This document shows, piece by piece, positions 1 through 64,000 of a stretch of 64,000 bases of DNA (position 1 is the stretch's first letter; every line of letters starts with the position of its first letter). The notes below the pieces were generated by a model, which saw nothing but the letters and a program-made list of their open reading frames with translations, was not told the origin of the DNA and did not search any database. The DNA lies in the IMG/VR virus record IMGVR_UViG_3300009031_000221, positions 64,001-128,000 of that record; one strand, 5' to 3'. The position numbers were made by a program, and so were the translations under genes. The DNA comes from a virus. Lineage: Duplodnaviria; Caudoviricetes.

Positions 1-222
1 CTCTATGATATCGTAAGGCCCCGATCCATTTGCATAAATGATAGCGGGTGTTGCCAACCCACCTTGAGGCAGAAAGAATTCATCGTTGACCATAATACGG
101 ACGGTCCCACCATTAGCGACAGGCTGGCGGCACTGCAATGAACAACGATCATCCCCAAGAGGGACAACCTCCTCCATTGTCAAATGAGGGCAAGACCAAG
201 CAAGTTGCATATCCTTTGACAC
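1..222 (-). CDS. Hypothetical virion (probably baseplate-region) protein, N-terminal part; runs off the window edge
   Basis: Not in the ORF track. Manual translation from GTG at 222 (GGGAGG Shine-Dalgarno upstream) gives 74 open codons, MSKDMQLAWSCPHLTMEEVV...NGSGPYDIIE, continuing the minus-strand operon. Confidence 0.75.
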   Translation of the reverse strand, partial: MSKDMQLAWSCPHLTMEEVVPLGDDRCSLQCRQPVANGGTVRIMVNDEFFLPQGGLATPAIIYANGSGPYDIIE

Positions 223-266
223 AGATGACCTCCCACATGGCGTTGCCCTATAGGCGAGGCACCGTA

Positions 267-1145
267 CTAGATGCCCAATTCCACCATGAAGTCCTCAGGG
301 ACATCCGGGAGAACGAATGCCAAATACGCATCATCCCTCATCCGGGGTGCAATGATATCCCCTAAGTCATCAACCTTGTAGATCAATCCTTCCATGTCCC
401 GAATCATATTCTGAACCATGAGATTCTTGTCAAATCGTTCCTCATCCAAGGGGGCAACACCGAATAGCGCCCCGCCAAATGCCTGTACAAGCACTACGTC
501 TCGTTCATGGACTAATTGTTCCCTCAAATCGCACTGCTTGATGATTCGGGCTTCTAGATCCGATAACCGTTCCTTGATGTCCTGATTTGTCCAATCCCGA
601 ATCTGATGCATCGACTTCACAACGGCATTGTAGTCATATGAACCAGGGCTGATTCGCCCGCCTTGGCGGGCAGGAAAATAACGATGCGTCCTCGGCATAC
701 CGCCTGGAAAAGCGCCATATCCAGTGTCCGTAGCACTCACATACGGTTCATTTGGTTCCGCAGACCGAGGGGCTATCAAACCATCAAAGGGGTATTGGCT
801 GACGCTAACCGTATTGCCCTCATCATCAACATCGATATCGGTGCTTTGGGGATGCATAAAGGAGGATATGTCAAGAGGATTCCCCCCTTGTGCAACATAA
901 GCCTGAACCAACCGTTCCAATGTAGATCCCGCAGTAACCGAAATACCCAAGCGATCTTCAGAACGCTCGGTGCTACCCGCAGAATCCAGTCCCTGATAGA
1001 ACACCTTGATGAATCCAATACGGGACACTTCGGCATTGATAGTTGCCACACGGGCGGCTACCCCACGACGATTGTTGAGCACCCAACCAGAGAATGCACG
1101 AAAGTATCCAACCGGCCACACACCCATCCTGCTAAATGTACTCAT
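267..1145 (-). CDS. Hypothetical protein in tail/baseplate operon
   Basis: 292-aa ORF tightly packed and co-oriented with the structural genes; C-terminal coiled-coil-like segment. Confidence 0.7.
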   Translation of the reverse strand: MSTFSRMGVWPVGYFRAFSGWVLNNRRGVAARVATINAEVSRIGFIKVFYQGLDSAGSTERSEDRLGISVTAGSTLERLVQAYVAQGGNPLDISSFMHPQSTDIDVDDEGNTVSVSQYPFDGLIAPRSAEPNEPYVSATDTGYGAFPGGMPRTHRYFPARQGGRISPGSYDYNAVVKSMHQIRDWTNQDIKERLSDLEARIIKQCDLREQLVHERDVVLVQAFGGALFGVAPLDEERFDKNLMVQNMIRDMEGLIYKVDDLGDIIAPRMRDDAYLAFVLPDVPEDFMVELGI

Positions 1146-1153
1146 CGTGACTC

Positions 1154-4096
1154 CTACAACGTATCTGGAGGGGTGTCCCCTACTGGAGGTGGGGGCGGCG
1201 GCAAATCTTCAATGCCAACGGCATCGGGGATCGCGGGCTTCGCCAGAGCCAATTTCCCTGGACCCGGAGGGCCGTCCTGTGCCTTGATCATGGCCTGAAC
1301 AATGTCCATGGCGAGGGCGGGCCCGAACGGAATAACTACTGCGATACCTGCCCCATAAGCCAACGGGCTATCATTGGGCTTAAGCTTAGCTGCAACCAAG
1401 TCCCCTACAACGCCCTGCGTACCGTTAGATACCATCGTCAGGAACGCACACTTCGGGATCTGGAATGCAAACCCCAATATATTCTGAAGTAGGCTATTGA
1501 TTCTCCTAATCAAACCCTGGAGTTCAATGATTCGCCCCTCGATGAACTCGATATACCGTTTGATGGTGTCCACAATAGACTTGATGGACTTCTCCAGTGC
1601 TTGCAACCAGTTGTTGATAGTGGAAAAGAAATCGTCCAATGAAGGGAATATGTCTAGCAATCGCAATGCAATCCAGTCCCCCTTCTTCTTCCGAATCGCG
1701 GAAGCGGCGATGCTCAAAGCCAGTTCGGTTTCATGCATCAGCTGTCCGCCATTAGCCTCCGTCAATAACCCGCGACAGTAGAATATCCCGGCATTCACAC
1801 TAGGGTTGAAGGGTTCACTTGAATCTATAGTGGTTAACAGTCCATTGTTCAAGAAGAACACAGGGGACAAATCAGCGGATCCCGTAATTCTTCTGCGAGT
1901 AGCCAGGACTTCCAAGGGCCTCGAGAAATCAATCGGCACTACAATATCCCCGGTATCAGCATCTATCCAGCGTTCATAGAATAGACGCATCCCTTTCGTA
2001 AGCGTTGCTAGGAAACCTGCTACTTCCGCAGCAGGGATTGTCATTTTATCGCTAACCCCCAACCCAAGCCCTCCATTGGACATCTCCATCATCTGGGGCT
2101 TACGATTTTGGATCAGATCAGGCACGTAAAACCATTCCTGTACGATATCTTCTTTAATTCCCATGCTGTAAATGTTAGATGCAATCCCGCTATCGGGATG
2201 CCCGCCAGCCCAAGTACTAGGGTCAATGCTTTGAATTAGCGTCGCCGTATCAAACCCGATAGGAGTTTCAACAGTACCCTGAGGAAGAGCTTTCCCTGTA
2301 TGTGTGTCCTTGAAAATGTCCTGCCATGTAACCTTGCGAAGATATTGGGTTTGATCCACGACAATCTTCTCAAGCTGGGCGTTTGCACCAGTCATGTTGT
2401 AAATGTTGTGCGCCACTCGATCAATACTGGTCATGAGATTCTTACGAAATACCTGTGGGTTGCCCGGGCCGTCCACTTGTTCGATCGTCTTCCGGTAATC
2501 ATCCAGAACCAGACTTGCTAGGTAAGCCATGGATTCCAATCCGCAACGTTCCATTGCTTTCTGGTCCAGCACTAACGTGCCTTTCGCAATCATCTGCTTC
2601 TGCATTTGCGAATAACTAGCATCATTTGGATCGTACACATCCAAATCCGGGCGAACCAATACCAACACCAACAGCGCCGTCTTGAGGGCGTCTAAATATG
2701 CCTTGGTGTTTGCGCCTGGGAATGCCACCCGAATAGGCCGTGACCAGGCCCCTATCATCGTATCCTCTAGCCCGAAGGGGTCTGCTTCAACATAAGGCTT
2801 GCCCCCTTTGGCATCCGGGGATTCAAATGTATACGTCACCTTCTGAGCGTAAGCCTCTTTGGATATTGCTGCCACACGAACATACGCAGTCGTTGCAATT
2901 TCAATATTCTTCGGGAGAATTTGACCGTCCGTTCCGGTCTCCCAAGTGCAGTTGTAGGGCATATCCTCCGCTTTCATGACGTACCCATACTCTCCCGATG
3001 CCCAAGACGCCCACTTCTCCGTTGATGGAACGTAGAAAGTCCGCTGCATTAGATGCCGAAGTTTCCCATTCGAATCCTTTGCGGTCAAATACTCCAAAGG
3101 AATAATCCCGTCATCCCCGGATACCTTCTGTGCATAGATCCGTGTCACGCCGTTGGATACATTACCGTTTTTGTCTAATGACATGGCATAACCCAAATTA
3201 ACAGGAATCAGGTTATCCTCAGGAATCATATCGGCGCCCCCATACAGAATCATAGGGGTTCCCAGGTCATGGGATCGTACATGCCCATAATCACGGGGTT
3301 GGACTACTAATGTTGGATCCTTCGCACTGGGATCCAGGGATGTATCGGATTTAGGAGCGTCATACATGACCTTCAATCCGTCCTCTACTGTGGACACCGT
3401 AACGATGAATCCTCCAGGGGGCAAAGGAGGTAAAGGGTTGCTGGGATTCTTCTGTGCCGTGGAACTCAATGACCAAGTAAACTTAGCTACCCCAGGAGGG
3501 ACAGATGAAAGATGGTACAATTCTGTCAAGGACTTAGGGTGTGTGATATCTACCGCATCCGTCCCGTATTTCACACTGGACAGCACTGCCGTGGGTTGTG
3601 ACCCCTTATCCGTTACGGATTGGTTGAAAAATCGCATGAGCTTCTTGACAAACAATATAAGCTGCTGAATCTCTGAAACATCTACAGACAGGTAGAAGAA
3701 CATTGACAGAACTTTGGTGTTGGCAGATACATTCGGACGAGTTGGATCCGTTATGTCCGTCAATCGGGCAATCATCCTGCGTTGGTACTCCTGAAAACCT
3801 CCTTGAAGATCATCATAGGGCCATTCCAGTAGCTTCCAATCCCCCGTGATGTAAATACCAAGCTGCCGCAAATCGGAAATAAGGCTGCGTACTTCCTGAA
3901 CGATTGCATGGACAATAGCGGCAATGGGATCCAAATAACCCACCAGGAAGGTCTTCACGAAGTCCAAGGCAGTAAGTGCAATGTCCAATACAGCAACAAG
4001 GAACTCAGCGGTCGTGTTGATCTTGTCCCGTGTAGACTCCAGAAAGTCCGGAACCTCAAATGTAACCGTGCCCCATTGATTGAATTGCTCTGCCAT
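1154..4096 (-). CDS. Large hypothetical virion protein with helical N- and C-terminal regions
   Basis: 980-aa ORF; start overlaps the stop of the upstream gene; amphipathic helices at both ends and a Pro-rich tail. Confidence 0.7.
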   Translation of the reverse strand: MAEQFNQWGTVTFEVPDFLESTRDKINTTAEFLVAVLDIALTALDFVKTFLVGYLDPIAAIVHAIVQEVRSLISDLRQLGIYITGDWKLLEWPYDDLQGGFQEYQRRMIARLTDITDPTRPNVSANTKVLSMFFYLSVDVSEIQQLILFVKKLMRFFNQSVTDKGSQPTAVLSSVKYGTDAVDITHPKSLTELYHLSSVPPGVAKFTWSLSSTAQKNPSNPLPPLPPGGFIVTVSTVEDGLKVMYDAPKSDTSLDPSAKDPTLVVQPRDYGHVRSHDLGTPMILYGGADMIPEDNLIPVNLGYAMSLDKNGNVSNGVTRIYAQKVSGDDGIIPLEYLTAKDSNGKLRHLMQRTFYVPSTEKWASWASGEYGYVMKAEDMPYNCTWETGTDGQILPKNIEIATTAYVRVAAISKEAYAQKVTYTFESPDAKGGKPYVEADPFGLEDTMIGAWSRPIRVAFPGANTKAYLDALKTALLVLVLVRPDLDVYDPNDASYSQMQKQMIAKGTLVLDQKAMERCGLESMAYLASLVLDDYRKTIEQVDGPGNPQVFRKNLMTSIDRVAHNIYNMTGANAQLEKIVVDQTQYLRKVTWQDIFKDTHTGKALPQGTVETPIGFDTATLIQSIDPSTWAGGHPDSGIASNIYSMGIKEDIVQEWFYVPDLIQNRKPQMMEMSNGGLGLGVSDKMTIPAAEVAGFLATLTKGMRLFYERWIDADTGDIVVPIDFSRPLEVLATRRRITGSADLSPVFFLNNGLLTTIDSSEPFNPSVNAGIFYCRGLLTEANGGQLMHETELALSIAASAIRKKKGDWIALRLLDIFPSLDDFFSTINNWLQALEKSIKSIVDTIKRYIEFIEGRIIELQGLIRRINSLLQNILGFAFQIPKCAFLTMVSNGTQGVVGDLVAAKLKPNDSPLAYGAGIAVVIPFGPALAMDIVQAMIKAQDGPPGPGKLALAKPAIPDAVGIEDLPPPPPPVGDTPPDTL

Positions 4097-4323
4097 TATG
4101 AACCCCCGCCATGCTCAAGCCGTGCCATCTGTTCATACAGCAACCCCACCGCACGCTGATCATTCTCCACAAGCCCTTCAAGAGCCGTGCGAAGCCGGAT
4201 GAGGGCATCCCTCTGCCGATTGACCCCCGCCATTTCTACATCTCCGCCCTCAGTAACACCCCATGATCCAAGGTCTACACCAAGTTCATCCAATTCCGCC
4301 ATAATTTCTTCAGGTGTTTTCAT
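4096..4323 (-). CDS. Small coiled-coil hypothetical protein
   Basis: 75 aa; start/stop overlaps with both neighbours (translational coupling). Confidence 0.7.
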   Translation of the reverse strand: MKTPEEIMAELDELGVDLGSWGVTEGGDVEMAGVNRQRDALIRLRTALEGLVENDQRAVGLLYEQMARLEHGGGS

Positions 4324-7300
4324 ACGTCACTCACGGAGTTGTTCAACGCTACAATATTCTTTTGTGCATCCAACCGATTAGGGATGTCCGCTTCCAACCG
4401 ATTGATAGCGGCTAGCGTGCCTTGAACCTGATGGGTTCTATAGGACAGCCACACATACCTTACCTGCCGGAACTTGTCTCGGCTGTTCAGAACATCATCA
4501 ATTCGTTCAGGCAATACGGGGAGTATCGTAGATCCTGCAACATCCGTAAATGCCGTGTAGGATGTGTCTCCAGGCATGGAAGTCCTCATGCCGCCTACGG
4601 AAGTCACATTCGCCGTAAGGGAATCCAGGCGAGTATCGTGGATCCACACACGACGATCCATCAAGGATAAACATGCTGAATTGTTTGCGTAAGGCACAAT
4701 ATCCATACGCCCGCCAACTGCCTCAATGTAGAGGTTAGAAGGCACACCCAACCCCAAATCCGGGTCAGTTGGGCTTCCCAATTCCTTGATGTGTTCATCC
4801 CGTTGGAAAATGAAGTAGGATCCACTCTTGGTTCCCTTCATCGCCCTTTGCAAAAGTTCAATCAAGGACAACATTCGTTCACGCATCATCAGCACCAAGT
4901 CAATGGCGACATCCGAGAACAACTTGGATGGACGAATGACGTGATAAGAGAATGGGCGAATCGAATGACCCAGGAAACTGTCCGTCCGTACCTTGAATGA
5001 CTTGGTAACGGCATCTCGCTTCAAGGTCGGCCGCAAAGCCATCTGTGATTCATATGCCGGATTGATAACCGGATAAGGTACCTTCTTGAGGCGGGAATCC
5101 GTAATCGTCGGATAGACCGCATAGGCGTGCGCTGTGTCCCCAAACAGTACCGGAGTAGCTTCTCCCCCCGCATATGTATTGATGGGATCTACCAGCAAGT
5201 AGGGCGGGGAAGCCGAATCCACAACCTGCTTGACCCGATAGAATCCTCGGTTGTCATCCACAAGGCTGGGGGTACCTGCTACATAAACTCCCGCGGCTAC
5301 CCGAACAGGAACGCCCTCATCCCCAAGAGGGCGTGTCCCCTTTTCAGGGACAACAGGCATGCCCCCATCCTGTGGGATTGTTCCCGCTGGATCGATGATG
5401 ATGATGTCACCCTTCTGAACCCCAAGCTTCGCAAACGTATTGCCGCTACCGGATGCATTGAGGTCATCACAAAGCCGATTGACGGCATTGGCATAAGTTG
5501 TAACTCCTGTAATGTCCGGAACATATCCGCCGGCTTGAGTTACCCAATTAGCTTCCGTGCGGCAAACTGCCCTCTCAGTAATGAGTTCTAGCAACTCTTC
5601 GCAGGACTGTTCATGTGGCACAGGCGCCCGCTTAAGGAATACCTCGAACCGGAATCCAACCGGGTTGTTTACACGAAGACCTGGAGACGCCAAAATGATT
5701 GTTTGACCATCTTGAACCGATTCAACCCTAACCTCTTCCTGCACAACCCCATGTTCATCCAATAACCTGAACAAGTCCCCTGGATGAATGTTCACATCAC
5801 CATTGTCAAATCCGCCAAGGTTTGTACCGGCATAAACCTTGCCATCATTCCACACATCCGGAGCCAGGGGGAATCCTGGATGCGCCGTGTTCCAATTCAT
5901 CGTGAAATTGGCAGTGACATTGCCGTTTTGTTTATCCCCAATGGTATAGCCTGATATGATCCCACGCCGAATCTCGTAAGCAAATCGCAATGGTGCAAGA
6001 TTCTGATCCGCGATATTCAGTACGTCATGGAACCTACGGATACGACGTACCTCGAAGGTAACCTCATCAGGATTAGGAACTACTACAGGCGTGTAGTATT
6101 CTTGAGAATCCCGCATCCCAATATCCCGATGCCAATCCGACATAATCGAAGGATTCGGGAAAGAATGCGTTGCATCTACAATATGTTCGTAGATCGCAGT
6201 AAGAGACATGGAAGAACGTGGGAACGTCGGCTCCAGGAATACGCCCGCCTGAGCATTGAATCCGGGATTAATCGAATCCCCCAAATTCAACAACGTGCCA
6301 GGAAGCACACAATCTACTGCAGACACACCAAATCCGGCGGAAGCTGGGGGGATATTCAATGCCTCCCACTGAGCGTGCGTTACTTCCCGAACGTCCAAAG
6401 TCCTCACAACCCAATCATAAATTGCCCTTGCTGGGTCAGACTGGAAAGTAAATGCATTCGCTACCACCCCTGGGATAGGTACGACGCATTGTGCTACAGG
6501 AACCTTGCGAATACCGGGGACGGCAAAGTCATTCCCCATAAATTGCAACGATGAAGCAGCACTCAATGGTGCCGGAGGAATCAAGTCCAACTGATGGAAA
6601 CCGTAGATAGATCCATCTGCAGGGTGAGGGCCTGGAATGCTGTCCGTATCCAACCCAACGCAATTATTGCTAGGCAGATCCGTTCCAGTGACATTGATAG
6701 GCCAGTAGGTCATCCCAGACACGGGATAAGGGCCCCCGGCTTCCACCAGGGCTTTGAAGTCTGCCGCCGTGATTGGGTTGCCGAATGCGTCCTGATAATC
6801 CGTCAAGGTCAATACGCCCGTGTCCCCCAACCCTAATGCGATAGCTGTGTACCTTGCACTGATTACTGATGTCCGATATACAGCAGCATCCGAGGATGCC
6901 AAATTGGTAATGCTACGCACAGCATAAATCCGTGTTGCGGGACCAACTGCAGGGAATCCTCCAGGAATACCCCCAACCGCGGGGCCGCCTTCTGCCGGCG
7001 CAACATCCGATATGGTCAACGTGTTCGTTCCGTCTACGAAGCTGACAATCGTAGGGAAATGCAAGGGGCACCACCCATCCTCGTTCCCCGCCACCGTAGA
7101 AGGATGTGCCCAGTAACTTGAACCCCCGCCATGGGGGTCTACCGCATGTCGTACAAGGTAAGTGCCAGCCTGATGTGTTGCAGGATGCGCCACATTTGCG
7201 GACTCCTTAATGACAAGAATATCCCCAGGTTCGACATATAATGCTAGCCCGTCCGACACCGAAATATCTGTTACTCGATTGTCATATTTGGCACGTTCCA

Positions 7301-10300
7301 AAACCGTCAAGTCTGCATTGAACCGGCTTGCAGTCTTGCCAGTACCTGTAAGGATATGGCTTACGGTCAAATCCGTCAGTTCATTTGATGGAATCGCAGA
7401 GAACGTTACTCCCGTTCCCGTGATAGTCTGATTGCCCGCAATATCCGAATGCCCCTCGAAGGCCATGGCCTTGATAACACCCCTCTCCGTTACCGCACCT
7501 ACTCGAGGGGCAAAGTACCCCACAGTATTCGCATCCATACGCGGAACGAATGTCAATGGGATAGGATCAGGTCCATTCATGCCGTTGATGTAATTGTTGA
7601 TCGTTGACGTGACGGCAATACCTGCAGTTTGACCAACCGTAATCCCTGTGATAGACAACTTGGTTTCCAAATCCATGCTCGACTGCGGATGAACAAATCG
7701 ACGCTGCTTGGCAAAACTCAAGTCACACACCTCATTGAACGTAAGGCGGTCATCCGAAATCCATGCCGTGGTGGATTGACCCGAACGAGTGTCAATGTCA
7801 AATGTAAATTCAAGGCCATACAAGGTCGAATAGGTCGGCCCTGCCGCGACCACATGCGGCAAGAACCATTGCGCAGGCGTGCCCGGCCCTGGCCCCCATG
7901 GGATCTTCCCCACCCCAACCAGAGTGATTTGCCTATTTCCAGCACCCCCGAACACAGGGGCTACGCCCAGCCATCCCGTAATACCACCCTGGTAGTCCTC
8001 GACTTCCCACGCATTGTTACGGATACGGATAGTCAAAGCTACATTGCCGCCCGCACCCGCCCATGGGGATGGGTTTATTCCCGGCAACCCGTTCACGATA
8101 TCCAAATCCCGACGAGATATAATCTTGAGGGTCACGACATTCGACGCGCTAGCATTTACAATGTCATTGAGGCTCCCAACCCCAATCGTCTGCCCGTCAT
8201 TCAACGTGATGGTTGTAGAACCAAATTCCAATACCGTTGTATTCGCAACAGTATCCTCAATGATGTACACCCCCCGAGGAGGGGACAAATCTGCCTGAGG
8301 GTGGTCATGATAGGGCCCTTCCACAAACACCATAGCGTTCTGCAGGTAATAATTTACAGGGTCACCCGTCTGGTTTGATCCTAGAACCGGAGGCTTGGTC
8401 GCAGTGACAAACCTTGGGGGTTCAATCACGGATGGATTTCCTGCTGCGACAGCGCCTACCGTATGAATGCCAATTGCGCCAACCGTGCTGAATGGGTTTG
8501 GATTCGTCAATTGGCATAGGATGAGGTCATAAGGCCGAACGTTCCCTTCCCCGGGACCAAACCCTGGAGAAGTATTCATGGAGGTGTTCAATGATGCCGG
8601 AAGCGCCCCGACCGTCGTTACGACTTGCCCGTCATCTCCCAGAATCTCGTTCGGGTAAAGCGCATGGCTCAACCAACTGTCCGCTGTGAATATGGCGGAC
8701 AATCCAACGGCTGCCTGTGCAAACCGATCCATTTCAGTATTCCCTGTACGGATATACGGGATCTGATAGTCCCCAGAATCATCCTGAATTCCACCATTCA
8801 ATGCAGGAATCATCAGGGGTGTCAATGCGTCATAACCAAACGTAATCGTGCCTTCCAATGAAGACAACGGTTGTGGAGAGTTCTGTCCAAATATTTCCTT
8901 GAATGCAAAGAATGATCCATCAAGCGCGGATTTCATCGTGATATCTATCATGCTTCCGTCAGGCATGACCTTCACGTCAAACCCATCCCGATAGGTATCC
9001 AACCCCCCATTCATAGCCTGAAGGGTTGAAAATTCCGCAGGGTCAGGAGGAGGGGCACTAAATACTTCTGGCGAAGCCCCCACAAACAGCGTATCCCCTT
9101 GCTCCACAGGGAGAAGGGATGCCGTTGTATCCCCTGCCATGATGAATAGGGGGTTAGTGATTGAGGCCCCATCGGATGCTTGGAACCGAAGGACACAACC
9201 ATATTGCACGTCACGAACAAACACGCCCGTATACGTAGGCACCGAGTAAATGTCAATGGGGTCGCTACTATTGAATGCAGGATATATCGTGCCATCCGGT
9301 TTGCCCCATGTAATCTGATCACCGGGTTCAAATCCAGGAACTGCCAGGGCGGGGTCTCCTACAAGCGCGTCCTGAATCGTACCGCCCTGCGAGAGGAACT
9401 TGGCAATATCGGGATATCCTGTCTCAGGAAGGATTGGTATATCTCGCATCATCGCAGGAACAGCAATGATACAAGGATCCGTAATGGCGGCTGGGGGTGT
9501 CATAGGCCCAAATGCACCTGAAGGGATGCCATTCGGGAAGTAACCCCAAATACGGGCACGAGCACGCCGTTTGTGCAAGTCCGCCGCCTGAACGTGCGTA
9601 ATATTTCCAAGCACTGGATTATGTAGCTGTCCAATGGAACTTCCCGTCGTACGAGACTGTTTGCCACCTAATGTCCGACCCGCCGTATACACGCCCGCTT
9701 GCCCATTTGTAGGGTCATAGCCAATGCCCGGCAAGGTGCGAAGGAATGCCTTAGTGATAGTTGGAAACAATCGGGACATACGATGGGATTCCCACATCGG
9801 TTGAAACGTGCCCTTCGCCTTCATGTGGAAGAATGGAAAGGACGCATCAAATTCAAGATGCGTTGAACCAATCCCCGTGAGAACAACATCATCCACATCG
9901 TTGTGGATCAATCCCTTCTGCTGTGCCCCTAGTCGATAGAATGCCTCCGTATCAAGGAGGGTACCGTTTACTTCCCCATTCACAACCGTAAAGGTCGCAG
10001 GGTCTACCATCCAGTCCGAATCCAAACCAAAGTATTTGACACTCGGATTCGTTTCATTCACCACACCCGTCCATACATTGTAGGGTGTCATATAACCTGT
10101 AATGTCATCCTCATATCCAGGAGTTGGGTAATCCGCACCATGCCCTACTCGGAACCGGAACTTGCCATCCCTGTCCCCAATGAATCCCCCAGCAATGGTT
10201 TCTTCAACCTGCTCGAAGGCCACGATTACCGTGTTGAAGAAATCCAGGAATGTCCTAGCCGCACGGTCTTTGTCCAACAGGTGCCTACGTTCTCCCGTGA

Positions 10301-13300
10301 ATCCAAATCGTCCTTGCTGCCAATTCTTGGCACCCTCATGCGGAAATATCAATGACCCAGATGCGGGTTGCTTCGCAGCAATCTCTGCAAGGGCCTCTTG
10401 AACAGCCTCACCCAGGAATGATGTCAATGACACCGCCCTGAAATAAAATGCATCTGGACTCGAGTAGGTGTACGTTCCTACCAGTGTCCTATTCAGAAGC
10501 CCATTAGCTTCTGATGGAATCCCCTGAGATAGGTACTTCGCCTGGAATCGCGGGATGACCATGATCCCGTCCTTCATGTAAGGACGCAACGGATTGACCC
10601 GGGTGAATGCCATATCAATATGCTGACCGGGGATTAATCCATCAGGACTCAACAGGTGAATGGCACCTGTTGATGTATCCAACGTATAATCCAAGTCGGG
10701 AACCAAATCCCGACCAGGTTTACCTGGTTCGAACAGCAATAACCCAAACCCTTCCGACTCTAGGATACTTCCATCCCTACCATTGTGCGCCCAGTTCGCA
10801 TCCTGCGGCCCGATTCCAATGAGGTCAGTAGCAAACGGAGGGTATACAGGCCGGTAGGACAATTTGACGGTCGGGTTGTCTTCAACCGCGAAACCTCTCC
10901 AGAATATGGAAGTCACAGTAATGCTTGTACGACTGCCGTCCGCATCTATTGTCACATCCGCAATGGTGTAAGGTGTCCCCCCAATCTCCAGGATATGCCC
11001 AGCAACCGCAAACTTTGTCAAGTCGCCACGGAAGACCACAATGGATTGTCCACGACTAATGGGTTCAAATGGAAAACCCACTAGACTGAGCGCCGACATG
11101 AAACCCGCAGGCGCCGTTGTCGGCACGGGCGTCGTCCCGTCCGGGTCTACAACGGTTGTGATAGGTCCATAGGTGATAACCGTCACCACGTCGTTGCCTG
11201 GGGCACGACTGCCGACCTCATTGACCGTTGACGGGAAGATAGATATCGAGGTCACATCGCCCGTTCCCTGAGCATTCTGGGGGTAGTACTGCAAAGCCTT
11301 GACATAGAAGCAATCCTGCCCGATACGGAACATCTGTCCAGGAGCGAATTCGCTAACCCGGTTTCCACGGATACCAAATCGATTCTGACCCGCCTTGATA
11401 AAGAATGGGGGGCGGTACACAGGCTTGGTACTCACCTCAAATGCCCGTTCCCCGCCTAGCATGTCAAATACGGCATAGGTAATCGTGACAGGCACATAGT
11501 CAGGAACCGCATGGCTAACGAACGTGATGCGCCCTTGTCCCAATAGATCTGCAGGGTAATCTACCACGTAATCCAATTGCCCGAAGTTCTGCTGAATCGG
11601 CCCAATGTAGACCAAGGGCGGAATACTCTGGTCAATCGTATGCACCCGGCTTGCATTGAACAAATAGACATTCTGCAATGTCCGGGTCATGGTTTCATTG
11701 CGAACGAACACAGGCAGGAATTCAGTGATTTGATCCCCGGTCTTGCGACCCTCGAGATCCGCGGCCCAGTATGACGCTTCTACGGAGGACCCCTTCGACA
11801 ATGGAACATTCGGGGAGAATGCACCCAACATAGGATTGAGGGATACATCCTTACGATTCTCTGTAATGAGTTGTTCCACAAAATAAAGGGGTTTTCCTGC
11901 GTTCGCCGTTTGATCGGCATCCGATATATTCACAATGCCCGTATTGGGATCGTATTCCCCCTGACCAGCAGCTAATTCCGTCCCCAACTTGAAAAGTTCA
12001 ATGTAGTAAACCAAGGAACTTGCTTGCCCGGATAGCACAGAGGATCCGAATTTCAACCTCCCCCTCGGATCATCGATAGTCGCTGCAAGCAGGTATTCAA
12101 TCCCAGCGGGGTCAGCGCTGAAACTGAATACAGGAATCAAATCTACATTATTGACAAATACCTGTGTACCAACTCGAATTGAGAACTGTCCGTTATCCAA
12201 TCTCGATGTATCAGGCACCGTGAGTGTTCCGTTACCTATCTGTCCAAGTTCTAGCTGCTGAAGAGCGGTCAGTGCAACTTGGTTTGTCAATGAAGCGTTT
12301 TCCAAACCAAACCGCAGATTGAACTGCCTACCGTTAGCCAACGCGGCAGCCATGTCCGCCTTATACGAAGCCCCTATTGGTGAAAGCACCTTGATGACCA
12401 TCACTTCCTGAGGAAGGTGGTTGAACTCCTTGTAGCTCATGTCAGCTACAATGATAGGGGCGTACACGGAATCGGGATAACCCTCATGGAGATCCCAAGG
12501 CAAAAGGGATCCCGTAAACGTTGGCGTAGGGGATACCTGCAATGCTGTAGCATTAACAACGGACTCCACTTTATAGAAGTGTTCCGTGCCGTGCCCTATG
12601 GAAATAATATCCCCCACAGCGGCCACGGAGAAATCGGCATTGGCGTCCACAAAGAAGGGGCTTCCTGCTGTTGTCACACCCTGAGCCCCCTCCGTCAACT
12701 TACGAAGGAACCGCTGAATAAGCGTTGAAGTCCCTGGGATTCCTTCCTGTGGAAGGATGTAATCAACATCCCGTTGTAGGAGTGTCAAGGGTCCGCCATC
12801 TTTGGATACGTACAAACCCCCACCGATAGCGGTTTCCAAAGACTCCGGAGCAATCCCCGCGGCACCAAGGTTCAAAGTCACGGTCGCGTTGGTAACGGTG
12901 TTGACATCAAACCCTTCTTGCACCCAATCAAACTTCCGTTGCCCGAACCTGTAAATCACTTCCTGGTAATGGCTCAGGTTCTGATATGTCGTGACGGGAG
13001 TCTCGTTCACCGTTGATTCAGTCAACAATGCGAAGAACTCACCCTCATTGATGCCCGCTATGTCCTGGAGCGGAACCTTGTCGAGGAAATAGAATGGGTT
13101 TCCGGGCACACTGTCCGTAATGACTTGATAGTCCTGCGTCCGCTCCGTAGCCTGGAAATCAGATATGCCTTGTGACCCGTCCAAATCCAGAGGACTACGG
13201 TAAAGCCCCATGGATATACCGGAATCCGGAAGCCAGTTGTCTACACCACCGACCACCTTCCATCCAGGGACGAAACCTAGAGCGGTGGCCCCCGTGAAGT

Positions 13301-15491
13301 CCAATACCCCGCCTACACCCCATCCAATTTCCACGCTCCCCGTAGTGGGGTTAGATGCCTCAAGGACAATGTATCCGTTATAGGCATAGGCATGTGGAGT
13401 CACAAGGTTAATATCGGCAGCTACTTCATCCGATGTGAAGAATGCCTGACCTGGATGAGCCGCAACAAGAGCTGCCGAAGTCCAAGTGTGCCCCACACCG
13501 TCAACAGCAAATCGCAGAGCCTCGAGTCCCGTGAATCGAAATATATCCCGATTGCGAGAAAATAGCCTCGCCTGATCCGTCCATGTTGCGGGATTGAGCG
13601 CAGCCTGAAGGAAGAACATAGGCTTGTTAGAGAACCGAGCCCTATCTACATCCCCAATCATAACTCGAGACCCGTGAGTGCTGGACTGCCGGGCGATATA
13701 GGCAGTGCCCCCAGGGATGTCGTAGCTGTGACTCGGCAAATCCGAGTTGTGGTCTACCTCAATGATCGTACTAATGGATCCATGCTGTGAATAAACGATA
13801 GTGTCGCTGACCCCATCATGAATCTGTCGCACCCGTCCCGTTGTGATGTCTACGGTGTTATCCCCACCAGGACGAATGGGAGCTACAGTTGCAGGATGGT
13901 CAGGGACCGCGCCTGTGCCATCAGGAGCATCCAGAATGCCAGACTGACCCAATCCCCGACGAGTGTTCGCAGCAATAAACTCCGTGGGGAGATATTGATA
14001 TGCGGGAATGTACATCTCGCTCGAACTTGATGTTGCAGGATTTCCATTCTGGTCAACAAGTTGTACCGGGGCACGGGTCGGCTGAATCTTGCCGCTCAAC
14101 GACACCCCGTCATAAACAACATCTTCACCGAGGAAATACTTGCTGAAATTGACACTATTGGGATCAGCCTTTGCGACATCAATAGGGCTCAGCTTGACCT
14201 TACCCGTAGAAGCCGAAATGTTCACATTGCCTGACAAAGGGTCAGGCAGAGCGATAAGGGCTGCATCTGTCAATACCATATGAGGCGTTAGGTATTTACG
14301 ACTGCCAAACCGAATGAGCGGCATATCGGTTGGCGAAGGAATCGGAGCAATGAACAAATCCGAATCCACCATCTTGCCGATAATGCCGTCCGATGTCTCT
14401 TGGAACCCTTTGTAAACATACCACAAATGCCGACCCGCATTCGCGATAATGAAAGCGGGGCTGAACTGCATCATTCCATTGGTTTGCCCTACGACACCAT
14501 TGACTCCGGGTTCCAAAAGGAAGTCAAAGGGGGAACGCACAGCATCATCGGACACAACCTTGATGAGGTCTACAGGAATACTGGAAACCGCACTGGGGGT
14601 GACCCCAACACGAATCATAGAATAGGCATCAGGTGTCAAGGCATTACCAGGTAGGAATGCCCCTATTGGGAGATTCCGCACAGCAGGATTCATGAAATAA
14701 TTCATGACATCGATTTGGATCGTGCCGAGATTCTTCGGTGCGGTGCCCTTGAAAGGGGTCCAGCGCCTTTCTCTGCCATTCCATCCGAAACGAGCCTCAT
14801 ATCGATCATTCCGTGTCCAGAAAAACCGAGCGGAACCTACAGTGTAATGCACCGTGATGACTTTATCGCCACGATCCCGTGACAACCCGCCCCCAAGCGT
14901 TGCTAGATGTGCATTCGTAAGGTATCCAATGCCTTGACGAGAATCCTGTTGTGCCACATCAAAATAGAGAGTAATGTAAGGATTGGTGCCCAAACGAGGT
15001 TGCCCGCCGTATGTTGCAGGGTTTACATCATCTGGATTCTTCCAACCATCATCGTCATAATCAGTCACATCCCCACGGGATACAACAACAGCAAATATGC
15101 GATCCATATCCCTATTGCCATTATCCCGAATGATGACCTTGTTAGTTCCATCGGTGTAGACCCCAACCGTAATGCTATCTACCGGGAATATTCCCGTACC
15201 ATCCTCAGTCCACCATGTCGAATCCGTATCTATGGGGCCACTGAGGTCTGCGGTATTGGCTGCCCAAATCGTGTATTCATTCGGAGTTGTACCCGGAGCA
15301 TCAATAATAGCAGCACGATATTGATTCGCAGCAGCATCCACAAATGACGGGGCATCGGCACTAGTCGTATAGATGACGGGCACAGGACGGGCATCCCGAA
15401 CAACACCAGTATTCACATCCCCTGTCGTCACCGCATTAGCAGTTGCAATCTGGGCGCTTCGTAGTACCTTGCCGTTGAAGCTGAATCCCAT
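4320..15491 (-). CDS. Giant baseplate/tail-fibre-like structural protein
   Basis: 3,723-aa uninterrupted ORF, G/T/V/P-rich beta-type composition, two genes downstream of the spike gene; function inferred from synteny. Confidence 0.65.
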   Translation of the reverse strand: MGFSFNGKVLRSAQIATANAVTTGDVNTGVVRDARPVPVIYTTSADAPSFVDAAANQYRAAIIDAPGTTPNEYTIWAANTADLSGPIDTDSTWWTEDGTGIFPVDSITVGVYTDGTNKVIIRDNGNRDMDRIFAVVVSRGDVTDYDDDGWKNPDDVNPATYGGQPRLGTNPYITLYFDVAQQDSRQGIGYLTNAHLATLGGGLSRDRGDKVITVHYTVGSARFFWTRNDRYEARFGWNGRERRWTPFKGTAPKNLGTIQIDVMNYFMNPAVRNLPIGAFLPGNALTPDAYSMIRVGVTPSAVSSIPVDLIKVVSDDAVRSPFDFLLEPGVNGVVGQTNGMMQFSPAFIIANAGRHLWYVYKGFQETSDGIIGKMVDSDLFIAPIPSPTDMPLIRFGSRKYLTPHMVLTDAALIALPDPLSGNVNISASTGKVKLSPIDVAKADPNSVNFSKYFLGEDVVYDGVSLSGKIQPTRAPVQLVDQNGNPATSSSSEMYIPAYQYLPTEFIAANTRRGLGQSGILDAPDGTGAVPDHPATVAPIRPGGDNTVDITTGRVRQIHDGVSDTIVYSQHGSISTIIEVDHNSDLPSHSYDIPGGTAYIARQSSTHGSRVMIGDVDRARFSNKPMFFLQAALNPATWTDQARLFSRNRDIFRFTGLEALRFAVDGVGHTWTSAALVAAHPGQAFFTSDEVAADINLVTPHAYAYNGYIVLEASNPTTGSVEIGWGVGGVLDFTGATALGFVPGWKVVGGVDNWLPDSGISMGLYRSPLDLDGSQGISDFQATERTQDYQVITDSVPGNPFYFLDKVPLQDIAGINEGEFFALLTESTVNETPVTTYQNLSHYQEVIYRFGQRKFDWVQEGFDVNTVTNATVTLNLGAAGIAPESLETAIGGGLYVSKDGGPLTLLQRDVDYILPQEGIPGTSTLIQRFLRKLTEGAQGVTTAGSPFFVDANADFSVAAVGDIISIGHGTEHFYKVESVVNATALQVSPTPTFTGSLLPWDLHEGYPDSVYAPIIVADMSYKEFNHLPQEVMVIKVLSPIGASYKADMAAALANGRQFNLRFGLENASLTNQVALTALQQLELGQIGNGTLTVPDTSRLDNGQFSIRVGTQVFVNNVDLIPVFSFSADPAGIEYLLAATIDDPRGRLKFGSSVLSGQASSLVYYIELFKLGTELAAGQGEYDPNTGIVNISDADQTANAGKPLYFVEQLITENRKDVSLNPMLGAFSPNVPLSKGSSVEASYWAADLEGRKTGDQITEFLPVFVRNETMTRTLQNVYLFNASRVHTIDQSIPPLVYIGPIQQNFGQLDYVVDYPADLLGQGRITFVSHAVPDYVPVTITYAVFDMLGGERAFEVSTKPVYRPPFFIKAGQNRFGIRGNRVSEFAPGQMFRIGQDCFYVKALQYYPQNAQGTGDVTSISIFPSTVNEVGSRAPGNDVVTVITYGPITTVVDPDGTTPVPTTAPAGFMSALSLVGFPFEPISRGQSIVVFRGDLTKFAVAGHILEIGGTPYTIADVTIDADGSRTSITVTSIFWRGFAVEDNPTVKLSYRPVYPPFATDLIGIGPQDANWAHNGRDGSILESEGFGLLLFEPGKPGRDLVPDLDYTLDTSTGAIHLLSPDGLIPGQHIDMAFTRVNPLRPYMKDGIMVIPRFQAKYLSQGIPSEANGLLNRTLVGTYTYSSPDAFYFRAVSLTSFLGEAVQEALAEIAAKQPASGSLIFPHEGAKNWQQGRFGFTGERRHLLDKDRAARTFLDFFNTVIVAFEQVEETIAGGFIGDRDGKFRFRVGHGADYPTPGYEDDITGYMTPYNVWTGVVNETNPSVKYFGLDSDWMVDPATFTVVNGEVNGTLLDTEAFYRLGAQQKGLIHNDVDDVVLTGIGSTHLEFDASFPFFHMKAKGTFQPMWESHRMSRLFPTITKAFLRTLPGIGYDPTNGQAGVYTAGRTLGGKQSRTTGSSIGQLHNPVLGNITHVQAADLHKRRARARIWGYFPNGIPSGAFGPMTPPAAITDPCIIAVPAMMRDIPILPETGYPDIAKFLSQGGTIQDALVGDPALAVPGFEPGDQITWGKPDGTIYPAFNSSDPIDIYSVPTYTGVFVRDVQYGCVLRFQASDGASITNPLFIMAGDTTASLLPVEQGDTLFVGASPEVFSAPPPDPAEFSTLQAMNGGLDTYRDGFDVKVMPDGSMIDITMKSALDGSFFAFKEIFGQNSPQPLSSLEGTITFGYDALTPLMIPALNGGIQDDSGDYQIPYIRTGNTEMDRFAQAAVGLSAIFTADSWLSHALYPNEILGDDGQVVTTVGALPASLNTSMNTSPGFGPGEGNVRPYDLILCQLTNPNPFSTVGAIGIHTVGAVAAGNPSVIEPPRFVTATKPPVLGSNQTGDPVNYYLQNAMVFVEGPYHDHPQADLSPPRGVYIIEDTVANTTVLEFGSTTITLNDGQTIGVGSLNDIVNASASNVVTLKIISRRDLDIVNGLPGINPSPWAGAGGNVALTIRIRNNAWEVEDYQGGITGWLGVAPVFGGAGNRQITLVGVGKIPWGPGPGTPAQWFLPHVVAAGPTYSTLYGLEFTFDIDTRSGQSTTAWISDDRLTFNEVCDLSFAKQRRFVHPQSSMDLETKLSITGITVGQTAGIAVTSTINNYINGMNGPDPIPLTFVPRMDANTVGYFAPRVGAVTERGVIKAMAFEGHSDIAGNQTITGTGVTFSAIPSNELTDLTVSHILTGTGKTASRFNADLTVLERAKYDNRVTDISVSDGLALYVEPGDILVIKESANVAHPATHQAGTYLVRHAVDPHGGGSSYWAHPSTVAGNEDGWCPLHFPTIVSFVDGTNTLTISDVAPAEGGPAVGGIPGGFPAVGPATRIYAVRSITNLASSDAAVYRTSVISARYTAIALGLGDTGVLTLTDYQDAFGNPITAADFKALVEAGGPYPVSGMTYWPINVTGTDLPSNNCVGLDTDSIPGPHPADGSIYGFHQLDLIPPAPLSAASSLQFMGNDFAVPGIRKVPVAQCVVPIPGVVANAFTFQSDPARAIYDWVVRTLDVREVTHAQWEALNIPPASAGFGVSAVDCVLPGTLLNLGDSINPGFNAQAGVFLEPTFPRSSMSLTAIYEHIVDATHSFPNPSIMSDWHRDIGMRDSQEYYTPVVVPNPDEVTFEVRRIRRFHDVLNIADQNLAPLRFAYEIRRGIISGYTIGDKQNGNVTANFTMNWNTAHPGFPLAPDVWNDGKVYAGTNLGGFDNGDVNIHPGDLFRLLDEHGVVQEEVRVESVQDGQTIILASPGLRVNNPVGFRFEVFLKRAPVPHEQSCEELLELITERAVCRTEANWVTQAGGYVPDITGVTTYANAVNRLCDDLNASGSGNTFAKLGVQKGDIIIIDPAGTIPQDGGMPVVPEKGTRPLGDEGVPVRVAAGVYVAGTPSLVDDNRGFYRVKQVVDSASPPYLLVDPINTYAGGEATPVLFGDTAHAYAVYPTITDSRLKKVPYPVINPAYESQMALRPTLKRDAVTKSFKVRTDSFLGHSIRPFSYHVIRPSKLFSDVAIDLVLMMRERMLSLIELLQRAMKGTKSGSYFIFQRDEHIKELGSPTDPDLGLGVPSNLYIEAVGGRMDIVPYANNSACLSLMDRRVWIHDTRLDSLTANVTSVGGMRTSMPGDTSYTAFTDVAGSTILPVLPERIDDVLNSRDKFRQVRYVWLSYRTHQVQGTLAAINRLEADIPNRLDAQKNIVALNNSVSDV

Positions 15492-15493
15492 AT

Positions 15494-16147
15494 TTACCCT
15501 ACCTTCGAGAACGAGGGGCCAGTTGACGCCATAGGTCCAGATGCCCCTGTTACAGTACCAGTGCCGAAGGCAGTAAGAACAAGAGCCGCAATACCCATCC
15601 CCAACCCATTAGCCATTCGTATAGCCGCAGCACCGGTCATATTCTGTCCCGCCATTGCTTCTATCAAGGCCTCGATCAAACTCGGAACATTGACCCATAC
15701 AACTTTAGATGTATCCGTTCCCGTACCTACAGTTGGGCATACTCCAGTATAGCCGCCGAACTGTGTAACCACATGTGCAATAGCCAAAGTTACGACTGTC
15801 GAGAGACTAGGAGTCAAAGGCCCGTTGAGCCCCGCCGATTCCATCCCTGCAGTCATCAAAGGGATTACGGGAGCAAGGAACATTCGGGAAGTCCGTTCCA
15901 TTATTGCACCAACTCCCGCTGTCCCTACAGAAACCCCTACTAGGGTCACATTCAAAGGGCTATCAATCCAATCATCTACCGCCCATGCAATTGCCCAAGC
16001 TAATTGATCAAATGCAGGGCCATTGAATGGGAACTCCCCCACATTGCTATACATCTTAAGGGCGGCATAAATAACCCCTACGTTGATGCCTAGGTCTGCA
16101 TGCCCCGATACTATGCCTGGAGATTTGCTAATAGAAATTGCCATCAT
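15494..16147 (-). CDS. Spike-adjacent baseplate protein (Ala/Gly-rich)
   Basis: Start re-called at 16147 (ATGA overlap with the spike stop); hydrophobic A/G-rich helices (AWAIAWAV, MANGLGMGIAALV). Confidence 0.55.
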   Translation of the reverse strand: MMAISISKSPGIVSGHADLGINVGVIYAALKMYSNVGEFPFNGPAFDQLAWAIAWAVDDWIDSPLNVTLVGVSVGTAGVGAIMERTSRMFLAPVIPLMTAGMESAGLNGPLTPSLSTVVTLAIAHVVTQFGGYTGVCPTVGTGTDTSKVVWVNVPSLIEALIEAMAGQNMTGAAAIRMANGLGMGIAALVLTAFGTGTVTGASGPMASTGPSFSKVG

Positions 16148-18555
16148 ATACCCACAATGTGGTTCTTGGCGCCAATTCCCCAAGTCGAAAATGGCAAACC
16201 TGTGAATGGTTCAAGGCTTCCCGCACAAACTATCGGGCCAAGATCAGGCCCAGTAATTGGCGCCCCCAAGTACACCCCGGTAGATCCACGTACCGTTGCC
16301 TGTCCGCCGGCGGCTACTATGGTGACACCGGAGAATCCAGACATTGTCGCAGTACCCGCAGACGCCGTAAGCGTCACGGTGCCTACAGGAGCAAGTGCCG
16401 TCATCCCAGATGAACTTAGGGTCATCTTGCTGGATACGGCTCGAGCCGTCCATGTTCCCGTGTTCGTCTCATAGGTCATGTCCCCAATGAGAATTGAAGT
16501 CTTATGCGAACCCAGCTTGAAGGTTTCCTCCCGGTCACCTTGGTTATACGTCACCTTCTCGCACACGCCAGGGACAGTAGGAGCATAGGTACGTTCATGC
16601 AAAGGGAAATTGGTAGGCAACCCATACTTTGGACCCGTGTAGGATTCCTGTGCCGATGCACTGACAGATTTCTGAAAGTTCTCTGTGGTGATTGATGTCT
16701 TCCGTACACCGGCAATCGCCACTTCCTCATGCCCATTCAACTGAATGGAAGTGGCGTTACCAATAATTTCAGCAGACTTGAGTACAATCTGTCGATTCGC
16801 CCGAACATGGGCATTCGTATTTGCCAGGATGTCTACGGATGGTAGATCCCCTTCCCCATTGCCCGTGCCTGAGATACGTTCCACGGCAGCAGAATTTGTC
16901 TTCGGCGGGCCACCTCCGAAAATGAATACGGAACCCTCGTCCGCCTTCATGTTCAAACTAGACTTGCTACGAGTGACCCATTCGATGTGCCCATCAGAAA
17001 TGAATCGCATACCGCCGCCTAGGGCAATCTGCATTGACCCTGCCATCGCGATTTCAGCGGAATTCCCTCCCCCTGCGATGGAGGCCTTGAGTTGTCCTTG
17101 CTTGTTCACACCCCAGAAGGTTCCGGGGGATTGCGAATTCTGTAGAGGAGGCACCATGCGAAACAACATCGCCAAGTGATCCCCAATAGCCGTTTCTGAA
17201 TCCTGACCAATATTGGCGGCTTCAATCCGAGGAACCGTCCGATCCCCATCAAAGATGTTGGCTACCAAAGGCATCCCGTACTTCTTACGCCCTTCTTGGC
17301 TGAAGGGGTCATTGCCAACAACGGAACCCAGTACCAGTTCAATGAATGGCGTGTTCGTAGCGGACAACCCGGGCTTCCCGAGGGGGTTCGATCCAGGCAA
17401 ACGCTCTGCATCAAACATGTCCGTTTGTTCAGTCACGGGCAACAACCCATCTGAAGTATGGGTCACCTCAATGCGGTACTCCGTGAGTGTGGGGCTCTTA
17501 GGATGCAATGTTGCATTGGCCTTGCTATTTGCAGCAACCCGGAATATAGGCTTGCCTCCATAGATGGAATCAGATTCGTGTTTATTATCAAGTACGAATC
17601 CTGAATCACTAATGAAGCTGCCGCGTGCCAAGAAACTGTAGGGATCAATGTTCCGATCCGTAATGATTGTAGGGCGAGTCATGCCATCGCCCGTGCTATT
17701 ACGAGCTTGAGCACGGGACGGCTTCAGGAATCCCTTCGGGGATCCAGGATCATTTTCCAGGTCGTCATCCGTGAAAGGTTCCCCATTGAATGCCTGCCCG
17801 ATTGCCTCCCAATCCTTGCCGTCCGATACCATCGTTGGGGGCAGGAATGTCGCATCGCGTTGCACCATACCTGCATAGATACGGGCGCCTGCCATTGCAT
17901 GAAACTGCTGAAGGGAACGCAGAATCAATGCCTGATCCTGATCCCTCAACCGAATCTCATTACCACGGCGATTGGAGAGCATTACGCCCTCATCCAACAC
18001 CAAGTCGGATCCTTGTGCGGAACTCGCGACAATATTTCCAGGATGAATGTGCCTTAGTTTATGCCGAATTACATCATGTGCCCCTGAAACCATTGACCGA
18101 GCACGAGGTGTAGTAGTATCGTACTCATCAATATCAAATGCACCCGTAGTAGCCCAGTCTCGACCCGGCCACACACCTGGGATAATCCACGCCAGGATGA
18201 TAGGAGACTTGGTGCCACCGCCTTTCTCGCTACTCTCCTGAGGCATCCATCCGATAATGCATTGATCCCCTATTTGCGGCATTGCCCCGAGGAAGTGCCT
18301 TGCGCCTGCTCCAGGGAAAGTGATAGGCACAGGCACACGTTCATACATCTGTGATGCGCCCATGAGCGTCCGCAGTGTGACGAAATACTCCTCATAGTCT
18401 ACATTGACGACCCTCGCCATACCGAGGCCCCAATTCATATCGGGGCTCATCTGTTCGATGTCCCGTTTGGCCTTCAGTGAGGATGCACGCAATGATCCAC
18501 GATGTACGGACTCGACGGTAGATACCGTCCTACGCCCTTGAGTTCCATCTGCCAT
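16144..18555 (-). CDS. Baseplate central spike (gp5/VgrG-like OB domain plus C-terminal beta-helix)
   Basis: N-terminal MARVVNVDYEEYFVTL...PQIGDQCIIGW resembles the gp5-type OB fold; C-terminal short beta-repeats rich in T/S/G; follows the hub gene. Confidence 0.75.
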   Translation of the reverse strand: MADGTQGRRTVSTVESVHRGSLRASSLKAKRDIEQMSPDMNWGLGMARVVNVDYEEYFVTLRTLMGASQMYERVPVPITFPGAGARHFLGAMPQIGDQCIIGWMPQESSEKGGGTKSPIILAWIIPGVWPGRDWATTGAFDIDEYDTTTPRARSMVSGAHDVIRHKLRHIHPGNIVASSAQGSDLVLDEGVMLSNRRGNEIRLRDQDQALILRSLQQFHAMAGARIYAGMVQRDATFLPPTMVSDGKDWEAIGQAFNGEPFTDDDLENDPGSPKGFLKPSRAQARNSTGDGMTRPTIITDRNIDPYSFLARGSFISDSGFVLDNKHESDSIYGGKPIFRVAANSKANATLHPKSPTLTEYRIEVTHTSDGLLPVTEQTDMFDAERLPGSNPLGKPGLSATNTPFIELVLGSVVGNDPFSQEGRKKYGMPLVANIFDGDRTVPRIEAANIGQDSETAIGDHLAMLFRMVPPLQNSQSPGTFWGVNKQGQLKASIAGGGNSAEIAMAGSMQIALGGGMRFISDGHIEWVTRSKSSLNMKADEGSVFIFGGGPPKTNSAAVERISGTGNGEGDLPSVDILANTNAHVRANRQIVLKSAEIIGNATSIQLNGHEEVAIAGVRKTSITTENFQKSVSASAQESYTGPKYGLPTNFPLHERTYAPTVPGVCEKVTYNQGDREETFKLGSHKTSILIGDMTYETNTGTWTARAVSSKMTLSSSGMTALAPVGTVTLTASAGTATMSGFSGVTIVAAGGQATVRGSTGVYLGAPITGPDLGPIVCAGSLEPFTGLPFSTWGIGAKNHIVGI

Positions 18556-21500
18556 TACAATAACTCCTTAGGTAACGGTTTCCCTGGATTTAGAAGCTGA
18601 AACTTCAATGCCGCAGTCTGTTTGGTTGCGGCATCAAATGCTGCCTGCTTATCCTTCGTCGCCTGATCGGTACCTCGATCATGATCCATGAGGGAACCGA
18701 CGGCGGAATTCACCGAACTGATGAAGCTTGTAGGAGGCTCTGGTACCGATCCTCGCAACGCTGCCTGCGATTGAGTCCAAGGGATGGCAACCCGTGCCGT
18801 CACATCCTTGATCCACTGAATAGTCTTATCCTGACCAGATTCCGCCGACCCCTTCACTGCCGGGATCCCCGCTTGCGTGAATTGCACAAAGTTCTGTTCG
18901 CCCGCAATGTCCAGCAACACATCGGCTTCCGCAGCCTTGCATGAGCAGAAATCCCTTGACGTATGGGGCGCTAAATCGGCCAATGAAAACGCGGCGTTGT
19001 TGATCGGCAGCTTCTGAATGCCATCCTTCCCCTTGTCCGCCATCCAGTTATTCAGGTTTGATTCCAAAAGATTGCCATTCATTTTGGCAACCCCATGATC
19101 AATCATATCCTGATTTGACCAGTTCTTCCGAATTGCCGCAAACAGCTTCTTTTCAGTTTCCGCCGTAAGCCCGTTACCAAGTTTTTCTAACAGGAATTGC
19201 TCTACCAAATCCTTGTCCAACATAGACAATACGTCCTGACTGTGAAGTACGTCGAACACACCATCAGGGTCAATATCTACGTCCCTTCCATAACGATATG
19301 ACCCGACAACTTGGTACCCACGTGAGTCAGATACAGGGAACACAGGACTAACAATGGGGTGCTGAGCTTTGCCTATCGTGGCACTCGTCTCCGTCTCACT
19401 AGGTGTCGTATCAATACCCATCGTTCCCATAAGTGCCGCCACAAAAGCCGAATCGATAGCATTTGCATCTGCATCTGGGATGTCATTCGCCTTGAGGGAC
19501 GACCGCCACGTAATCTCCGCTGCCCGAATACTATCGAACTTGCCGCTCCCGTATTGACCTGCTAATTCCTTCCACATGCTAGTCAATTTGATAATATCCG
19601 ATTCAGGGAAAGCGAGAGGTTTTGGATATGCTTCTGCGGTATCTGAGAACTGAAAGCTATTCATTGGGACGGAGGTCAATATCTGCGATCCTTTGATTGT
19701 GACCATGACCGGAGGGTTTGCCGCAGGGAAATTTGGGATCTCGGTTTTCCAATTAGGCACAGCACGCCGAGCTACCTGCACAGCACTTTGAATGAATACG
19801 TCAATACTGTCATTCCATCCTGCCAGCGCATCCTGGATGCTAGATGCTGGAGAGGGGGTGCCAACGCCATCATCATTCTGTGCGGCTAATTCAAATGCGT
19901 TACGGACACTTCCGTTCATGTTGTATCGCACTACTCGTTTATTGACGCTACTCTGCTTTTCCCCCAATACCAAATGAGTCGCAAACATCATTTCCCGAAT
20001 TTCCGACGTTGGGAGGATCTCTCCCTCACGGAAATTCGGATTACTCGTCAGCACCTTGATACCCAGCTTGGGTTTCTTGGATACCAGTTGAGCTTCAGGT
20101 TTTGGAGCGCCCGGTGGGGCCTTGATGAATTGGTCTAGAGTGTACTGAGGCACATCCTTCCTAGACCACAAAGGTTCCAAAAATGAGGTCGTTGTTACTT
20201 GCCTCTTGCCATTCGTATCCGCTTTGTCCTTCCGAGTATTAATGGTCAACAATCGTTGACCCTGTTGGTCAGGATCCGGGTGTGCCGATGAATAATACCG
20301 GTACGCCCCAGGCAACGAACCATTTGAGAATATAGCCTTCTTGTCTGACAGCATGTCCAAAACGGTGATAGCGGAATTTGGATCCCCGCTATATCGGCTT
20401 TGGAAATGTTCGGGCTTCAAGAATTGCTTGCGGATCTCCCCAAGCAATGCCTGAAGGCTCGCGATCAGGTTAGCCTCATGCGGAGACTGCCCCTTGCCCT
20501 TCCCCATCAGACTTGCCGTATCCGCTTCCTGCGTTGCCTTAAGTTGTGCCGCTAATTCTTTAGCCTTGTCATTGAGTTTGACAGCCTTCGCATCCGTCGC
20601 CCCGTTTTTCTTGGCGTTCGCCGCTTTCTGTGCAGCGGCGGCAGCTTGTTGAGCTTTCAATCCGGCTTTGCCTACCTTGGCCTCCGCAGTCAATGCCTTC
20701 TTCTGGAGTTTCACGAAAGCATTAGCTGCTTCCTTGAAATCGACAATGGTATTCCCGCTCTTTGATACCTTGGCAGGGGATCCCACTATCGGAGGAGAGT
20801 TCGAGGTCTTGAGATAGAACATGGTTTCCGCATGATCCCCTGTCACCATTCGATAGTAAGGCCCCGGTTTCTCAGGATCCTGATCAGGTGCTAGAACGGG
20901 TTTGACTATCCCCAATTGCATAGCCTGTTCCATAATCCCTTCTTGTACATCGTCATCATCAATATGGGCTACATCAACGCCAACGATAAAGAACATGGGG
21001 TCAAGTTTCGTAGGGTCCAGTGCCATCACAACATTCGGGAACCCTGACAAACGGGGATTTCCAGCATTATCCAGAACCTGCAAAGGCTTCTCGGGCAATC
21101 CAGGTTCTCCTAACTGAATACCCGAAATCCCCTTGGTCTTCGGTTGACCCGGGGCAAAGAACTTGGACCGCTTGGCGATAAGCTGCAATGACGTCGTGCA
21201 GCTTCCACCCACGCTGAAGCTATGTGCAAACGAATTGCAATAATAGTAGGCATCAATGTAAGGGATGTAGACAGGATACCCGGGCCTCAATTCAGGGCGA
21301 AGCGGAATCGTAGCGGAAGCGGACTTTGTAGGGGCATTCAGAATGTCCAACCGGTTGACCCCCGCAAGGAACATGCTCTTTGGGTCCGTAAAGTACGATG
21401 TCTCCAAATCCGCAGGGCGCCATCCGTACTGAGCAACTAAGCGGAAGTCGATGTATTGGCCCATCGAACCCATCTCATTGTCGGTCCCCGTCCCCTTGAG

Positions 21501-23594
21501 GTTGGCTGCCAATGAGCTACCTTTGCACGTGATATAAGTTGCCTGAGGCTCCTTGTCCTCAAAGTTGAAACTGATAATGTCAATTTCCTCGAGGCGATAG
21601 ACCCGGGAGCTAGACGTATCCAGATTGTACATGGGGGGTTTGAATACGAAGTCCCCATCCACGTCTTGATAGAATTCAAACCCTGTTACTTGGCATACCT
21701 TTACCGCCACGTCATGCTTGGATTCATAGGTGGATTCGAATAACTGAACGCCCCCCCATTGCCCGATGTCCGATACGAATGCGATCATTTCAGGCATTGA
21801 AAGGTCAAATTGCGGGGTATTGGAATTCTTATTGATCTTCCCTGCGACATTCTGTGTCCAAAGCAATGCCTCTAACTTCCGTTTATTCCACAGGCCAACT
21901 GCCATTGCCTGACTAAGGATGCTTTTCCCCTTCGCCACAGAACCATTGAACCGACCACTAAGCAAAGCTAGGAGGCTGTCACTGGATTGCTTAGCCAGGA
22001 ATGTTGCCTGGGCGGTATTGAACAATTCCCCTGTCGCCCCGTGCATCCGCAACTTGATGTCCCGAGTATTGAAACGCTTCTGCCAATACTTGATGTTCAG
22101 GGAGTAAAGGGTTTCACCTGTGAGGCTGCTCCGTGCATCCTGATTGGTCTTCTGACTGATTGCCCATGCCACACCGCCGGCGGCGCCCGCCGTATCGTTG
22201 TGCAGGTTGTAGATGATTTCGTATGGATGCTTCCCGGTGAAGTTGTTGCCTACAAGCGAAGGCTTGTTGCCCGTATTCTTGACTGTGCCGAAGATTGCAG
22301 CATTCGTGCTCATCCGGTGGTATTCCCAGAAGTGCAACATCGACATGCACTGTACGGATGCAGTCTGGACACCGCCTGAATAGGAATGCGTAACCTGAGT
22401 CACAACCCCGTGGAACACATGATAGTATGGGTAGGCAAGGATGTTATCAATGTCATACCCGTCCAAACCCATATCCTGAAGTGCCGATGTCCCTTGTGAA
22501 TTTGTTGAAGCAGCATAGGCAGGATCAGTTGTTCCTGGATCCTTTGTGTTCAGGGTCGAAGGTGTAGCCACCGGAGGCATGTTCTTTTCCTCTGCCAACA
22601 CCTTATGATTCAACTTTGAATCACTCCAAGCACTTCCAAATAACTCCGTGCCGTGCTTAGCCCGCCCCTCCACATTCTTGCCGTTACCTCCAGCACCCGC
22701 ACCCGAGAAGTACATTGCCCGAAAACAATCATCAGCGGTGGCATTTTGGGAGACCCCTCGATTATGAACCGTGCCCTTCTTCATCGCCAACAACACCCTT
22801 GCAATATTGGTTTCCGGGTCTTGGGCGTTGTAATAAGTATCCGGGTTGTCCTTCGCCATTTTGGCACTGCCCGCCGTCTTATTATCCATGAAGTTCGGAG
22901 TTGGAGTTCCAATAGCATCCGCAAATCGATTCAATTGGAACAACCCGTAAGCAACCCCATTTGGCGTTTTCTTTGGATCCGTCCCTGGATTAATGGCATT
23001 CGGATTCAGGTTGCTTTCAAAAGATGCCTGATCCATAGCGGCTAATGCCATAGCAGGAGTCATCCCGCCTTCACGAAACCGAGCATAGATCAACTCCGCG
23101 CTCTGCCTACGCCCATCCTTGAAATGAGCCCGGTCCATCAATTTACTAATTGTCGGAGGAATCTTTCCGGTTACAGATCCAATATTGGTTGTTTCAGATC
23201 CTGACTTGACAGATCCCCCAAACTGGACATTCTCTTGCTGCGTTGTGGGCTTGCCCAGATTCGAGTACATCCCCTTCACCGGGAAATACCCTCGCATGTA
23301 AATGTGTACCTCAAGCCCCGACCGGAGAATGAACTGTGCATCCCGCACAAACGATTGCTGATGATGCGATGGGAGGGACAAGGAGAAACTTGCGGAGGCG
23401 CTTCCAGGTTCTACCCCCGCATCTACGGACACCTCCGTGATGAATCGTTGGATGTCAATACGGCTATTGCACTTCTGACATCCAGGAAGAGACAAGTCCC
23501 CATTAATATACACGAGTGCATCTGGAGTATGTTGCACAAGCTTCTGTGCATTCATCTTCCATGTGCCAGCAAATGGGCGATTCTCAATACTCAT
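18555..23594 (-). CDS. Baseplate hub protein with inserted tail-lysozyme/SLT-like domain
   Basis: Start re-called at MSIENRP (GAGGGG SD). Hub-like motifs FEFYQDVDGDFVFKPP and LRPELRPGYPVYI; lysozyme-like segment AELIYARFREGG...ASFESNLNPNA...AYGLFQ. Confidence 0.75.
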   Translation of the reverse strand: MSIENRPFAGTWKMNAQKLVQHTPDALVYINGDLSLPGCQKCNSRIDIQRFITEVSVDAGVEPGSASASFSLSLPSHHQQSFVRDAQFILRSGLEVHIYMRGYFPVKGMYSNLGKPTTQQENVQFGGSVKSGSETTNIGSVTGKIPPTISKLMDRAHFKDGRRQSAELIYARFREGGMTPAMALAAMDQASFESNLNPNAINPGTDPKKTPNGVAYGLFQLNRFADAIGTPTPNFMDNKTAGSAKMAKDNPDTYYNAQDPETNIARVLLAMKKGTVHNRGVSQNATADDCFRAMYFSGAGAGGNGKNVEGRAKHGTELFGSAWSDSKLNHKVLAEEKNMPPVATPSTLNTKDPGTTDPAYAASTNSQGTSALQDMGLDGYDIDNILAYPYYHVFHGVVTQVTHSYSGGVQTASVQCMSMLHFWEYHRMSTNAAIFGTVKNTGNKPSLVGNNFTGKHPYEIIYNLHNDTAGAAGGVAWAISQKTNQDARSSLTGETLYSLNIKYWQKRFNTRDIKLRMHGATGELFNTAQATFLAKQSSDSLLALLSGRFNGSVAKGKSILSQAMAVGLWNKRKLEALLWTQNVAGKINKNSNTPQFDLSMPEMIAFVSDIGQWGGVQLFESTYESKHDVAVKVCQVTGFEFYQDVDGDFVFKPPMYNLDTSSSRVYRLEEIDIISFNFEDKEPQATYITCKGSSLAANLKGTGTDNEMGSMGQYIDFRLVAQYGWRPADLETSYFTDPKSMFLAGVNRLDILNAPTKSASATIPLRPELRPGYPVYIPYIDAYYYCNSFAHSFSVGGSCTTSLQLIAKRSKFFAPGQPKTKGISGIQLGEPGLPEKPLQVLDNAGNPRLSGFPNVVMALDPTKLDPMFFIVGVDVAHIDDDDVQEGIMEQAMQLGIVKPVLAPDQDPEKPGPYYRMVTGDHAETMFYLKTSNSPPIVGSPAKVSKSGNTIVDFKEAANAFVKLQKKALTAEAKVGKAGLKAQQAAAAAQKAANAKKNGATDAKAVKLNDKAKELAAQLKATQEADTASLMGKGKGQSPHEANLIASLQALLGEIRKQFLKPEHFQSRYSGDPNSAITVLDMLSDKKAIFSNGSLPGAYRYYSSAHPDPDQQGQRLLTINTRKDKADTNGKRQVTTTSFLEPLWSRKDVPQYTLDQFIKAPPGAPKPEAQLVSKKPKLGIKVLTSNPNFREGEILPTSEIREMMFATHLVLGEKQSSVNKRVVRYNMNGSVRNAFELAAQNDDGVGTPSPASSIQDALAGWNDSIDVFIQSAVQVARRAVPNWKTEIPNFPAANPPVMVTIKGSQILTSVPMNSFQFSDTAEAYPKPLAFPESDIIKLTSMWKELAGQYGSGKFDSIRAAEITWRSSLKANDIPDADANAIDSAFVAALMGTMGIDTTPSETETSATIGKAQHPIVSPVFPVSDSRGYQVVGSYRYGRDVDIDPDGVFDVLHSQDVLSMLDKDLVEQFLLEKLGNGLTAETEKKLFAAIRKNWSNQDMIDHGVAKMNGNLLESNLNNWMADKGKDGIQKLPINNAAFSLADLAPHTSRDFCSCKAAEADVLLDIAGEQNFVQFTQAGIPAVKGSAESGQDKTIQWIKDVTARVAIPWTQSQAALRGSVPEPPTSFISSVNSAVGSLMDHDRGTDQATKDKQAAFDAATKQTAALKFQLLNPGKPLPKELL

Positions 23595-23595
23595 A

Positions 23596-25113
23596 TCACG
23601 CCCCTCTGAATGGTTCAACTAGATTAGGAGTCTGGATGTTAACCGCCCTTTGACCCGGCAGGACTGCCTCTACAGCCTGAGGCTGGAAGCCGCCGGTACT
23701 GCCACCTGGAGGGGCATTAGGCAATCCGTTCGTTGTACCCAATGATGTAGTCTGAGGCGTATGAAAGCCCGGCACAAACACTTGGACGGCGTTCTGGGGC
23801 ACTAGCGTTCCAAATGCATCCCCTACACCCACAGCCCGCCCTTGCGTCGATAGACCCTTCGCACCCAAGGCAAACTCCCCCGTAGGATTCCTAGCCCGAT
23901 TGATCATTCCCTGATACCGTGGGTCACTCAAACTTGGGATCGGAGACTTCATCGGAGTCACAGCCATGACCTGTTGCGAGGTATCCACAATCGAGGATGC
24001 CGTGAACTCGATAGAGAACTCGATTCCACCGTGCATGTGTTCCTCATCAAATGTCCAAGTGAATGATTCCATGTGCCCAAAGTAAATCCACCCATCATAG
24101 TGAATAGACAACGCCCCTACTAGATGATGAGCGTTGGATTTCCCTACCGTGTCATAGATATACCCATTGTTCCGGTAGAACTGGAAAGCGTTCATCAGAT
24201 TCTGCCATGCCAGAGAATCCCGTTTGCTCCCGGCATGCACACCACGACCGCCTGATACGAAAGCACCGCAACGAGCCGTAATAGACAACTTGGGTTGATC
24301 ATTGCCCCATGCATGGTAGATGAATCCGTGGCGTGAACGATCCGAGTATTGAGCCACCTTGCTACGATTGATGGACATAGTTGTCGGGTTGATAAGCAAT
24401 ACCAAAGGAGGGACTTTTGCAATCGCAGCCAACTGCATGGCAATGTCTACCGCGGTGTAAACATCTGCGATGGCTGGTTGTCCTATGTTACCCTGACTGT
24501 CAGATTTATCCCCGGTCGGCAAGGTATTCTTCTGAGCCCCTTTGCTATTCCGGGTAATCGTTTCTTCTACCGAAGCATTGTTTCCGCTCAATCCCGACAA
24601 TTTCGACTGCTGCAACGCTCGCCTTGCCATATCATAATTGGTAAGGCTTGTCCCGGCGCTTGCGGAGAAGTCCGTTGCGGTCGAATTGGTTTGCTTGTTC
24701 TGGAACCCGCCATTTTCCCCATAGACCAACGGGGGTTCTACCCGAATCATGAATGGGGACAGATTTCGCAGCAATGAATTGGACAGTTCAACTTGAGGTA
24801 CCGGAGATGCCTCAAGTTCGATAGACATCCCCACGCCTACCTGCAGTCCGATGTATTCCTTTGGAGATGGGGGGCTCGATACAGATTGTGCCATCACCTG
24901 GGAGTCATCGAATTCCGGGGCAGGACGGGCAACGGGTTTATCCATCTTGGGAGGATCTGGCGTCGAAACAGGTACCACAGCCTGAACTTCCTCAGCCTTA
25001 CCCTTGGAAGGGGTTTTAGGCCCCGCCCTCTGGGGGATAGGAGGGCCTTGGAACTGTGTTGTCTGCAGCATTTGCAGCGCCAAAGCCGTATAAGGGACAA
25101 ATCCATCAGCCAT
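23596..25113 (-). CDS. Tail tube initiator/baseplate protein, paralog 1
   Basis: LLINPTTMSINRSK...IYHAWGNDQPKLSI motif shared with the adjacent gene; lies between tape measure and hub. Confidence 0.65.
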   Translation of the reverse strand: MADGFVPYTALALQMLQTTQFQGPPIPQRAGPKTPSKGKAEEVQAVVPVSTPDPPKMDKPVARPAPEFDDSQVMAQSVSSPPSPKEYIGLQVGVGMSIELEASPVPQVELSNSLLRNLSPFMIRVEPPLVYGENGGFQNKQTNSTATDFSASAGTSLTNYDMARRALQQSKLSGLSGNNASVEETITRNSKGAQKNTLPTGDKSDSQGNIGQPAIADVYTAVDIAMQLAAIAKVPPLVLLINPTTMSINRSKVAQYSDRSRHGFIYHAWGNDQPKLSITARCGAFVSGGRGVHAGSKRDSLAWQNLMNAFQFYRNNGYIYDTVGKSNAHHLVGALSIHYDGWIYFGHMESFTWTFDEEHMHGGIEFSIEFTASSIVDTSQQVMAVTPMKSPIPSLSDPRYQGMINRARNPTGEFALGAKGLSTQGRAVGVGDAFGTLVPQNAVQVFVPGFHTPQTTSLGTTNGLPNAPPGGSTGGFQPQAVEAVLPGQRAVNIQTPNLVEPFRGA

Positions 25114-25808
25114 TAGCGACCTCCCCCGCCCGCAGAGGCTAACGATGAAATCCTATCCCACGATGCTGTCATTCCTTGAGCGCCACGTCCCGATGTCTCC
25201 AGGCTGAACCCCGTACGAAATCTCTGAACTTCCTCAGCAATAAGGAAGTTCGCCGTCACTGAAAACTGGTAGGGCTTGGATGAATCCTCTGTCACGTTGA
25301 AATTGGAAAACCACCCCAAGTAAATCCCACCATCGAACGTAATCTTGATGATCCCCTGGAATACAGTCTTGCCCGTTGTATCCGTAATGCTTGCACCATT
25401 CAGATATAGCGCAAGCATGTCTAGATACTTATCGTGCGATATGGTTTCCCGACGATTGCCTTTCGTATCAATCGCACCGGGGCCTCCTGTGACATTGGAC
25501 AATCCAGAGTAGAGGCGCATGAAGCCTCCCGTCGCAATATTGAAGTCGATAGTCTTTGCGGCGTCCCCCCAATGTTGTTCAACGTACCCCCCTCGAGTCT
25601 GTGTCCGTTCGATAGTCTTGGCATAGTTCATTGCCATCGATTGAGGGTTGACGTGAAGTACCATCTTCATTCCATCGGGAAGGATGCTAGTCTCCCAGTC
25701 CGGCGCCAGGATATCGAACACCACAGGCTTCTTGCCTGTCCCGTTGAACTCGTCATCCGCCGAGTTGAACGCTGATCGAAACAATGGAATTGCACCACTA
25801 CGAGCCAT
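25113..25808 (-). CDS. Tail tube initiator/baseplate protein, paralog 2
   Basis: LHVNPQSMAMNYAK...TRGGYVEQHWGD motif; directly downstream of the tape measure gene. Confidence 0.65.
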   Translation of the reverse strand: MARSGAIPLFRSAFNSADDEFNGTGKKPVVFDILAPDWETSILPDGMKMVLHVNPQSMAMNYAKTIERTQTRGGYVEQHWGDAAKTIDFNIATGGFMRLYSGLSNVTGGPGAIDTKGNRRETISHDKYLDMLALYLNGASITDTTGKTVFQGIIKITFDGGIYLGWFSNFNVTEDSSKPYQFSVTANFLIAEEVQRFRTGFSLETSGRGAQGMTASWDRISSLASAGGGGR

Positions 25809-25813
25809 CTAAA

Positions 25814-28800
25814 TTACCTCCCCACCATTTCCATTGCATCCTTGATCATCTTCGGCACACTCACATCATGATAAACGTGAATGTTGATGATGCTTCCTCC
25901 ACCGCCTCCCTTGGACAGAGGTCCTCCAGGCTTGCCAAATGCCACCGTATCCCCCGCATCAGGAATGATGACCCGACCGCTGGGAGTCATGACGGCATCG
26001 TGAACCGGAACTTTATTCCCCATTGCGCCTTGAATTTGGGCTTGATACTTCATAGCAGTATCCAGAGCATCTCCGCTTACCGCCTTGTTCGTCGCTAGAG
26101 CCAATGCATCATCCGGGGATATTGTGCCTCCCGCACCAGATACCGCGGATACGATAGCCGCCGCCCGGGCTGAATCCGCCAAGGATTTATCAAATGCCTC
26201 TTTGAAACTGTCCGTAATCTTAGGGATCCGGTTGTCATCGATCTTCTTTGTACGTCCTTCGGATGCCTTTAGTGCGGCGTCTTCTAATTTCTTTTGCTCT
26301 TCAGGGGTTAGGATAGCGGATAGTTTTTCTTCCGCGCCTTCACCCTGAAGTCCAAATCTACTGGCCCCCCTACTCACCGCTAGATCTTCTTTCGCCTGCC
26401 TTAGATTAGCAGTTTCAATCCAGTCGAGTTTCTTCAATTTCGATTTGCGGTCGAATTCCCCAGGGCCTCCTGTTGTTGTTGTGTCCGCCGCAATAACCCT
26501 CTTCTGTTCCCGAAGCTCTGCAATCTTCGCCTTCATACCTAACTTGACCGATTGTATTTGCGGACCTTCCCCCATCTTCTTAGTCAAAGCTTCGATTTGT
26601 TTATCCAGAGAAGACATAGCATCAGCCTTCGCCTTCTTGTCCCCCTTATCCTGTCCACCCATGAACCAGTTGACAAAGCTACTAAGGGTTTCATTGATGC
26701 TCATCAACAAGGACTCAATGACTGTATCCATCTTGTCCGAAATGCTCTGCGTATTATCCACGACCTGTTTTGCCCGTTGCTGGTCATCGGTCAACTGAGC
26801 CTTCATTTCGTCTGCCGTTTTCTTCTGTTCCTCCATAGCATTGAGATACAGCTTGTTGAAAGTGGCCTCATCCTTGCCCGACAAATCCTGCCCTTGCATA
26901 TCAACCAGCTTTCCGGTTTCATCGATCATTACCCTGAACAGTTTGCCTTGAGTTTCATTGAAATTCTTGATGTCCGCAGCACTTCCTTTGCCCCCACTCA
27001 ATGCGGCAGCGTTGGTCTGCATACCGGTCACATTACGTGCAACCCCAACAGCGTTAGCTCTTGCTTCTGGAGACATACCGCTAAGCTTGTCCGCTGCAAT
27101 ATTGCTCGTCAAATCTTTCTGACTTATCTGGTCTAACCTCTTGCCCAATACTCCTGCAAGGCTATACAACTTCGCCAATCCTGTTTCAGCAGGCCCAAAT
27201 TCCGACATAGCAGCAACTGTCCCCCCCTTCGTCAGCGCCAGAGAAGACTGCTGCTGTGCCGCGAACTGCGTACCTAACGTACTCTTAATACCGTTCAATG
27301 CTGCGGTTAACGCATCCGTTTGATCCTGTGTTAGTTTGCTGCTTCTCTTAGCGAATTCATCCGCCGATAGTGCCTCCCCCTGTGCCCCTGTCAACCCCGC
27401 TTTCTGCAAAACAGCCCTCACCATATCCGCTTGTGCCCCGCCAACACCACCCGCAGTTTCCTGAAATGCACCGGCAGCCCTTGTTGCCCGTAATGCCCCA
27501 ATAGCTTGTGCCCTGCCTCCCCCCATCTTCATTTTCATCAGTAACCGATCTTCGGTACTTGTATCCTTAAACCCCTTAGCCATATCAGCCGCCATTTCAG
27601 CGCCCTTCTTTGGCCCCATTATTTTGCCCAAAGTCGTTAACATGCCCAATGTTTCAGACAGTCTAACGTTGTACATGGCCATACCAGATGTTAGCTGCAA
27701 CACCATCCCAAAGAATCGTTTGGTACCAAATGCGGATTCCTTTGCAGCAGCCGCAATCTCCGAATACTTCTCCCTCACACTCTCCAAGCTCCTGCCCGTC
27801 TCTTCCGCCATGGATGCCATATCACCCGCTATCTTTCCGGCGCTCTCCCCAAACAGTTTCGAATAAATCAACGCCTGCTTATTGGCATCCTGCAATCTCT
27901 GTGTTGCAAGAGTTTGATCATCAATATCCCCCGTAAGCTCTCGTATCGTCATACCTGCATCGCCCCAAGCGTTCAGGATTTCCACGTTCTCCTTAGCAGA
28001 TGTCCCCCACTCCAAATTGAATTTCAGAGCCTCCCCTAATCCCGAAAATGCCCCTCGAAGTATCCCTAGATTTGTATCCATGTCCCCAACAATATCATTG
28101 GCGGACACCCCTCCGGCTAGAATCTCTTTGTTCAATTCCTTGATCTTCGCATCCGCATCCAATACAACCTTCACAATAGCGGCGAATCCAAGGGCTATGC
28201 CCCCAATAGCTATCAGGGCGGGCCCAAGGCCGGATAGCACCTTGCCAAGGCTTGCCATCGCCGCACCTCCAGCACCCCCAGCCGTATTGGTTTCCATAGC
28301 TGTAGTGCCCTTAGTGGCCAACGCCCCCGCCTTCTTGAACATATTGCCAAACATTCCGATATCTTTACCCGCAACATCCTTGAAAGCCCCGTGAATTCCA
28401 TCCCCGAAACTCTGGGCCATATCTCCGGCGCCCTTCAATGATTCCTGCCACATCTTCCGATCAGCAATAGTTCTACGAGCCGCAATAAGACGTTTTCCAA
28501 TTTTTTCGACGTGTTCCTCCTCTATGGAAAATGACTTATCCAATGCGGCTAGATGAGATTCCGCTATCTTCTTTTCCTGTTCCAACCTACTGCGGAGCCT
28601 GTCATCGTCATGCGCCATCTCGATACGATGGTTTATACCTTCAGCCCGTGCCTGAGCCTCCTTCATCTTGTCAACAGTATTCTTGAGTCCCTTGCCCATC
28701 CGGGCTAGAGCCTTTGCGTCAAAGAATGATTCCGCGGCCTTTCCTAGAATACGGGAAGCATCAGCAGCAGCTTTCTCCGCCACTTTCTGCATCTGCTTGG

Positions 28801-28843
28801 ACATGCCAGCAGTGAACATATGGCCTTCATCTAAACCCGCCAT
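25814..28843 (-). CDS. Tape measure protein
   Basis: 1,009 aa, A/G/K/M-rich helical composition, hydrophobic segment LGPALIAIGGIALGFAAIVKVV, canonical position after the chaperones. Confidence 0.85.
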   Translation of the reverse strand: MAGLDEGHMFTAGMSKQMQKVAEKAAADASRILGKAAESFFDAKALARMGKGLKNTVDKMKEAQARAEGINHRIEMAHDDDRLRSRLEQEKKIAESHLAALDKSFSIEEEHVEKIGKRLIAARRTIADRKMWQESLKGAGDMAQSFGDGIHGAFKDVAGKDIGMFGNMFKKAGALATKGTTAMETNTAGGAGGAAMASLGKVLSGLGPALIAIGGIALGFAAIVKVVLDADAKIKELNKEILAGGVSANDIVGDMDTNLGILRGAFSGLGEALKFNLEWGTSAKENVEILNAWGDAGMTIRELTGDIDDQTLATQRLQDANKQALIYSKLFGESAGKIAGDMASMAEETGRSLESVREKYSEIAAAAKESAFGTKRFFGMVLQLTSGMAMYNVRLSETLGMLTTLGKIMGPKKGAEMAADMAKGFKDTSTEDRLLMKMKMGGGRAQAIGALRATRAAGAFQETAGGVGGAQADMVRAVLQKAGLTGAQGEALSADEFAKRSSKLTQDQTDALTAALNGIKSTLGTQFAAQQQSSLALTKGGTVAAMSEFGPAETGLAKLYSLAGVLGKRLDQISQKDLTSNIAADKLSGMSPEARANAVGVARNVTGMQTNAAALSGGKGSAADIKNFNETQGKLFRVMIDETGKLVDMQGQDLSGKDEATFNKLYLNAMEEQKKTADEMKAQLTDDQQRAKQVVDNTQSISDKMDTVIESLLMSINETLSSFVNWFMGGQDKGDKKAKADAMSSLDKQIEALTKKMGEGPQIQSVKLGMKAKIAELREQKRVIAADTTTTGGPGEFDRKSKLKKLDWIETANLRQAKEDLAVSRGASRFGLQGEGAEEKLSAILTPEEQKKLEDAALKASEGRTKKIDDNRIPKITDSFKEAFDKSLADSARAAAIVSAVSGAGGTISPDDALALATNKAVSGDALDTAMKYQAQIQGAMGNKVPVHDAVMTPSGRVIIPDAGDTVAFGKPGGPLSKGGGGGSIINIHVYHDVSVPKMIKDAMEMVGR

Positions 28844-28845
28844 AG

Positions 28846-30039
28846 CTAATCCTCCCCTACACTGAATGTCACCTGACGGTTCGCAATTTGCTCATCCAAG
28901 GACATACGTTCTTCCGGGTCTACAATCGCAATCCGTCCATCTTCAGTGCCCCGAAGTGCTCCAGGATCTGCACCCCGCTCTAAGTACTTCTTATAGAGGT
29001 GATCGCGAACCCCGTTCATCCCAGCGCCAACCTGACGAACTCCGGGTGACCCAGGATTCCTATCCTTCAGGATATCCGCCAACTGTTCAGGGGTGTAGCC
29101 AACCAACTGCACAGGTTCGCCCGACTCTTGTTCATGCAATTCCGCCAAAGCCGCTGCCCGTTCCGCAGCCTCAACCTTGTGTTGTTCGTAATTGTTGACG
29201 ATCCGTTGCTTGTAATTATTGACAACTTGATCGTGCCAGTCATCCGACCCGGAAACCCAGTTGTGCATTTCCTGAGCCAAATCATCGGCGGACTTGGAAC
29301 CCATGAGGTTTGGATTGACATCATTCTTGGATGAATCCTTGGTCAGGGGTTTCATCACACCCTTGCATACGTAATAGAACCTATCTAGGATCGCCTGCCT
29401 ACGATCCTTTTCTAGCTGCCGAGTTTGGCGATCCCGGTCATCAATCTTCTTGACACCCTTGGGAGCTTGTGCAGATGTGACCAGCTTGAATCCTTCCCAC
29501 ATAGATTCATCCGCTACCTTCGTATCCTCCGTGATGTTGTAGAATGTCCACAACCGTTGGACATGATTGGTTCCAAGCTGATCAAACCCTGAATGCTTCG
29601 CTGAAATATGCCCGCCATATGAACGCCACTTGTAACGGGACGTAGATTCATACGTATATGCCTCTACAGCCTCTATGGCCTTATTGACTCGACCGAACAA
29701 GCTGAGAACTACGTTGAACATGATCTGTCGGACATTCTTAGGCAATTTACGCAACAACTTGGCGATTGCTGGAGGGGCATGTACCTCCCCCAGCAAGTTG
29801 TAGCCATTGACCATCCAGGTAGCCGTTGCGATAGCCCACGTACGCCATTCATCATTCGAAGCATTGTGTATACGATGCCGAAGGATGAATTGATCCCCAG
29901 GATTTAGGGACCGCAAAGAAATCGCTATCCCCTGGATAGTGATCGATTGCGATAGAAACCCATAGTCAATAAGGGACTCAACATCATCGTAAAGAGATGC
30001 CCTTTGCTCTGGAGTCGTATTTGGCAGCATCCCTTGCAT
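28846..30039 (-). CDS. Tail assembly chaperone-like protein 2
   Basis: Between tube and tape measure; N-terminus resembles the upstream gene (GFLSQSITIQGIAISLRSLNP vs GESVFDVNGTPITLKMLLP). Confidence 0.6.
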   Translation of the reverse strand: MQGMLPNTTPEQRASLYDDVESLIDYGFLSQSITIQGIAISLRSLNPGDQFILRHRIHNASNDEWRTWAIATATWMVNGYNLLGEVHAPPAIAKLLRKLPKNVRQIMFNVVLSLFGRVNKAIEAVEAYTYESTSRYKWRSYGGHISAKHSGFDQLGTNHVQRLWTFYNITEDTKVADESMWEGFKLVTSAQAPKGVKKIDDRDRQTRQLEKDRRQAILDRFYYVCKGVMKPLTKDSSKNDVNPNLMGSKSADDLAQEMHNWVSGSDDWHDQVVNNYKQRIVNNYEQHKVEAAERAAALAELHEQESGEPVQLVGYTPEQLADILKDRNPGSPGVRQVGAGMNGVRDHLYKKYLERGADPGALRGTEDGRIAIVDPEERMSLDEQIANRQVTFSVGED

Positions 30040-30052
30040 TCATTGCCATCCG

Positions 30053-31207
30053 TTACAAAGGCTTCTTAGGAGGATTGAACCGGGGATTGACACCCTTGGG
30101 AGGAGGAGCCTTCTCCGGAGCCGGAACACGAGGCATATTAACCTCCTCGGGCGGGTTAATGCGGAATCCATCTACTCCGTCACGTTGACCCACATACTCA
30201 GGCTCCTCCAATACTCGAGCATCCATATGAGGTGCGCGACGAATTGATGTCAACAATGACGGAACTTCCTGTTGGGGTTGCCCGGAAGCAGCTTGACGCT
30301 GACGCATCAACCGGATGTTCTCGGCCTGAATCGCTTCATCCATGGAACCCGAGTCCGCAGAATCTACGAACGAGTCAGGGACATCCATTCCGGCAACGTA
30401 GTGTCCCGCATCAGGTACTGGCGGCGGGGGAGGTCGAGGAGGTTGAACCTGAGGACGTGCCTGAGGGGTTGCAACCGGAGGGATCGAGGAACGGCGTGCC
30501 TGAGGGACTTGCGGGGCTACAGGGGCAGGTTCCGGCTCAATGTGGGTTGCCTGAACGGGTTCTGCTTGTGCAGGCACCTCCTCCGTAATGAACGCTTCCT
30601 CACGGACACGTTGCTTACGGGCATCCTCATCCGCAACAGCCCGAACCATCTTGGACATGTCGTTCTCAAGACTCTTCGCATGGGCATCCCGAGTTTCCTT
30701 CAATGAAGCAACCCGGCTTTCCAACCGCTCGATCTCCTCATCAATATCCGAAGGATCGAACTTGATGGCGAGTTCCGCTTGGCGTTCTACTTGGGTAACC
30801 AGTTCCGTGTACTTACGGAACATTGCCAACCGGACAGGGTTCGACCACTTCATGATGATCTTTCGCAATGCCAGGACACGGGATACCTTGACAGCCGTAC
30901 CGTTGGGCAATTTCTCCCCGGTCTCGACGTAATCAACATCCCGCAAATCCTGGGCGCCAATTGCAATAATGCAATGCGATAGAATTCCGAGCTTGAATCG
31001 CTCCAGGTATTCCATAGCATTGCCACGTCCTTCTTCCCCTTCAGGGGACAGGACATAATTAGCGAATTTCTGAACTTCAGCTTCCTCTTCTGGGAGGAGC
31101 ATTTTCAAAGTGATAGGAGTGCCGTTCACGTCAAAGACGCTTTCACCCTTACCTACTTCTTCAATGGGAGCTAACGCTAGCTCCAGGGCTTCCAATGTAA
31201 TCTGCAT
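30053..31207 (-). CDS. Tail assembly chaperone-like protein 1
   Basis: First gene after the tube; chaperone-like N-terminal domain and Pro-rich C-terminal tail. Confidence 0.6.
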   Translation of the reverse strand: MQITLEALELALAPIEEVGKGESVFDVNGTPITLKMLLPEEEAEVQKFANYVLSPEGEEGRGNAMEYLERFKLGILSHCIIAIGAQDLRDVDYVETGEKLPNGTAVKVSRVLALRKIIMKWSNPVRLAMFRKYTELVTQVERQAELAIKFDPSDIDEEIERLESRVASLKETRDAHAKSLENDMSKMVRAVADEDARKQRVREEAFITEEVPAQAEPVQATHIEPEPAPVAPQVPQARRSSIPPVATPQARPQVQPPRPPPPPVPDAGHYVAGMDVPDSFVDSADSGSMDEAIQAENIRLMRQRQAASGQPQQEVPSLLTSIRRAPHMDARVLEEPEYVGQRDGVDGFRINPPEEVNMPRVPAPEKAPPPKGVNPRFNPPKKPL

Positions 31208-31209
31208 CT

Positions 31210-31243
31210 GTTGCTTTCCCCTTCAAATTCTGAGGGAAGCAAC
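31210..31243 (-). promoter_or_regulatory. Hairpin sequestering the ribosome-binding site of the chaperone gene
   Basis: Minus strand GTTGCTTCCC...GGGGAAAGCAAC ends 2 nt before the ATG at 31207 and buries the purine-rich SD. Confidence 0.5.
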
Positions 31244-31424
31244 CTCGGTCATTGGCCTGGACAGCGCAAAGATGCCGTAAATTCCGTTGAGTTCAAATCT
31301 ATTTAACCATCTCCGTAGAGAGGAAGTTAGCTCAAGCGGTTCATCTATCGAGTCATTGGGTCTGTCAAGCCACCGGGGCTGCTATCCATCTATATCACCA
31401 AATCAACCTACTTGGATGATTGGA

Positions 31425-32264
31425 TTACTGAACGAACGCCGAAACCGCACCACCACCCGTGATACCACTACCAGCCTGAGAAACCTTGTATCCACCGCCC
31501 TGTGCGAAGCGGATAGAACCAAGCTGCCCAATGGTCGGGTCATTACCGGTTGCCAAGAACTCACCATACACGCTAGCGAAGTCATGAACATCCGAAATCG
31601 TGATATCCCCGGTCTCCATGATATAGCCCTGATCCTTCGTAAAGGTCGTGCTCCATGAGTTGAACCAGCACGCTTCATAGATGGTAATAATGGCGCTATG
31701 CCCGCGATTAGCTCCAGGCATACCCCCCTTGATGCCGCCCTTAGCAGTATTCGGGGTAACTTGCGGGAAGCTAACAGGCTTCACACCGCCGTCGAATGCT
31801 CCGGAAGTACCTTGGTGTCCCGTATTCGCGGCACCAATATCAAGATCCGCCAGTGTTGAAAATACGAGTTGCTGTTCCATATCGAAGGGCCACTTGTGGT
31901 GAGCCAACGAACGCACCGGGCCATCTACACCGCCAGCATAACCAGCAGCCTGCCACAGGTTGCATAGGTACAACAAGGCACGCTCAAATGAACCCGTCGT
32001 AGGTTCCGTAACACCCGGCACCAACTCAGCAACCTGATCGCCAAATCCAATACCACGGATATTGTCAATGGTACGGCTCTGTGTCGGGTTGAAGCTGGAT
32101 ACCACACCCATCTGATGCAACGCCTGACTGTTGCCATAGTGAGGCGTCAACAGACGCACCTTTTGGCTAACCGCAGTACGAGTGTTCGGAGACGTACCGT
32201 AATCATACAGATACGAGGTTCCGCCCACGCCACCCTGTGGGTTGTTGTCCATATTTGTTGCCAT
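31425..32264 (-). CDS. Tail tube protein
   Basis: 279 aa immediately after the sheath; QMGVVSSFNPTQSRTIDNIRGIGFGDQVAELVPG and IITIYEACWFNSWS resemble T4 gp19-type tube motifs; AGGAGG SD. Confidence 0.85.
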   Translation of the reverse strand: MATNMDNNPQGGVGGTSYLYDYGTSPNTRTAVSQKVRLLTPHYGNSQALHQMGVVSSFNPTQSRTIDNIRGIGFGDQVAELVPGVTEPTTGSFERALLYLCNLWQAAGYAGGVDGPVRSLAHHKWPFDMEQQLVFSTLADLDIGAANTGHQGTSGAFDGGVKPVSFPQVTPNTAKGGIKGGMPGANRGHSAIITIYEACWFNSWSTTFTKDQGYIMETGDITISDVHDFASVYGEFLATGNDPTIGQLGSIRFAQGGGYKVSQAGSGITGGGAVSAFVQ

Positions 32265-32357
32265 CTTGGGATCCTCCTAACGTTTCCATGCTGCATAGAG
32301 CAAGTCACGACACCTTACCTGAATGGCGGCGTATTGGATCACTATTGAGGCAAGAAC

Positions 32358-32395
32358 TCCAAATGGGGGCCAATTCGAATTGGCCCCCATTTGGA
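32358..32395. terminator. Perfect 38-bp palindrome after the sheath stop codon (terminator or processing hairpin)
   Basis: TCCAAATGGGGGCCAATTCGAATTGGCCCCCATTTGGA is its own reverse complement; 5 nt from the sheath stop; weak U-tract. Confidence 0.6.
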
Positions 32396-32400
32396 TTGCA

Positions 32401-35400
32401 TTACATGCTGGAGCGAACGTGGAACGTCAGCACGATGTACAGCAATGGGAATACGGGGGAATACCACGCTTCCACTTCTGCAACCGTAGGATCGTCAGCC
32501 GACACGCTAGCCTTGACGCCAGCATATGCAGTGATGATTTGTGCTGCGACCATCGCCTTGAGCATCATTGACAAGCGACCTTCAATCTGGCTCATGATGC
32601 CAGGAAGGAACTTGATCCCGATGAAGTTCTCCAGGACGATACGGGACTGACGCTGAATCTCATCCGCAATCATAGTGATTGTGGGGAGCTTGGACAAGAG
32701 GCTAGTCATGTCCGTGGTCAAACCGTGGCGAACCTTGATGAAGGGCGCCTGATCCTGTAGAACCGTTACACCCTTGACAGCAATCTGGTTCTGCTGAACC
32801 GCATCCAGTTGGCGAGCCAACTGCGTGAATCCAACCAGACGGCGACCCGTCCAAGGTGTTGCAACGTCAACGTTGGGGGATACAATCGATCCCGACAACG
32901 CCGCCGCCAAGTACGGCCCGTCTACCAGGTATTCCTTGATGTTCCCTTGAGCATCCTGGATATCCAAGGTTGCCATGTCAGGGTATACCAACCGCATGCG
33001 GGTGTGGCTAATGGCCTGAGCCAAGGTCTGGACACTTTCGGGAGTCGTACCCGCAGTTGCACCAAGGATTGCCGTCCGCTCGGCCTTGTAGCGCATGCTC
33101 GACTGAATCTCACATGAACGCCTCAAGTACTGGTACAAATCAGTGCTATCGCCACGCATCAATGTGATGATGTCGGGCTGCACCTGACCTGCCAAGGGGC
33201 CTTCAAGCTCATCAATAGCATTCCGGTAAGTCGTGATGGAGGCCTGATTCTGGTCTACCTCACGAGCAACCTGCTTGATCCCGACGATGACCGCACCATT
33301 GAGGATTGCCAAGTACGCCGCCAATGACACCGGGTTGTCCGGTGTAGAAGCTCCGTAGGCCTTCTCGATGGATGACATCTTCGAGTAGAATGCCGTTGAG
33401 TAATCCTGCTTGGTGTAAACGTAGGAGACATAGTATTCATCCCCAACGCCCGGCTCCTGTCCGCCACGCTCAAATGTCTGAACAAGGCCGGTATCCCCAA
33501 CTGCCGCACCGTAAGTGTTCGCCACAACCAGTTCAACGCCAGGGATGGCATTGTGTGGCAAGTTGGCGTCCGTTACAAACGTCTTGGACACGCTAACGGT
33601 GAATGTAGCATTGGTACCAGTTGGGTAAGCGACCCAAGGCCCGTTTGGATTCGAGTGCCACCCACGCGGAAGAACCGTGAAGGTCAATCCCGTCACAAGG
33701 TCGGTGTAGGTCTGACCCACAATGCCATCCTGTCCGCCAACGCCAAATGCCGATAGCATGGACGTATTGGCAGAACCGGAACCATTTGCCATGTTAGACT
33801 TGACGTAGAATCCAGTGAGTGCTGCATCCCCAACGCCGCCCTCACCATCGAGTGCCCCAAGGCCAGTCGTGTAACGCAAAGCGTTGGCTACATCGCTAGT
33901 CGTGTCATGCACCGTGATGCTGGAAGATGTACCCAATCCCGTCTGAAGGGCAGGCAAATCCTGGATGTAGAGGTATTCAGCCCCCGTGTCATCTACCACC
34001 GTGGTTGCAACGGCATACTTGCCGAAGTGGTTAGCATCGGAAGAAGTCGGATCAAGTGCCCACGAACCAAATGCCGTTTCCACGTCTGACATCAATGCGG
34101 CAGCCAACTGTGCAGCACTTGTTGTTGCACGAAGAGCAGTTTGACCTTCCGCAAACCCAAGAAGGCTTTGTGCCGAACCCGCCATGATGGTTACGCGAGA
34201 AAGCGTATCGGTACGGCTCGACATAAGTCGAATACCAACGCCTTCCTGACGAACCAACTTAGCAGCAATGACTGCGGCAACATTCCCAAACGGGGCCCCA
34301 GGGACTCCCGCCACTGCCGCAACGATGAACCCTAGAATCGAGGTTACATCCGTTACTGGACCCAGGCTATAAGCAGTACCGGCACCGGCATTCGTGTCCA
34401 AGAAGTCCACAGCAACCGCATAACCATCCAACTCAAAGTTGAACTTGTTGTTTGCAGCCCGTGCCCCCGTTCCGTCGTAGAACGTAACGAGGGGTTCCTT
34501 GGTTACTGCATCCTGCCCGCCCATCAATGTGATAGCACCCGCCAAGGTTGCAGCATGTGCCGCCGCAGACGATCCAGAAGGACTCGTCATGCCTACGGTC
34601 AAACCAGCATGTGTATTGCTGGACTTCACCGTTACTCCGCCTTGAGCAACGAACGTATCAGGAGCCATCGAACCGCTATTTCCGCCAGGGAGGATACGGT
34701 TACGGATGAGCAAACGATCGTACAACTGATCCCCGGCGCCCGTGCATACCTTCGTCCAAGCTACCGTGCCTTGGATGAGGGCTGCCTGCCCGCGACCTAC
34801 TCCAGTAGGTCCAGCATCGATACCTGCCAGGATAGCGAAGTCTGCGGTTGCCGCTACAACACCGCTAATGAACTGCAAGTACCCTACGGATGACACACCG
34901 GGCAACTGGAGTTGGAACTGAAGATGCCCGTCCCCATTTGCCGTGCACTCGATGACCAAACCCTTGTAGGTAACTGCCAAGGTCGCAACCTGTGTTGCCA
35001 AAGCCGCGCTAACCGCAGTCGCCAAGGAGGCGGCATCCGCGTAAGTTGCCGGTGCAATGGTTGCGGTCAACACAGCCGTAACGCCCGGGGTATTGCCCTG
35101 GTACATGAATACCAATTGGTCAAACTTACCGGCAGCAATAGTTACAGGGCCGTCAAATACGGCTGTAGCTACCAATGCGGCGCGTGCAGCCGGATTGTAA
35201 ACGTAGTAAGCATCCCCAGCTACAGGCAATGCCAGTGCGTCCCAATCCCCCACCAAACTTGCAGTTTGCGTTGCCGCATCATATGCAGAAATGGTATAGG
35301 CCTTGCCTTCCGTAACCGTAGAAGCCGCATTATGACCCGTCACAAGGATCCAATCCTTGTAGTAATCATCATGGTCATGTGCCCCAGCTACAAGCACTGC

Positions 35401-37713
35401 TTTCGCGGGCACGGCGCCTGCGATGAGGGAGGATCCCGCCTGGAATGTACCTTGGCTACCGCCTGCGGCCTCATTGATTGCGCTAGCGAAGTCCGCAATG
35501 GTGGCACTTGGAACCGTACGGGTCTTGACAGGAACATCAACTCCATCGAGTTCAAGGTTGAACTGCTCCCCGTCAATGTCATAACCCAAACCAGGGTCTA
35601 CAGCAGCACCACCCTCGTAAACGATTTCATCGCTAACAAGGCATCCGAAGAATGATCCAACTTGCAATGCCACACCGGAGGGGGACGACAAATTAATACC
35701 AACACCGCTTGGCAAGGCTACAGCATGTGCCGTGATAGCCAAGTGGTCGGACTTGCCCACGATGAATTCGTAAGGGCCGGCGCCAGGGAATGTAAAGCGT
35801 GCAGGGCTTGCAACACGATTCTCAAACCGAATCGTTGCGATTTCCTCGACCGGGCCAAGGAAATTATCGGTGTTGCTAGGAGCCTCAAATCGCAGATCAG
35901 GAGTCAACTCCGAACCTGAAGGGAACTCCAGGGTCACGCCGGTCAAAGACACACCCTTTGATGCCGTTGCATACTTCGGAACCAGGACATCTTCCTGACC
36001 CGAGTTCTGCATCGTGTAGGTGCCGGTACCAGACACACCTGAATTCTGAACCGTCAACGTGTACGTTTCATCCGTCAAGGTGTTGTAGTACAACGTCGCA
36101 TAGACCTTCGCTCCCACAGGGACAGGCTCTGCCAAGGTAATGACCAAGCCATCAACCTTGAGTACTTCAACCTTGCCACGAGACAACGCATCATTGACAT
36201 CGAAGCCCCAATATGCCCAGATAACATCGGGACGATTGACAGGCAAGTCGATACGGCCATTGGATACCGTTTGGAACAATGACTGTCCAAGGGGGGTATT
36301 GCGCCCATTACCTAGCGTGGGCTGAACAGGCAAAATGAAATCATAGTGCGTCTCGGTTGCAATGCCGCCGGACTGCGATACGAAGGGAGCACAATCAGCC
36401 AGGAACATCTGATTGTCTACCAGAGTCGTGGTGATTTGCGTATCCCCGAACTTGGTCGAACCCAGAGTCGTAACCCCGTTTTCAACGGTTGCCGCGGTAC
36501 CCCACAGAATCTTGTCGTTCTGGAGAATGAAATCCGCGCCCTGAACAAAGCTGTTACCCCCGGGAACTTCGCCACAGCGAGTCACCGAAGTGACGCCAAT
36601 GTGTGCAAGGTAATCGAACGTGTCCTGCCAAGTATTGAAGTAGTACTGAATCGTGACCTTTGCACCAGCCTTAGGGGCCTGTGCCAACGTCACTGCCCGA
36701 GTAGCACCATTCACACTGACCGGGATAACCTGCTTGTTGTTGACCTTCACCGTGACGTGTGCAGGATCGGTGGTTTGAACACCGCCATTGCTTCCGTCTA
36801 CAATCGGGCCGTTGAACGTGTAGAATGTCACCGTGCGGGTATCCGCCTGTCCCGACAACAATCCCAGCAATCCGTTTGCCGTAGCATCCTTGACAGCCAA
36901 GCTATTATCAGAACGCAACATCAATGCCGACATTCCGTATTGGTTGACAAACGTGCTAGCCGTAAGGGTGCCAATATTGAGTGCCGTGATAGCGGCAGCC
37001 AACTGTGCCATCGTGTAATCCGCCTTCGGGCGAATAGCGGTCACATATTCCGTGCCGTCCACAACAAGATACAACCCATTGTTTGCCGGAACCGACACTA
37101 CTCCGCTCAGGAGGATATCGCCATGCAAATCAATGGTTGCCGTCCCGCCTACAGCAAGGTCATTCAAACCGGATACGGCATGAACGGTAGCTTGACGGTT
37201 TGGAACCTGTGCGGATACGTCATCCGTGATTAGATTGTCCGTACGCTTGAAGAAGTAGGTGCAACGAACTACATCCGTTGCCAAAGGTGCCTGAGCCAAC
37301 TGAACAATGCCCGTTGAACCCGTCACAGCACGCACAACAATGGGTTGACCATTAATTGTGATTGCTACGTCCGTGCGATTGGTTGTGACCGTGCCATTGC
37401 CTTGGCCATTTGTGATAGGGAACTGACGAACCCGAATCTTGTCCAGGACACCATCAAAGTTCCCAAGGGTCACAACACCGGTTTGCGATACTGATACAAC
37501 GGCACGACCAGTTTCGTCCTCATCCACAATCCGCTGATCCTCAATCGTGCTGGATCCACGTACCATGTGAAGGTCCGTTTGGACCAAGGACTCGCTGCCT
37601 TCCCCAACAATTACAGGAAGCTTGAATGTATCCAACCCCCCATTAACAGGGGATTCAAATTGCGTTTGGGTATAAACGCTAGGGGGAGCATAGGTGCTGC
37701 CTGGGAATGCCAT
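32401..37713 (-). CDS. Contractile tail sheath protein, unusually long
   Basis: N-terminal YAPPSVYTQTQF and C-terminal sheath domain (LAAALSG...QNQIAVKGVTVL...EVEAWYSPVFPLLYIVLTFHV); 1,770 aa. Confidence 0.9.
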   Translation of the reverse strand: MAFPGSTYAPPSVYTQTQFESPVNGGLDTFKLPVIVGEGSESLVQTDLHMVRGSSTIEDQRIVDEDETGRAVVSVSQTGVVTLGNFDGVLDKIRVRQFPITNGQGNGTVTTNRTDVAITINGQPIVVRAVTGSTGIVQLAQAPLATDVVRCTYFFKRTDNLITDDVSAQVPNRQATVHAVSGLNDLAVGGTATIDLHGDILLSGVVSVPANNGLYLVVDGTEYVTAIRPKADYTMAQLAAAITALNIGTLTASTFVNQYGMSALMLRSDNSLAVKDATANGLLGLLSGQADTRTVTFYTFNGPIVDGSNGGVQTTDPAHVTVKVNNKQVIPVSVNGATRAVTLAQAPKAGAKVTIQYYFNTWQDTFDYLAHIGVTSVTRCGEVPGGNSFVQGADFILQNDKILWGTAATVENGVTTLGSTKFGDTQITTTLVDNQMFLADCAPFVSQSGGIATETHYDFILPVQPTLGNGRNTPLGQSLFQTVSNGRIDLPVNRPDVIWAYWGFDVNDALSRGKVEVLKVDGLVITLAEPVPVGAKVYATLYYNTLTDETYTLTVQNSGVSGTGTYTMQNSGQEDVLVPKYATASKGVSLTGVTLEFPSGSELTPDLRFEAPSNTDNFLGPVEEIATIRFENRVASPARFTFPGAGPYEFIVGKSDHLAITAHAVALPSGVGINLSSPSGVALQVGSFFGCLVSDEIVYEGGAAVDPGLGYDIDGEQFNLELDGVDVPVKTRTVPSATIADFASAINEAAGGSQGTFQAGSSLIAGAVPAKAVLVAGAHDHDDYYKDWILVTGHNAASTVTEGKAYTISAYDAATQTASLVGDWDALALPVAGDAYYVYNPAARAALVATAVFDGPVTIAAGKFDQLVFMYQGNTPGVTAVLTATIAPATYADAASLATAVSAALATQVATLAVTYKGLVIECTANGDGHLQFQLQLPGVSSVGYLQFISGVVAATADFAILAGIDAGPTGVGRGQAALIQGTVAWTKVCTGAGDQLYDRLLIRNRILPGGNSGSMAPDTFVAQGGVTVKSSNTHAGLTVGMTSPSGSSAAAHAATLAGAITLMGGQDAVTKEPLVTFYDGTGARAANNKFNFELDGYAVAVDFLDTNAGAGTAYSLGPVTDVTSILGFIVAAVAGVPGAPFGNVAAVIAAKLVRQEGVGIRLMSSRTDTLSRVTIMAGSAQSLLGFAEGQTALRATTSAAQLAAALMSDVETAFGSWALDPTSSDANHFGKYAVATTVVDDTGAEYLYIQDLPALQTGLGTSSSITVHDTTSDVANALRYTTGLGALDGEGGVGDAALTGFYVKSNMANGSGSANTSMLSAFGVGGQDGIVGQTYTDLVTGLTFTVLPRGWHSNPNGPWVAYPTGTNATFTVSVSKTFVTDANLPHNAIPGVELVVANTYGAAVGDTGLVQTFERGGQEPGVGDEYYVSYVYTKQDYSTAFYSKMSSIEKAYGASTPDNPVSLAAYLAILNGAVIVGIKQVAREVDQNQASITTYRNAIDELEGPLAGQVQPDIITLMRGDSTDLYQYLRRSCEIQSSMRYKAERTAILGATAGTTPESVQTLAQAISHTRMRLVYPDMATLDIQDAQGNIKEYLVDGPYLAAALSGSIVSPNVDVATPWTGRRLVGFTQLARQLDAVQQNQIAVKGVTVLQDQAPFIKVRHGLTTDMTSLLSKLPTITMIADEIQRQSRIVLENFIGIKFLPGIMSQIEGRLSMMLKAMVAAQIITAYAGVKASVSADDPTVAEVEAWYSPVFPLLYIVLTFHVRSSM

Positions 37714-37868
37714 TGGATACCTCTTCTAATCGAACCACGCATAATCGCGGATGTTTAGCCCAAAAGATGATGTATCCGTATATCTATCCAGCCTCCTAAG
37801 AGGTGGGATGGTGCTGTAGCACCACCATTGATGAGACAATATCAAACCTCTACCGAGCCCCCGGCAAT

Positions 37869-38321
37869 TCAGGGTGCCGTATTTTGCTTCTTACGTGCTT
37901 TCTCTTGGGCATCCATTGCCAATGCATTGATGGTAAATGCCCTTGCATGAATCTGCTTCTCCTCAGGCTTCATCACCCTGTAGGAACCGTCAGGATTCAA
38001 TGACAGATCATAGGAGGAAGCCCCGGGATTTGATCGGAGTTCCTTTTCCTTAATTGCATTCCGGTCATCGATAGCCTTCCAACCCTTATGGGCATCGGCT
38101 CCAATGACACGATCAATATTCGCATCAATCTCGGATACGCCCGTATTCTGTGGTCCCATACCATCCGTGGTCAATGCGAACACCCCACTTACACCGGCAG
38201 GAAGGTGCCGAGGAGCATCATGGCCACAATCCGGACACTTCTTGGGCTTGTTGTGATCCGTCATAGACGCGAAAGCCTCGAACCTAACCCCACAATCACA
38301 TTGAAAATCGTAGCTTGGCAT
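37869..38321 (-). CDS. FmdB-family zinc-ribbon protein
   Basis: MPSYDFQCDCG...CPDCG N-terminus. Confidence 0.75.
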   Translation of the reverse strand: MPSYDFQCDCGVRFEAFASMTDHNKPKKCPDCGHDAPRHLPAGVSGVFALTTDGMGPQNTGVSEIDANIDRVIGADAHKGWKAIDDRNAIKEKELRSNPGASSYDLSLNPDGSYRVMKPEEKQIHARAFTINALAMDAQEKARKKQNTAP

Positions 38322-38332
38322 GCGTATAACCT

Positions 38333-39532
38333 CTACTTGATAGTCTCGAAGGTGTCCGTTCTACCGGAAAAGAATGGATCTACCAGTGTATCCAATCCAA
38401 GGGATTCTAGATTCTGAATGTTGTTCTTTTGCTGCGCTACTTCCTCATCCGTCATTCCCGCCGCTAATTTGGCCTGATCCAAACTCAATGGCGAGGCTTG
38501 CCGCAAGAAAATACCCAGAGGCACATGGACAGACCAAGCTGTAGAAACAGTCAATGAAAAGGATGAATTGAAGAAGTAATCATCTCCGTTCTCATCGTAG
38601 ATTTCCTCGGATTCCCCACCCATCGTAAGGTCGGTCATTTCCAACCCCTCAGTGGAAAGATACGGGCGGAGAACACCCCACAAGTAAACAACCGTCTGAT
38701 CCTGAATTTCCTGTTGTGCGTATACGTCACGGGACAACACATCGAAGTCCATCGAGATGTCCCAGGCCCCGCCATATTCCAGCGCTGCAGGACGCCGAAT
38801 ATCCTGCACTACAACCGACATACGGTCACCCTTAGCATTCCGTTTCCCGAAGGCGACGACGCATCCAGGGATGACCATATGATTCGCCCTGCCAGGATAT
38901 AGAACGTGTGGGCCAGTGGATTCACCCGGATAGCGATAATCCGCCGACAACCAACGCCCATTATCTACAGGTTGGACTAGTTCAATTTCCCCCGTGGGTT
39001 TTCCATCAGGCCCGCGAATGACCGTGTAATTTGTTCCTTCGTACAACTGATATCGTGCCGGCATTTCATATAGCCGCAGCGTGCCATCGTGGAATGCATG
39101 CGTTGTCATCGCTTCCGTAGTGGATGGCATCATTACCTGTTCATGGTACACATCATAGAGTGGGTCAACGTAGAATTCCTCATCCTCCGTTAACTCAATG
39201 AAGTAGATTCCTGGAGGGGAAGGGAACTGTCCGCCATTATTCTGAATGGCTACCTCATCCTCCCGAACCCATTCAACGGCTACGCCCGGGAAATTCTTTA
39301 CCTTGGTCAGGTAAACGTAGGAGTTCACCACACCGATGAAGTTATCCGCCGCAAAGTCTACACGGCTACCACCACTAGTCTTGACGATGATGCCAAATGA
39401 AGGACGTTCCTTGTACGAATATTTCCCCTGAATGTGATCCGAAAGATCAGGATATCGAGGATGGTACTGCCAATACCGTCTCAACTCCTCAATAAATCTA
39501 CGTTTTAGCGCCTCGGTCAATCTGAAGTAAAT
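38333..39532 (-). CDS. Tail terminator/neck completion protein (probable ATT start)
   Basis: Position upstream of the sheath in the neck cluster; C-terminal GGAWDISMDFDVLSRD...FSLTVSTAWSVHVPL beta-rich region; AAGGAAGG SD is spaced for ATT at 39532 rather than TTG at 39520. Confidence 0.6.
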   Translation of the reverse strand: MYFRLTEALKRRFIEELRRYWQYHPRYPDLSDHIQGKYSYKERPSFGIIVKTSGGSRVDFAADNFIGVVNSYVYLTKVKNFPGVAVEWVREDEVAIQNNGGQFPSPPGIYFIELTEDEEFYVDPLYDVYHEQVMMPSTTEAMTTHAFHDGTLRLYEMPARYQLYEGTNYTVIRGPDGKPTGEIELVQPVDNGRWLSADYRYPGESTGPHVLYPGRANHMVIPGCVVAFGKRNAKGDRMSVVVQDIRRPAALEYGGAWDISMDFDVLSRDVYAQQEIQDQTVVYLWGVLRPYLSTEGLEMTDLTMGGESEEIYDENGDDYFFNSSFSLTVSTAWSVHVPLGIFLRQASPLSLDQAKLAAGMTDEEVAQQKNNIQNLESLGLDTLVDPFFSGRTDTFETIK

Positions 39533-39544
39533 GGCACACCTTCC

Positions 39545-39706
39545 TTAGTAGCTGAAAACTCGCCATCCCCATCCTTGGGTCTTGGCAAAATCTTCCCCCA
39601 CTTTGACTTTGGCAAGCAGCTTTCCTTGCCATTTGCTGTACTTTGTCAACAACGCCAAAGGTTTGATCTCCTCCAGCACTTTCGAACCATCGCCATAAGT
39701 AATCAG
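39545..39706 (-). pseudogene. C-terminal fragment of a TnsA/T4 gp4-like PD-(D/E)XK endonuclease
   Basis: Manual translation LITYGDGSKVLEEIKP...KVKVGEDFAKTQGWGWRVFSY follows in frame after the TAA of the upstream ORF (...RTIED*LITY, matching the PDFLITY pattern); no start codon or SD seen. Confidence 0.55.
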
Positions 39707-40132
39707 TTAATCCTCGATCGTCCGATTGGCACGTTTGGATTTGGGCTTCGGTTTCGTATCTACTTCGTCGAAGATTTCATCAATCTTCGAATCGATATCC
39801 ATTTCAGGTTCTACCGTCACGGGTGCCGGAACAAATGACCGTGGGGCAACGACAGGGGTCACATGAACCGTGGGAAGTATCTCAGGCGCTACGGGTCGCG
39901 GCACCACAACGATAGGCCCGCGACGGGGTTTCCCTACAGCGGGGTTTCGTACCTCGCGAGCACGCTGAACATACTGGACGGCTACACCATTGACTCGAGC
40001 AACCCGAATCAAATCCTGAGACTTCCGGGCCGTGTCCTCATCAAGGTAGACGATATCGCCCCGGGTCAAATTCAAACCCAGATCCGCAATGATGATATGC
40101 GGGCATGTACATGTGATTCTAGCTTCAACCAT
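39707..40132 (-). CDS. Hypothetical protein (small N-terminal domain plus Pro-rich tail)
   Basis: 141 aa; start overlaps the end of the upstream neck gene. Confidence 0.65.
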   Translation of the reverse strand: MVEARITCTCPHIIIADLGLNLTRGDIVYLDEDTARKSQDLIRVARVNGVAVQYVQRAREVRNPAVGKPRRGPIVVVPRPVAPEILPTVHVTPVVAPRSFVPAPVTVEPEMDIDSKIDEIFDEVDTKPKPKSKRANRTIED

Positions 40133-40742
40133 TTTGAATCATCCCCTTGACCAAATTGACACACGCCTTTCGTCCATTCCGAATTGCTGTCTCAAAGAAT
40201 GTGAACTTCGCAATACCAGGGTGAATCCAAGCATCCGCCACCTTCAATGGCGCCGTGCGAAACTCTACATTTCCCCCCACCTGAATAGGAACAATAAGTG
40301 GCATCCGCTTCCTACTTGCCCGGTTCATCCCCAACTTCTTCTCTCTTGGCGTCAAAGGAAAGTCCGCAGGTTTCATTGTCTTGCGACTTTGTGTCAACCA
40401 AGTCATACGCCGACTTGGAATATTCCCGTGTGCCAGTTCCTTCATCCCATAAAAGGATGACCGGATTTCAATGTCCTTTCCCATTATTTTGAATGAAAAT
40501 GAATCCCAAATATCAGGCCCACCCATCGGGTCATGCCCGTTCCATCCGCGTTTCGAGAAATACTTCTTGGATTCCCTTGACAACGTATCTACCATACACT
40601 TGCCCAAGGCGTTCATCATCTTTGGGTTCAACTTAGTCCCTGCCATAATGGACCACAACTGCCCTCGAATTACATGAATGCGGACAGGAACTAGTTTGTT
40701 CTTCGGTGCTCCTCCCGGAGGTTTGATTCCGCCTATTGCCAT
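40125..40742 (-). CDS. Neck/tail-completion protein (HK97 gp10/Ne1-like)
   Basis: Basic protein with the VEFRTAP...AWIHPG motif typical of this class; neck cluster position. Confidence 0.6.
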   Translation of the reverse strand: MAIGGIKPPGGAPKNKLVPVRIHVIRGQLWSIMAGTKLNPKMMNALGKCMVDTLSRESKKYFSKRGWNGHDPMGGPDIWDSFSFKIMGKDIEIRSSFYGMKELAHGNIPSRRMTWLTQSRKTMKPADFPLTPREKKLGMNRASRKRMPLIVPIQVGGNVEFRTAPLKVADAWIHPGIAKFTFFETAIRNGRKACVNLVKGMIQNG

Positions 40743-40751
40743 AGATTACGC

Positions 40752-42176
40752 CTACTTGTTGATGTTATCCCATACTGGCGTGCGGCCTCTAGGCTCTTGT
40801 TCCTTGGGCCATCCTGCCTTGTCCGTAATCATTGGAAGCTGATTATCAGGCCCCTCAGGATAAGGATTCGTGATAGGCTGTTCACCACTAATGAACGGGG
40901 GCGCAATCGGAAGGGAACCGTCCTGTGGAACAGGGGGCATGTAAGCATTCCCATATCGAGTCTGGGGCACGGTGTACTGATCCGTACCATCAATCGGAAC
41001 ACGATATCGAATGTCCACCTCATCCAGGTAGGCGATATTGAAATGCTGCTGAAGGACATTGCCTCGATTGGAAGGCCTGCGAACCGCCCCGATGCTGAAT
41101 CGTTCATTGTTCTGTTTGACGATGAAATCCCGCATGGTCACAATCGGGCTAGGAATCGTCCATACCTCATAGGTATGCTCCCGACGCCGACCCGTTGGCG
41201 TTTGCGATATCCTTTGTTCTGCATCATCCGGGGCAATCAAACAGTCATAGGGACCTTCATAACCCCCCACAAACCCTGTCCCGTAGCATGTCGTGCATCG
41301 GTTTGATGGTTGGTTGCTGTACTCCCGTGTCCGATCATCCAACTTGCAGGTGCAAGCAACACCGGATTGCTTACGGACAAATACCTTTACCGCCTCTCCA
41401 CCCTGTTGCAGAATCCAGTGGTTCCTTCGCACCGCTTCCCGCCAGATATAATCCAAGGTCTCGGTAGCGGCGGGCGTGATGGGCTGGCAGTAAACGAGAT
41501 CCGTTTCCCGATAGCCACTAGGAGTGGACGGATCCAATACCACGGTCGCCAATCGATAATGCAGTACCGTGCCTAGTCCAGTACGCACATGATTCCGATT
41601 GGCATAGTAGGAAACCTCTACTACGGTGTTCTCGTCCGGTATAGCGGCGCCCTCGAACTTCTCCGTTGCCTGATTCCACGTCGCCTGATTGATCAGCGTA
41701 ATTTCCCCAGACGGGCCAAATACATCGTGAACAGGTGTTTCCACCCCGTCAATGTACAATGTCACATCCGAAACGGCGTTGGCAGCCGTTGGGGTTTGGT
41801 ACGGTGCGTGTGCGATCTTCTTGACAATAGGGTGCTGTGTACGAAACTTCCAACGCCTATTATTTGGGAGGTGCCCCTTGGAATCCCATGCGGTATTCCA
41901 ATCCACCACTTCCCGTTCAATGAATAAATTCGCCGTGAAGTCCCGATAGAATGTGCCGCCTACAGGGAACTCATTGAGCCGGAAATAGGGGCCTCGATCG
42001 GACGCATCCGATCGATATACATTGACCCCTACTATCGTAAACAATGAGTTCCCTGCCAGCAATGCAGGATTATCCCAACGGATATCCAGGACACCCTGTA
42101 TGAAGGGCGATACCGCTTGCCCGTTTATTGGGGATAGCGGTTGACTTCCCGTCCCTGGATCCCATCCTTGACTCAT
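40752..42176 (-). CDS. Head-closure/neck protein with Zn-binding motif
   Basis: CTC...CTTCYGTGFVGGY motif and TVMRDFIV...RFSI-like C-terminal region, typical of myovirus neck proteins. Confidence 0.7.
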   Translation of the reverse strand: MSQGWDPGTGSQPLSPINGQAVSPFIQGVLDIRWDNPALLAGNSLFTIVGVNVYRSDASDRGPYFRLNEFPVGGTFYRDFTANLFIEREVVDWNTAWDSKGHLPNNRRWKFRTQHPIVKKIAHAPYQTPTAANAVSDVTLYIDGVETPVHDVFGPSGEITLINQATWNQATEKFEGAAIPDENTVVEVSYYANRNHVRTGLGTVLHYRLATVVLDPSTPSGYRETDLVYCQPITPAATETLDYIWREAVRRNHWILQQGGEAVKVFVRKQSGVACTCKLDDRTREYSNQPSNRCTTCYGTGFVGGYEGPYDCLIAPDDAEQRISQTPTGRRREHTYEVWTIPSPIVTMRDFIVKQNNERFSIGAVRRPSNRGNVLQQHFNIAYLDEVDIRYRVPIDGTDQYTVPQTRYGNAYMPPVPQDGSLPIAPPFISGEQPITNPYPEGPDNQLPMITDKAGWPKEQEPRGRTPVWDNINK

Positions 42177-42182
42177 ACTTCC

Positions 42183-42500
42183 TCACATACCAGGAGGAAT
42201 CCCCTGGCCCGGCACCAACCGAATGGTGCCATCAGGATTGACATGCCAAGGCTGGCCATCGGGAATCCCCAACCGCTTTCCGGCCTCCATCAGAATGGCC
42301 TGAGCCTGTTCTTCCAATGCGGACATACTGCTCAAGAGCCGTGCCTTCCGAATCTCCAGATTTCCAATCTCCATCGTGACTTGCGAACCACGCTGCCGCA
42401 AAGTGTTGATGGCCTGAACTTCTTGAGGAGTCAATGATTCGGCAGCCGAATCAAGTTCTTCATTTACTTCCGGAGGGGTATCCAAATTCGTATCTTCCAT
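42183..42500 (-). CDS. Small coiled-coil hypothetical protein
   Basis: 105 aa, heptad-like central helix, co-oriented with the operon. Confidence 0.65.
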   Translation of the reverse strand: MEDTNLDTPPEVNEELDSAAESLTPQEVQAINTLRQRGSQVTMEIGNLEIRKARLLSSMSALEEQAQAILMEAGKRLGIPDGQPWHVNPDGTIRLVPGQGIPPGM

Positions 42501-42508
42501 GTGTAGAC

Positions 42509-42706
42509 CTATTTTGCATAGAGTTTGATCAACGCCATTCCTTGTTGCCTAATTTGCACAAGGAACTGACCTAGCATTGTACCCTTGCGACTTTGCAAAA
42601 CGAGTCTTTTCGGCAATGAAATAGTACTTGGATGCTGAGTAAATGACCAATAGGTCGTGCCCTCATCATCAACATATTCGTAAACTCTAATGATTGGTCT
42701 TGTCAT
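42509..42706 (-). CDS. Small hypothetical protein
   Basis: Start re-called at MTRPIIRV (GGAG SD; ATGA overlap with the upstream stop). Confidence 0.6.
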   Translation of the reverse strand: MTRPIIRVYEYVDDEGTTYWSFTQHPSTISLPKRLVLQSRKGTMLGQFLVQIRQQGMALIKLYAK

Positions 42707-43239
42707 TGTGCCCACTCCGGTTTGGATTCCACGGAAGCTTTCAAAGGCCCGCGTAAAAGGGCATCCCGGTTGTGTACCAGGTATTGCCATTCCCGATGAT
42801 CCTTCTCCTCAGATGTCCCTGCATCCGGAGGGCGCTTCATCCAGTTCCGCTCCTCCGCAACTTGATCCAGGGTCTCTAGACGCCGAAGGATAACGATCTT
42901 CCGTATAGCTGCGACTTCCTTTACGGCATCATTCACCTGGGCCTGTTGCTCCTTTACATGGGCTGCCTGCTTGACAATGATATTTCGATCAGCATTTAAG
43001 GCTTGTTCAACTTCTACACGAGTTGTAGCGGTGACATCCTTGGGAATCAAAGGCACCTCCGGTTCTGTGACCGGAACTACCACCTCTCCGTAAATGGTCT
43101 TGTTTGATCCATCTACAGGCACTAGCCCCAAAGAGATCTCCGTAAATGCTTCCCGCTGTACTCTAGTTTCACTCGCGGGCTTGCCACACGCTAAACTGAT
43201 AAGAAGGATTGCAAGAAGTAATTCACTTCGATGCGCCAT
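42703..43239 (-). CDS. Putative lipoprotein (possible o-spanin-like)
   Basis: Start re-called at MAHRSELLLAILLISLAC (GGAGG SD): signal-peptide-like hydrophobic run ending in LAC. Confidence 0.5.
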   Translation of the reverse strand: MAHRSELLLAILLISLACGKPASETRVQREAFTEISLGLVPVDGSNKTIYGEVVVPVTEPEVPLIPKDVTATTRVEVEQALNADRNIIVKQAAHVKEQQAQVNDAVKEVAAIRKIVILRRLETLDQVAEERNWMKRPPDAGTSEEKDHREWQYLVHNRDALLRGPLKASVESKPEWAQ

Positions 43240-43483
43240 TGAGAAGCCTCCTGATTTCGCTGAGGTTGTCATTGGTAGCATTGAGAGTTGCCTCAAGCTT
43301 CGCCGTTGCCAAACCATTTGTATTGATGACATCCTTGAGGGCTAATGCATCCTTCACGTCTGTCTTAAGGCGCGAAATCTCCGTAGCTTGAACGGCTACC
43401 TGGGTTTGCATATTTGCACCCCAAATAACTAGAGGGATCACCATCACCGATAGAATCTTCCAACCCCACTCCAAGTACTTCAT
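43223..43483 (-). CDS. Membrane-anchored coiled-coil protein (possible i-spanin/holin-like)
   Basis: N-terminal TM segment (ILSVMVIPLVIWGA) followed by coiled coil; overlaps the lipoprotein gene by 17 nt. Confidence 0.5.
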   Translation of the reverse strand: MKYLEWGWKILSVMVIPLVIWGANMQTQVAVQATEISRLKTDVKDALALKDVINTNGLATAKLEATLNATNDNLSEIRRLLNGASK

Positions 43484-43577
43484 CCTATACCTCGCACAAG
43501 CGATCCGCTCTGTGAGAGAGTGGGTATAAGGAACCTACCCGATGAAAATAGGGGTACAGTTTCCCCGGAGGTCACAT

Positions 43578-44570
43578 ATGCTACCAGCCCGCCTGAAGAA
43601 GTTCGCCAACAAACCAATCAAAGTCCTGGATGACGGGCATGTTCAACTCATTTCCGTAATGGATGATGAACAAGGCATTATCGATGCGGCTCGAGTTAGC
43701 TACGGGGCGGGAACCAAACGAGCGATGGAAGACCGGGCACTTCTCCGATATTTACTCCGTCACGGGCATACGTCGCCATTTGAGATGATCGAAATCAAGT
43801 TCCGCGTCCGCGTCCCTATGGATTGTTGGCGACAATGGATTCGGCATCGGACTGCCAATGTGAATGAATATTCCACCCGATATTCAGAAGCGATCGATTC
43901 CACGTCTACCACGGAACCCTATGCTTGGCGCCTTCAGGCCAAGGACAACAAGCAAGGGTCAGCGGGGTTCATGGACACCTGGGTAGACGGGTTTGCCCGC
44001 CCCCCGACTGAAGCCGAAACGGGAGGCATCGATTTCCCCTTCGGTGGTTGGGTTGGCCAGGATTTCTACATCAGCCCTGGTAGCTACCTGAGCGAACGGG
44101 AAGCCGAACTTCACCGGATGGCACGAGAAGTCTACGATGAACGATTGAAGTTCGGCATCGCCCGCGAACAGGCACGCAAAGACCTCCCATTGTCAACCTA
44201 CACAGAGGCATATTGGAAATGCGATTTACATAATCTCCTCCACTTCCTGAAGCTTCGGCTTGACCCACACGCACAGCTAGAAATTCGGGTATACGCGGAA
44301 GCTATGGCTACTATCGTCAAGGCCTGGGTTCCTACTGTATGGGAGGCCTTCGAGGATTACTCCCTCAATGCAATGCAATTCTCCCGAATGGAATTGGAAG
44401 GGTTGGCGTGGATTCTCAGGGACAGCATTGCGGGATTTGACCCCCATTGTGTCCCATCCGATAAAGCGGTAGAATCCATGTTGACTGGCGCTATAAAATC
44501 ATCCGGTATCCCCAAAGGTCGGGAACAAACCGAATTCAAGGACAAGCTAATCAAGATCCTCAGGAAATAA
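43578..44570 (+). CDS. thyX: Flavin-dependent thymidylate synthase
   Basis: GHTSPFE, RHRTANVNEYSTRY signature, AREQARKDLP and AQLEIRVYA motifs; start re-called at 43578 (GGAGG SD). Confidence 0.95.
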   Translation: MLPARLKKFANKPIKVLDDGHVQLISVMDDEQGIIDAARVSYGAGTKRAMEDRALLRYLLRHGHTSPFEMIEIKFRVRVPMDCWRQWIRHRTANVNEYSTRYSEAIDSTSTTEPYAWRLQAKDNKQGSAGFMDTWVDGFARPPTEAETGGIDFPFGGWVGQDFYISPGSYLSEREAELHRMAREVYDERLKFGIAREQARKDLPLSTYTEAYWKCDLHNLLHFLKLRLDPHAQLEIRVYAEAMATIVKAWVPTVWEAFEDYSLNAMQFSRMELEGLAWILRDSIAGFDPHCVPSDKAVESMLTGAIKSSGIPKGREQTEFKDKLIKILRK

Positions 44571-44572
44571 TT

Positions 44573-44908
44573 ATGGAAATCGAACTCTACTACTATCGAA
44601 ACAATTCAGGTATGGTCGCGGTATCCGCCGACGAAGGGGACACTATCATCGTCCCTACAGGGAATGTTTTACCCCCTTCAGCAGCCTGGGAGGAAGTTCA
44701 GGAGGATTTGCGATCGGAATTGAATGCCGTGCAAGAAGCCTCCGTGAAACGATTCATAGAAAACTATGATGATTCCCCAGTGGCGGGTGTCGTTCGGAAA
44801 TTCGCCCGCAATCGTGCTATTCAAGAACGGCTCGATGGGATTGAACATGAACGGGTCTACCGCAAGTTGCCCGCAGATGTTCTTGTTGTCGTCGCAGAAT
44901 TCGACTAG
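44573..44908 (+). CDS. Hypothetical protein
   Basis: 111 aa, 2 nt after the thyX stop, AGGA SD. Confidence 0.7.
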   Translation: MEIELYYYRNNSGMVAVSADEGDTIIVPTGNVLPPSAAWEEVQEDLRSELNAVQEASVKRFIENYDDSPVAGVVRKFARNRAIQERLDGIEHERVYRKLPADVLVVVAEFD

Positions 44909-44916
44909 GAGTTTCC

Positions 44917-45138
44917 GTGGAAAACGTAAATCTGAAAGATCTGATGGGAGACGTGCCCTATCACACAGTTTCCCGCTTTGAACGGGAAGTGGAAGTGTAC
45001 AAGCAAAACCAGTATCCGAAATCCGAAGTAATACTCCACAACGAACATGTTCTCATTGAACGGATTGACATGGGTCCAAGCCACGTGTGGTCCGTCATGA
45101 ACATGAAGGGCTTGGATAAGCTTCGTTTGGGAAATTGA
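44917..45138 (+). CDS. Hypothetical protein
   Basis: 73 aa, GTG start with AGGAG SD. Confidence 0.65.
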   Translation: MENVNLKDLMGDVPYHTVSRFEREVEVYKQNQYPKSEVILHNEHVLIERIDMGPSHVWSVMNMKGLDKLRLGN

Positions 45139-45311
45139 CGGGCGGGCTAGCTATCATCGGGGCTTGCCACCAGGGCGTACCCCTCAACCGTCCCCACTCA
45201 CGCTACCGTCATCGCGAGCCCAATCCAGGGCCTGGGAGTGTTGTTTCCAGGTGACTAGCCTGATTCATCGTCGGGGTACCACCCCCAGACTAGGCGGTGT
45301 CACCCGCCGCC
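45137..45311 (-). ncRNA. Candidate structured non-coding RNA (~175 nt, unassigned class)
   Basis: Fills a 207-bp intergenic gap; predicted +1 of the conserved promoter is the first base of a 5'-3' closing stem (GGCGGCGGGU/GCCCGCCCGUC); several internal GC hairpins. Confidence 0.55.
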
Positions 45312-45317
45312 TCTCTA

Positions 45318-45345
45318 TCTACGCACTTGACAGGAGAAGTAAGTC
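45318..45345 (-). promoter_or_regulatory. Conserved phage promoter motif, copy 1
   Basis: GACTTACTT-N13-CGTAGA; identical elements and spacing to the copies at 49759 and 50096. Confidence 0.65.
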
Positions 45346-45921
45346 ATGCCTGTTCGTGTTATTGGCCCCAAGGATGCCACCACCGAAGATGAACTGGTCA
45401 TCAACACCACGTCCAGATCAAAGAACTGGTCGCAAGGTTTGAGCCCCTTCTTCCTCGGGCCTATCCCTCTATATGTTGGTGCCGTCGTACCTACCGCTAC
45501 CAATATGGAGAACGCTTGGCAATATGCCAAGGTCTATCCAGAGCAACTTACATGGGAAGGATTGCCAACAGAATCCTACTTCGCCTGGGCCAAAGCTGGA
45601 TGGTCAGACCCTCGAGCACAACGGTATCCGAAAGGCAAAGGCCGTGTCCCTGCATTCACATGGTGGGCGGGTGAAAAGTTGGATTACGTCACGGCACGGA
45701 AACGAATCTACTTCCCCCTGTACGCCCACGCCGTCGCATCTACGCCTGCATTTGCTCAACTGCGGGCGCTCTACCGACAAACCGGTCAAGTGACCCTGTG
45801 GGACTTCGACGGGTATGATCATACGGCATTAGGGATGACCATGAAGGATGTCCTGAATGAACCCAAACGAAAGATGGGTCATGCCTTTGTAATCGCACAC
45901 CTGTTGGAGTCGTTGAAATGA
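45346..45921 (+). CDS. DUF6939-like protein, possibly NADAR-related ADP-ribose hydrolase
   Basis: LSPF, MENAWQYAKV (compare NADAR E-x-x-Y-Q-x-x-K), LDYVTARKRIYFPLY and GHA motifs; ATGA-coupled to the ARH gene. Confidence 0.55.
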   Translation: MPVRVIGPKDATTEDELVINTTSRSKNWSQGLSPFFLGPIPLYVGAVVPTATNMENAWQYAKVYPEQLTWEGLPTESYFAWAKAGWSDPRAQRYPKGKGRVPAFTWWAGEKLDYVTARKRIYFPLYAHAVASTPAFAQLRALYRQTGQVTLWDFDGYDHTALGMTMKDVLNEPKRKMGHAFVIAHLLESLK

Positions 45922-46880
45922 CTTATACCATTGATCAGAAATCGCGCCGCTGGGGAGCATTGTTTGGACAAGCCATTGGAGATTCTTTAGGAATCCGGGA
46001 TGAATTCCTGCACCCATCTGTCATCGCGAAGGCAGGCCGGGATCGCCTTCAATATGTACCGTCATCTCGAAATGGAGATTCGGAATTCCAAGCCGGAGAA
46101 TGGTCAGATGACACCGAGCAAGCATTGTGCCTATTGCAAAGTTACGTCGATGACCGTGAAATAGTCCCCACCACTGTTGCCAAACACCTATTGGACTGGC
46201 TAGAACGAGATGGTCGTGGATGTGGGTCGCACACCCTGATGATGCTGAATGACCCCGTGTTTTCCCTAAATCCCATTGCTTGTTCCCAGGACGCTTGGGA
46301 GAGATCAGGGCAACACTCCGCAGCTAATGGTGCGGTCATGCGTGTTAGTGTCATCGGCACCCTGCGACCAAATGACTTGGATTGGACTGAAAAAGCCGCT
46401 GCCACATCAGCCCGGATCACGCACTACGATCCTCGTTGTGTTGCATCATCCGTCGCAGTAGCTATTGCTATCGCAATGTTGATTCAAGGGCATACCATTC
46501 AAGATGCGATCAAAGAAGCAGGGATTCGGGCATCTGCCATTCACCCCGAATCTATCAAATACATGAATATGTCATTAGAAGAAATGAATTTGTCTGAAGG
46601 GTTGATCCCTGGTAAATGGAACATGAAGTCCAAGATTGGCTATACCTACAAGACCTTGGGTGCGGGTTTCTGGGCATTGCGTAATCTAACGGAAACCAAG
46701 GATTTCGGCAAAAGCCTTGACCCCATTCTTGCCGCCGGCGGCGATGTGGATACCAATGCGGCGGTTGCTGGCGCACTACTTGGGGCGGCATTAGGGTTGA
46801 CTCAGATGCCTCCATACCTCATCCAGGGTATCCGGGAGCATGATAAACTCATGACATTGGCAAAACAGGCTTGGGCATGA
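45918..46880 (+). CDS. ADP-ribosylglycohydrolase (DraG/ARH family)
   Basis: GALFGQAIGDSLG, WSDDT, ANGAVMR and GGDVDTNAAVAGALLGA motifs are intact. Confidence 0.92.
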   Translation: MTYTIDQKSRRWGALFGQAIGDSLGIRDEFLHPSVIAKAGRDRLQYVPSSRNGDSEFQAGEWSDDTEQALCLLQSYVDDREIVPTTVAKHLLDWLERDGRGCGSHTLMMLNDPVFSLNPIACSQDAWERSGQHSAANGAVMRVSVIGTLRPNDLDWTEKAAATSARITHYDPRCVASSVAVAIAIAMLIQGHTIQDAIKEAGIRASAIHPESIKYMNMSLEEMNLSEGLIPGKWNMKSKIGYTYKTLGAGFWALRNLTETKDFGKSLDPILAAGGDVDTNAAVAGALLGAALGLTQMPPYLIQGIREHDKLMTLAKQAWA

Positions 46881-47281
46881 ATCGGCGATACCGCAAACCT
46901 CGGGATCCTAACAAACCCCCGGATCTTCGAGTTTGGTGGGTGTACGTTATACAGTCCCTTGAAACCCGATTCGGAAAACGTGGGAATCAACTACCAGGAT
47001 TCCACTATGTCGGGTGCACTACAGAACCTTCACGCCGCATTCGAATGCACAACGGGGAGATTGCAGGCGGAGGGCGCTATACCTCCATGCATCAACCCTG
47101 GGTGCCCCGGGCGCTATTCGGACCCTACACCGGGCAATCGGAAGCATTGAAGGCTGAGCGGGCATTGAAGCACGGCAAACGGGGAACTGACCGAGTCCAG
47201 TGGAAGCCGGAAGATTCCCCCTGGTGCCGTGGGGAAGGCCCGAATCATCCGTGGGTTTTAGACCCTACGTGGAAAGCCTAG
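46877..47281 (+). CDS. SLX1-like GIY-YIG endonuclease
   Basis: VYVIQS...HYVGCTTEPSRRIRMHNGEIAGGGRYT...PW...ALKAE; ATGA overlap start at 46877. Confidence 0.85.
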   Translation: MNRRYRKPRDPNKPPDLRVWWVYVIQSLETRFGKRGNQLPGFHYVGCTTEPSRRIRMHNGEIAGGGRYTSMHQPWVPRALFGPYTGQSEALKAERALKHGKRGTDRVQWKPEDSPWCRGEGPNHPWVLDPTWKA

Positions 47282-49077
47282 TCCTTCGGGACTTCCTGAA
47301 ACACCCGTGCGGCTGCTTGCTTCTTGGCTTCCTTCTTATTCGCCACGGGCATAGAAGTCAACCACTGGCGCTTCCCCTGAATTTGAACCGTGCATGTGCA
47401 TGAGAACAATGGCGCATGTTCAGGCCCGCCCTCACGAGAAAACGTGTACTCCGGCAAAGGGATGGACATCTTCTGGGTGTACTCCTGCAACATGACTACC
47501 GGATCCCCCTTAGGGACGGATGGTTGCAACCCTACATCCACGGGCAAATCCTCTTCATACTCCGCGAACCACGGAATTGGGGATGCTACGTTCGCAATAC
47601 GAGACAAAAGGACAACGACAGCCTTCTGCCGAACTTCCTTGATTGCATTTGCCTGAACCCATCCCCCTTTGACTTCCACCCCACCCTTCAACGTGACCTT
47701 CGCCTGGGTAGAAAATACGGGGGCATGATCCGGCCCTGACCGGTGGGTCTTGTAGGTCACTTCAGACCACCCTGCCAAATTCATTGCCACGGATGCAATA
47801 CTGGTTGCCTTGTACAGGTTGTTGGCCACATTATGGACAATTGCCTCCTGAACCCACCGCCATGCCAGGGAATCATGAGGCGTTTCCAACAACAAGTAGT
47901 ACATGTCCAACAATGTTAACCGATCATCACGGATCCGTTCCCGCAATGATTGTCCCAACTTGTCGGACAACTGATTGGATCGAACACTTGTCTTGATGAC
48001 GCGCTCGAATTGAATGGGGCTCAGCTTGTTCAGGTTGCCGGAATCCAAAGCTTGCGTTGCTTCCTTGACTGCACGTTCCTTGAAGAAGTCCGTGGTATCT
48101 TCTTTGTCCGCAGCAATCTTGGCATTGATGTGTTCGGCAATCGCGACAATATCTTCCCGTGTGTGCGGCAATTTATCGCCCTTGAAGAATGCTTTGATTT
48201 GGCGTTGATTCACCAAGTCCGCATATCGACGAATAGGCGAAGTGGCATGCATGTAGGCAGGAAGATTGAGCCCGTAATGCCCTTCCAAAGTTGCCCCATA
48301 CTCTGCCTGCCGCATCGTCATACCCAGGCGCTGACGCAATGCGTCGATTCCGGCGTCAGGGTACTTGAGTGCCATTTCCAGTTGCGACAGCACCTCCATA
48401 CGAGGTGGGGCATGTGCCTTTACCGTATGGTTGCGAAACAGGATAGGGATCTCATAATGAGAGCATAGCCGTGCCAACTCCGCATTGGCGAGAACCATCA
48501 ATTCCTGAACGATGACATATCCAATAGTTTCCTGGATATCCGGCAGATGCCGAAGTTGCCCTTCCTCAGTCGTCACCCAACCATTGGTTAGGTCATAAAG
48601 AGCAAGCGCACCCGCTGACCGCCGGCGTGCCATCAACCCATCAGCCAACCGTGCCATGTTGGATAACCCCACATGGAGGTCATGTCCCGGGCTATTCAGA
48701 ATGCCCGGGACATCGCCAAAGGACAGCCTAGCTGCACTGCTAAATGGTTCAAACGTGACAATGGGAAAAGTGACAGGTTCCAAGTTTCCGTTCAGTACGG
48801 TGCGGATGACCATTCCTTGCCGAGGCTGACCCTCGTGCAAGGATAGCAATTCATCGGACAACTTCCTGGGAAGCATGGGAGCGTTGCCGGATGCAAAGTA
48901 CCTGGTAGCAATCCGATTGGACGCCATATCGTCAAGGAAACTGCCCTTAGGGACGTCGTTCGTGACGTTGGCTATGACTATGGTAACCGCCCATCCAACG
49001 CCATTGCGTTCGACCCAGATAGCGTCATCGAGGTCTTGCGAATGTGCTGCGTCAATGGTGATTGCATGTATAGTCAT
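47278..49077 (-). CDS. RNase II/R catalytic (RNB) domain fused to two C-terminal dsRNA-binding domains
   Basis: TIDAAHSQDLDDAI, VQELMVLAN and HYGL...HATSPIRRYADL RNB motifs; two dsRBD-like units (SGPDHAPVF...KEVRQKA; DPVVMLQEY...GGPEHAPLF...NKKEAKKQAA). Confidence 0.88.
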   Translation of the reverse strand: MTIHAITIDAAHSQDLDDAIWVERNGVGWAVTIVIANVTNDVPKGSFLDDMASNRIATRYFASGNAPMLPRKLSDELLSLHEGQPRQGMVIRTVLNGNLEPVTFPIVTFEPFSSAARLSFGDVPGILNSPGHDLHVGLSNMARLADGLMARRRSAGALALYDLTNGWVTTEEGQLRHLPDIQETIGYVIVQELMVLANAELARLCSHYEIPILFRNHTVKAHAPPRMEVLSQLEMALKYPDAGIDALRQRLGMTMRQAEYGATLEGHYGLNLPAYMHATSPIRRYADLVNQRQIKAFFKGDKLPHTREDIVAIAEHINAKIAADKEDTTDFFKERAVKEATQALDSGNLNKLSPIQFERVIKTSVRSNQLSDKLGQSLRERIRDDRLTLLDMYYLLLETPHDSLAWRWVQEAIVHNVANNLYKATSIASVAMNLAGWSEVTYKTHRSGPDHAPVFSTQAKVTLKGGVEVKGGWVQANAIKEVRQKAVVVLLSRIANVASPIPWFAEYEEDLPVDVGLQPSVPKGDPVVMLQEYTQKMSIPLPEYTFSREGGPEHAPLFSCTCTVQIQGKRQWLTSMPVANKKEAKKQAAARVFQEVPKD

Positions 49078-49089
49078 ATCCCGGCACTC

Positions 49090-49449
49090 CTAGATGAACT
49101 GGTGCCAGATATACCCAATTCCGACGAGTGCCAGCGATGCCAAGATGCTCGCCAGGATTGCGCCGCAGGAATCGCCCATCTGCTCCAGGAAGGTACGAGT
49201 CTCCTTCTCCTCCCCCTTGACGAGCTTCTTGATCTTCTCAAGCCCGAAGAAAATGCCCATGAGGAACGGACCACTGGCCAGGATGAGCCCGATCCCCTGC
49301 ATCGGGGAAATCGCAGGGACGGCGGGGAATGCCGTGATGACGAACCAGCACCACATCTTCGCCAACGCCCAGCCGTTGACCACGGACGACAGCACGCCAA
49401 AGGCCATAGTGAAAACAAACGCCGCCAAACCAACGAAAAACTTGTTCAT
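49090..49449 (-). CDS. Small multi-pass membrane protein
   Basis: 119 aa with about three hydrophobic segments; ATGA overlap with the upstream gene. Confidence 0.7.
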   Translation of the reverse strand: MNKFFVGLAAFVFTMAFGVLSSVVNGWALAKMWCWFVITAFPAVPAISPMQGIGLILASGPFLMGIFFGLEKIKKLVKGEEKETRTFLEQMGDSCGAILASILASLALVGIGYIWHQFI

Positions 49450-49724
49450 GTATCGCTCCTTGCTTTGTAAGCAGCGTACGCTGCCGTTGCCTCAGGGCTG
49501 AGGGACTGTTCAATGTAGTCACATAGAGCGTCCCGCAACCCTCTCTCACACGGATGCATCTGGATAACGGTGGTCACCCCACCCGCAACCATCACCCCGT
49601 CATCGCCTTTGCGAATGTCTTGCACAATCTCCGCAATCTCAACCGGGTCTTCAAGCTGCGTCACATCCGAGAAGATGTTGATCAATGACTCCAGGATAGG
49701 TCCTTTGTATGCTTGAAGTCTCAT
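49446..49724 (-). CDS. Hypothetical protein, first gene after promoter copy 2
   Basis: 92 aa; GAGG SD; 34 nt downstream of the conserved promoter. Confidence 0.7.
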   Translation of the reverse strand: MRLQAYKGPILESLINIFSDVTQLEDPVEIAEIVQDIRKGDDGVMVAGGVTTVIQMHPCERGLRDALCDYIEQSLSPEATAAYAAYKARSDT

Positions 49725-49758
49725 CGTATCCTCGTTTCACCCGTCAGGGTTCGTGCTG

Positions 49759-49786
49759 TCTACGCCTACCTTGCGGAAAGTAAGTC
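49759..49786 (-). promoter_or_regulatory. Conserved phage promoter motif, copy 2
   Basis: GACTTACTT-N13-CGTAGA upstream of the 49724 operon that ends in the RNB-dsRBD gene. Confidence 0.7.
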
Positions 49787-49797
49787 ACACAAAAGCA

Positions 49798-49831
49798 CAA
49801 CACCCCCGGTTGGGCCCAACCGGGGGTGTTG
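49798..49831 (-). terminator. Perfect 34-bp palindrome, probable intrinsic terminator of the micro-ORF cassette
   Basis: CAACACCCCCGGTTGGGCCCAACCGGGGGTGTTG is self-complementary; followed on the minus strand by TGCTTTTGTGT. Confidence 0.65.
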
Positions 49832-49866
49832 CATTCACCTTTTTTATATACTCATTAGGTATTAAA

Positions 49867-49935
49867 TCAACAACCCCCGTTAGGGGTTAGGGCCGGGGGT
49901 GCCCGGGCAGACCTCTTTCGCCGTCTATTTTTCAT
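49867..49935 (-). CDS. Micro-ORF B, MKNRRRKRSARAPPALTPNGGC (RAPP arrest-like peptide)
   Basis: Manual translation; GAGGT SD 6 nt upstream; shares RRKRSARAPP with micro-ORF A through synonymous changes only. Confidence 0.75.
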   Translation of the reverse strand: MKNRRRKRSARAPPALTPNGGC

Positions 49936-49995
49936 ACTTATACCTCTATGATTTATGCGTGATTTAGGCTTACATCAACAACTCCCGTTAGGGAG

Positions 49996-50046
49996 TCACG
50001 TCGGCGGCGCTCTGGCAGACCTTTTACGTCGTGTGCGGCTTCTCAT
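49996..50046 (-). CDS. Micro-ORF A, MRSRTRRKRSARAPPT (RAPP arrest-like peptide)
   Basis: Manual translation; alternative in-frame ATG at 50058 (MDTI-); followed by an ACUCCC-UAAC-GGGAGU hairpin. Confidence 0.75.
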   Translation of the reverse strand: MRSRTRRKRSARAPPT

Positions 50047-50095
50047 GATGGTGTCCATTCATCGGGGAAGTTAGGGTGCCCCGGTTCACATACCA

Positions 50096-50123
50096 TCTAC
50101 GCCGATGTCTGGGAAAGTAAGTC
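50096..50123 (-). promoter_or_regulatory. Conserved phage promoter motif, copy 3
   Basis: GACTTACTT-N13-CGTAGA pointing into the micro-ORF cassette. Confidence 0.7.
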
Positions 50124-50467
50124 TACGAATCAACTTTTAGTGATGCCCTCAAGAACTCTAGGAATTCTTCCCATTCCTCTAGGTCACACGCACCCTTCGC
50201 AGCGTTCGCACCCCAACAAGCTAGCACTACATTCGACCTAACGTACCCACGGCTATTGTCCGTCCGGTCAATGGTAGGGATCATCGGATGCCTAGGGCCT
50301 ACATCATCCTTCCACTGCATAGGAACCTTGAACCAGTAGCATAGGCCCGATTGTTCGTCCCAAATCTCTACTATGTCTTGGGCAGTCAGATCGAACGGCA
50401 TGCCCCGTTCAAGGGCACGTCTACGGGCATTGCCTATGAGGATGTTGACCCAAGCAGGATGACTCAT
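50123..50467 (-). CDS. His-Me finger (HNH-like) endonuclease domain protein
   Basis: NARRRA...FDLT...QSGLCYW...PTIDRTDNSRGYVRSNVVLACWGANAAK, a pattern typical of phage HNH-like nucleases; weak SD, possibly truncated. Confidence 0.7.
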   Translation of the reverse strand: MSHPAWVNILIGNARRRALERGMPFDLTAQDIVEIWDEQSGLCYWFKVPMQWKDDVGPRHPMIPTIDRTDNSRGYVRSNVVLACWGANAAKGACDLEEWEEFLEFLRASLKVDS

Positions 50468-50484
50468 ATTACTTCTACGCGATT

Positions 50485-50512
50485 GGCTTACTTCTCATGC
50501 TGCCAGCGTAGT
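50485..50512 (+). promoter_or_regulatory. Conserved phage promoter motif, copy 4
   Basis: GGCTTACTT-N13-CGTAGT, 17 nt upstream of ORF 50530; fixes the orientation of the motif. Confidence 0.65.
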
Positions 50513-50529
50513 AGATGTAGGAGGACACC

Positions 50530-50730
50530 ATGGATACCCGCTTCGAGTGCCTGATTGATTTCACCAAGGGATGCACCATCATCGTGGATGACCACAAGTG
50601 GGAGCCCATTGCTCATGGCGTGGTCAATTACACGTACCGGGATCGAGCGCCCGTGGAGATCGACATCATCGAGGCCGCGATTTCGGCGGGCAAGATCAAG
50701 GATAGTCGCAAGGGCTGGTTCGCGATGTAG
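50530..50730 (+). CDS. Small hypothetical protein (66 aa)
   Basis: AGGAGG SD and its own promoter motif. Confidence 0.75.
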   Translation: MDTRFECLIDFTKGCTIIVDDHKWEPIAHGVVNYTYRDRAPVEIDIIEAAISAGKIKDSRKGWFAM

Positions 50731-50743
50731 TAAAGGCGGGGTG

Positions 50744-51304
50744 CTACTCGCCCCACCTTTGCTTCTCGTATTCCTTCCAATTCTTTGTCGTGGGCTTGGA
50801 AGGCTTCTTCTGTCCGCCAGGGCCACCATTCTCAGTGACGTAACAACGGTCAGCGGGGTCACCCGTCTCATAGTAGCATTGACCCTTAGCCTCGGGTTCC
50901 CACTTGCCGGGGTCACGGGAAGGCGAATCGCCATATCCCTTGCCCTTCTCCCCATGCTCACGACCCGCCTCTACACCTTCGGCAGCATTAATACCATAGG
51001 CGGCTTCGGATTCATCAAATTCACGGGCTTCACTGCGAAAGCGGCTCAATAGACGGTCAACCAGGACGGCTTCTTCCGTAGCCTGAATGGTATCCAACAG
51101 AGCTACGCAGAATGCAAATGCCGTTGTTTGGTCCCACTTGATGAACGTCGCAACCTTGCTAAGCAATACCCGGTAGGACATCGGAAGGCGATTAACGTAC
51201 GCCGCCTTCTTTTCCTGGGATGCACGAATAAGCGGCACTAGGTGAGGCCGCAACTCAGGATTGGCTTGTGCAAGCTTGATTATTTCTTTCCGTAGATCCC
51301 TCAT
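50744..51304 (-). CDS. Hypothetical protein, possible internal head protein
   Basis: GGAGG SD; N-terminal LRKEIIKLAQANPELRPHLVPLI helix followed by KKAA; charged C-terminus. Confidence 0.65.
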   Translation of the reverse strand: MRDLRKEIIKLAQANPELRPHLVPLIRASQEKKAAYVNRLPMSYRVLLSKVATFIKWDQTTAFAFCVALLDTIQATEEAVLVDRLLSRFRSEAREFDESEAAYGINAAEGVEAGREHGEKGKGYGDSPSRDPGKWEPEAKGQCYYETGDPADRCYVTENGGPGGQKKPSKPTTKNWKEYEKQRWGE

Positions 51305-51363
51305 ATGCGTTCCTCCGGCCTAAGTGCCTACCAGGAGAATACGTATAGAATGCCTACCGAGAT

Positions 51364-51810
51364 TCATTCATCTGAATGGAGTACCGTAGATTGGAATTTT
51401 GGTGCAAACGTTGTGGCCCCTGGATCCCATATATCCTCGTCCCCATTCATATTCCCCTCGTACACAAGGGTTTCAGTCTGGTCTACCGCGATACTCGGGG
51501 GAGCGTCCCAGGCCTGTCCTTCCGACAACATGTACATTGCACGTCGAACTTCAGGGATTTTGTCCTCCGGAATCAATCCTTTGTCCCACAACCGTTTCAG
51601 ATTCATGAACCCATGCTTCATGTAGGGGTTCGGAGGATGCTCCAAAGGATGTGTTGGATCTCCCGGCATCGTCGCCACATACAAATGCTCATCGGGATGG
51701 TTATCTGGGTGTAGATTCGCCCGTAGATAGTTTTGCATCCCCTCGAGTGCTGCTGCCTGTTCATCTGGATGGATGAGGAGGTCACGAATATTCTTGATAG
51801 GTCGAGTCAT
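51364..51810 (-). CDS. Hypothetical protein
   Basis: 148 aa, ATGA-coupled to the upstream endonuclease gene. Confidence 0.6.
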   Translation of the reverse strand: MTRPIKNIRDLLIHPDEQAAALEGMQNYLRANLHPDNHPDEHLYVATMPGDPTHPLEHPPNPYMKHGFMNLKRLWDKGLIPEDKIPEVRRAMYMLSEGQAWDAPPSIAVDQTETLVYEGNMNGDEDIWDPGATTFAPKFQSTVLHSDE

Positions 51811-53132
51811 GGTTCAAGCACCTCAAGGAATGCTTGCAATCGAACATTTACCGCCTCGGGGTCTGACTTGACCTCGGATTCCCACAGAACCAAGCAATCG
51901 ATGCCAATTTCCTTGAAAGCATCTATCAGTTCTTGTTCATGGTCAAAGTTGGCTTTCCCCGTGAATATTCTGGAGTGCCAAAAATCCCCGAATACCTCCA
52001 CCACCTTGGTAACCCCTCGCTTGGGGTGATCAGGATCGGGGCCTGGAATAATGAAATCGGGGTTCTTGTAAACCCCGATATTATTCAAGCGCTTCCAATA
52101 AGCCCCATCACCCGTGAATATCATGTTGGATGCCATAGAAGCCACTTTGGCCTCTAATAGATTTGGACCTATTAGAGGCCTGCCCGGAAACGGAGTCCCG
52201 TATTTCCGAATACATGTTGCAAATCGTTTTTCGTTGAAAAATTCCAATTGAAGCGGATGATCAACCCCATATCGAGATTGAAATGTAGCTTTAGCTTTAT
52301 CCCAGAAACCTTCGATCTGACTTGGGAACTCGACTCCATAGCGTTCCATCAAGACATCACGTACCTCCGCCTTCCCTTGATCTGATGCAAAGTAGTGGGC
52401 TCCGTACTTGGCTTCCATCGCGTCTAGCTGCTTGCGGCGAACTTCCGGATCCATAGCCGTCCAAGGAACTCCGTACCGGGTCATGTTGGTCGCTTGGATG
52501 CGTCCCTTGACCTCGGGGCTGCACGAAGGTTCCACGAACCCATAGCGTTCAATATTCGTTTGATCAATCCGTTCCCGCAATGTAGGAGAACCCCGAAGCT
52601 CCCCGCCATACCTAGAAATGACAGTAGCACGAGTTGCTTCCCGAATATTGGGGACTTGCTGTGGGTTGTCCACGCCATGTTTAGCTTGCCAATGATGGAG
52701 AATTTTCGCTTTCACTTCGGGTTTGTGAAACGCATTGGTATCACCATGGGCACCTCGCTTCCCCATGGATGATTCTTGGACTTTAGAAAACAAAGATGAT
52801 TCCCGTTGAAATGTGTTGCCCGCCCCATACCGAGCACGGTTCGTTGCCTTGGTGCGTTCTTGAACTTCAGGGACAAGTGCAACAGTAGGAACACCATAGC
52901 GTCCAATGTTAGTTTGGGCCGTCCGTTGCCCTTGCACCAACCCACGGTCGCGTCCAAGCCATGTTGTGCATCCTTGCCGATGCCGCTTCATTTGTGTCAA
53001 CGACCTAGCGACGTGACCACAAAGACACGGTGGAACAGGTGGTGATATCGTTGGATTACACTTGGCTAAATGCCGAGAATTCAGTTTAACACCAGGAAAT
53101 TCACGATAGCAAAGGGGGCATTGAATGGGCAT
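51807..53132 (-). mobile_element. Homing-endonuclease-like gene: Zn fingers, TxxxRYG repeats and Vsr/DUF559-like nuclease
   Basis: Start re-called at MPIQCPLC (GGAGGT SD); about 8 T-x-x-x-(R/K)-YG repeats; C-terminal NPDF...VVEVFGDFWH...LVLWESE. Confidence 0.75.
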
Positions 53133-54075
53133 GCTGGAGTACCTCCACCAGCAATGTACCACAAAATAAAACCCATGGCAAGACCAGAAACGATCTTGGG
53201 CTCAGTACGCCCTTGCCTGTGAATGGACCGAAGGCGGAACGAATACCAATACCGAATCGGGGTTGCTGCAAACCGCGGATGAACTTGACGGTTCGTGCCT
53301 TGGCCTCTGTGGCCTTATCGAACTGCGCCTCAGAGTTGGATTTGAGGGATTCGTATTTGGAGGATTTCTCAAGAGTCAGACTTACGCCCCCAATGGAGTA
53401 ATCGAACTCATCAGCTACCCAGTTGATGGCGAGGGCGAAACATGCGTGTGATATAGCGCCCCACAGAATCGCGGTTCGCCACGCAGGCATGTCCTTCACA
53501 AGACGGTCTAGATTGGGTACATTCTTGCCTGTGAATGGTGGGAACATGTTGAACCAGTCCAACGCCCGTTCACAATATTCCAATAGCTCATCGTCCTGCC
53601 AAATCTGCCCGAACACCCTATCGTACCTTCCAATGTTCCCCTCAAACTCTGGGGGACGGAAGTGGTAAAACTTGTCCGGGTTCTGGTCACGGAGGAGCAT
53701 TCGGAGCTTCGTGATCATTTCCAGTCGGGCCCCGCTATAGGTCAATGGATTGATTGCCCCCTGGGCTTCAACCGTGAATTCTATAACAACTTGCTGTGCG
53801 GGGGAAGACACCAATTGCTTGAATGTCCAACGCACTCGATAGGTGCCAAGTGTTGCTGAAGGCGGAATCATCAATGCCGCGTAGTATTCGCCAACGGAAG
53901 GATTGACAGGGATACGATTAGGATCGCCTATCAAAACTTCAGGGTTGGGAAATACGGGGTCTACCCAGTAGAGGGCGTAGGTAATCTCAGCAGCATTCGT
54001 CGGTTGGTTGTTATTATCAACAAGGAATATGTTGATATCCCCGCGACCTAATGTTTGACCTGGATAATATGCCAT
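53101..54075 (-). CDS. Head-tail adaptor/neck protein (probable)
   Basis: Ig-like N-terminal part plus helical LRMLLRD...WQDDEL...DEFDYSIGGVSL region resembling myovirus adaptors; 3' end overlaps the endonuclease gene. Confidence 0.55.
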   Translation of the reverse strand: MAYYPGQTLGRGDINIFLVDNNNQPTNAAEITYALYWVDPVFPNPEVLIGDPNRIPVNPSVGEYYAALMIPPSATLGTYRVRWTFKQLVSSPAQQVVIEFTVEAQGAINPLTYSGARLEMITKLRMLLRDQNPDKFYHFRPPEFEGNIGRYDRVFGQIWQDDELLEYCERALDWFNMFPPFTGKNVPNLDRLVKDMPAWRTAILWGAISHACFALAINWVADEFDYSIGGVSLTLEKSSKYESLKSNSEAQFDKATEAKARTVKFIRGLQQPRFGIGIRSAFGPFTGKGVLSPRSFLVLPWVLFCGTLLVEVLQHAHSMPPLLS

Positions 54076-54084
54076 CGCATCACC

Positions 54085-54381
54085 TCAGTTGATCACTTCT
54101 TGCCCGTCGGCATCCAATATGGTAATTGGAAATCCACGGGATCGTTTCTCATTAATGCTCATCATGGTGTCAATGAGCCTATTTTGAATGGAATCCAGGA
54201 AAGGTTCCTGCACACGAATACGGGCTACCACCTTAGCCGTATGTTCGCTCTCAGAGAACGCTAGGAAATCCAGGAACCATTCCGCGCCTTGATCATGAAC
54301 CACTCGAAAAGCGTTGGCATATTCCCCAACCGCAATACCCGGAGGAACCGTCACAAGACATTCAACCCTTCGGTCCTCCAT
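54085..54381 (-). CDS. DUF3467-like small protein
   Basis: GEYANAFRV...EWFLDF...VVARIRV pattern; start re-called at MEDRR. Confidence 0.55.
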   Translation of the reverse strand: MEDRRVECLVTVPPGIAVGEYANAFRVVHDQGAEWFLDFLAFSESEHTAKVVARIRVQEPFLDSIQNRLIDTMMSINEKRSRGFPITILDADGQEVIN

Positions 54382-54703
54382 AGGAATTCTCCGTGCCGGA
54401 TCCCATCCGTGCGATAGCAACATCCATGATGTAACAGAAACCTGATGCCGCTATGGCCCATATTGCCCCGCCTACCAATATTGGTAATGGGTGAATAGAA
54501 ACCATTGGGTTTATTTCCAAAGATGCTATCCACGTTACCCACCCCATCCAGAACCCCAAACAATAGGGGCACTCAATGAGTTCCTGCATCCCTCGCCGCC
54601 ATACAGAATCTTTGCGGTATGCGATGACTTGAAGGGACGGCATCTTGTATTGGATGCCAAATACAAGACCATACGATGCAACCATGAAAATCCAAGTAGG
54701 CAT
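54362..54703 (-). CDS. DUF1360-like membrane protein
   Basis: ELIECPYCLGFW motif flanked by hydrophobic helices. Confidence 0.65.
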   Translation of the reverse strand: MPTWIFMVASYGLVFGIQYKMPSLQVIAYRKDSVWRRGMQELIECPYCLGFWMGWVTWIASLEINPMVSIHPLPILVGGAIWAIAASGFCYIMDVAIARMGSGTENSYGGPKG

Positions 54704-54706
54704 TTG

Positions 54707-54949
54707 TTACTCGCTCATGTGGGTCATGGCCTTCATGGCCTTGATTTCGTCGGCATACGTAAGAGCCGGTACTTTGGCTACCCGATTGAAGTATTGGTTT
54801 TTCAGATCTCGCATCCCTTCCCCGTCTTCAAACAGGAAGAACACACGCCCACCTTCCCGTTCAGTGCCGATGTATGAAACACCCGCAACCTTTAGGTAGG
54901 CAGCATAGTAGAGATCCGAAGTTCGGTAGCTATTTGAATTCGTTATCAT
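54707..54949 (-). CDS. DUF5659-like small protein
   Basis: YRTSDLYYAAYLKVAG...RVFFLF pattern; start re-called at MITNSN (GAGAGG SD). Confidence 0.6.
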   Translation of the reverse strand: MITNSNSYRTSDLYYAAYLKVAGVSYIGTEREGGRVFFLFEDGEGMRDLKNQYFNRVAKVPALTYADEIKAMKAMTHMSE

Positions 54950-54957
54950 ATTGCCTC

Positions 54958-55635
54958 TCAGTAGATCCCATTTTTGTATGTTTCCATCCAGGTAGAATCC
55001 CGTCCACAGGATTTTTGATTGCTTAATGTGTCCGCAACCAAAGAGCACAAGTCATACAACTCAGCATCAGATAGATTTCCTCGAATTCGATTTACACGAG
55101 TATGCACCCATCGATAGTTTTCGATAGAATCCTCGCCCCCTAATGATTTTGGAATAATGTGATCAATACTTGCATTCAACCCCAAACGGAGTTGCACCCC
55201 TGACAAAGCACATCGGTAACTTTGTCGGGTCATTAGAGCCTTCAATTCATCTCCTCTACGTCGAGATTTTAGGAACCTCCATGAAACCTCTTTCAACCAG
55301 CATGTTTCGCAATAAAGGGATGTGACTAACTCGGCGCTGTGGCAATAGAAACATATATTGGGATCCCTATCTACATAACGATATTTAGCTTTGGTCAAAC
55401 ATTCGGGACAGCAAACCCCATCGCCATCATGAGGTTTGCGACATTGCGAGCAAACCCCATTTGACAGATAACGAGCATGCCTCAACCGAGCACTCGCGGC
55501 ATCACAATCACGACAAATACCACGCTTTTGATCCTTTGATTTGGGGTTATTCGAAAATGATTCCAAAGCCTTTGTTTCTCGACATCGAGAACAAGTTTTG
55601 GCATCTTCAATGAGATTGAGATTTCTTGTGCCCAT
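54958..55635 (-). mobile_element. HNH homing-endonuclease-like gene with multiple CxxC motifs
   Basis: CSRC...CRDC, further CxxC pairs, and QSYRCALSG...ASIDHIIPKSLGG...NYRWVHTRVNRIR. Confidence 0.8.
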
Positions 55636-55713
55636 GATAACTCCCATCTAGCCACTCGCATAATACCGCGAGGGTCACTTGATGGAGTCTATAGGCAGAG
55701 CAACGAACCTAAA

Positions 55714-56607
55714 TTACCAGGCAATGCCGGTGCTGTCATAGACCCGCAGAACTGGAGCGCTGCCGGATGCAGGAATGTTCACACCTGCAAGGGTGTAGGC
55801 ATTGCCGGCGGCGCCGTAAGTGAACGCAGGGTTCAGGATCACATGAGCCGACTTGAATCCATGGATTTGGCCCGCACCATTTGATGCCGCTACAATTCCA
55901 GTACGTGCCAATACAGGGCGACCCTGGAAACCGTGGTCAAGAGATGTTAGGAAAGCGCCTTCCCCAACAAACACCTTCCCAGTCGTAGACGAAAGCTGTG
56001 CATCTACAAGAGCTGCACGGCTAGCCTGATTCAGAAACGTAGGGCCAACGTCGGTCAGAATCGTGTAACGAGGGCTACGGTAAATCTCACCGGACAGAAT
56101 ACGGAGGATGTCCGTCACTGAACCGAAGGATGTTCCCGTTGCCAATCCTGTACCAGCATCAACTGCCGCCAACAGGACATTGATTGATGCCAACGTCAAT
56201 GACGCGCCTGCATCAGCTGCAGCTTCAATCGCCGAGGCAGCAGCAATAGCATTTGCGGTTGTTAGGAATGATCCCGTAGTAGCCTTCTGAACACGCTCCT
56301 GCAAGTAGGCAGCAAGCCCAAAGCGAGCAACCGTCGTTGCCCAGCTATCCGCTCCACCACCCGTTGTATCGGATGCTGCAGGAGCATTAGCAGCGGTCAA
56401 CAAGGTGTTCAATGAACCCGACACGAAGTCGTTTCCATTGACCTTAGTTGCACCTGGAGCGGCGACACCGGAGCCCACATAATGGGTTTGGCCCGCACCA
56501 TCATAGATGCCGTTCTTCTGTGACGTGTTAGGCCACAGGTCGGTCAACTGAACGCCCATCCCTTCTAGGTCATTACGCCGTGGGATGATAAATATTTGGC
56601 TGGCCAT
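55714..56607 (-). CDS. Putative virion protein, paralog triplet member 3
   Basis: IFIIPRRNDL...LTDLWPNTSQ, ILRILSGEIYRSP and LRVYDSTG shared with the two upstream genes. Confidence 0.65.
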   Translation of the reverse strand: MASQIFIIPRRNDLEGMGVQLTDLWPNTSQKNGIYDGAGQTHYVGSGVAAPGATKVNGNDFVSGSLNTLLTAANAPAASDTTGGGADSWATTVARFGLAAYLQERVQKATTGSFLTTANAIAAASAIEAAADAGASLTLASINVLLAAVDAGTGLATGTSFGSVTDILRILSGEIYRSPRYTILTDVGPTFLNQASRAALVDAQLSSTTGKVFVGEGAFLTSLDHGFQGRPVLARTGIVAASNGAGQIHGFKSAHVILNPAFTYGAAGNAYTLAGVNIPASGSAPVLRVYDSTGIAW

Positions 56608-56625
56608 CGTTGTCCCCCTATCCTG

Positions 56626-57387
56626 TTAGATAACGCCACCGGCATTGTCATAGATCGTTACTGCCCGGTGCGTACCACTCGTTAGATTGACGCCCGCGAT
56701 ATCCTTTGCCGTTCCCGTTGCCGAATAGGTGAACGCAGGATTGACCCAGGTGTAGAACGGGGCCTTGAGTTGTGCCATCGTGCCCGTCAATGCCGAAGCA
56801 TGAAGGGAACCGGTATCCGCAATCTTGCGAATATCCCGATAATCCGTCCCAGGCCCCGCAAACACACCCATGTTGGCGCTGTTCCATGCGTGGTTATCAA
56901 GCGAAATGAAGGCGCCCGCCGGAACCCTGTAGACCTCGCCCGCCAGGATGCTAAGCACTTCTTCAAGCGACCCCGTGGAACCACCCGCATTCAAAGTGCT
57001 GGCTGCACCACCGCCCGTTGCGGCGCCAATGATCGCATTCACATCAGTGATGCTCAAGCTCAACCCTGCAGCTACTCGAGCCAAAATGGCATCCTGAATA
57101 GTCGCAATGCGTGCCGGAGTCAATACGATATTAGCGTTATCGATGTCCTTGACATTGTCTGCCAAATAGGCACCCAATCCATAGAACGTCGATGCTGCCG
57201 TATCCTTGTTGACCGCCACAACCGTATAGGTCACGGTGTCATGCTGAGGCTCCCACGTAATGTATCCCGTTTGGCCTTGAGGGGTCAAAGAGGGAATCCT
57301 CTGTGAAGAGTTGGGATGCAAATCTAGAACCTGAAGGAGGTTGTCCGCCAAGTCGTTACGAGCCAAACAAATGTAAGCGCGTGCCAT
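56626..57387 (-). CDS. Putative virion protein, paralog triplet member 2
   Basis: YICLARNDL...LQVLDLHPNSSQRIPSL, VLSILAGEVYRVP, AVTIYDNAG. Confidence 0.65.
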   Translation of the reverse strand: MARAYICLARNDLADNLLQVLDLHPNSSQRIPSLTPQGQTGYITWEPQHDTVTYTVVAVNKDTAASTFYGLGAYLADNVKDIDNANIVLTPARIATIQDAILARVAAGLSLSITDVNAIIGAATGGGAASTLNAGGSTGSLEEVLSILAGEVYRVPAGAFISLDNHAWNSANMGVFAGPGTDYRDIRKIADTGSLHASALTGTMAQLKAPFYTWVNPAFTYSATGTAKDIAGVNLTSGTHRAVTIYDNAGGVI

Positions 57388-57402
57388 ATTTCCTCCGTCA
57401 GA

Positions 57403-58632
57403 TCAGGACAGGACAGTGCCGTCGTCGTCATAGACCGTCACTAGACGGGATGCCGTTGTCGTATCAAAAGACGTGAACCCACTCAGATTGTAGGGGAAGT
57501 GAGGAATTACGTTGCTTGTAGGCCACATGGTCACAGGCCCCGTAAGTACATCCAGTTGCCCACTAACCAAAGAGGCCACAACCGCATCAATGTTGTATGT
57601 GTGACGAATGCCTGCTACTTCACGATTCTCAATCCCACCGCCAATGGCGCTAGGCTTGACCTCGCCGTACTGCATCGTATCACCACCAACCAATACAGGT
57701 TGCGTAAACCCACCAAAGGGCCCAGCCGTGCCTGCCCACTTGAACGTAGGGTAGGTAGAATCCATGTAATAATTCAACGTGCCCGTCAGGGTCGTTTGCG
57801 GAATGCGGTAAGTACGTCCTGCAAGGATTGCAAGAATATCGGCTACCGACCCACGCGATCCAGAAGTGTCCGTTGTGCCCGTGAGGTCTGCCCCTACAAG
57901 GGCTGCCAATTCGCCATTGGCGTCTGACAACGTAAACGTCAAGCCTGTGTCTACACGTGCCAGAAATGCCGCGCATAATGCGGTCTGAAGTGCCTTCGTC
58001 CAGGTCTCATGTGTACGAGTCATCCGGGTACCCGACAACGTGACGTGGGCTGCCAAAGAATTAGCCAAAGCCATATTCCCAGCCCAACCCGTCAACGTAA
58101 GCCCTGCACCATAACGAGCAACCAAAGTCACTGTAGGCGAAGCCCCTGCAGCAAATGCATAGGATCCGGAAATCGTACCCAATTCCATCAATCCGACGGA
58201 TACGGGATCATTAATGGTTGCAATCAATGATGCATGCGTAGCAGCAATGCTACCACCAGGGCTAGTAACCGAAGAGAATGTCTGAGCAGCGGCGACTTCC
58301 GCACCAAAGTTTACTGCAGAGAACACGACACCATTAATGGTTACGGTTTCGCCCGTTGCAAGCCCTGCCAGAATCGTAATCGACCCTGCAGCCTGCTCAA
58401 TGCCGCCAATTTCTACGTTGTCGATCAGGTAGCTCGCAAGCCCGTCGTGATACGTGGCATCTAACGTTCCTACCGAGTTGACCATCACAGGAGTCGTCTT
58501 GGCACGGTTGACATACCGTGTTTCGCCAGGAGGGCTCAATGATGGAATCCTCTGTGAAGAATTGGGGAGAAGATCCAGAATCTGGAGGACGCCGTCGGGA
58601 ACGTCACTACGTGCTAGACAGATGTACGGCAT
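57403..58632 (-). CDS. Putative virion protein, paralog triplet member 1 (with extra inserted domain)
   Basis: YICLARSDV...LQILDLLPNSSQRIPSL, ILAILAGRTYRIP, LVTVYDDDG; start re-called at ATG 58632. Confidence 0.65.
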   Translation of the reverse strand: MPYICLARSDVPDGVLQILDLLPNSSQRIPSLSPPGETRYVNRAKTTPVMVNSVGTLDATYHDGLASYLIDNVEIGGIEQAAGSITILAGLATGETVTINGVVFSAVNFGAEVAAAQTFSSVTSPGGSIAATHASLIATINDPVSVGLMELGTISGSYAFAAGASPTVTLVARYGAGLTLTGWAGNMALANSLAAHVTLSGTRMTRTHETWTKALQTALCAAFLARVDTGLTFTLSDANGELAALVGADLTGTTDTSGSRGSVADILAILAGRTYRIPQTTLTGTLNYYMDSTYPTFKWAGTAGPFGGFTQPVLVGGDTMQYGEVKPSAIGGGIENREVAGIRHTYNIDAVVASLVSGQLDVLTGPVTMWPTSNVIPHFPYNLSGFTSFDTTTASRLVTVYDDDGTVLS

Positions 58633-58712
58633 TGCCAACCTCGCTATTGCATGGGCGGATGATTCAGCATCCTCTACTCACATTAGGCTACGTATAAGGG
58701 AACTATTCAGCC

Positions 58713-59546
58713 TTAGGCCTCCCGGCCCACAACCCCATCGATGGAGAAGCTGCATCCTACACCAGCACCACTCATTGCCACGATGAACTCATTCACACCC
58801 GGCAAAGAATAACCGCCACCGGTCGGAATAACCTCACCCCCCAAAGCCGCCACAGGAATCATAGGCATCCCCATACCAAAACTAACTAGAAGGGTCTTGT
58901 CGGCGCTTGTGTTGCGGACAGTTACGGATGCCATTGGAAACGGCATTGTAATATGCATTGGCAAGGGCTTCTGCATTGTAGTATCGAATACAGGAGCAAA
59001 CCCTGCCTCGCAATCCGATCCCGCAGGAGCTAATCCTGCTAGAGATATAACACCCGCGGCACGCCCATAAAATGTTGGCGGCGGCACCACCAGAATTGGC
59101 CCCATGTAAGGCATGTCAGCATTGTTCGGCGCCAGAGGCGGCACAGCCAACCAGCCGCTAGGCCCACGTTGTTCCTGAATACGGGCGAATAGGTATTCCT
59201 CATCCGAAGGAACCTCGGGTAGGTTAGGCGGGATGGGAACGATATAGTCATTCACATCAAACATGAAGCTAGTTTGATCCCGACGAACTTCCGCGATACC
59301 CGCCCAACCTTTGCGAATAATAGTAGGAGATGCCACCAATTTCTTGGATTTTGCATCCATGATGTTCAATCCACCACTACCTGTCAACCCGCTACCTGTC
59401 ATTGTCCCATAGGCATCATTGAGTGTACGAGACACCCACAACCGATAAGCCGAAGCCGAAGGGTCATTGCGTACAATGAGATCGATGAGATGTGTCGAAC
59501 GTTGCAATATGCCCGGTCGAATGCTGAATGGTCCGTAAATACTCAT
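58713..59546 (-). CDS. Hypothetical (probably virion) protein
   Basis: 277 aa, beta-rich composition, ATGA-coupled to the upstream gene. Confidence 0.65.
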   Translation of the reverse strand: MSIYGPFSIRPGILQRSTHLIDLIVRNDPSASAYRLWVSRTLNDAYGTMTGSGLTGSGGLNIMDAKSKKLVASPTIIRKGWAGIAEVRRDQTSFMFDVNDYIVPIPPNLPEVPSDEEYLFARIQEQRGPSGWLAVPPLAPNNADMPYMGPILVVPPPTFYGRAAGVISLAGLAPAGSDCEAGFAPVFDTTMQKPLPMHITMPFPMASVTVRNTSADKTLLVSFGMGMPMIPVAALGGEVIPTGGGYSLPGVNEFIVAMSGAGVGCSFSIDGVVGREA

Positions 59547-59914
59547 GATGATCCCTCTTGCCGTATCTGCGATTCGTAGCTTGACGTGTCTTTGCCCTTG
59601 CTAGCCGCCAGTCTCTGTGCTTCCGCCCAACTATCGACTTCTTCCCCACCCACATTAGGCACCATACGTTGCCCTACGGGGATATCACGGGACTTGGCAT
59701 CCAGGCGGCGATTCTTATCCGCCATTTGACCCTGAATCCGAATATTCTTCCCAGGCCAACCATCCCCAGCCAGGACAAAACTTGGGGATGCCATTGTTCG
59801 CTTGGTTCCCCCCTGACACTCAGGGCATACCTGGGGATTTGTATAATCAGTCAAACGGAGCACCCGTTCAAATTCGTGGTGGCAAGAATCGCACTTGAAC
59901 CCATATGTAGGCAT
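59543..59914 (-). CDS. FmdB-family zinc-ribbon protein (second copy)
   Basis: MPTYGFKCDSC...CPEC...PSFVLAGDGW; GGAGG SD. Confidence 0.8.
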   Translation of the reverse strand: MPTYGFKCDSCHHEFERVLRLTDYTNPQVCPECQGGTKRTMASPSFVLAGDGWPGKNIRIQGQMADKNRRLDAKSRDIPVGQRMVPNVGGEEVDSWAEAQRLAASKGKDTSSYESQIRQEGSS

Positions 59915-59916
59915 AG

Positions 59917-61761
59917 TCAGAACCTCCGGCCTTCAAGATACCGCGATGCCACCCGAACCGACATGCCCAACTCAGGGATTACTTCTCCCCCCGACAATAA
60001 TGTATCAGCCAGAAAATGGAGCGATGCTGTCTTGGGATTACTCCGATCAGGCGTCACAAATGTCCGTACCTTCTGCAGCACCGCAACAACATGTTTGCAT
60101 GCCCAGTGTTTCCCATTCGGATCCTTGCTATCGGGTTTTGATGCCGTGCCCGCAGGGCGCCCATACAGATAACCGTTTTTCTGTGCCCAGTGTTCCGCAC
60201 CCTGCCACTTCCAGAACGGGCATGAACATGAAACCTGCACATCCATCTTGTCTAGATTGCTTACCTTGCCTTGTGCTACTGCCTTGACCCGCACCTTGTA
60301 AGTCCCCTCGGAACCCGGCACGTCAAACATCCACATCATATTTGCGGCATCTACACGGCGCATCTTGATGGATATACTGCGAGCTTTATCGTGAATATCC
60401 TGCGATGTTTTCTCCAGGATTTCCGAAATACGGGCGGCTTCCTTGAAAGTCCTATCATTCTTGTTCTCAAAATCATGCCCTTCAGGAATGACCTTCGCGG
60501 AACCGGGGTTGTCCCATACATAACCTAGATCCTGATCAGGCCCGTGCTCATGCCGGGGAGCCGTAGGAAGCTTCATACCACGGTCATACCGTTGACTAGG
60601 TTCCATCTGTGGGGGCTGCTTGTCATAAAGCATTTCCGCCCAACGATCCGCAACCCGGACGCTGGCCTCCTTTTGTTCCTCCCGCCATTCCTTCTGCCTC
60701 TCACCGGGCTGTCGATAACCCGCAGGCTGTCGTTCAAACCGCTTTGGGCTATCATCCCGACGATCCTTATCCTTGGCATATGCAGGATTATGCTGATATT
60801 TCCTTTGCCACCGCTTGACCTTCTTAAGGATCTGTCCGTGATGCTTTCGATAATACTTCTGATAATAGCGCTTCACAACCCCCGCTTGTTCCTTCTGCTT
60901 GGGATACGGATATGTCGGGCCTTTTACAGCGCCCTTGAGACTTCGAGGCCCCTCATGGTGATATCCAGTGCTATTGTCTATCCAAGGATGTTCATCCCCG
61001 CCAGGAATCCCTAACGTTCGTTGACGATCAATGGATAGGCTTTTACCATCCAATGCGTCCTCCGATCCAGGCGGGGTATTGAATTCATTTTTCCCTGATG
61101 GTTTGCTACGTTCCCACGGAGGAGATGGGAGTACTTGTTGCTTCTCAGAATCCCCCATCTTTTCGTCGGAAGGCATGCTAGGGAATGATGAAGGTGTGGG
61201 GTCTTTGACGAATGTCTGATAACCTGCTAGGTCATCGGTTTGGTAACCCGCTACAACGCAAGTGCCGGGCTTCGCCTTTGGATCAGGCTTCCCCTTGTAA
61301 TACGTTGTGATTAATTTCACTTGCCAAGGCCCGTCACTCCTAAAGATAACCGTCAGCCCTGTCTTACGGTCAAACCATTCGATAGGTTCCCCACGGGCTA
61401 GCATGTTGGCGTGATCTTGGTATTCGAAATCCTTCTGTGACTTCCAGTCATTCAATTGCTTCAAGAAAGCTGCCATCGCCATTCGCAATTTGTCTACCGT
61501 AACAGATCGGAAATCCATTCGATAAGATGCATGCGGCCCGATGATTATTTGTTTGAATGGCCCTACACCCTGTTCTACATCAATATCGTAAACCTTGGAC
61601 GCATCTGGGTTACTCAATTCCTTATTGCGTTCTACCAAATCAACAAGCAAATCCTCTTCACGCTGATTATCAACCTCATCCCGAATACGGCGAATCACAT
61701 GACAAGGCCCGCCCGGTTGCCCAAGAGGAGGATTCAAATCCGATTTCCTTGTCGTATTCAT
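59917..61761 (-). CDS. Multidomain protein: possible RelE/DUF4258-like RNase domain, basic region, SWIM-type Zn finger
   Basis: HASYRMDFRSV...LITTYY; K/R/Y-rich segment; CSCPFW...CKHVVAVL. Confidence 0.55.
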   Translation of the reverse strand: MNTTRKSDLNPPLGQPGGPCHVIRRIRDEVDNQREEDLLVDLVERNKELSNPDASKVYDIDVEQGVGPFKQIIIGPHASYRMDFRSVTVDKLRMAMAAFLKQLNDWKSQKDFEYQDHANMLARGEPIEWFDRKTGLTVIFRSDGPWQVKLITTYYKGKPDPKAKPGTCVVAGYQTDDLAGYQTFVKDPTPSSFPSMPSDEKMGDSEKQQVLPSPPWERSKPSGKNEFNTPPGSEDALDGKSLSIDRQRTLGIPGGDEHPWIDNSTGYHHEGPRSLKGAVKGPTYPYPKQKEQAGVVKRYYQKYYRKHHGQILKKVKRWQRKYQHNPAYAKDKDRRDDSPKRFERQPAGYRQPGERQKEWREEQKEASVRVADRWAEMLYDKQPPQMEPSQRYDRGMKLPTAPRHEHGPDQDLGYVWDNPGSAKVIPEGHDFENKNDRTFKEAARISEILEKTSQDIHDKARSISIKMRRVDAANMMWMFDVPGSEGTYKVRVKAVAQGKVSNLDKMDVQVSCSCPFWKWQGAEHWAQKNGYLYGRPAGTASKPDSKDPNGKHWACKHVVAVLQKVRTFVTPDRSNPKTASLHFLADTLLSGGEVIPELGMSVRVASRYLEGRRF

Positions 61762-62163
61762 TCAGATCCCCTTTGGAGGGTTTTTCGCCATGTACCGAGT
61801 AGCTACTCGTTGTGTCATAGACGAATGCTTCACCTGTGAAGTGCCAAATGCAGACTCGACTGCCTCATCAACCAATGTTTTCTCGGATAGAGGAAGGCGT
61901 GCCTCCAGGAACTCGACACCCATCTTGGACAGTGCCAAACCTGTTCGATCTAATGCAATTTCTAAAGCATCCATTCGCCGTGGAAGTGCTTCTACTACAT
62001 CCCCCGCAATCTGATAGATGTGTTCCTTGTGCTCTGAAGCCTCGACCAGCTTCATAACCCGTGCAACCAAATGCTGAATACGGTGTGTTTCAAGCCGGGC
62101 TCGGGTCACCCCTTCAGTTAGGAGTGCCCAAGCCGCTTGACTACTTGCATTCTTGGATTGCAT
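61762..62163 (-). CDS. Hypothetical helical protein
   Basis: Start re-called at ATG 62163 (GAGGAG SD); ends in RVATRY motif. Confidence 0.65.
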   Translation of the reverse strand: MQSKNASSQAAWALLTEGVTRARLETHRIQHLVARVMKLVEASEHKEHIYQIAGDVVEALPRRMDALEIALDRTGLALSKMGVEFLEARLPLSEKTLVDEAVESAFGTSQVKHSSMTQRVATRYMAKNPPKGI

Positions 62164-62244
62164 CAACAACTCCTCTAGGGGAAGCCGAAATAGCGACTAT
62201 CCTATTGGAGAACCGTCAATCAAAGAACTATCGGAAAGACGGGA

Positions 62245-63291
62245 TTACTTCTTGGCGAGGGATGCCCGAATGTGACTTACGACACCAGGGTCTTCTACCT
62301 CGATGATCTGACGAAGAGCATTAGGATCATTGCCATACTCGTCCATAGCGCGCTTGGCCCGGACACGCCAATGATCAGATTTATCCCATGCGATCCGTGC
62401 TACGCCATGTGCGTCTTCCTTCACAAGACCTGCACGGGGCTTACTTGGAGATACAGCATCCGGCAGAAGGTCTGCCAAGTCATCCCCGGTGATGGTTTCA
62501 TTCACGTCCCCAGTCGCCCCAGAACGATGATTCTGGTTGATAGGCGTGCCACCCTCGGCATCCTCATTTGCACGCGACAGCGCGGCAACCTTGATGACCT
62601 TGAGCCCGCCACCCTTCTGTGAATCCAGATTCTGGATTTCACGAGCTACGCTATCGACGCTATCCTTGATAATGACCGTCTTCTTGGTCGCAGATGAAAG
62701 GCGTGCTACAGGACGCCCGCCCTGTTCATGGCTGTCATCAGCTACGATAGGCTCTTGCTTACCCTGCTTCTTAGGAGGACCAACCTGCGATCCTTCCTTG
62801 GAACCCCGGAATTCATACTCCGTTGGCATTTCATCATGCACAACTTCATACTTCCGCTTCGCAGGTTCCGCAACCTCTACTCGTGCCTGAGGACGAGGTG
62901 TGGACTGCTGAACTGCAGGGTTCTGTTCCTCGAGCGCTGCGGCACGCTTTGCATTCGATCCCGCCAACGTTCCAACCTCATGCTCATCATCCTGAGCCGC
63001 TTCAATGGTCATTGCCTGACCACGTTCCTGATGTGCAGAAGTGGAAGGTCGGACCTGAACGCCCGCAGGCTTCGGGATGTATTGACTGATATTGTCCGCA
63101 ATCGGGACAAGCCAACCTAGTTTGATGGCCCCCGCAATAGACGGAATGTTGTGCGTCTGTCCGCCTATCTTGACATTCGAACCGTCATACTCGACAACGG
63201 ATCCCTTGACAATGTCTTGATTAATGCTCCCCAAATGAACTTTGGTTGTGGCACGAAACTGCTGAAACTGTCCTGGTACAAATTCTTCCAT
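62245..63291 (-). CDS. Hypothetical protein (small N-terminal domain plus charged low-complexity region)
   Basis: Start re-called at MEEFVPG (GGAGGG SD). Confidence 0.65.
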   Translation of the reverse strand: MEEFVPGQFQQFRATTKVHLGSINQDIVKGSVVEYDGSNVKIGGQTHNIPSIAGAIKLGWLVPIADNISQYIPKPAGVQVRPSTSAHQERGQAMTIEAAQDDEHEVGTLAGSNAKRAAALEEQNPAVQQSTPRPQARVEVAEPAKRKYEVVHDEMPTEYEFRGSKEGSQVGPPKKQGKQEPIVADDSHEQGGRPVARLSSATKKTVIIKDSVDSVAREIQNLDSQKGGGLKVIKVAALSRANEDAEGGTPINQNHRSGATGDVNETITGDDLADLLPDAVSPSKPRAGLVKEDAHGVARIAWDKSDHWRVRAKRAMDEYGNDPNALRQIIEVEDPGVVSHIRASLAKK

Positions 63292-63354
63292 AATCCCTCC
63301 GCGCTCAGCGCGTTCTTGTTCGCTATACGTTACCAACTAGATAACGAATTGTTG

Positions 63355-63738
63355 TCACGATGGCTTTGTGGGTTCGCCCCACAGGATTGCACCCCATTTC
63401 GGGGTGTCTCCGGGAACCTCTATGATGCATAGTTCCTTGAATATAACCCCTTCATTTGGGCCAGGATTCCAATGCAAAGTTCCTGGAGTCGCATGACTAG
63501 TCATTACCCCGGCATTCGGAGGGTCTAGCACTTCCGATGCCAAAACCTGCACGGATGGATATCCATCCCGAATTGGAACCTCTACCCGATTCCCATCAAC
63601 TCCACACTTACGGCCACTCAAATAAGTTACCCTACTACCGTGTGGAACCGTCACCCAATTATCGCTACCTGATCGGTAGGATACGGTAACACCTGAGTTA
63701 GACAGCTTTTCGCGTAATTTGTCAACAATTGTTTGCAT
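63355..63738 (-). CDS. Hypothetical protein
   Basis: Start re-called at MQTIVDK (GGGAGG SD). Confidence 0.6.
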   Translation of the reverse strand: MQTIVDKLREKLSNSGVTVSYRSGSDNWVTVPHGSRVTYLSGRKCGVDGNRVEVPIRDGYPSVQVLASEVLDPPNAGVMTSHATPGTLHWNPGPNEGVIFKELCIIEVPGDTPKWGAILWGEPTKPS

Positions 63739-63772
63739 ACGGGCCTCCCATTTGGGAAATACTATACCCGTA

Positions 63773-63964
63773 TCACAATGATGTCTGAACACCCAGGTAA
63801 TAATTGTTTGATGCCTTGGGAACCTGAGCTACGAATCCTGTAAAGAAATCCGGCGCATATGGTGCAAGTGTGATGGATGCTTCATCTTCATTTGTCCACC
63901 ACCCCCGTAGAGAAAAGTACAAGATCTGATTGGGGTTATAGACGATAGGAACTAACGGTCCCAT
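63773..63964 (-). CDS. Small hypothetical protein
   Basis: 63-aa ORF co-oriented with neighbours; weak SD. Confidence 0.45.
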   Translation of the reverse strand: MGPLVPIVYNPNQILYFSLRGWWTNEDEASITLAPYAPDFFTGFVAQVPKASNNYYLGVQTSL

Positions 63965-64000
63965 TTGCCGACTCGCATAGGTGTACCGTTCATAGGTTCG

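Follow-up and report, generated by a model that had tools for sequence, protein, structure and literature searches.

The classical short cis-antisense RNAs of phages are the OOP RNA of lambda and the sar RNA of P22, which are 69-77 nt in length and end at defined intrinsic terminators. Phages also carry morons, promoter-bearing units located between conserved genes and normally consisting of a protein gene and a terminator. In virulent Pseudomonas phages, phage-specific promoters directed against the coding strand produce antisense RNAs with defined start sites; examples mapped by ONT-cappable-seq are the phage-specific promoter P001 of LUZ19 and the antisense RNA species of PAK_P3, phiKZ and YuA (PMC10914365). 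Antisense and non-coding units driven by phage promoters are already known as a kind, and the locus described here plausibly belongs to it.

The window, i.e. the whole stretch of 64,000 nucleotides that was analysed, corresponds to bases 64001-128000 of one virus record of 536,053 bp, which is rated complete and comes from groundwater metagenomes. Within it, a plus-strand island reaching from thyX to a GIY-YIG nuclease gene (Table 1) is set in a mostly minus-strand region and is followed by a minus-strand gene encoding an RNB-dsRBD exonuclease. An earlier, sequence-only reading had proposed that a promoter-driven structured RNA of about 175 nt is hidden antisense in a gene-free gap of this island, at 45137-45311. 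The coordinates and letters given there proved accurate, and the gap between the 73-aa and DUF6939 genes indeed contains no credible ORF. The two genes bordering the gap can be taken as real, because protein-level conservation in sister phages is seen for them or for their neighbours, and the ORFs antisense to the 111-aa and 73-aa genes can be taken as shadow frames, since both of these genes have protein-level homologs in the sisters. DNA of the insert was present in four DNA runs, all from one groundwater study, which are probably the source of the assembly, and the insert was unchanged across the four runs except for one minor variant in a hairpin loop (Table 1). The island ends at about 47218-47263 (+) in a canonical intrinsic terminator made of a GC-rich hairpin and a TTTT run, which falls within the GIY-YIG 3' end and the beginning of the convergent RNB gene.

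Table 1. Features of the gap and of the plus-strand island (positions in the window)
Feature	Positions	Strand	Remarks
thyX	43542-44570	+	island gene
111-aa gene	44573-44908	+	protein-level homologs in sister phages
73-aa gene	44917-45138	+	protein-level conservation in sister loci; a minus-strand transcript would enter it antisense
Whole insert (gap), 207 bp	45139-45345		65% GC; single copy; missing from all syntenic sisters
19-codon micro-ORF	45209-45268	-	MNQASHLETTLPGPGLGSR; stop 45211-45209; ATG 47 nt past the -10-like box
Second hairpin	45255-45292	-	CUAGUCUG-GGGG ... CCCC ... CAGGCUAG; minor population variant 45281 A>C in loop
Leader stem-loop	45293-45311	-	GGCGG / 9-nt loop CGGGUGACA / CCGCC; begins 5 nt after the -10-like box
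Bipartite promoter	45316-45345	-	GACTTACTT 45345-45337, 12-nt spacer, GCGTAGATA 45324-45316; 0 mismatches
DUF6939 gene	45346-45921	+	first of the DUF6939 / ADP-ribosylglycohydrolase (ARH) / GIY-YIG block
ADP-ribosylglycohydrolase (ARH) gene	45918-46880	+	island gene
GIY-YIG nuclease gene	46871-47281	+	last island gene

The words adjoining the gap are strongly over-represented in the genome and make up a bipartite motif. A search of the genome for GACTTACTT-N10-14-GCGTAGATA, allowing up to 2 mismatches per 9-nt half, gave 129 matches; of which, 125 have a spacer of exactly 12 nt and 27 are exact, compared with an estimated 1e-5 or so exact copies expected by chance. The site at 45345-45316 is one of the 27. 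Members of the class precede protein genes, with the same-strand start codon a median of 37 nt past the -10-like box (interquartile range 26-47), and also several tRNA/tmRNA clusters; the motif recurs at equivalent places in sister phages. Judged by these features of its sequence, the site is a genuine phage promoter. The promoter claim of the earlier reading, which had known four copies in the window, is thus strengthened by the perfect match and by the approximately 125 copies in the genome. What the class leads one to expect, and what is absent here, is a gene soon downstream on the same strand; only a frame of 19 codons follows, and the next same-strand gene is 1.8 kb away. For the plus-strand island itself, no copy of the GACTTACTT-N12-GCGTAGATA class was found.

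The upstream half of the promoter lies directly next to the start codon of the DUF6939 gene, which is divergent to it, and the promoter spacer is the reverse complement of the GGAG ribosome-binding site of this gene. Where a start codon abuts the promoter half on the other strand in this way, the ribosome-binding site of that gene falls inside the spacer. The compact divergent layout, with a start codon 0-2 nt from the upstream half of a class promoter on the opposite strand, recurs at several sites (the junction 45346/45345 in the window; L011:7173, L012:7361 and L032:7503; 446226 and 477844 in the genome).

Behind most promoters of the class there is a short G-rich hairpin at +5 to +8, and the loop word RGAYGA/GGRTGA occurs in the first 30 nt of 27 of the 125 leaders, compared with 3% of random 30-mers. 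The hairpin at 45311-45293 carries the word GGGTGA at the class position and belongs to these 27. By position and loop word, the first 19 nt of the predicted transcript are a class-typical leader hairpin, and transcription would start at about 45309-45312. Such a recurrent hairpin could be a binding or stability element common to a subset of transcripts. One subset of leaders has the form GGGCAC-RGAYGA-UGCCC and begins about 7 nt past the -10-like box, for example at 445240(+), 444323(+), 243988(-) and 408844(-) in the genome.

Copies of the class are concentrated at 207-530 kb of the genome and are lacking in the structural-gene block of the window; the window copies, all on the minus strand, are located at 45345-45316, 49786-49757 and 50123-50094. 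Class promoters with no nearby gene occur elsewhere, at 491771(-), 242514(-), 241734(-), 492760(-) and 501236(-) in the genome (loci L022-L024). At 491771 a canonical terminator consisting of a hairpin and a T-run lies within about 20 nt of the promoter, so that a tiny RNA may be made there. Behind the promoters at 242514 and 492760 there are words resembling a tRNA T-arm (GGTTCGA...), which were called by neither ARAGORN nor Rfam (E<=0.1). ARAGORN identified 69 tRNA/tmRNA genes in the genome, noted for 208-260 kb and 483 kb, including a tmRNA at 225791-226190, a putative suppressor tRNA with the anticodon tta at 483473-483562 and a tRNA-like gene with a 4-base anticodon call at 213498-213586; at L026:264-403 the Rfam tRNA model matches over 140 nt, which may represent an intron-bearing tRNA. 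A scan of viral contigs with the promoter pattern gave 0 matches, and a scan of metagenome contigs gave 4 loci, one of which resembles a fragment of a sister phage; none of the 4 contains the gap sequence. The promoter class, with its approximately 125 copies, its retention in the sisters and its use in front of tRNA clusters, provides a transcription map for this phage clade and is the more solid by-product of the analysis.

Two ORFs with a Sigma70_r4 domain, of 209 and 179 aa, were found at 162101-162238 (-) and 497316-497423 (-) in the genome (loci L035 and L036), the first of them above the Pfam cut-off; no Sigma70_r2 match was found. Both ORFs are candidates for the phage sigma-like factor that serves the promoter class. 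The genome showed no detectable beta-subunit domain of RNA polymerase, and a search for a single-subunit (T7-like) RNA polymerase is uninformative, as it gave no signal in any control genome either. From the presence of the Sigma70_r4 domain and the lack of a detectable beta-subunit domain, we infer that the class sites are read by the host polymerase together with a phage sigma-like factor.

To describe the gap itself, its six frames were translated. The sole ATG frame is the minus-strand one of 19 codons; its ATG is as far from the -10-like box as is typical of the class but has no clear Shine-Dalgarno sequence. The plus-strand frame is open and rich in arginine and proline, of the kind expected in GC-rich DNA. 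No paralog or homolog of the micro-ORF peptide or of the gap frames was found in the genome or the sister loci, and independent gene calls on identical contigs left the gap empty. The GC content of the gap is 65%, compared with 52% for the genome, which places it in the top 0.4% of 177-nt windows; the minus strand is 37% G, and the phage tRNAs, with 56% GC, lie below the gap. The insert is present in a single copy in the genome. Several other candidates were rejected. Read-through of stop codons across the gap, which is in frame and 69 codons long, would have to pass five stops of mixed type; no tRNA or tmRNA was found in the gap by ARAGORN; a retron msr-msd was discarded as no reverse transcriptase lies downstream, a DGR template repeat as there is no second copy in the genome, and a MITE as the insert is single copy.

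The comparison with sister phages showed that the gap is confined to one lineage. The closest DUF6939 proteins are 80, 79, 73, 73 and 71% identical to that of the island, and the closest ARH protein 71%; all are encoded in syntenic islands of sister megaphages. Six sister lineages (L011, L012, L013-15, L016, L032 and one contig given without DNA) have no gap: in every syntenic locus the upstream gene ends at most 2 nt from the DUF6939 start or overlaps it, and in the alignment the insertion falls precisely after the 73-aa stop codon and before the DUF6939 start codon. Absence from the same junction in close relatives is also the mark of a moron. Synteny upstream of DUF6939 genes, which the sequence-only reading had pointed to as a way to homologs, yielded no homolog set, as the gap was absent in every relative. 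Nine IMG/VR loci with DUF6939 homologs showed neither the upstream gap nor nucleotide similarity to it, and no relative of the gap was found in 29 related loci, in the phage's own genome or in other windows of the same survey. Exact-word scans with three gap words found nothing in viral, metagenome or genome contigs, BLAST of 44500-46000 against GenBank phages gave no match, and viral contigs yielded no relatives when scanned for the 73-aa or the ARH protein. We concluded from the alignments and the coding analysis that the gap is a non-coding, lineage-specific insertion. Neighbouring genes also vary among the sisters. The ARH gene follows the DUF6939 gene here and in L032, is placed in L016 between thyX and the 111-aa gene, and is missing in L011-L013; thyX is reduced to a 39-nt remnant in L011; and a GIY-YIG gene is called at the island end in most sisters, L013 and L016 excepted.

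To evaluate the proposed structured RNA, the 175-nt minus-strand sequence was folded and compared with dinucleotide shuffles. Its minimum free energy (MFE) is -71.6 kcal/mol, compared with -72.2 +/- 4.5 kcal/mol for the shuffles (z 0.13). The MFE structure is multi-branched, is closed by a stem of 5 bp and belongs to a diffuse ensemble: its frequency is 0.004, and the centroid is mostly open and very unlike it. The 3' 114 nt, i.e. two-thirds of the sequence with four of the hairpins listed by the sequence-only reading, are less stable than their shuffles (z +1.19); for the 5' 62 nt the z is -0.97. There are 12 helices of at least 7 bp, compared with 10.2 +/- 3.2 in shuffles; the longest, of 13 bp including G-U pairs, is equalled in only 2.6% of shuffles. 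The complementary segments that had been described as helices do exist, but these counts and the overall z do not put them above chance. A terminal stem of 10 pairs with one bulge, such as had been drawn between 45311-45302 and 45147-45137, arises in 7.6% of shuffles, which is chance level, and it clashes with the class leader hairpin, whose bases it also uses. The leader hairpin is the better founded of the two, since it matches the class in leader position and loop word. As to the suggested conformational switch, the segment 45295-45280 has three mutually exclusive partners, and the switch is one of many exclusive pairings of this G-rich segment, a sign of promiscuity rather than of design. 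Mildly non-random stability is confined to 45240-45319, which includes both 5' hairpins and folds on both strands. It is more unusual on the plus strand (z -3.3 with our own script and -1.84 with the folding tool). The plus-strand fold is also the better defined one, with the MFE structure identical to the centroid (z -1.35).

With the Rfam covariance models, no family reached its gathering score anywhere in the window, and a relaxed search of 44900-45500 at E<=10 gave no relevant match; thus the RNA is not of a described family, as had been stated before. The features of Y RNA or YrlA were not found: the Ro (TROVE) domain PF05731 is absent from the 536-kb genome in a search with positive controls, and there is no Rfam match. 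Nor were those of 6S RNA, with no 6S-type Rfam match at E<=10 on 44900-45500 and with a multi-branched, diffuse predicted fold in place of a rod with a large central bubble flanked by stable stems. For the ribozyme and decoy readings no evidence was found. A discrete structured RNA of about 175 nt is not supported, given the chance-level folding energy and the lack of a terminator that would set a 3' end at 45137. Of the proposed undescribed phage ncRNA, then, a non-coding minus-strand transcript stays plausible, and the special structured RNA is unsupported; the claim of a novel structured RNA, potentially the exciting part, has at present no support.

The 3' end of the putative transcript deserves separate consideration. 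The genome contains about 146 canonical terminator candidates. On the minus strand from 45311 to 43484 (about 1.8 kb), both a tool scan and our own scan found no intrinsic terminator, and the hairpin with a U-run that ends a self-contained sRNA gene is missing from this strand. Since no terminator is present, transcription would continue across the 73-aa, 111-aa and thyX genes in the antisense direction until stopped by other means. The geometry is that of a cis-antisense unit, as the promoter lies opposite plus-strand genes and its downstream stretch overlaps them. An untranslated minus-strand transcript that starts near 45310 with the class leader hairpin is likely, because the promoter is a consensus member of a class that also makes stable RNAs and no gene lies downstream.

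We tentatively favour, with somewhat less than even confidence, the explanation that the gap is a lineage-specific insertion whose promoter makes a cis-antisense RNA against the plus-strand mRNA reaching from thyX to DUF6939. The best-supported mechanism, likewise tentative, is a cis-antisense or convergent-transcription effect on the plus-strand island. According to this model, the insertion placed a consensus left-facing promoter, at its right end, between two plus-strand genes. The polymerase, probably that of the host under the direction of a sigma-like protein of the phage, would start at about 45310 and make a non-coding RNA whose length is not set by any intrinsic terminator and which might be stopped early by Rho. 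This RNA would be perfectly complementary to the intercistronic part of the thyX/111-aa/73-aa/DUF6939/ARH/GIY-YIG mRNA just upstream of the DUF6939 ribosome-binding site and, if Rho did not stop it early, also to the coding parts of the 73-aa, 111-aa and thyX genes. It could act in cis as an antisense RNA, or the effect could come from convergent transcription; the outcome would be that the island is uncoupled or dampened while the promoter class is active, or that the duplex is marked for cleavage. The multi-helix fold of 175 nt is not needed for this model and is unsupported. Several points weigh on the model. Six syntenic sister lineages lack the element, so that it does not represent a conserved regulatory arrangement and may be neutral; an antisense role leaves the unusual composition of the gap (65% GC, 37% G) unexplained; and the plus-strand island has no class promoter of its own.

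The possibility that the insert is such a neutral relic or recombination scar, with a promoter, leader hairpin and first codons brought from another genomic context, and maybe transcribed with no selected function, appears somewhat less likely to us but is a serious rival. It would then have entered during the gene shuffling in the island, beside the GIY-YIG nuclease gene. The presence of the insert in one lineage only, where the order of neighbours is itself variable (three states for ARH, one loss of thyX), is in keeping with a relic, as are the chance-level folding, the missing terminator and the layout of a class protein gene, with promoter, hairpin and an ATG 47 nt on, whose frame ends after 19 codons. 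However, there is no sign of decay, since the promoter is one of only 27 perfect copies among the 125 and four samples carry the same insert. The 65% GC is unlike the coding DNA of the phage, no source copy or paralog was found in the genome or any relative, and at least the right end of the insert is in use, because the DUF6939 ribosome-binding site lies there. It is unlikely that the promoter serves a discrete, structured ncRNA of about 175-200 nt acting in trans as a decoy, regulator or ribozyme. A real promoter whose class also drives stable-RNA genes would suit such an RNA, and so would the G-rich transcribed strand, with a GC content above that of the phage tRNAs, the exactly intergenic position, like that of a small self-contained module, and the rarely matched 13-bp helix. 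Against it stand the folding results (no excess stability overall, worse than shuffles in the 3' two-thirds, a diffuse ensemble, and a chance-level terminal stem in conflict with the class leader hairpin), the lack of a terminator or defined 3' end, the absence of an Rfam match even at E<=10 and of a homolog in any collection searched, and a genome that does not encode the Ro/TROVE partner. A recently acquired version of it, a self-promoted trans-acting ncRNA gene whose product is processed rather than terminated and possibly works with neighbouring RNA-centred genes (DUF6939/NADAR-like, ADP-ribosylglycohydrolase, RNB-dsRBD exonuclease), for instance as a counter-defence decoy or guide, is quite improbable; if true, it would be the founding member of an undescribed class of phage RNA.

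Translation of the micro-ORF into a tiny peptide, or a leader-peptide sensor, we regard as very improbable. The distance of its ATG from the promoter, 47 nt, falls at the edge of the class interquartile range of 26-47, and the context of this start, where G(ACG)ATGAAT comes after a GGGG...CCCC hairpin, is like that of the start behind the promoter at 50123. But unlike most genes of the class it has no AGGA/GGAG site at the usual 5-9 nt, there is no same-strand gene downstream for it to regulate, and no homolog of the peptide was found. We give least credit of all to the reading in which the plus strand is the functional one, carrying an intercistronic hairpin or weak terminator together with a new ribosome-binding site for DUF6939, and the minus promoter is incidental. 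The better-defined fold of the plus strand, the hairpin region 45240-45319 that is more unusual on this strand, a weak terminator-like site at 45224-45246 (+) and the DUF6939 GGAG site inside the insert speak for it; yet the z-scores are modest, an 18-nt promoter core with no mismatch cannot be there by accident, and sister phages express DUF6939 without such an element.

If transcribed, the gap would represent an antisense or non-coding unit, young and restricted to one lineage of uncultivated megaphage (536 kb), arising from a consensus promoter dropped between genes, and would help to understand how huge phages rewire the expression of auxiliary gene islands. Compared with known systems, the locus shares with 6S RNA a length of about 180 nt, 5' and 3' ends that can pair and a promoter of its own, but differs from it in its diffuse, multi-branched fold, its lack of a 6S-type Rfam match even at E<=10 and its lack of conservation. 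Like a moron, the insert lies exactly between genes that abut in relatives, has its own promoter and deviates in base composition; unlike a moron, it has no credible ORF and no terminator. With OOP and sar it has in common a small unit with its own promoter, convergent at a gene end and complementary to the sense mRNA, but those RNAs end at a terminator and this one has none. The antisense RNAs of Pseudomonas phages have been observed in experiments, and throughout the genus of LUZ19 its antisense promoter is conserved (PMC10914365), whereas the present unit is predicted from sequence and its promoter is missing from all sisters. What it shares with the antisense RNAs of LUZ19, PAK_P3, phiKZ and YuA is a promoter directed against the local coding strand, from which an untranslated transcript would overlap the sense genes.

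Follow-up and report, generated by a model that had tools for sequence, protein, structure and literature searches.

Groundwater metagenomes are the origin of a large phage genome in which we find a minus-strand transcription unit of approximately 300 bases with two micro-ORFs, U1 and U2. Judging from the substitutions that separate the two copies, their shared peptide core, RRKRSARAPP, is under purifying selection, and the constraint is on the peptide frame rather than the nucleotides as far as RAPP, and on the RNA directly after Pro-Pro. We tentatively read the cassette as a translation-coupled transcription attenuator, in which RAPP-gated micro-ORFs would form the leader of an RNB-dsRBD operon, although we place this reading somewhat short of an even chance.

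The window, i.e., the whole 64,000-nucleotide stretch that was analysed, corresponds to bases 64001-128000 of a 536,053-bp IMG/VR virus record that is judged complete. Positions given here are those of the window, and all of the cassette and operon features described lie on the minus strand. Near-identical 151-nt fragments are present at low depth in one wetland run and one freshwater run. The cassette sequence was also sought in RNA runs and was absent from them, with matches in DNA contigs only. The phage encodes 68 tRNAs, including 6 Arg, 4 Pro and 5 Lys species and one with a UUA anticodon, as well as a tmRNA and a release factor, while a search of the genome found neither Pth nor EF-P. 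Among these translation genes, the tRNA with the UUA anticodon is regarded as a UAA-suppressor tRNA.

Micro-ORFs U1 and U2

Two minus-strand micro-ORFs had been proposed in the initial annotation, at 50046-49996 and 49935-49867, and inspection of the sequence confirms both. U1 encodes the 16-aa peptide MRSRTRRKRSARAPPT, with its RAPP codons at 50013-50002 and a UGA-C stop; initiation at another in-frame ATG, at 50058, would extend it to 20 aa. U2 encodes the 22-aa peptide MKNRRRKRSARAPPALTPNGGC, with RAPP codons at 49905-49894 and its UGA stop at 49869-49867. RAPP is separated from the stop by 1 codon in U1 and by 7 codons in U2. The two units share a 63-nt direct repeat (50032-49970 and 49924-49862) that aligns without gaps at 76% identity. 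The 111-bp spacing reported earlier is correct as the distance from ATG to ATG, but the in-register spacing is 108 nt, and a one-codon indel accounts for the larger value. The peptide common to both units can be written as M-(R/K)-x-R-(x)-RRKRSARAPP. Besides the two units there are no paralogues within the phage genome, and no similar peptide is found elsewhere in it.

Over the 10 codons (30 nt) of the RRKRSARAPP core, the units show 7 differences, which, as had been claimed, are all synonymous: six are at third positions and one is an AGA/CGG exchange (first plus third position). The RAPP codons alone are conserved through 4 synonymous changes. When 7 changes were placed randomly in 500,000 trials, the core peptide was retained in a fraction of only 5.6e-5 to 1.4e-4. 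Of the other five frames of the core, an antisense frame performs best, with 2 replacements; since it fits worse than the sense frame, antisense coding was rejected. Of roughly 9 synonymous sites, 7 have changed; they are therefore close to saturation, and the unit copies are old. Past Pro-Pro, all 8 differences are non-synonymous, with one pair being hairpin-compensatory, the stops are at different places, and the C-terminal tails after RAPP are unlike in both length and sequence (T in U1 and ALTPNGGC in U2). This sharp switch from a peptide to an RNA constraint at Pro-Pro would be rare by chance, and we regard it as the strongest internal evidence pointing to a nascent peptide that acts in cis.

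The residues before RAPP are conserved and very basic, and number only 10-11, or 15 when counted from the ATG at 50058. At the putative stall point the nascent chain would be 13-18 residues long, which is no longer than the shortest characterised arrest sequences. The 16-22-residue U1 and U2 peptides contain no hydrophobic stretch or topogenic signal, and with neither a signal peptide nor another means of release, the arrest could be constitutive. Rare Arg codons are weakly enriched, with AGR accounting for 5 of 11 Arg codons compared to 14% in genes (about p 0.01). Two further interpretations of the frames were rejected. U1 and U2 share one frame and are split only by two UGA codons, so reassignment of UGA was considered; however, the long ORFs of the phage end in all three stop codons, and TGA is the commonest (136/338). 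A programmed frameshift at the Pro codons was discarded given that the sequence has no conserved slippery site.

Transcription of the cassette would start from promoter P1 (50096-50123; GACTTACTTTCC-N9-GGCGTAGA[T]), which shares bases with the stop codon of the HNH gene upstream. The initial annotation lists this promoter as copy 3; the motif is not limited to four copies, and we count 114-118 copies of TTACTT-N12-GCGTAG in the 536-kb genome, of which P1 is a perfect example. The motif is usually located 35-50 nt upstream of a start codon, and after it come a short GC hairpin and a ribosome-binding site of the AAGGAAC type. Related phages carry the same motif and, by these sequence features, P1 is a genuine phage promoter. 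The GC hairpin that is typical of this promoter class is present in the 5'-UTR at 50063-50083 (CGGGG-CACCCUAACUU-CCCCG), and its loop holds the first of several CCCUAAC copies. U1 has the signal GGAC 7 nt before its ATG, at a spacing as for the AAGGAAC sites of other genes, and U2 has the Shine-Dalgarno sequence AGAGGU (49942-49947) 6 nt before its ATG. These ribosome-binding sites and ATG codons suggest that both micro-ORFs are translated. GGACACC also precedes the ATG of a conserved 66-aa gene at 50530; the possibility that the promoter and start of U1 are a remnant of the 5' end of that gene was rejected, as an alignment shows the promoter consensus only.

Hairpins, terminator and candidate antiterminator

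Both units have a hairpin that begins 5 nt past the codon for the second Pro and has UGUUGAU behind it, and one U-A to C-G double change is present between the two hairpins. In these respects the earlier description stands, but in the register proposed there the U2 hairpin contains an A.G mismatch; an alternative register with 8 bp and a 3-nt loop is equally stable. The unit-1 hairpin (49980-49997; GACUCCC-UAAC-GGGAGUU) has a folding energy of -10.7 kcal/mol, and none of 200 shuffles fold as well. The unit-2 hairpin (49871-49889; UAACCCCU / GGGGGUUG) has -10.5 kcal/mol and appears terminator-like in a terminator scan. Counted from the Pro codon in the P site, the 5' arm occupies +11 to +17 in both units. 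Outside the hairpins, the units fold no better than shuffles (z -0.2 and -0.4). CCCUAAC is present in four copies in 192 nt, the sole such cluster in the genome, and two of the synonymous changes are also wobble-compatible in a possible P1/P2/P3 fold of the RNA.

The micro-ORF pair is flanked by a promoter and a 34-bp palindrome, and the next gene has its own promoter (P2, 49786-49759), all in agreement with the initial annotation. The palindrome (49798-49831) is perfect, has a 17-bp stem of -32.3 kcal/mol (z -4.9) and is followed by UGCUUUUG. Together with its U tract, UGCUUUUGUGU, it makes up an intrinsic terminator at 49787-49831, for which we designate the two strands T5 (49831-49815; region 3) and T3 (49814-49798; region 4). 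In each unit hairpin, a segment made up of the loop, the 3' arm and the tail is nearly a copy of T3, CCCAACCGGGGGUGUUG. In unit 1, this segment (A1, region 2'; 49993-49976; CCCUAACGGGAGUUGUUG) matches T3 at 14 of 17 positions, and in unit 2 (A2, region 2; 49868-49885; CCCUAACGGGGGUUGUUG) at 15 of 17, making A2 a candidate antiterminator strand. The corresponding 5' arms are region 1' in unit 1 and region 1 (49889-49882) in unit 2. Aligned with the units, the terminator downstream looks like a third unit that has decayed, and the complementarity between A2 and T5 could be a by-product of such descent.

The A2:T5 duplex has an energy of -23.4 kcal/mol, which is reached by none of 2000 A2 shuffles, while the A1:T5 duplex (-16.7 kcal/mol) is not above shuffle level. 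An RNA that ends at T5 is predicted to fold as A2:T5 (-27 kcal/mol) even with the small hairpin 5' arm available. For the whole 257-nt leader, 3 of 300 dinucleotide-preserving shuffles reach the observed best, i.e., the significance is moderate (p about 0.01). The U2 stop UGA (49869-49867) is located inside A2, and the U1 stop precedes its own hairpin. The pairings 1:2 (-10.5 kcal/mol), 2:3 (-23.4 kcal/mol) and 3:4 (-36.1 kcal/mol) are mutually exclusive. Because the full-length terminator is far stabler than the alternative (-36 versus -23 kcal/mol), any antitermination effect would have to be purely kinetic.

In the attenuator that we tentatively propose, P1 would drive the leader, and a ribosome translating U2 would stall at RAP-P. 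Held at that position, the ribosome would mask the 5' arm of the hairpin (49889-49882) and not the core of A2 (49879-49868), and the freed region 2 could capture region 3 before region 4 has been made, allowing the RNA polymerase to continue past the terminator into the operon. Without a stall, the ribosome would instead reach the U2 stop in region 2 and mask A2, upon which the terminator would form; without translation, the 1:2 hairpin would have a head start. With a standard ribosome footprint, this masking geometry holds by coordinates for U2 but not for U1. Unit 1 might repeat this gate in weaker form or serve to load ribosomes. Candidate modulators of the stall would be the supply of Pro-tRNA or of Arg/Lys-tRNA, or general translation capacity. 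The 21-tRNA array of the same genome is preceded by a leader ORF of 34 codons that overlaps an antiterminator/terminator pair, and translation-coupled attenuation is therefore plausible for this phage.

A more specific and in our view doubtful version is that RAPP arrest on these ultra-short, signal-less micro-ORFs reads the translation state of the host (Pro/Arg/Lys-tRNA supply, or ribosome integrity under defence), with two tandem gates relaying it to terminator read-through and the RNase II/R-like operon. To date, RAPP-type arrest peptides are known only from bacterial chromosomes, where they act as leaders; the majority are long monitoring substrates, secreted or in the membrane, through which translation of the following gene is controlled. 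If true, no arrest-peptide switch would have been described from a virus before this sensor, nor a RAPP switch that acts on an intrinsic terminator. Should the micro-ORFs stall ribosomes, about 13-18 highly basic residues plus RAPP would suffice for arrest, RAPP could couple to transcription termination, and sensors of translation status would be a further part of the equipment of giant phages that have their own tRNAs, tmRNA and release factor.

The same data can be read as evidence for free peptides acting in trans, i.e., one or two very basic products of 16-22 residues that bind nucleic acids or ribosomes or act as a decoy substrate, with RAPP being incidental and the hairpins and palindrome serving only to stabilise and end the RNA. 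Purifying selection at the peptide level fits a free product equally well, and so does a unit that has its own promoter and a strong terminator and is followed by a gene with its own promoter. However, conservation ends exactly at Pro-Pro and the tails differ, and we estimate the chance that a 10-residue core would end in a known arrest core at about 1e-3 to 1e-2. Free peptides would also leave the in-register hairpins, the four CCCUAAC copies and the A2:T5 complementarity unexplained, and the genome has no similar peptide elsewhere. Taken together, we consider this explanation unlikely.

Downstream operon and genomic neighbourhood

For the attenuator reading, the candidate target is the operon directly downstream (47278-49724), which encodes a 92-aa ORFan, a 119-aa hydrophobic protein and a 599-aa RNB-dsRBD protein. 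The latter matches the Pfam families RNB (RNase II/R core; 1.9e-55) and dsrm (5.3e-16), while a comparison with 5.8 billion proteins gave no relative of the 92-aa protein. P2 (49759-49786) begins 12 nt past the terminator stem, ahead of the operon, and would blunt any regulation from P1; we see this as the main argument against a regulatory leader. P2 is a minority variant of the promoter motif that ends in TAGAC, a form found in 9 of 118 copies versus 94 of 118 for TAGAT, and by this criterion it may be weak.

With 1.1 kb as the query, blastn found no homologue of the cassette in 50,697 phage records. We also searched viral contigs, metagenome contigs and species genomes with exact and degenerate patterns for the hairpin with its tail, the AGGTCTGCC core, RRKRSARAPP in back-translation, and SARAPP together with the hairpin; all matches were inspected, and each was off-frame or a chance occurrence within a gene. 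As an exact pattern, the hairpin-plus-tail 20-mer is absent from 185,579 species genomes and has one chance match each in metagenome and viral contigs. Rfam gave 0 matches in the window at the gathering score, and relaxed thresholds yielded sub-threshold, terminator-driven matches only. Through HNH homologues we reached 11 loci in related phages, including one on a 520-kb contig, ENA ERZ19398053 scaffold_7. Neither a RAPP or RGPP micro-ORF nor a cassette at the syntenic site is present in any of the 11, and the homologues that the initial annotation had suggested looking for in related phages (a short RAPP ORF followed by a hairpin) did not turn up in these loci. At least 4 of the 11 have the order RNB operon, small gene and promoter, followed by HNH on the opposite strand. 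In the phage studied here, the HNH gene and the conserved 66-aa gene, which is 60% identical to its counterpart, are inverted, and the cassette and the 92-aa ORFan are located at the inversion junction. By these comparisons the cassette appears to be lineage-specific, represented by two paralogous copies in a single genome (n = 1).

Its absence from the syntenic site in the 11 related-phage loci and its position at the junction of the HNH and 66-aa gene inversion are what one would expect of an untranslated small RNA, or of young junk at a rearrangement junction that arose by recent local duplication beside a mobile HNH gene, in which case the frames and their synonymous pattern would be fortuitous or left over from past selection. 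The features at the RNA level, i.e., the four CCCUAAC copies and the possible P1/P2/P3 fold, could be accommodated as well. What makes this explanation improbable is that 7 out of 7 core differences are synonymous (P about 1e-4) and that the near-saturated synonymous sites indicate an old duplication, yet one with zero replacements. Moreover, both frames retain an ATG, a ribosome-binding site and a stop, the folds outside the hairpins remain at shuffle level (z -0.2, -0.4), and there is no Rfam match.

With a strong terminator (-32 kcal/mol) and another promoter directly after it, in a phage that invests heavily in translation (68 tRNAs, tmRNA, UAA-suppressor tRNA and release factor), the cassette might also be a stand-alone stalling RNA that ends at the palindrome and regulates no gene in cis, functioning as a sensor, as a ribosome or tRNA sink, or via stall-dependent RNA stability or processing. 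We judge this distinctly improbable, as the presence of the U2 stop inside the strand complementary to T5 is hard to explain unless the choice of terminator matters, and an RNA with two sites would be stoichiometrically weak for ribosome titration. The sequence analysis lends no support to the ribosome-trap, EF-P or anticodon-nuclease ideas of the initial annotation. The earlier description of the cassette as a stand-alone unit with its own terminator is probably not correct: because T5 is complementary to the 3' half of the unit-2 hairpin, and the U2 stop is located there, the palindrome reads better as the 3:4 element of an attenuator that feeds the next operon. Finally, it is highly improbable that the cassette is an RNA mimic of a host element, either a solitary CRISPR-repeat-like anti-CRISPR RNA or a protein sponge acting via the CCCUAAC hairpins, since repeated hairpin elements behind a strong promoter and a CCCUAAC cluster unique in the genome would fit, but the hairpin-plus-tail 20-mer is unmatched as an exact pattern in 185,579 species genomes and the codon-periodic substitutions would be left unexplained.

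Comparison with known arrest peptides and attenuators

In the ApdA/ApdP class, the arrest point carries an R-A-P-P, RGPP, RAPG or RAGP core. The initial annotation had taken RAPP as the hallmark of an arrest class, which is borne out by published work on the ends of small ORFs (PMC12992588, PMC10951233). Among arrest cores, RAPP and RGPP tolerate sequence context best. Both are refractory to EF-P and depleted from proteomes, and small ORFs upstream of diverse genes show an enrichment of RAPP close to their C-termini (PMC12992588). The arrest core alone is insufficient, as an N-terminal adjacent region is needed that is only loosely specified, and arrest sequences can be as short as 15-20 residues (PMC7897499, PMC12992588); ApdA needs about 20 C-terminal residues and ApdP 15-20 (PMC7897499). 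Full-text literature searches found no paper that connects RAPP or arrest peptides with phages and gave no phage example of a RAPP-type arrest peptide, in line with the earlier statement that no description of such a phage cassette was known.

RAPP leaders extend beyond protein localisation, as illustrated by CruR of Bordetella pertussis, a RAPP-dependent uORF in front of a TonB-dependent receptor (PMC9426467, as cited in PMC12992588); CruR differs from the cassette in being a longer, copper-responsive chromosomal leader. The cassette is also close to ApdA/ApdP and the RAPP/RGPP uORFs of Streptomyces lividans (PMC7897499, PMC10951233, PMC12992588), which have the same R-A-P-P core, here 1-7 codons before the stop, and, like the cassette, a hairpin so near downstream that a ribosome stalled at the core would melt it. 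In the cassette, the N-terminal adjacent region is unlike that of other members, which is usual for the class. In contrast, the ApdA/ApdP and S. lividans ORFs have 80-200 codons compared to 16-22 in the cassette, and ApdA/ApdP are monitoring substrates that are released by pulling force, whereas the cassette encodes no signal peptide or transmembrane segment. Furthermore, the cassette is phage-borne and tandemly duplicated, and its putative arrest is read from sequence. Unlike in ApdA/ApdP, its hairpin does not hide a Shine-Dalgarno sequence but appears to compete with an intrinsic terminator, which would amount to transcriptional instead of translational control.

The proposed arrangement also resembles classical leader-peptide attenuators such as trpL, hisL and pheL and the Pro-codon leaders mgtL/mgtP of Salmonella. 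Shared features are a short ORF (14-30 codons), four regions that pair as 1:2, 2:3 and 3:4, a stall site located 5' of region 1, a stop placed for masking of region 2, and an intrinsic terminator. Differences from these systems are that the stall would come from a nascent-peptide arrest motif rather than hungry codons, and that the cassette has two tandem leader ORFs, a second promoter past the terminator, and a 1:2 pairing that is much weaker than 2:3. The leader peptides TnaC and Erm/Cat are short nascent chains that act wholly inside the exit tunnel; as would be the case for the cassette, the whole peptide is in the tunnel while acting and the effect is on the fate of downstream RNA, but these leaders require a small-molecule cofactor (tryptophan or an antibiotic) and have other motifs. 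The bar minigenes of phage lambda consist of 2 codons, cause peptidyl-tRNA drop-off and have no arrest motif or attenuator; what they would share with the cassette is that phage micro-ORFs act through translation and not through their product. Given that it has neither a topogenic signal nor a hairpin that masks a Shine-Dalgarno sequence, we file the cassette apart from the ApdA/ApdP families, as an element that probably works as an arrest-peptide leader.

Reading frame and spacer of the two micro-ORFs

The two minus-strand micro-ORFs of the cassette, U1 and U2, each with RAPP near its end and a hairpin just after the RAPP codons, lie in one reading frame, with 111 nt from ATG to ATG (49867-50046 of the window), and are separated by only two UGA codons. 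UGA read-through would give a 59-residue peptide with an internal repeat, although TGA is a normal stop codon in this phage. In the U1 hairpin, the 3' arm includes GGGAG, with AUG-UAA 6 nt further on (49970-49986, minus strand); this is a minimal start-stop ORF, which would be exposed once the hairpin opens. The equivalent position in U2 reads AUU-UAA, so that the start-stop feature is conserved only by half. The spacer between U1 and U2 carries an 11-nt tandem repeat, GCCUAAAUCAC / GCAUAAAUCAU (49949-49969, minus strand).

Four copies of CCCUAAC fall within 192 nt on the minus strand (49879-50076): one in the UTR hairpin loop, one in the U1 hairpin and two in U2. Genome-wide, the motif occurs 40 times on both strands together, fewer than composition predicts, and the cassette is the sole site with at least three copies per 250 nt. 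Its complement, GUUAGGG, is absent from the phage tRNAs and tmRNA.

Promoter family and terminator palindrome

The phage promoter motif, TTACTT-N12-GCGTAGAT, has 114 to 118 copies in the genome, which are dense between 365 and 510 kb; in the window they lie at 45318-45345, 49759-49786 and 50096-50123 (minus strand) and at 50485-50512 (plus strand). The motif is followed in stereotyped order by approximately 8 nt, a GC hairpin, AAGGAAC and ATG. Copies of the family, which is common to related phages, also precede tRNA genes.

In Logan assemblies of the source samples, contigs end precisely at the 34-bp palindrome (49798-49831), which is retained as a 34-nt contig of its own. These breaks arise in the assembly graph from the perfect inverted repeat.

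Translation genes elsewhere in the genome

The whole phage genome encodes a UAA-suppressor tRNA of type II, whose anticodon is UUA (483473-483562, minus strand), 67 further tRNAs (region 208343-259393), a tmRNA with tag ANDNVEFTSFAAAA (225791-226190, minus strand) and a release factor (394595-394873). At 208075-208260 (plus strand), an intrinsic terminator just before the 21-tRNA array has a 5' arm that pairs with the 3' end of a 34-codon leader ORF, MKTLTT...GVGGR*. This leader is a candidate for a second translation-coupled attenuator of the genome.

Genomic setting of the cassette

Comparison of window positions 50123-50730 with four related phages (loci L096, L100, L222 and L223) showed that the HNH endonuclease gene and a conserved 66-aa gene (50530-50730, plus strand) are inverted relative to all four, and the inversion junction holds the cassette and the 92-aa ORFan. 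The protein encoded at 47278-49077 (minus strand), which is kept in related phages, begins its RNase II/R catalytic core (RNB) at residue 4 and has a fused C-terminal dsRBD in place of cold-shock and S1 domains.
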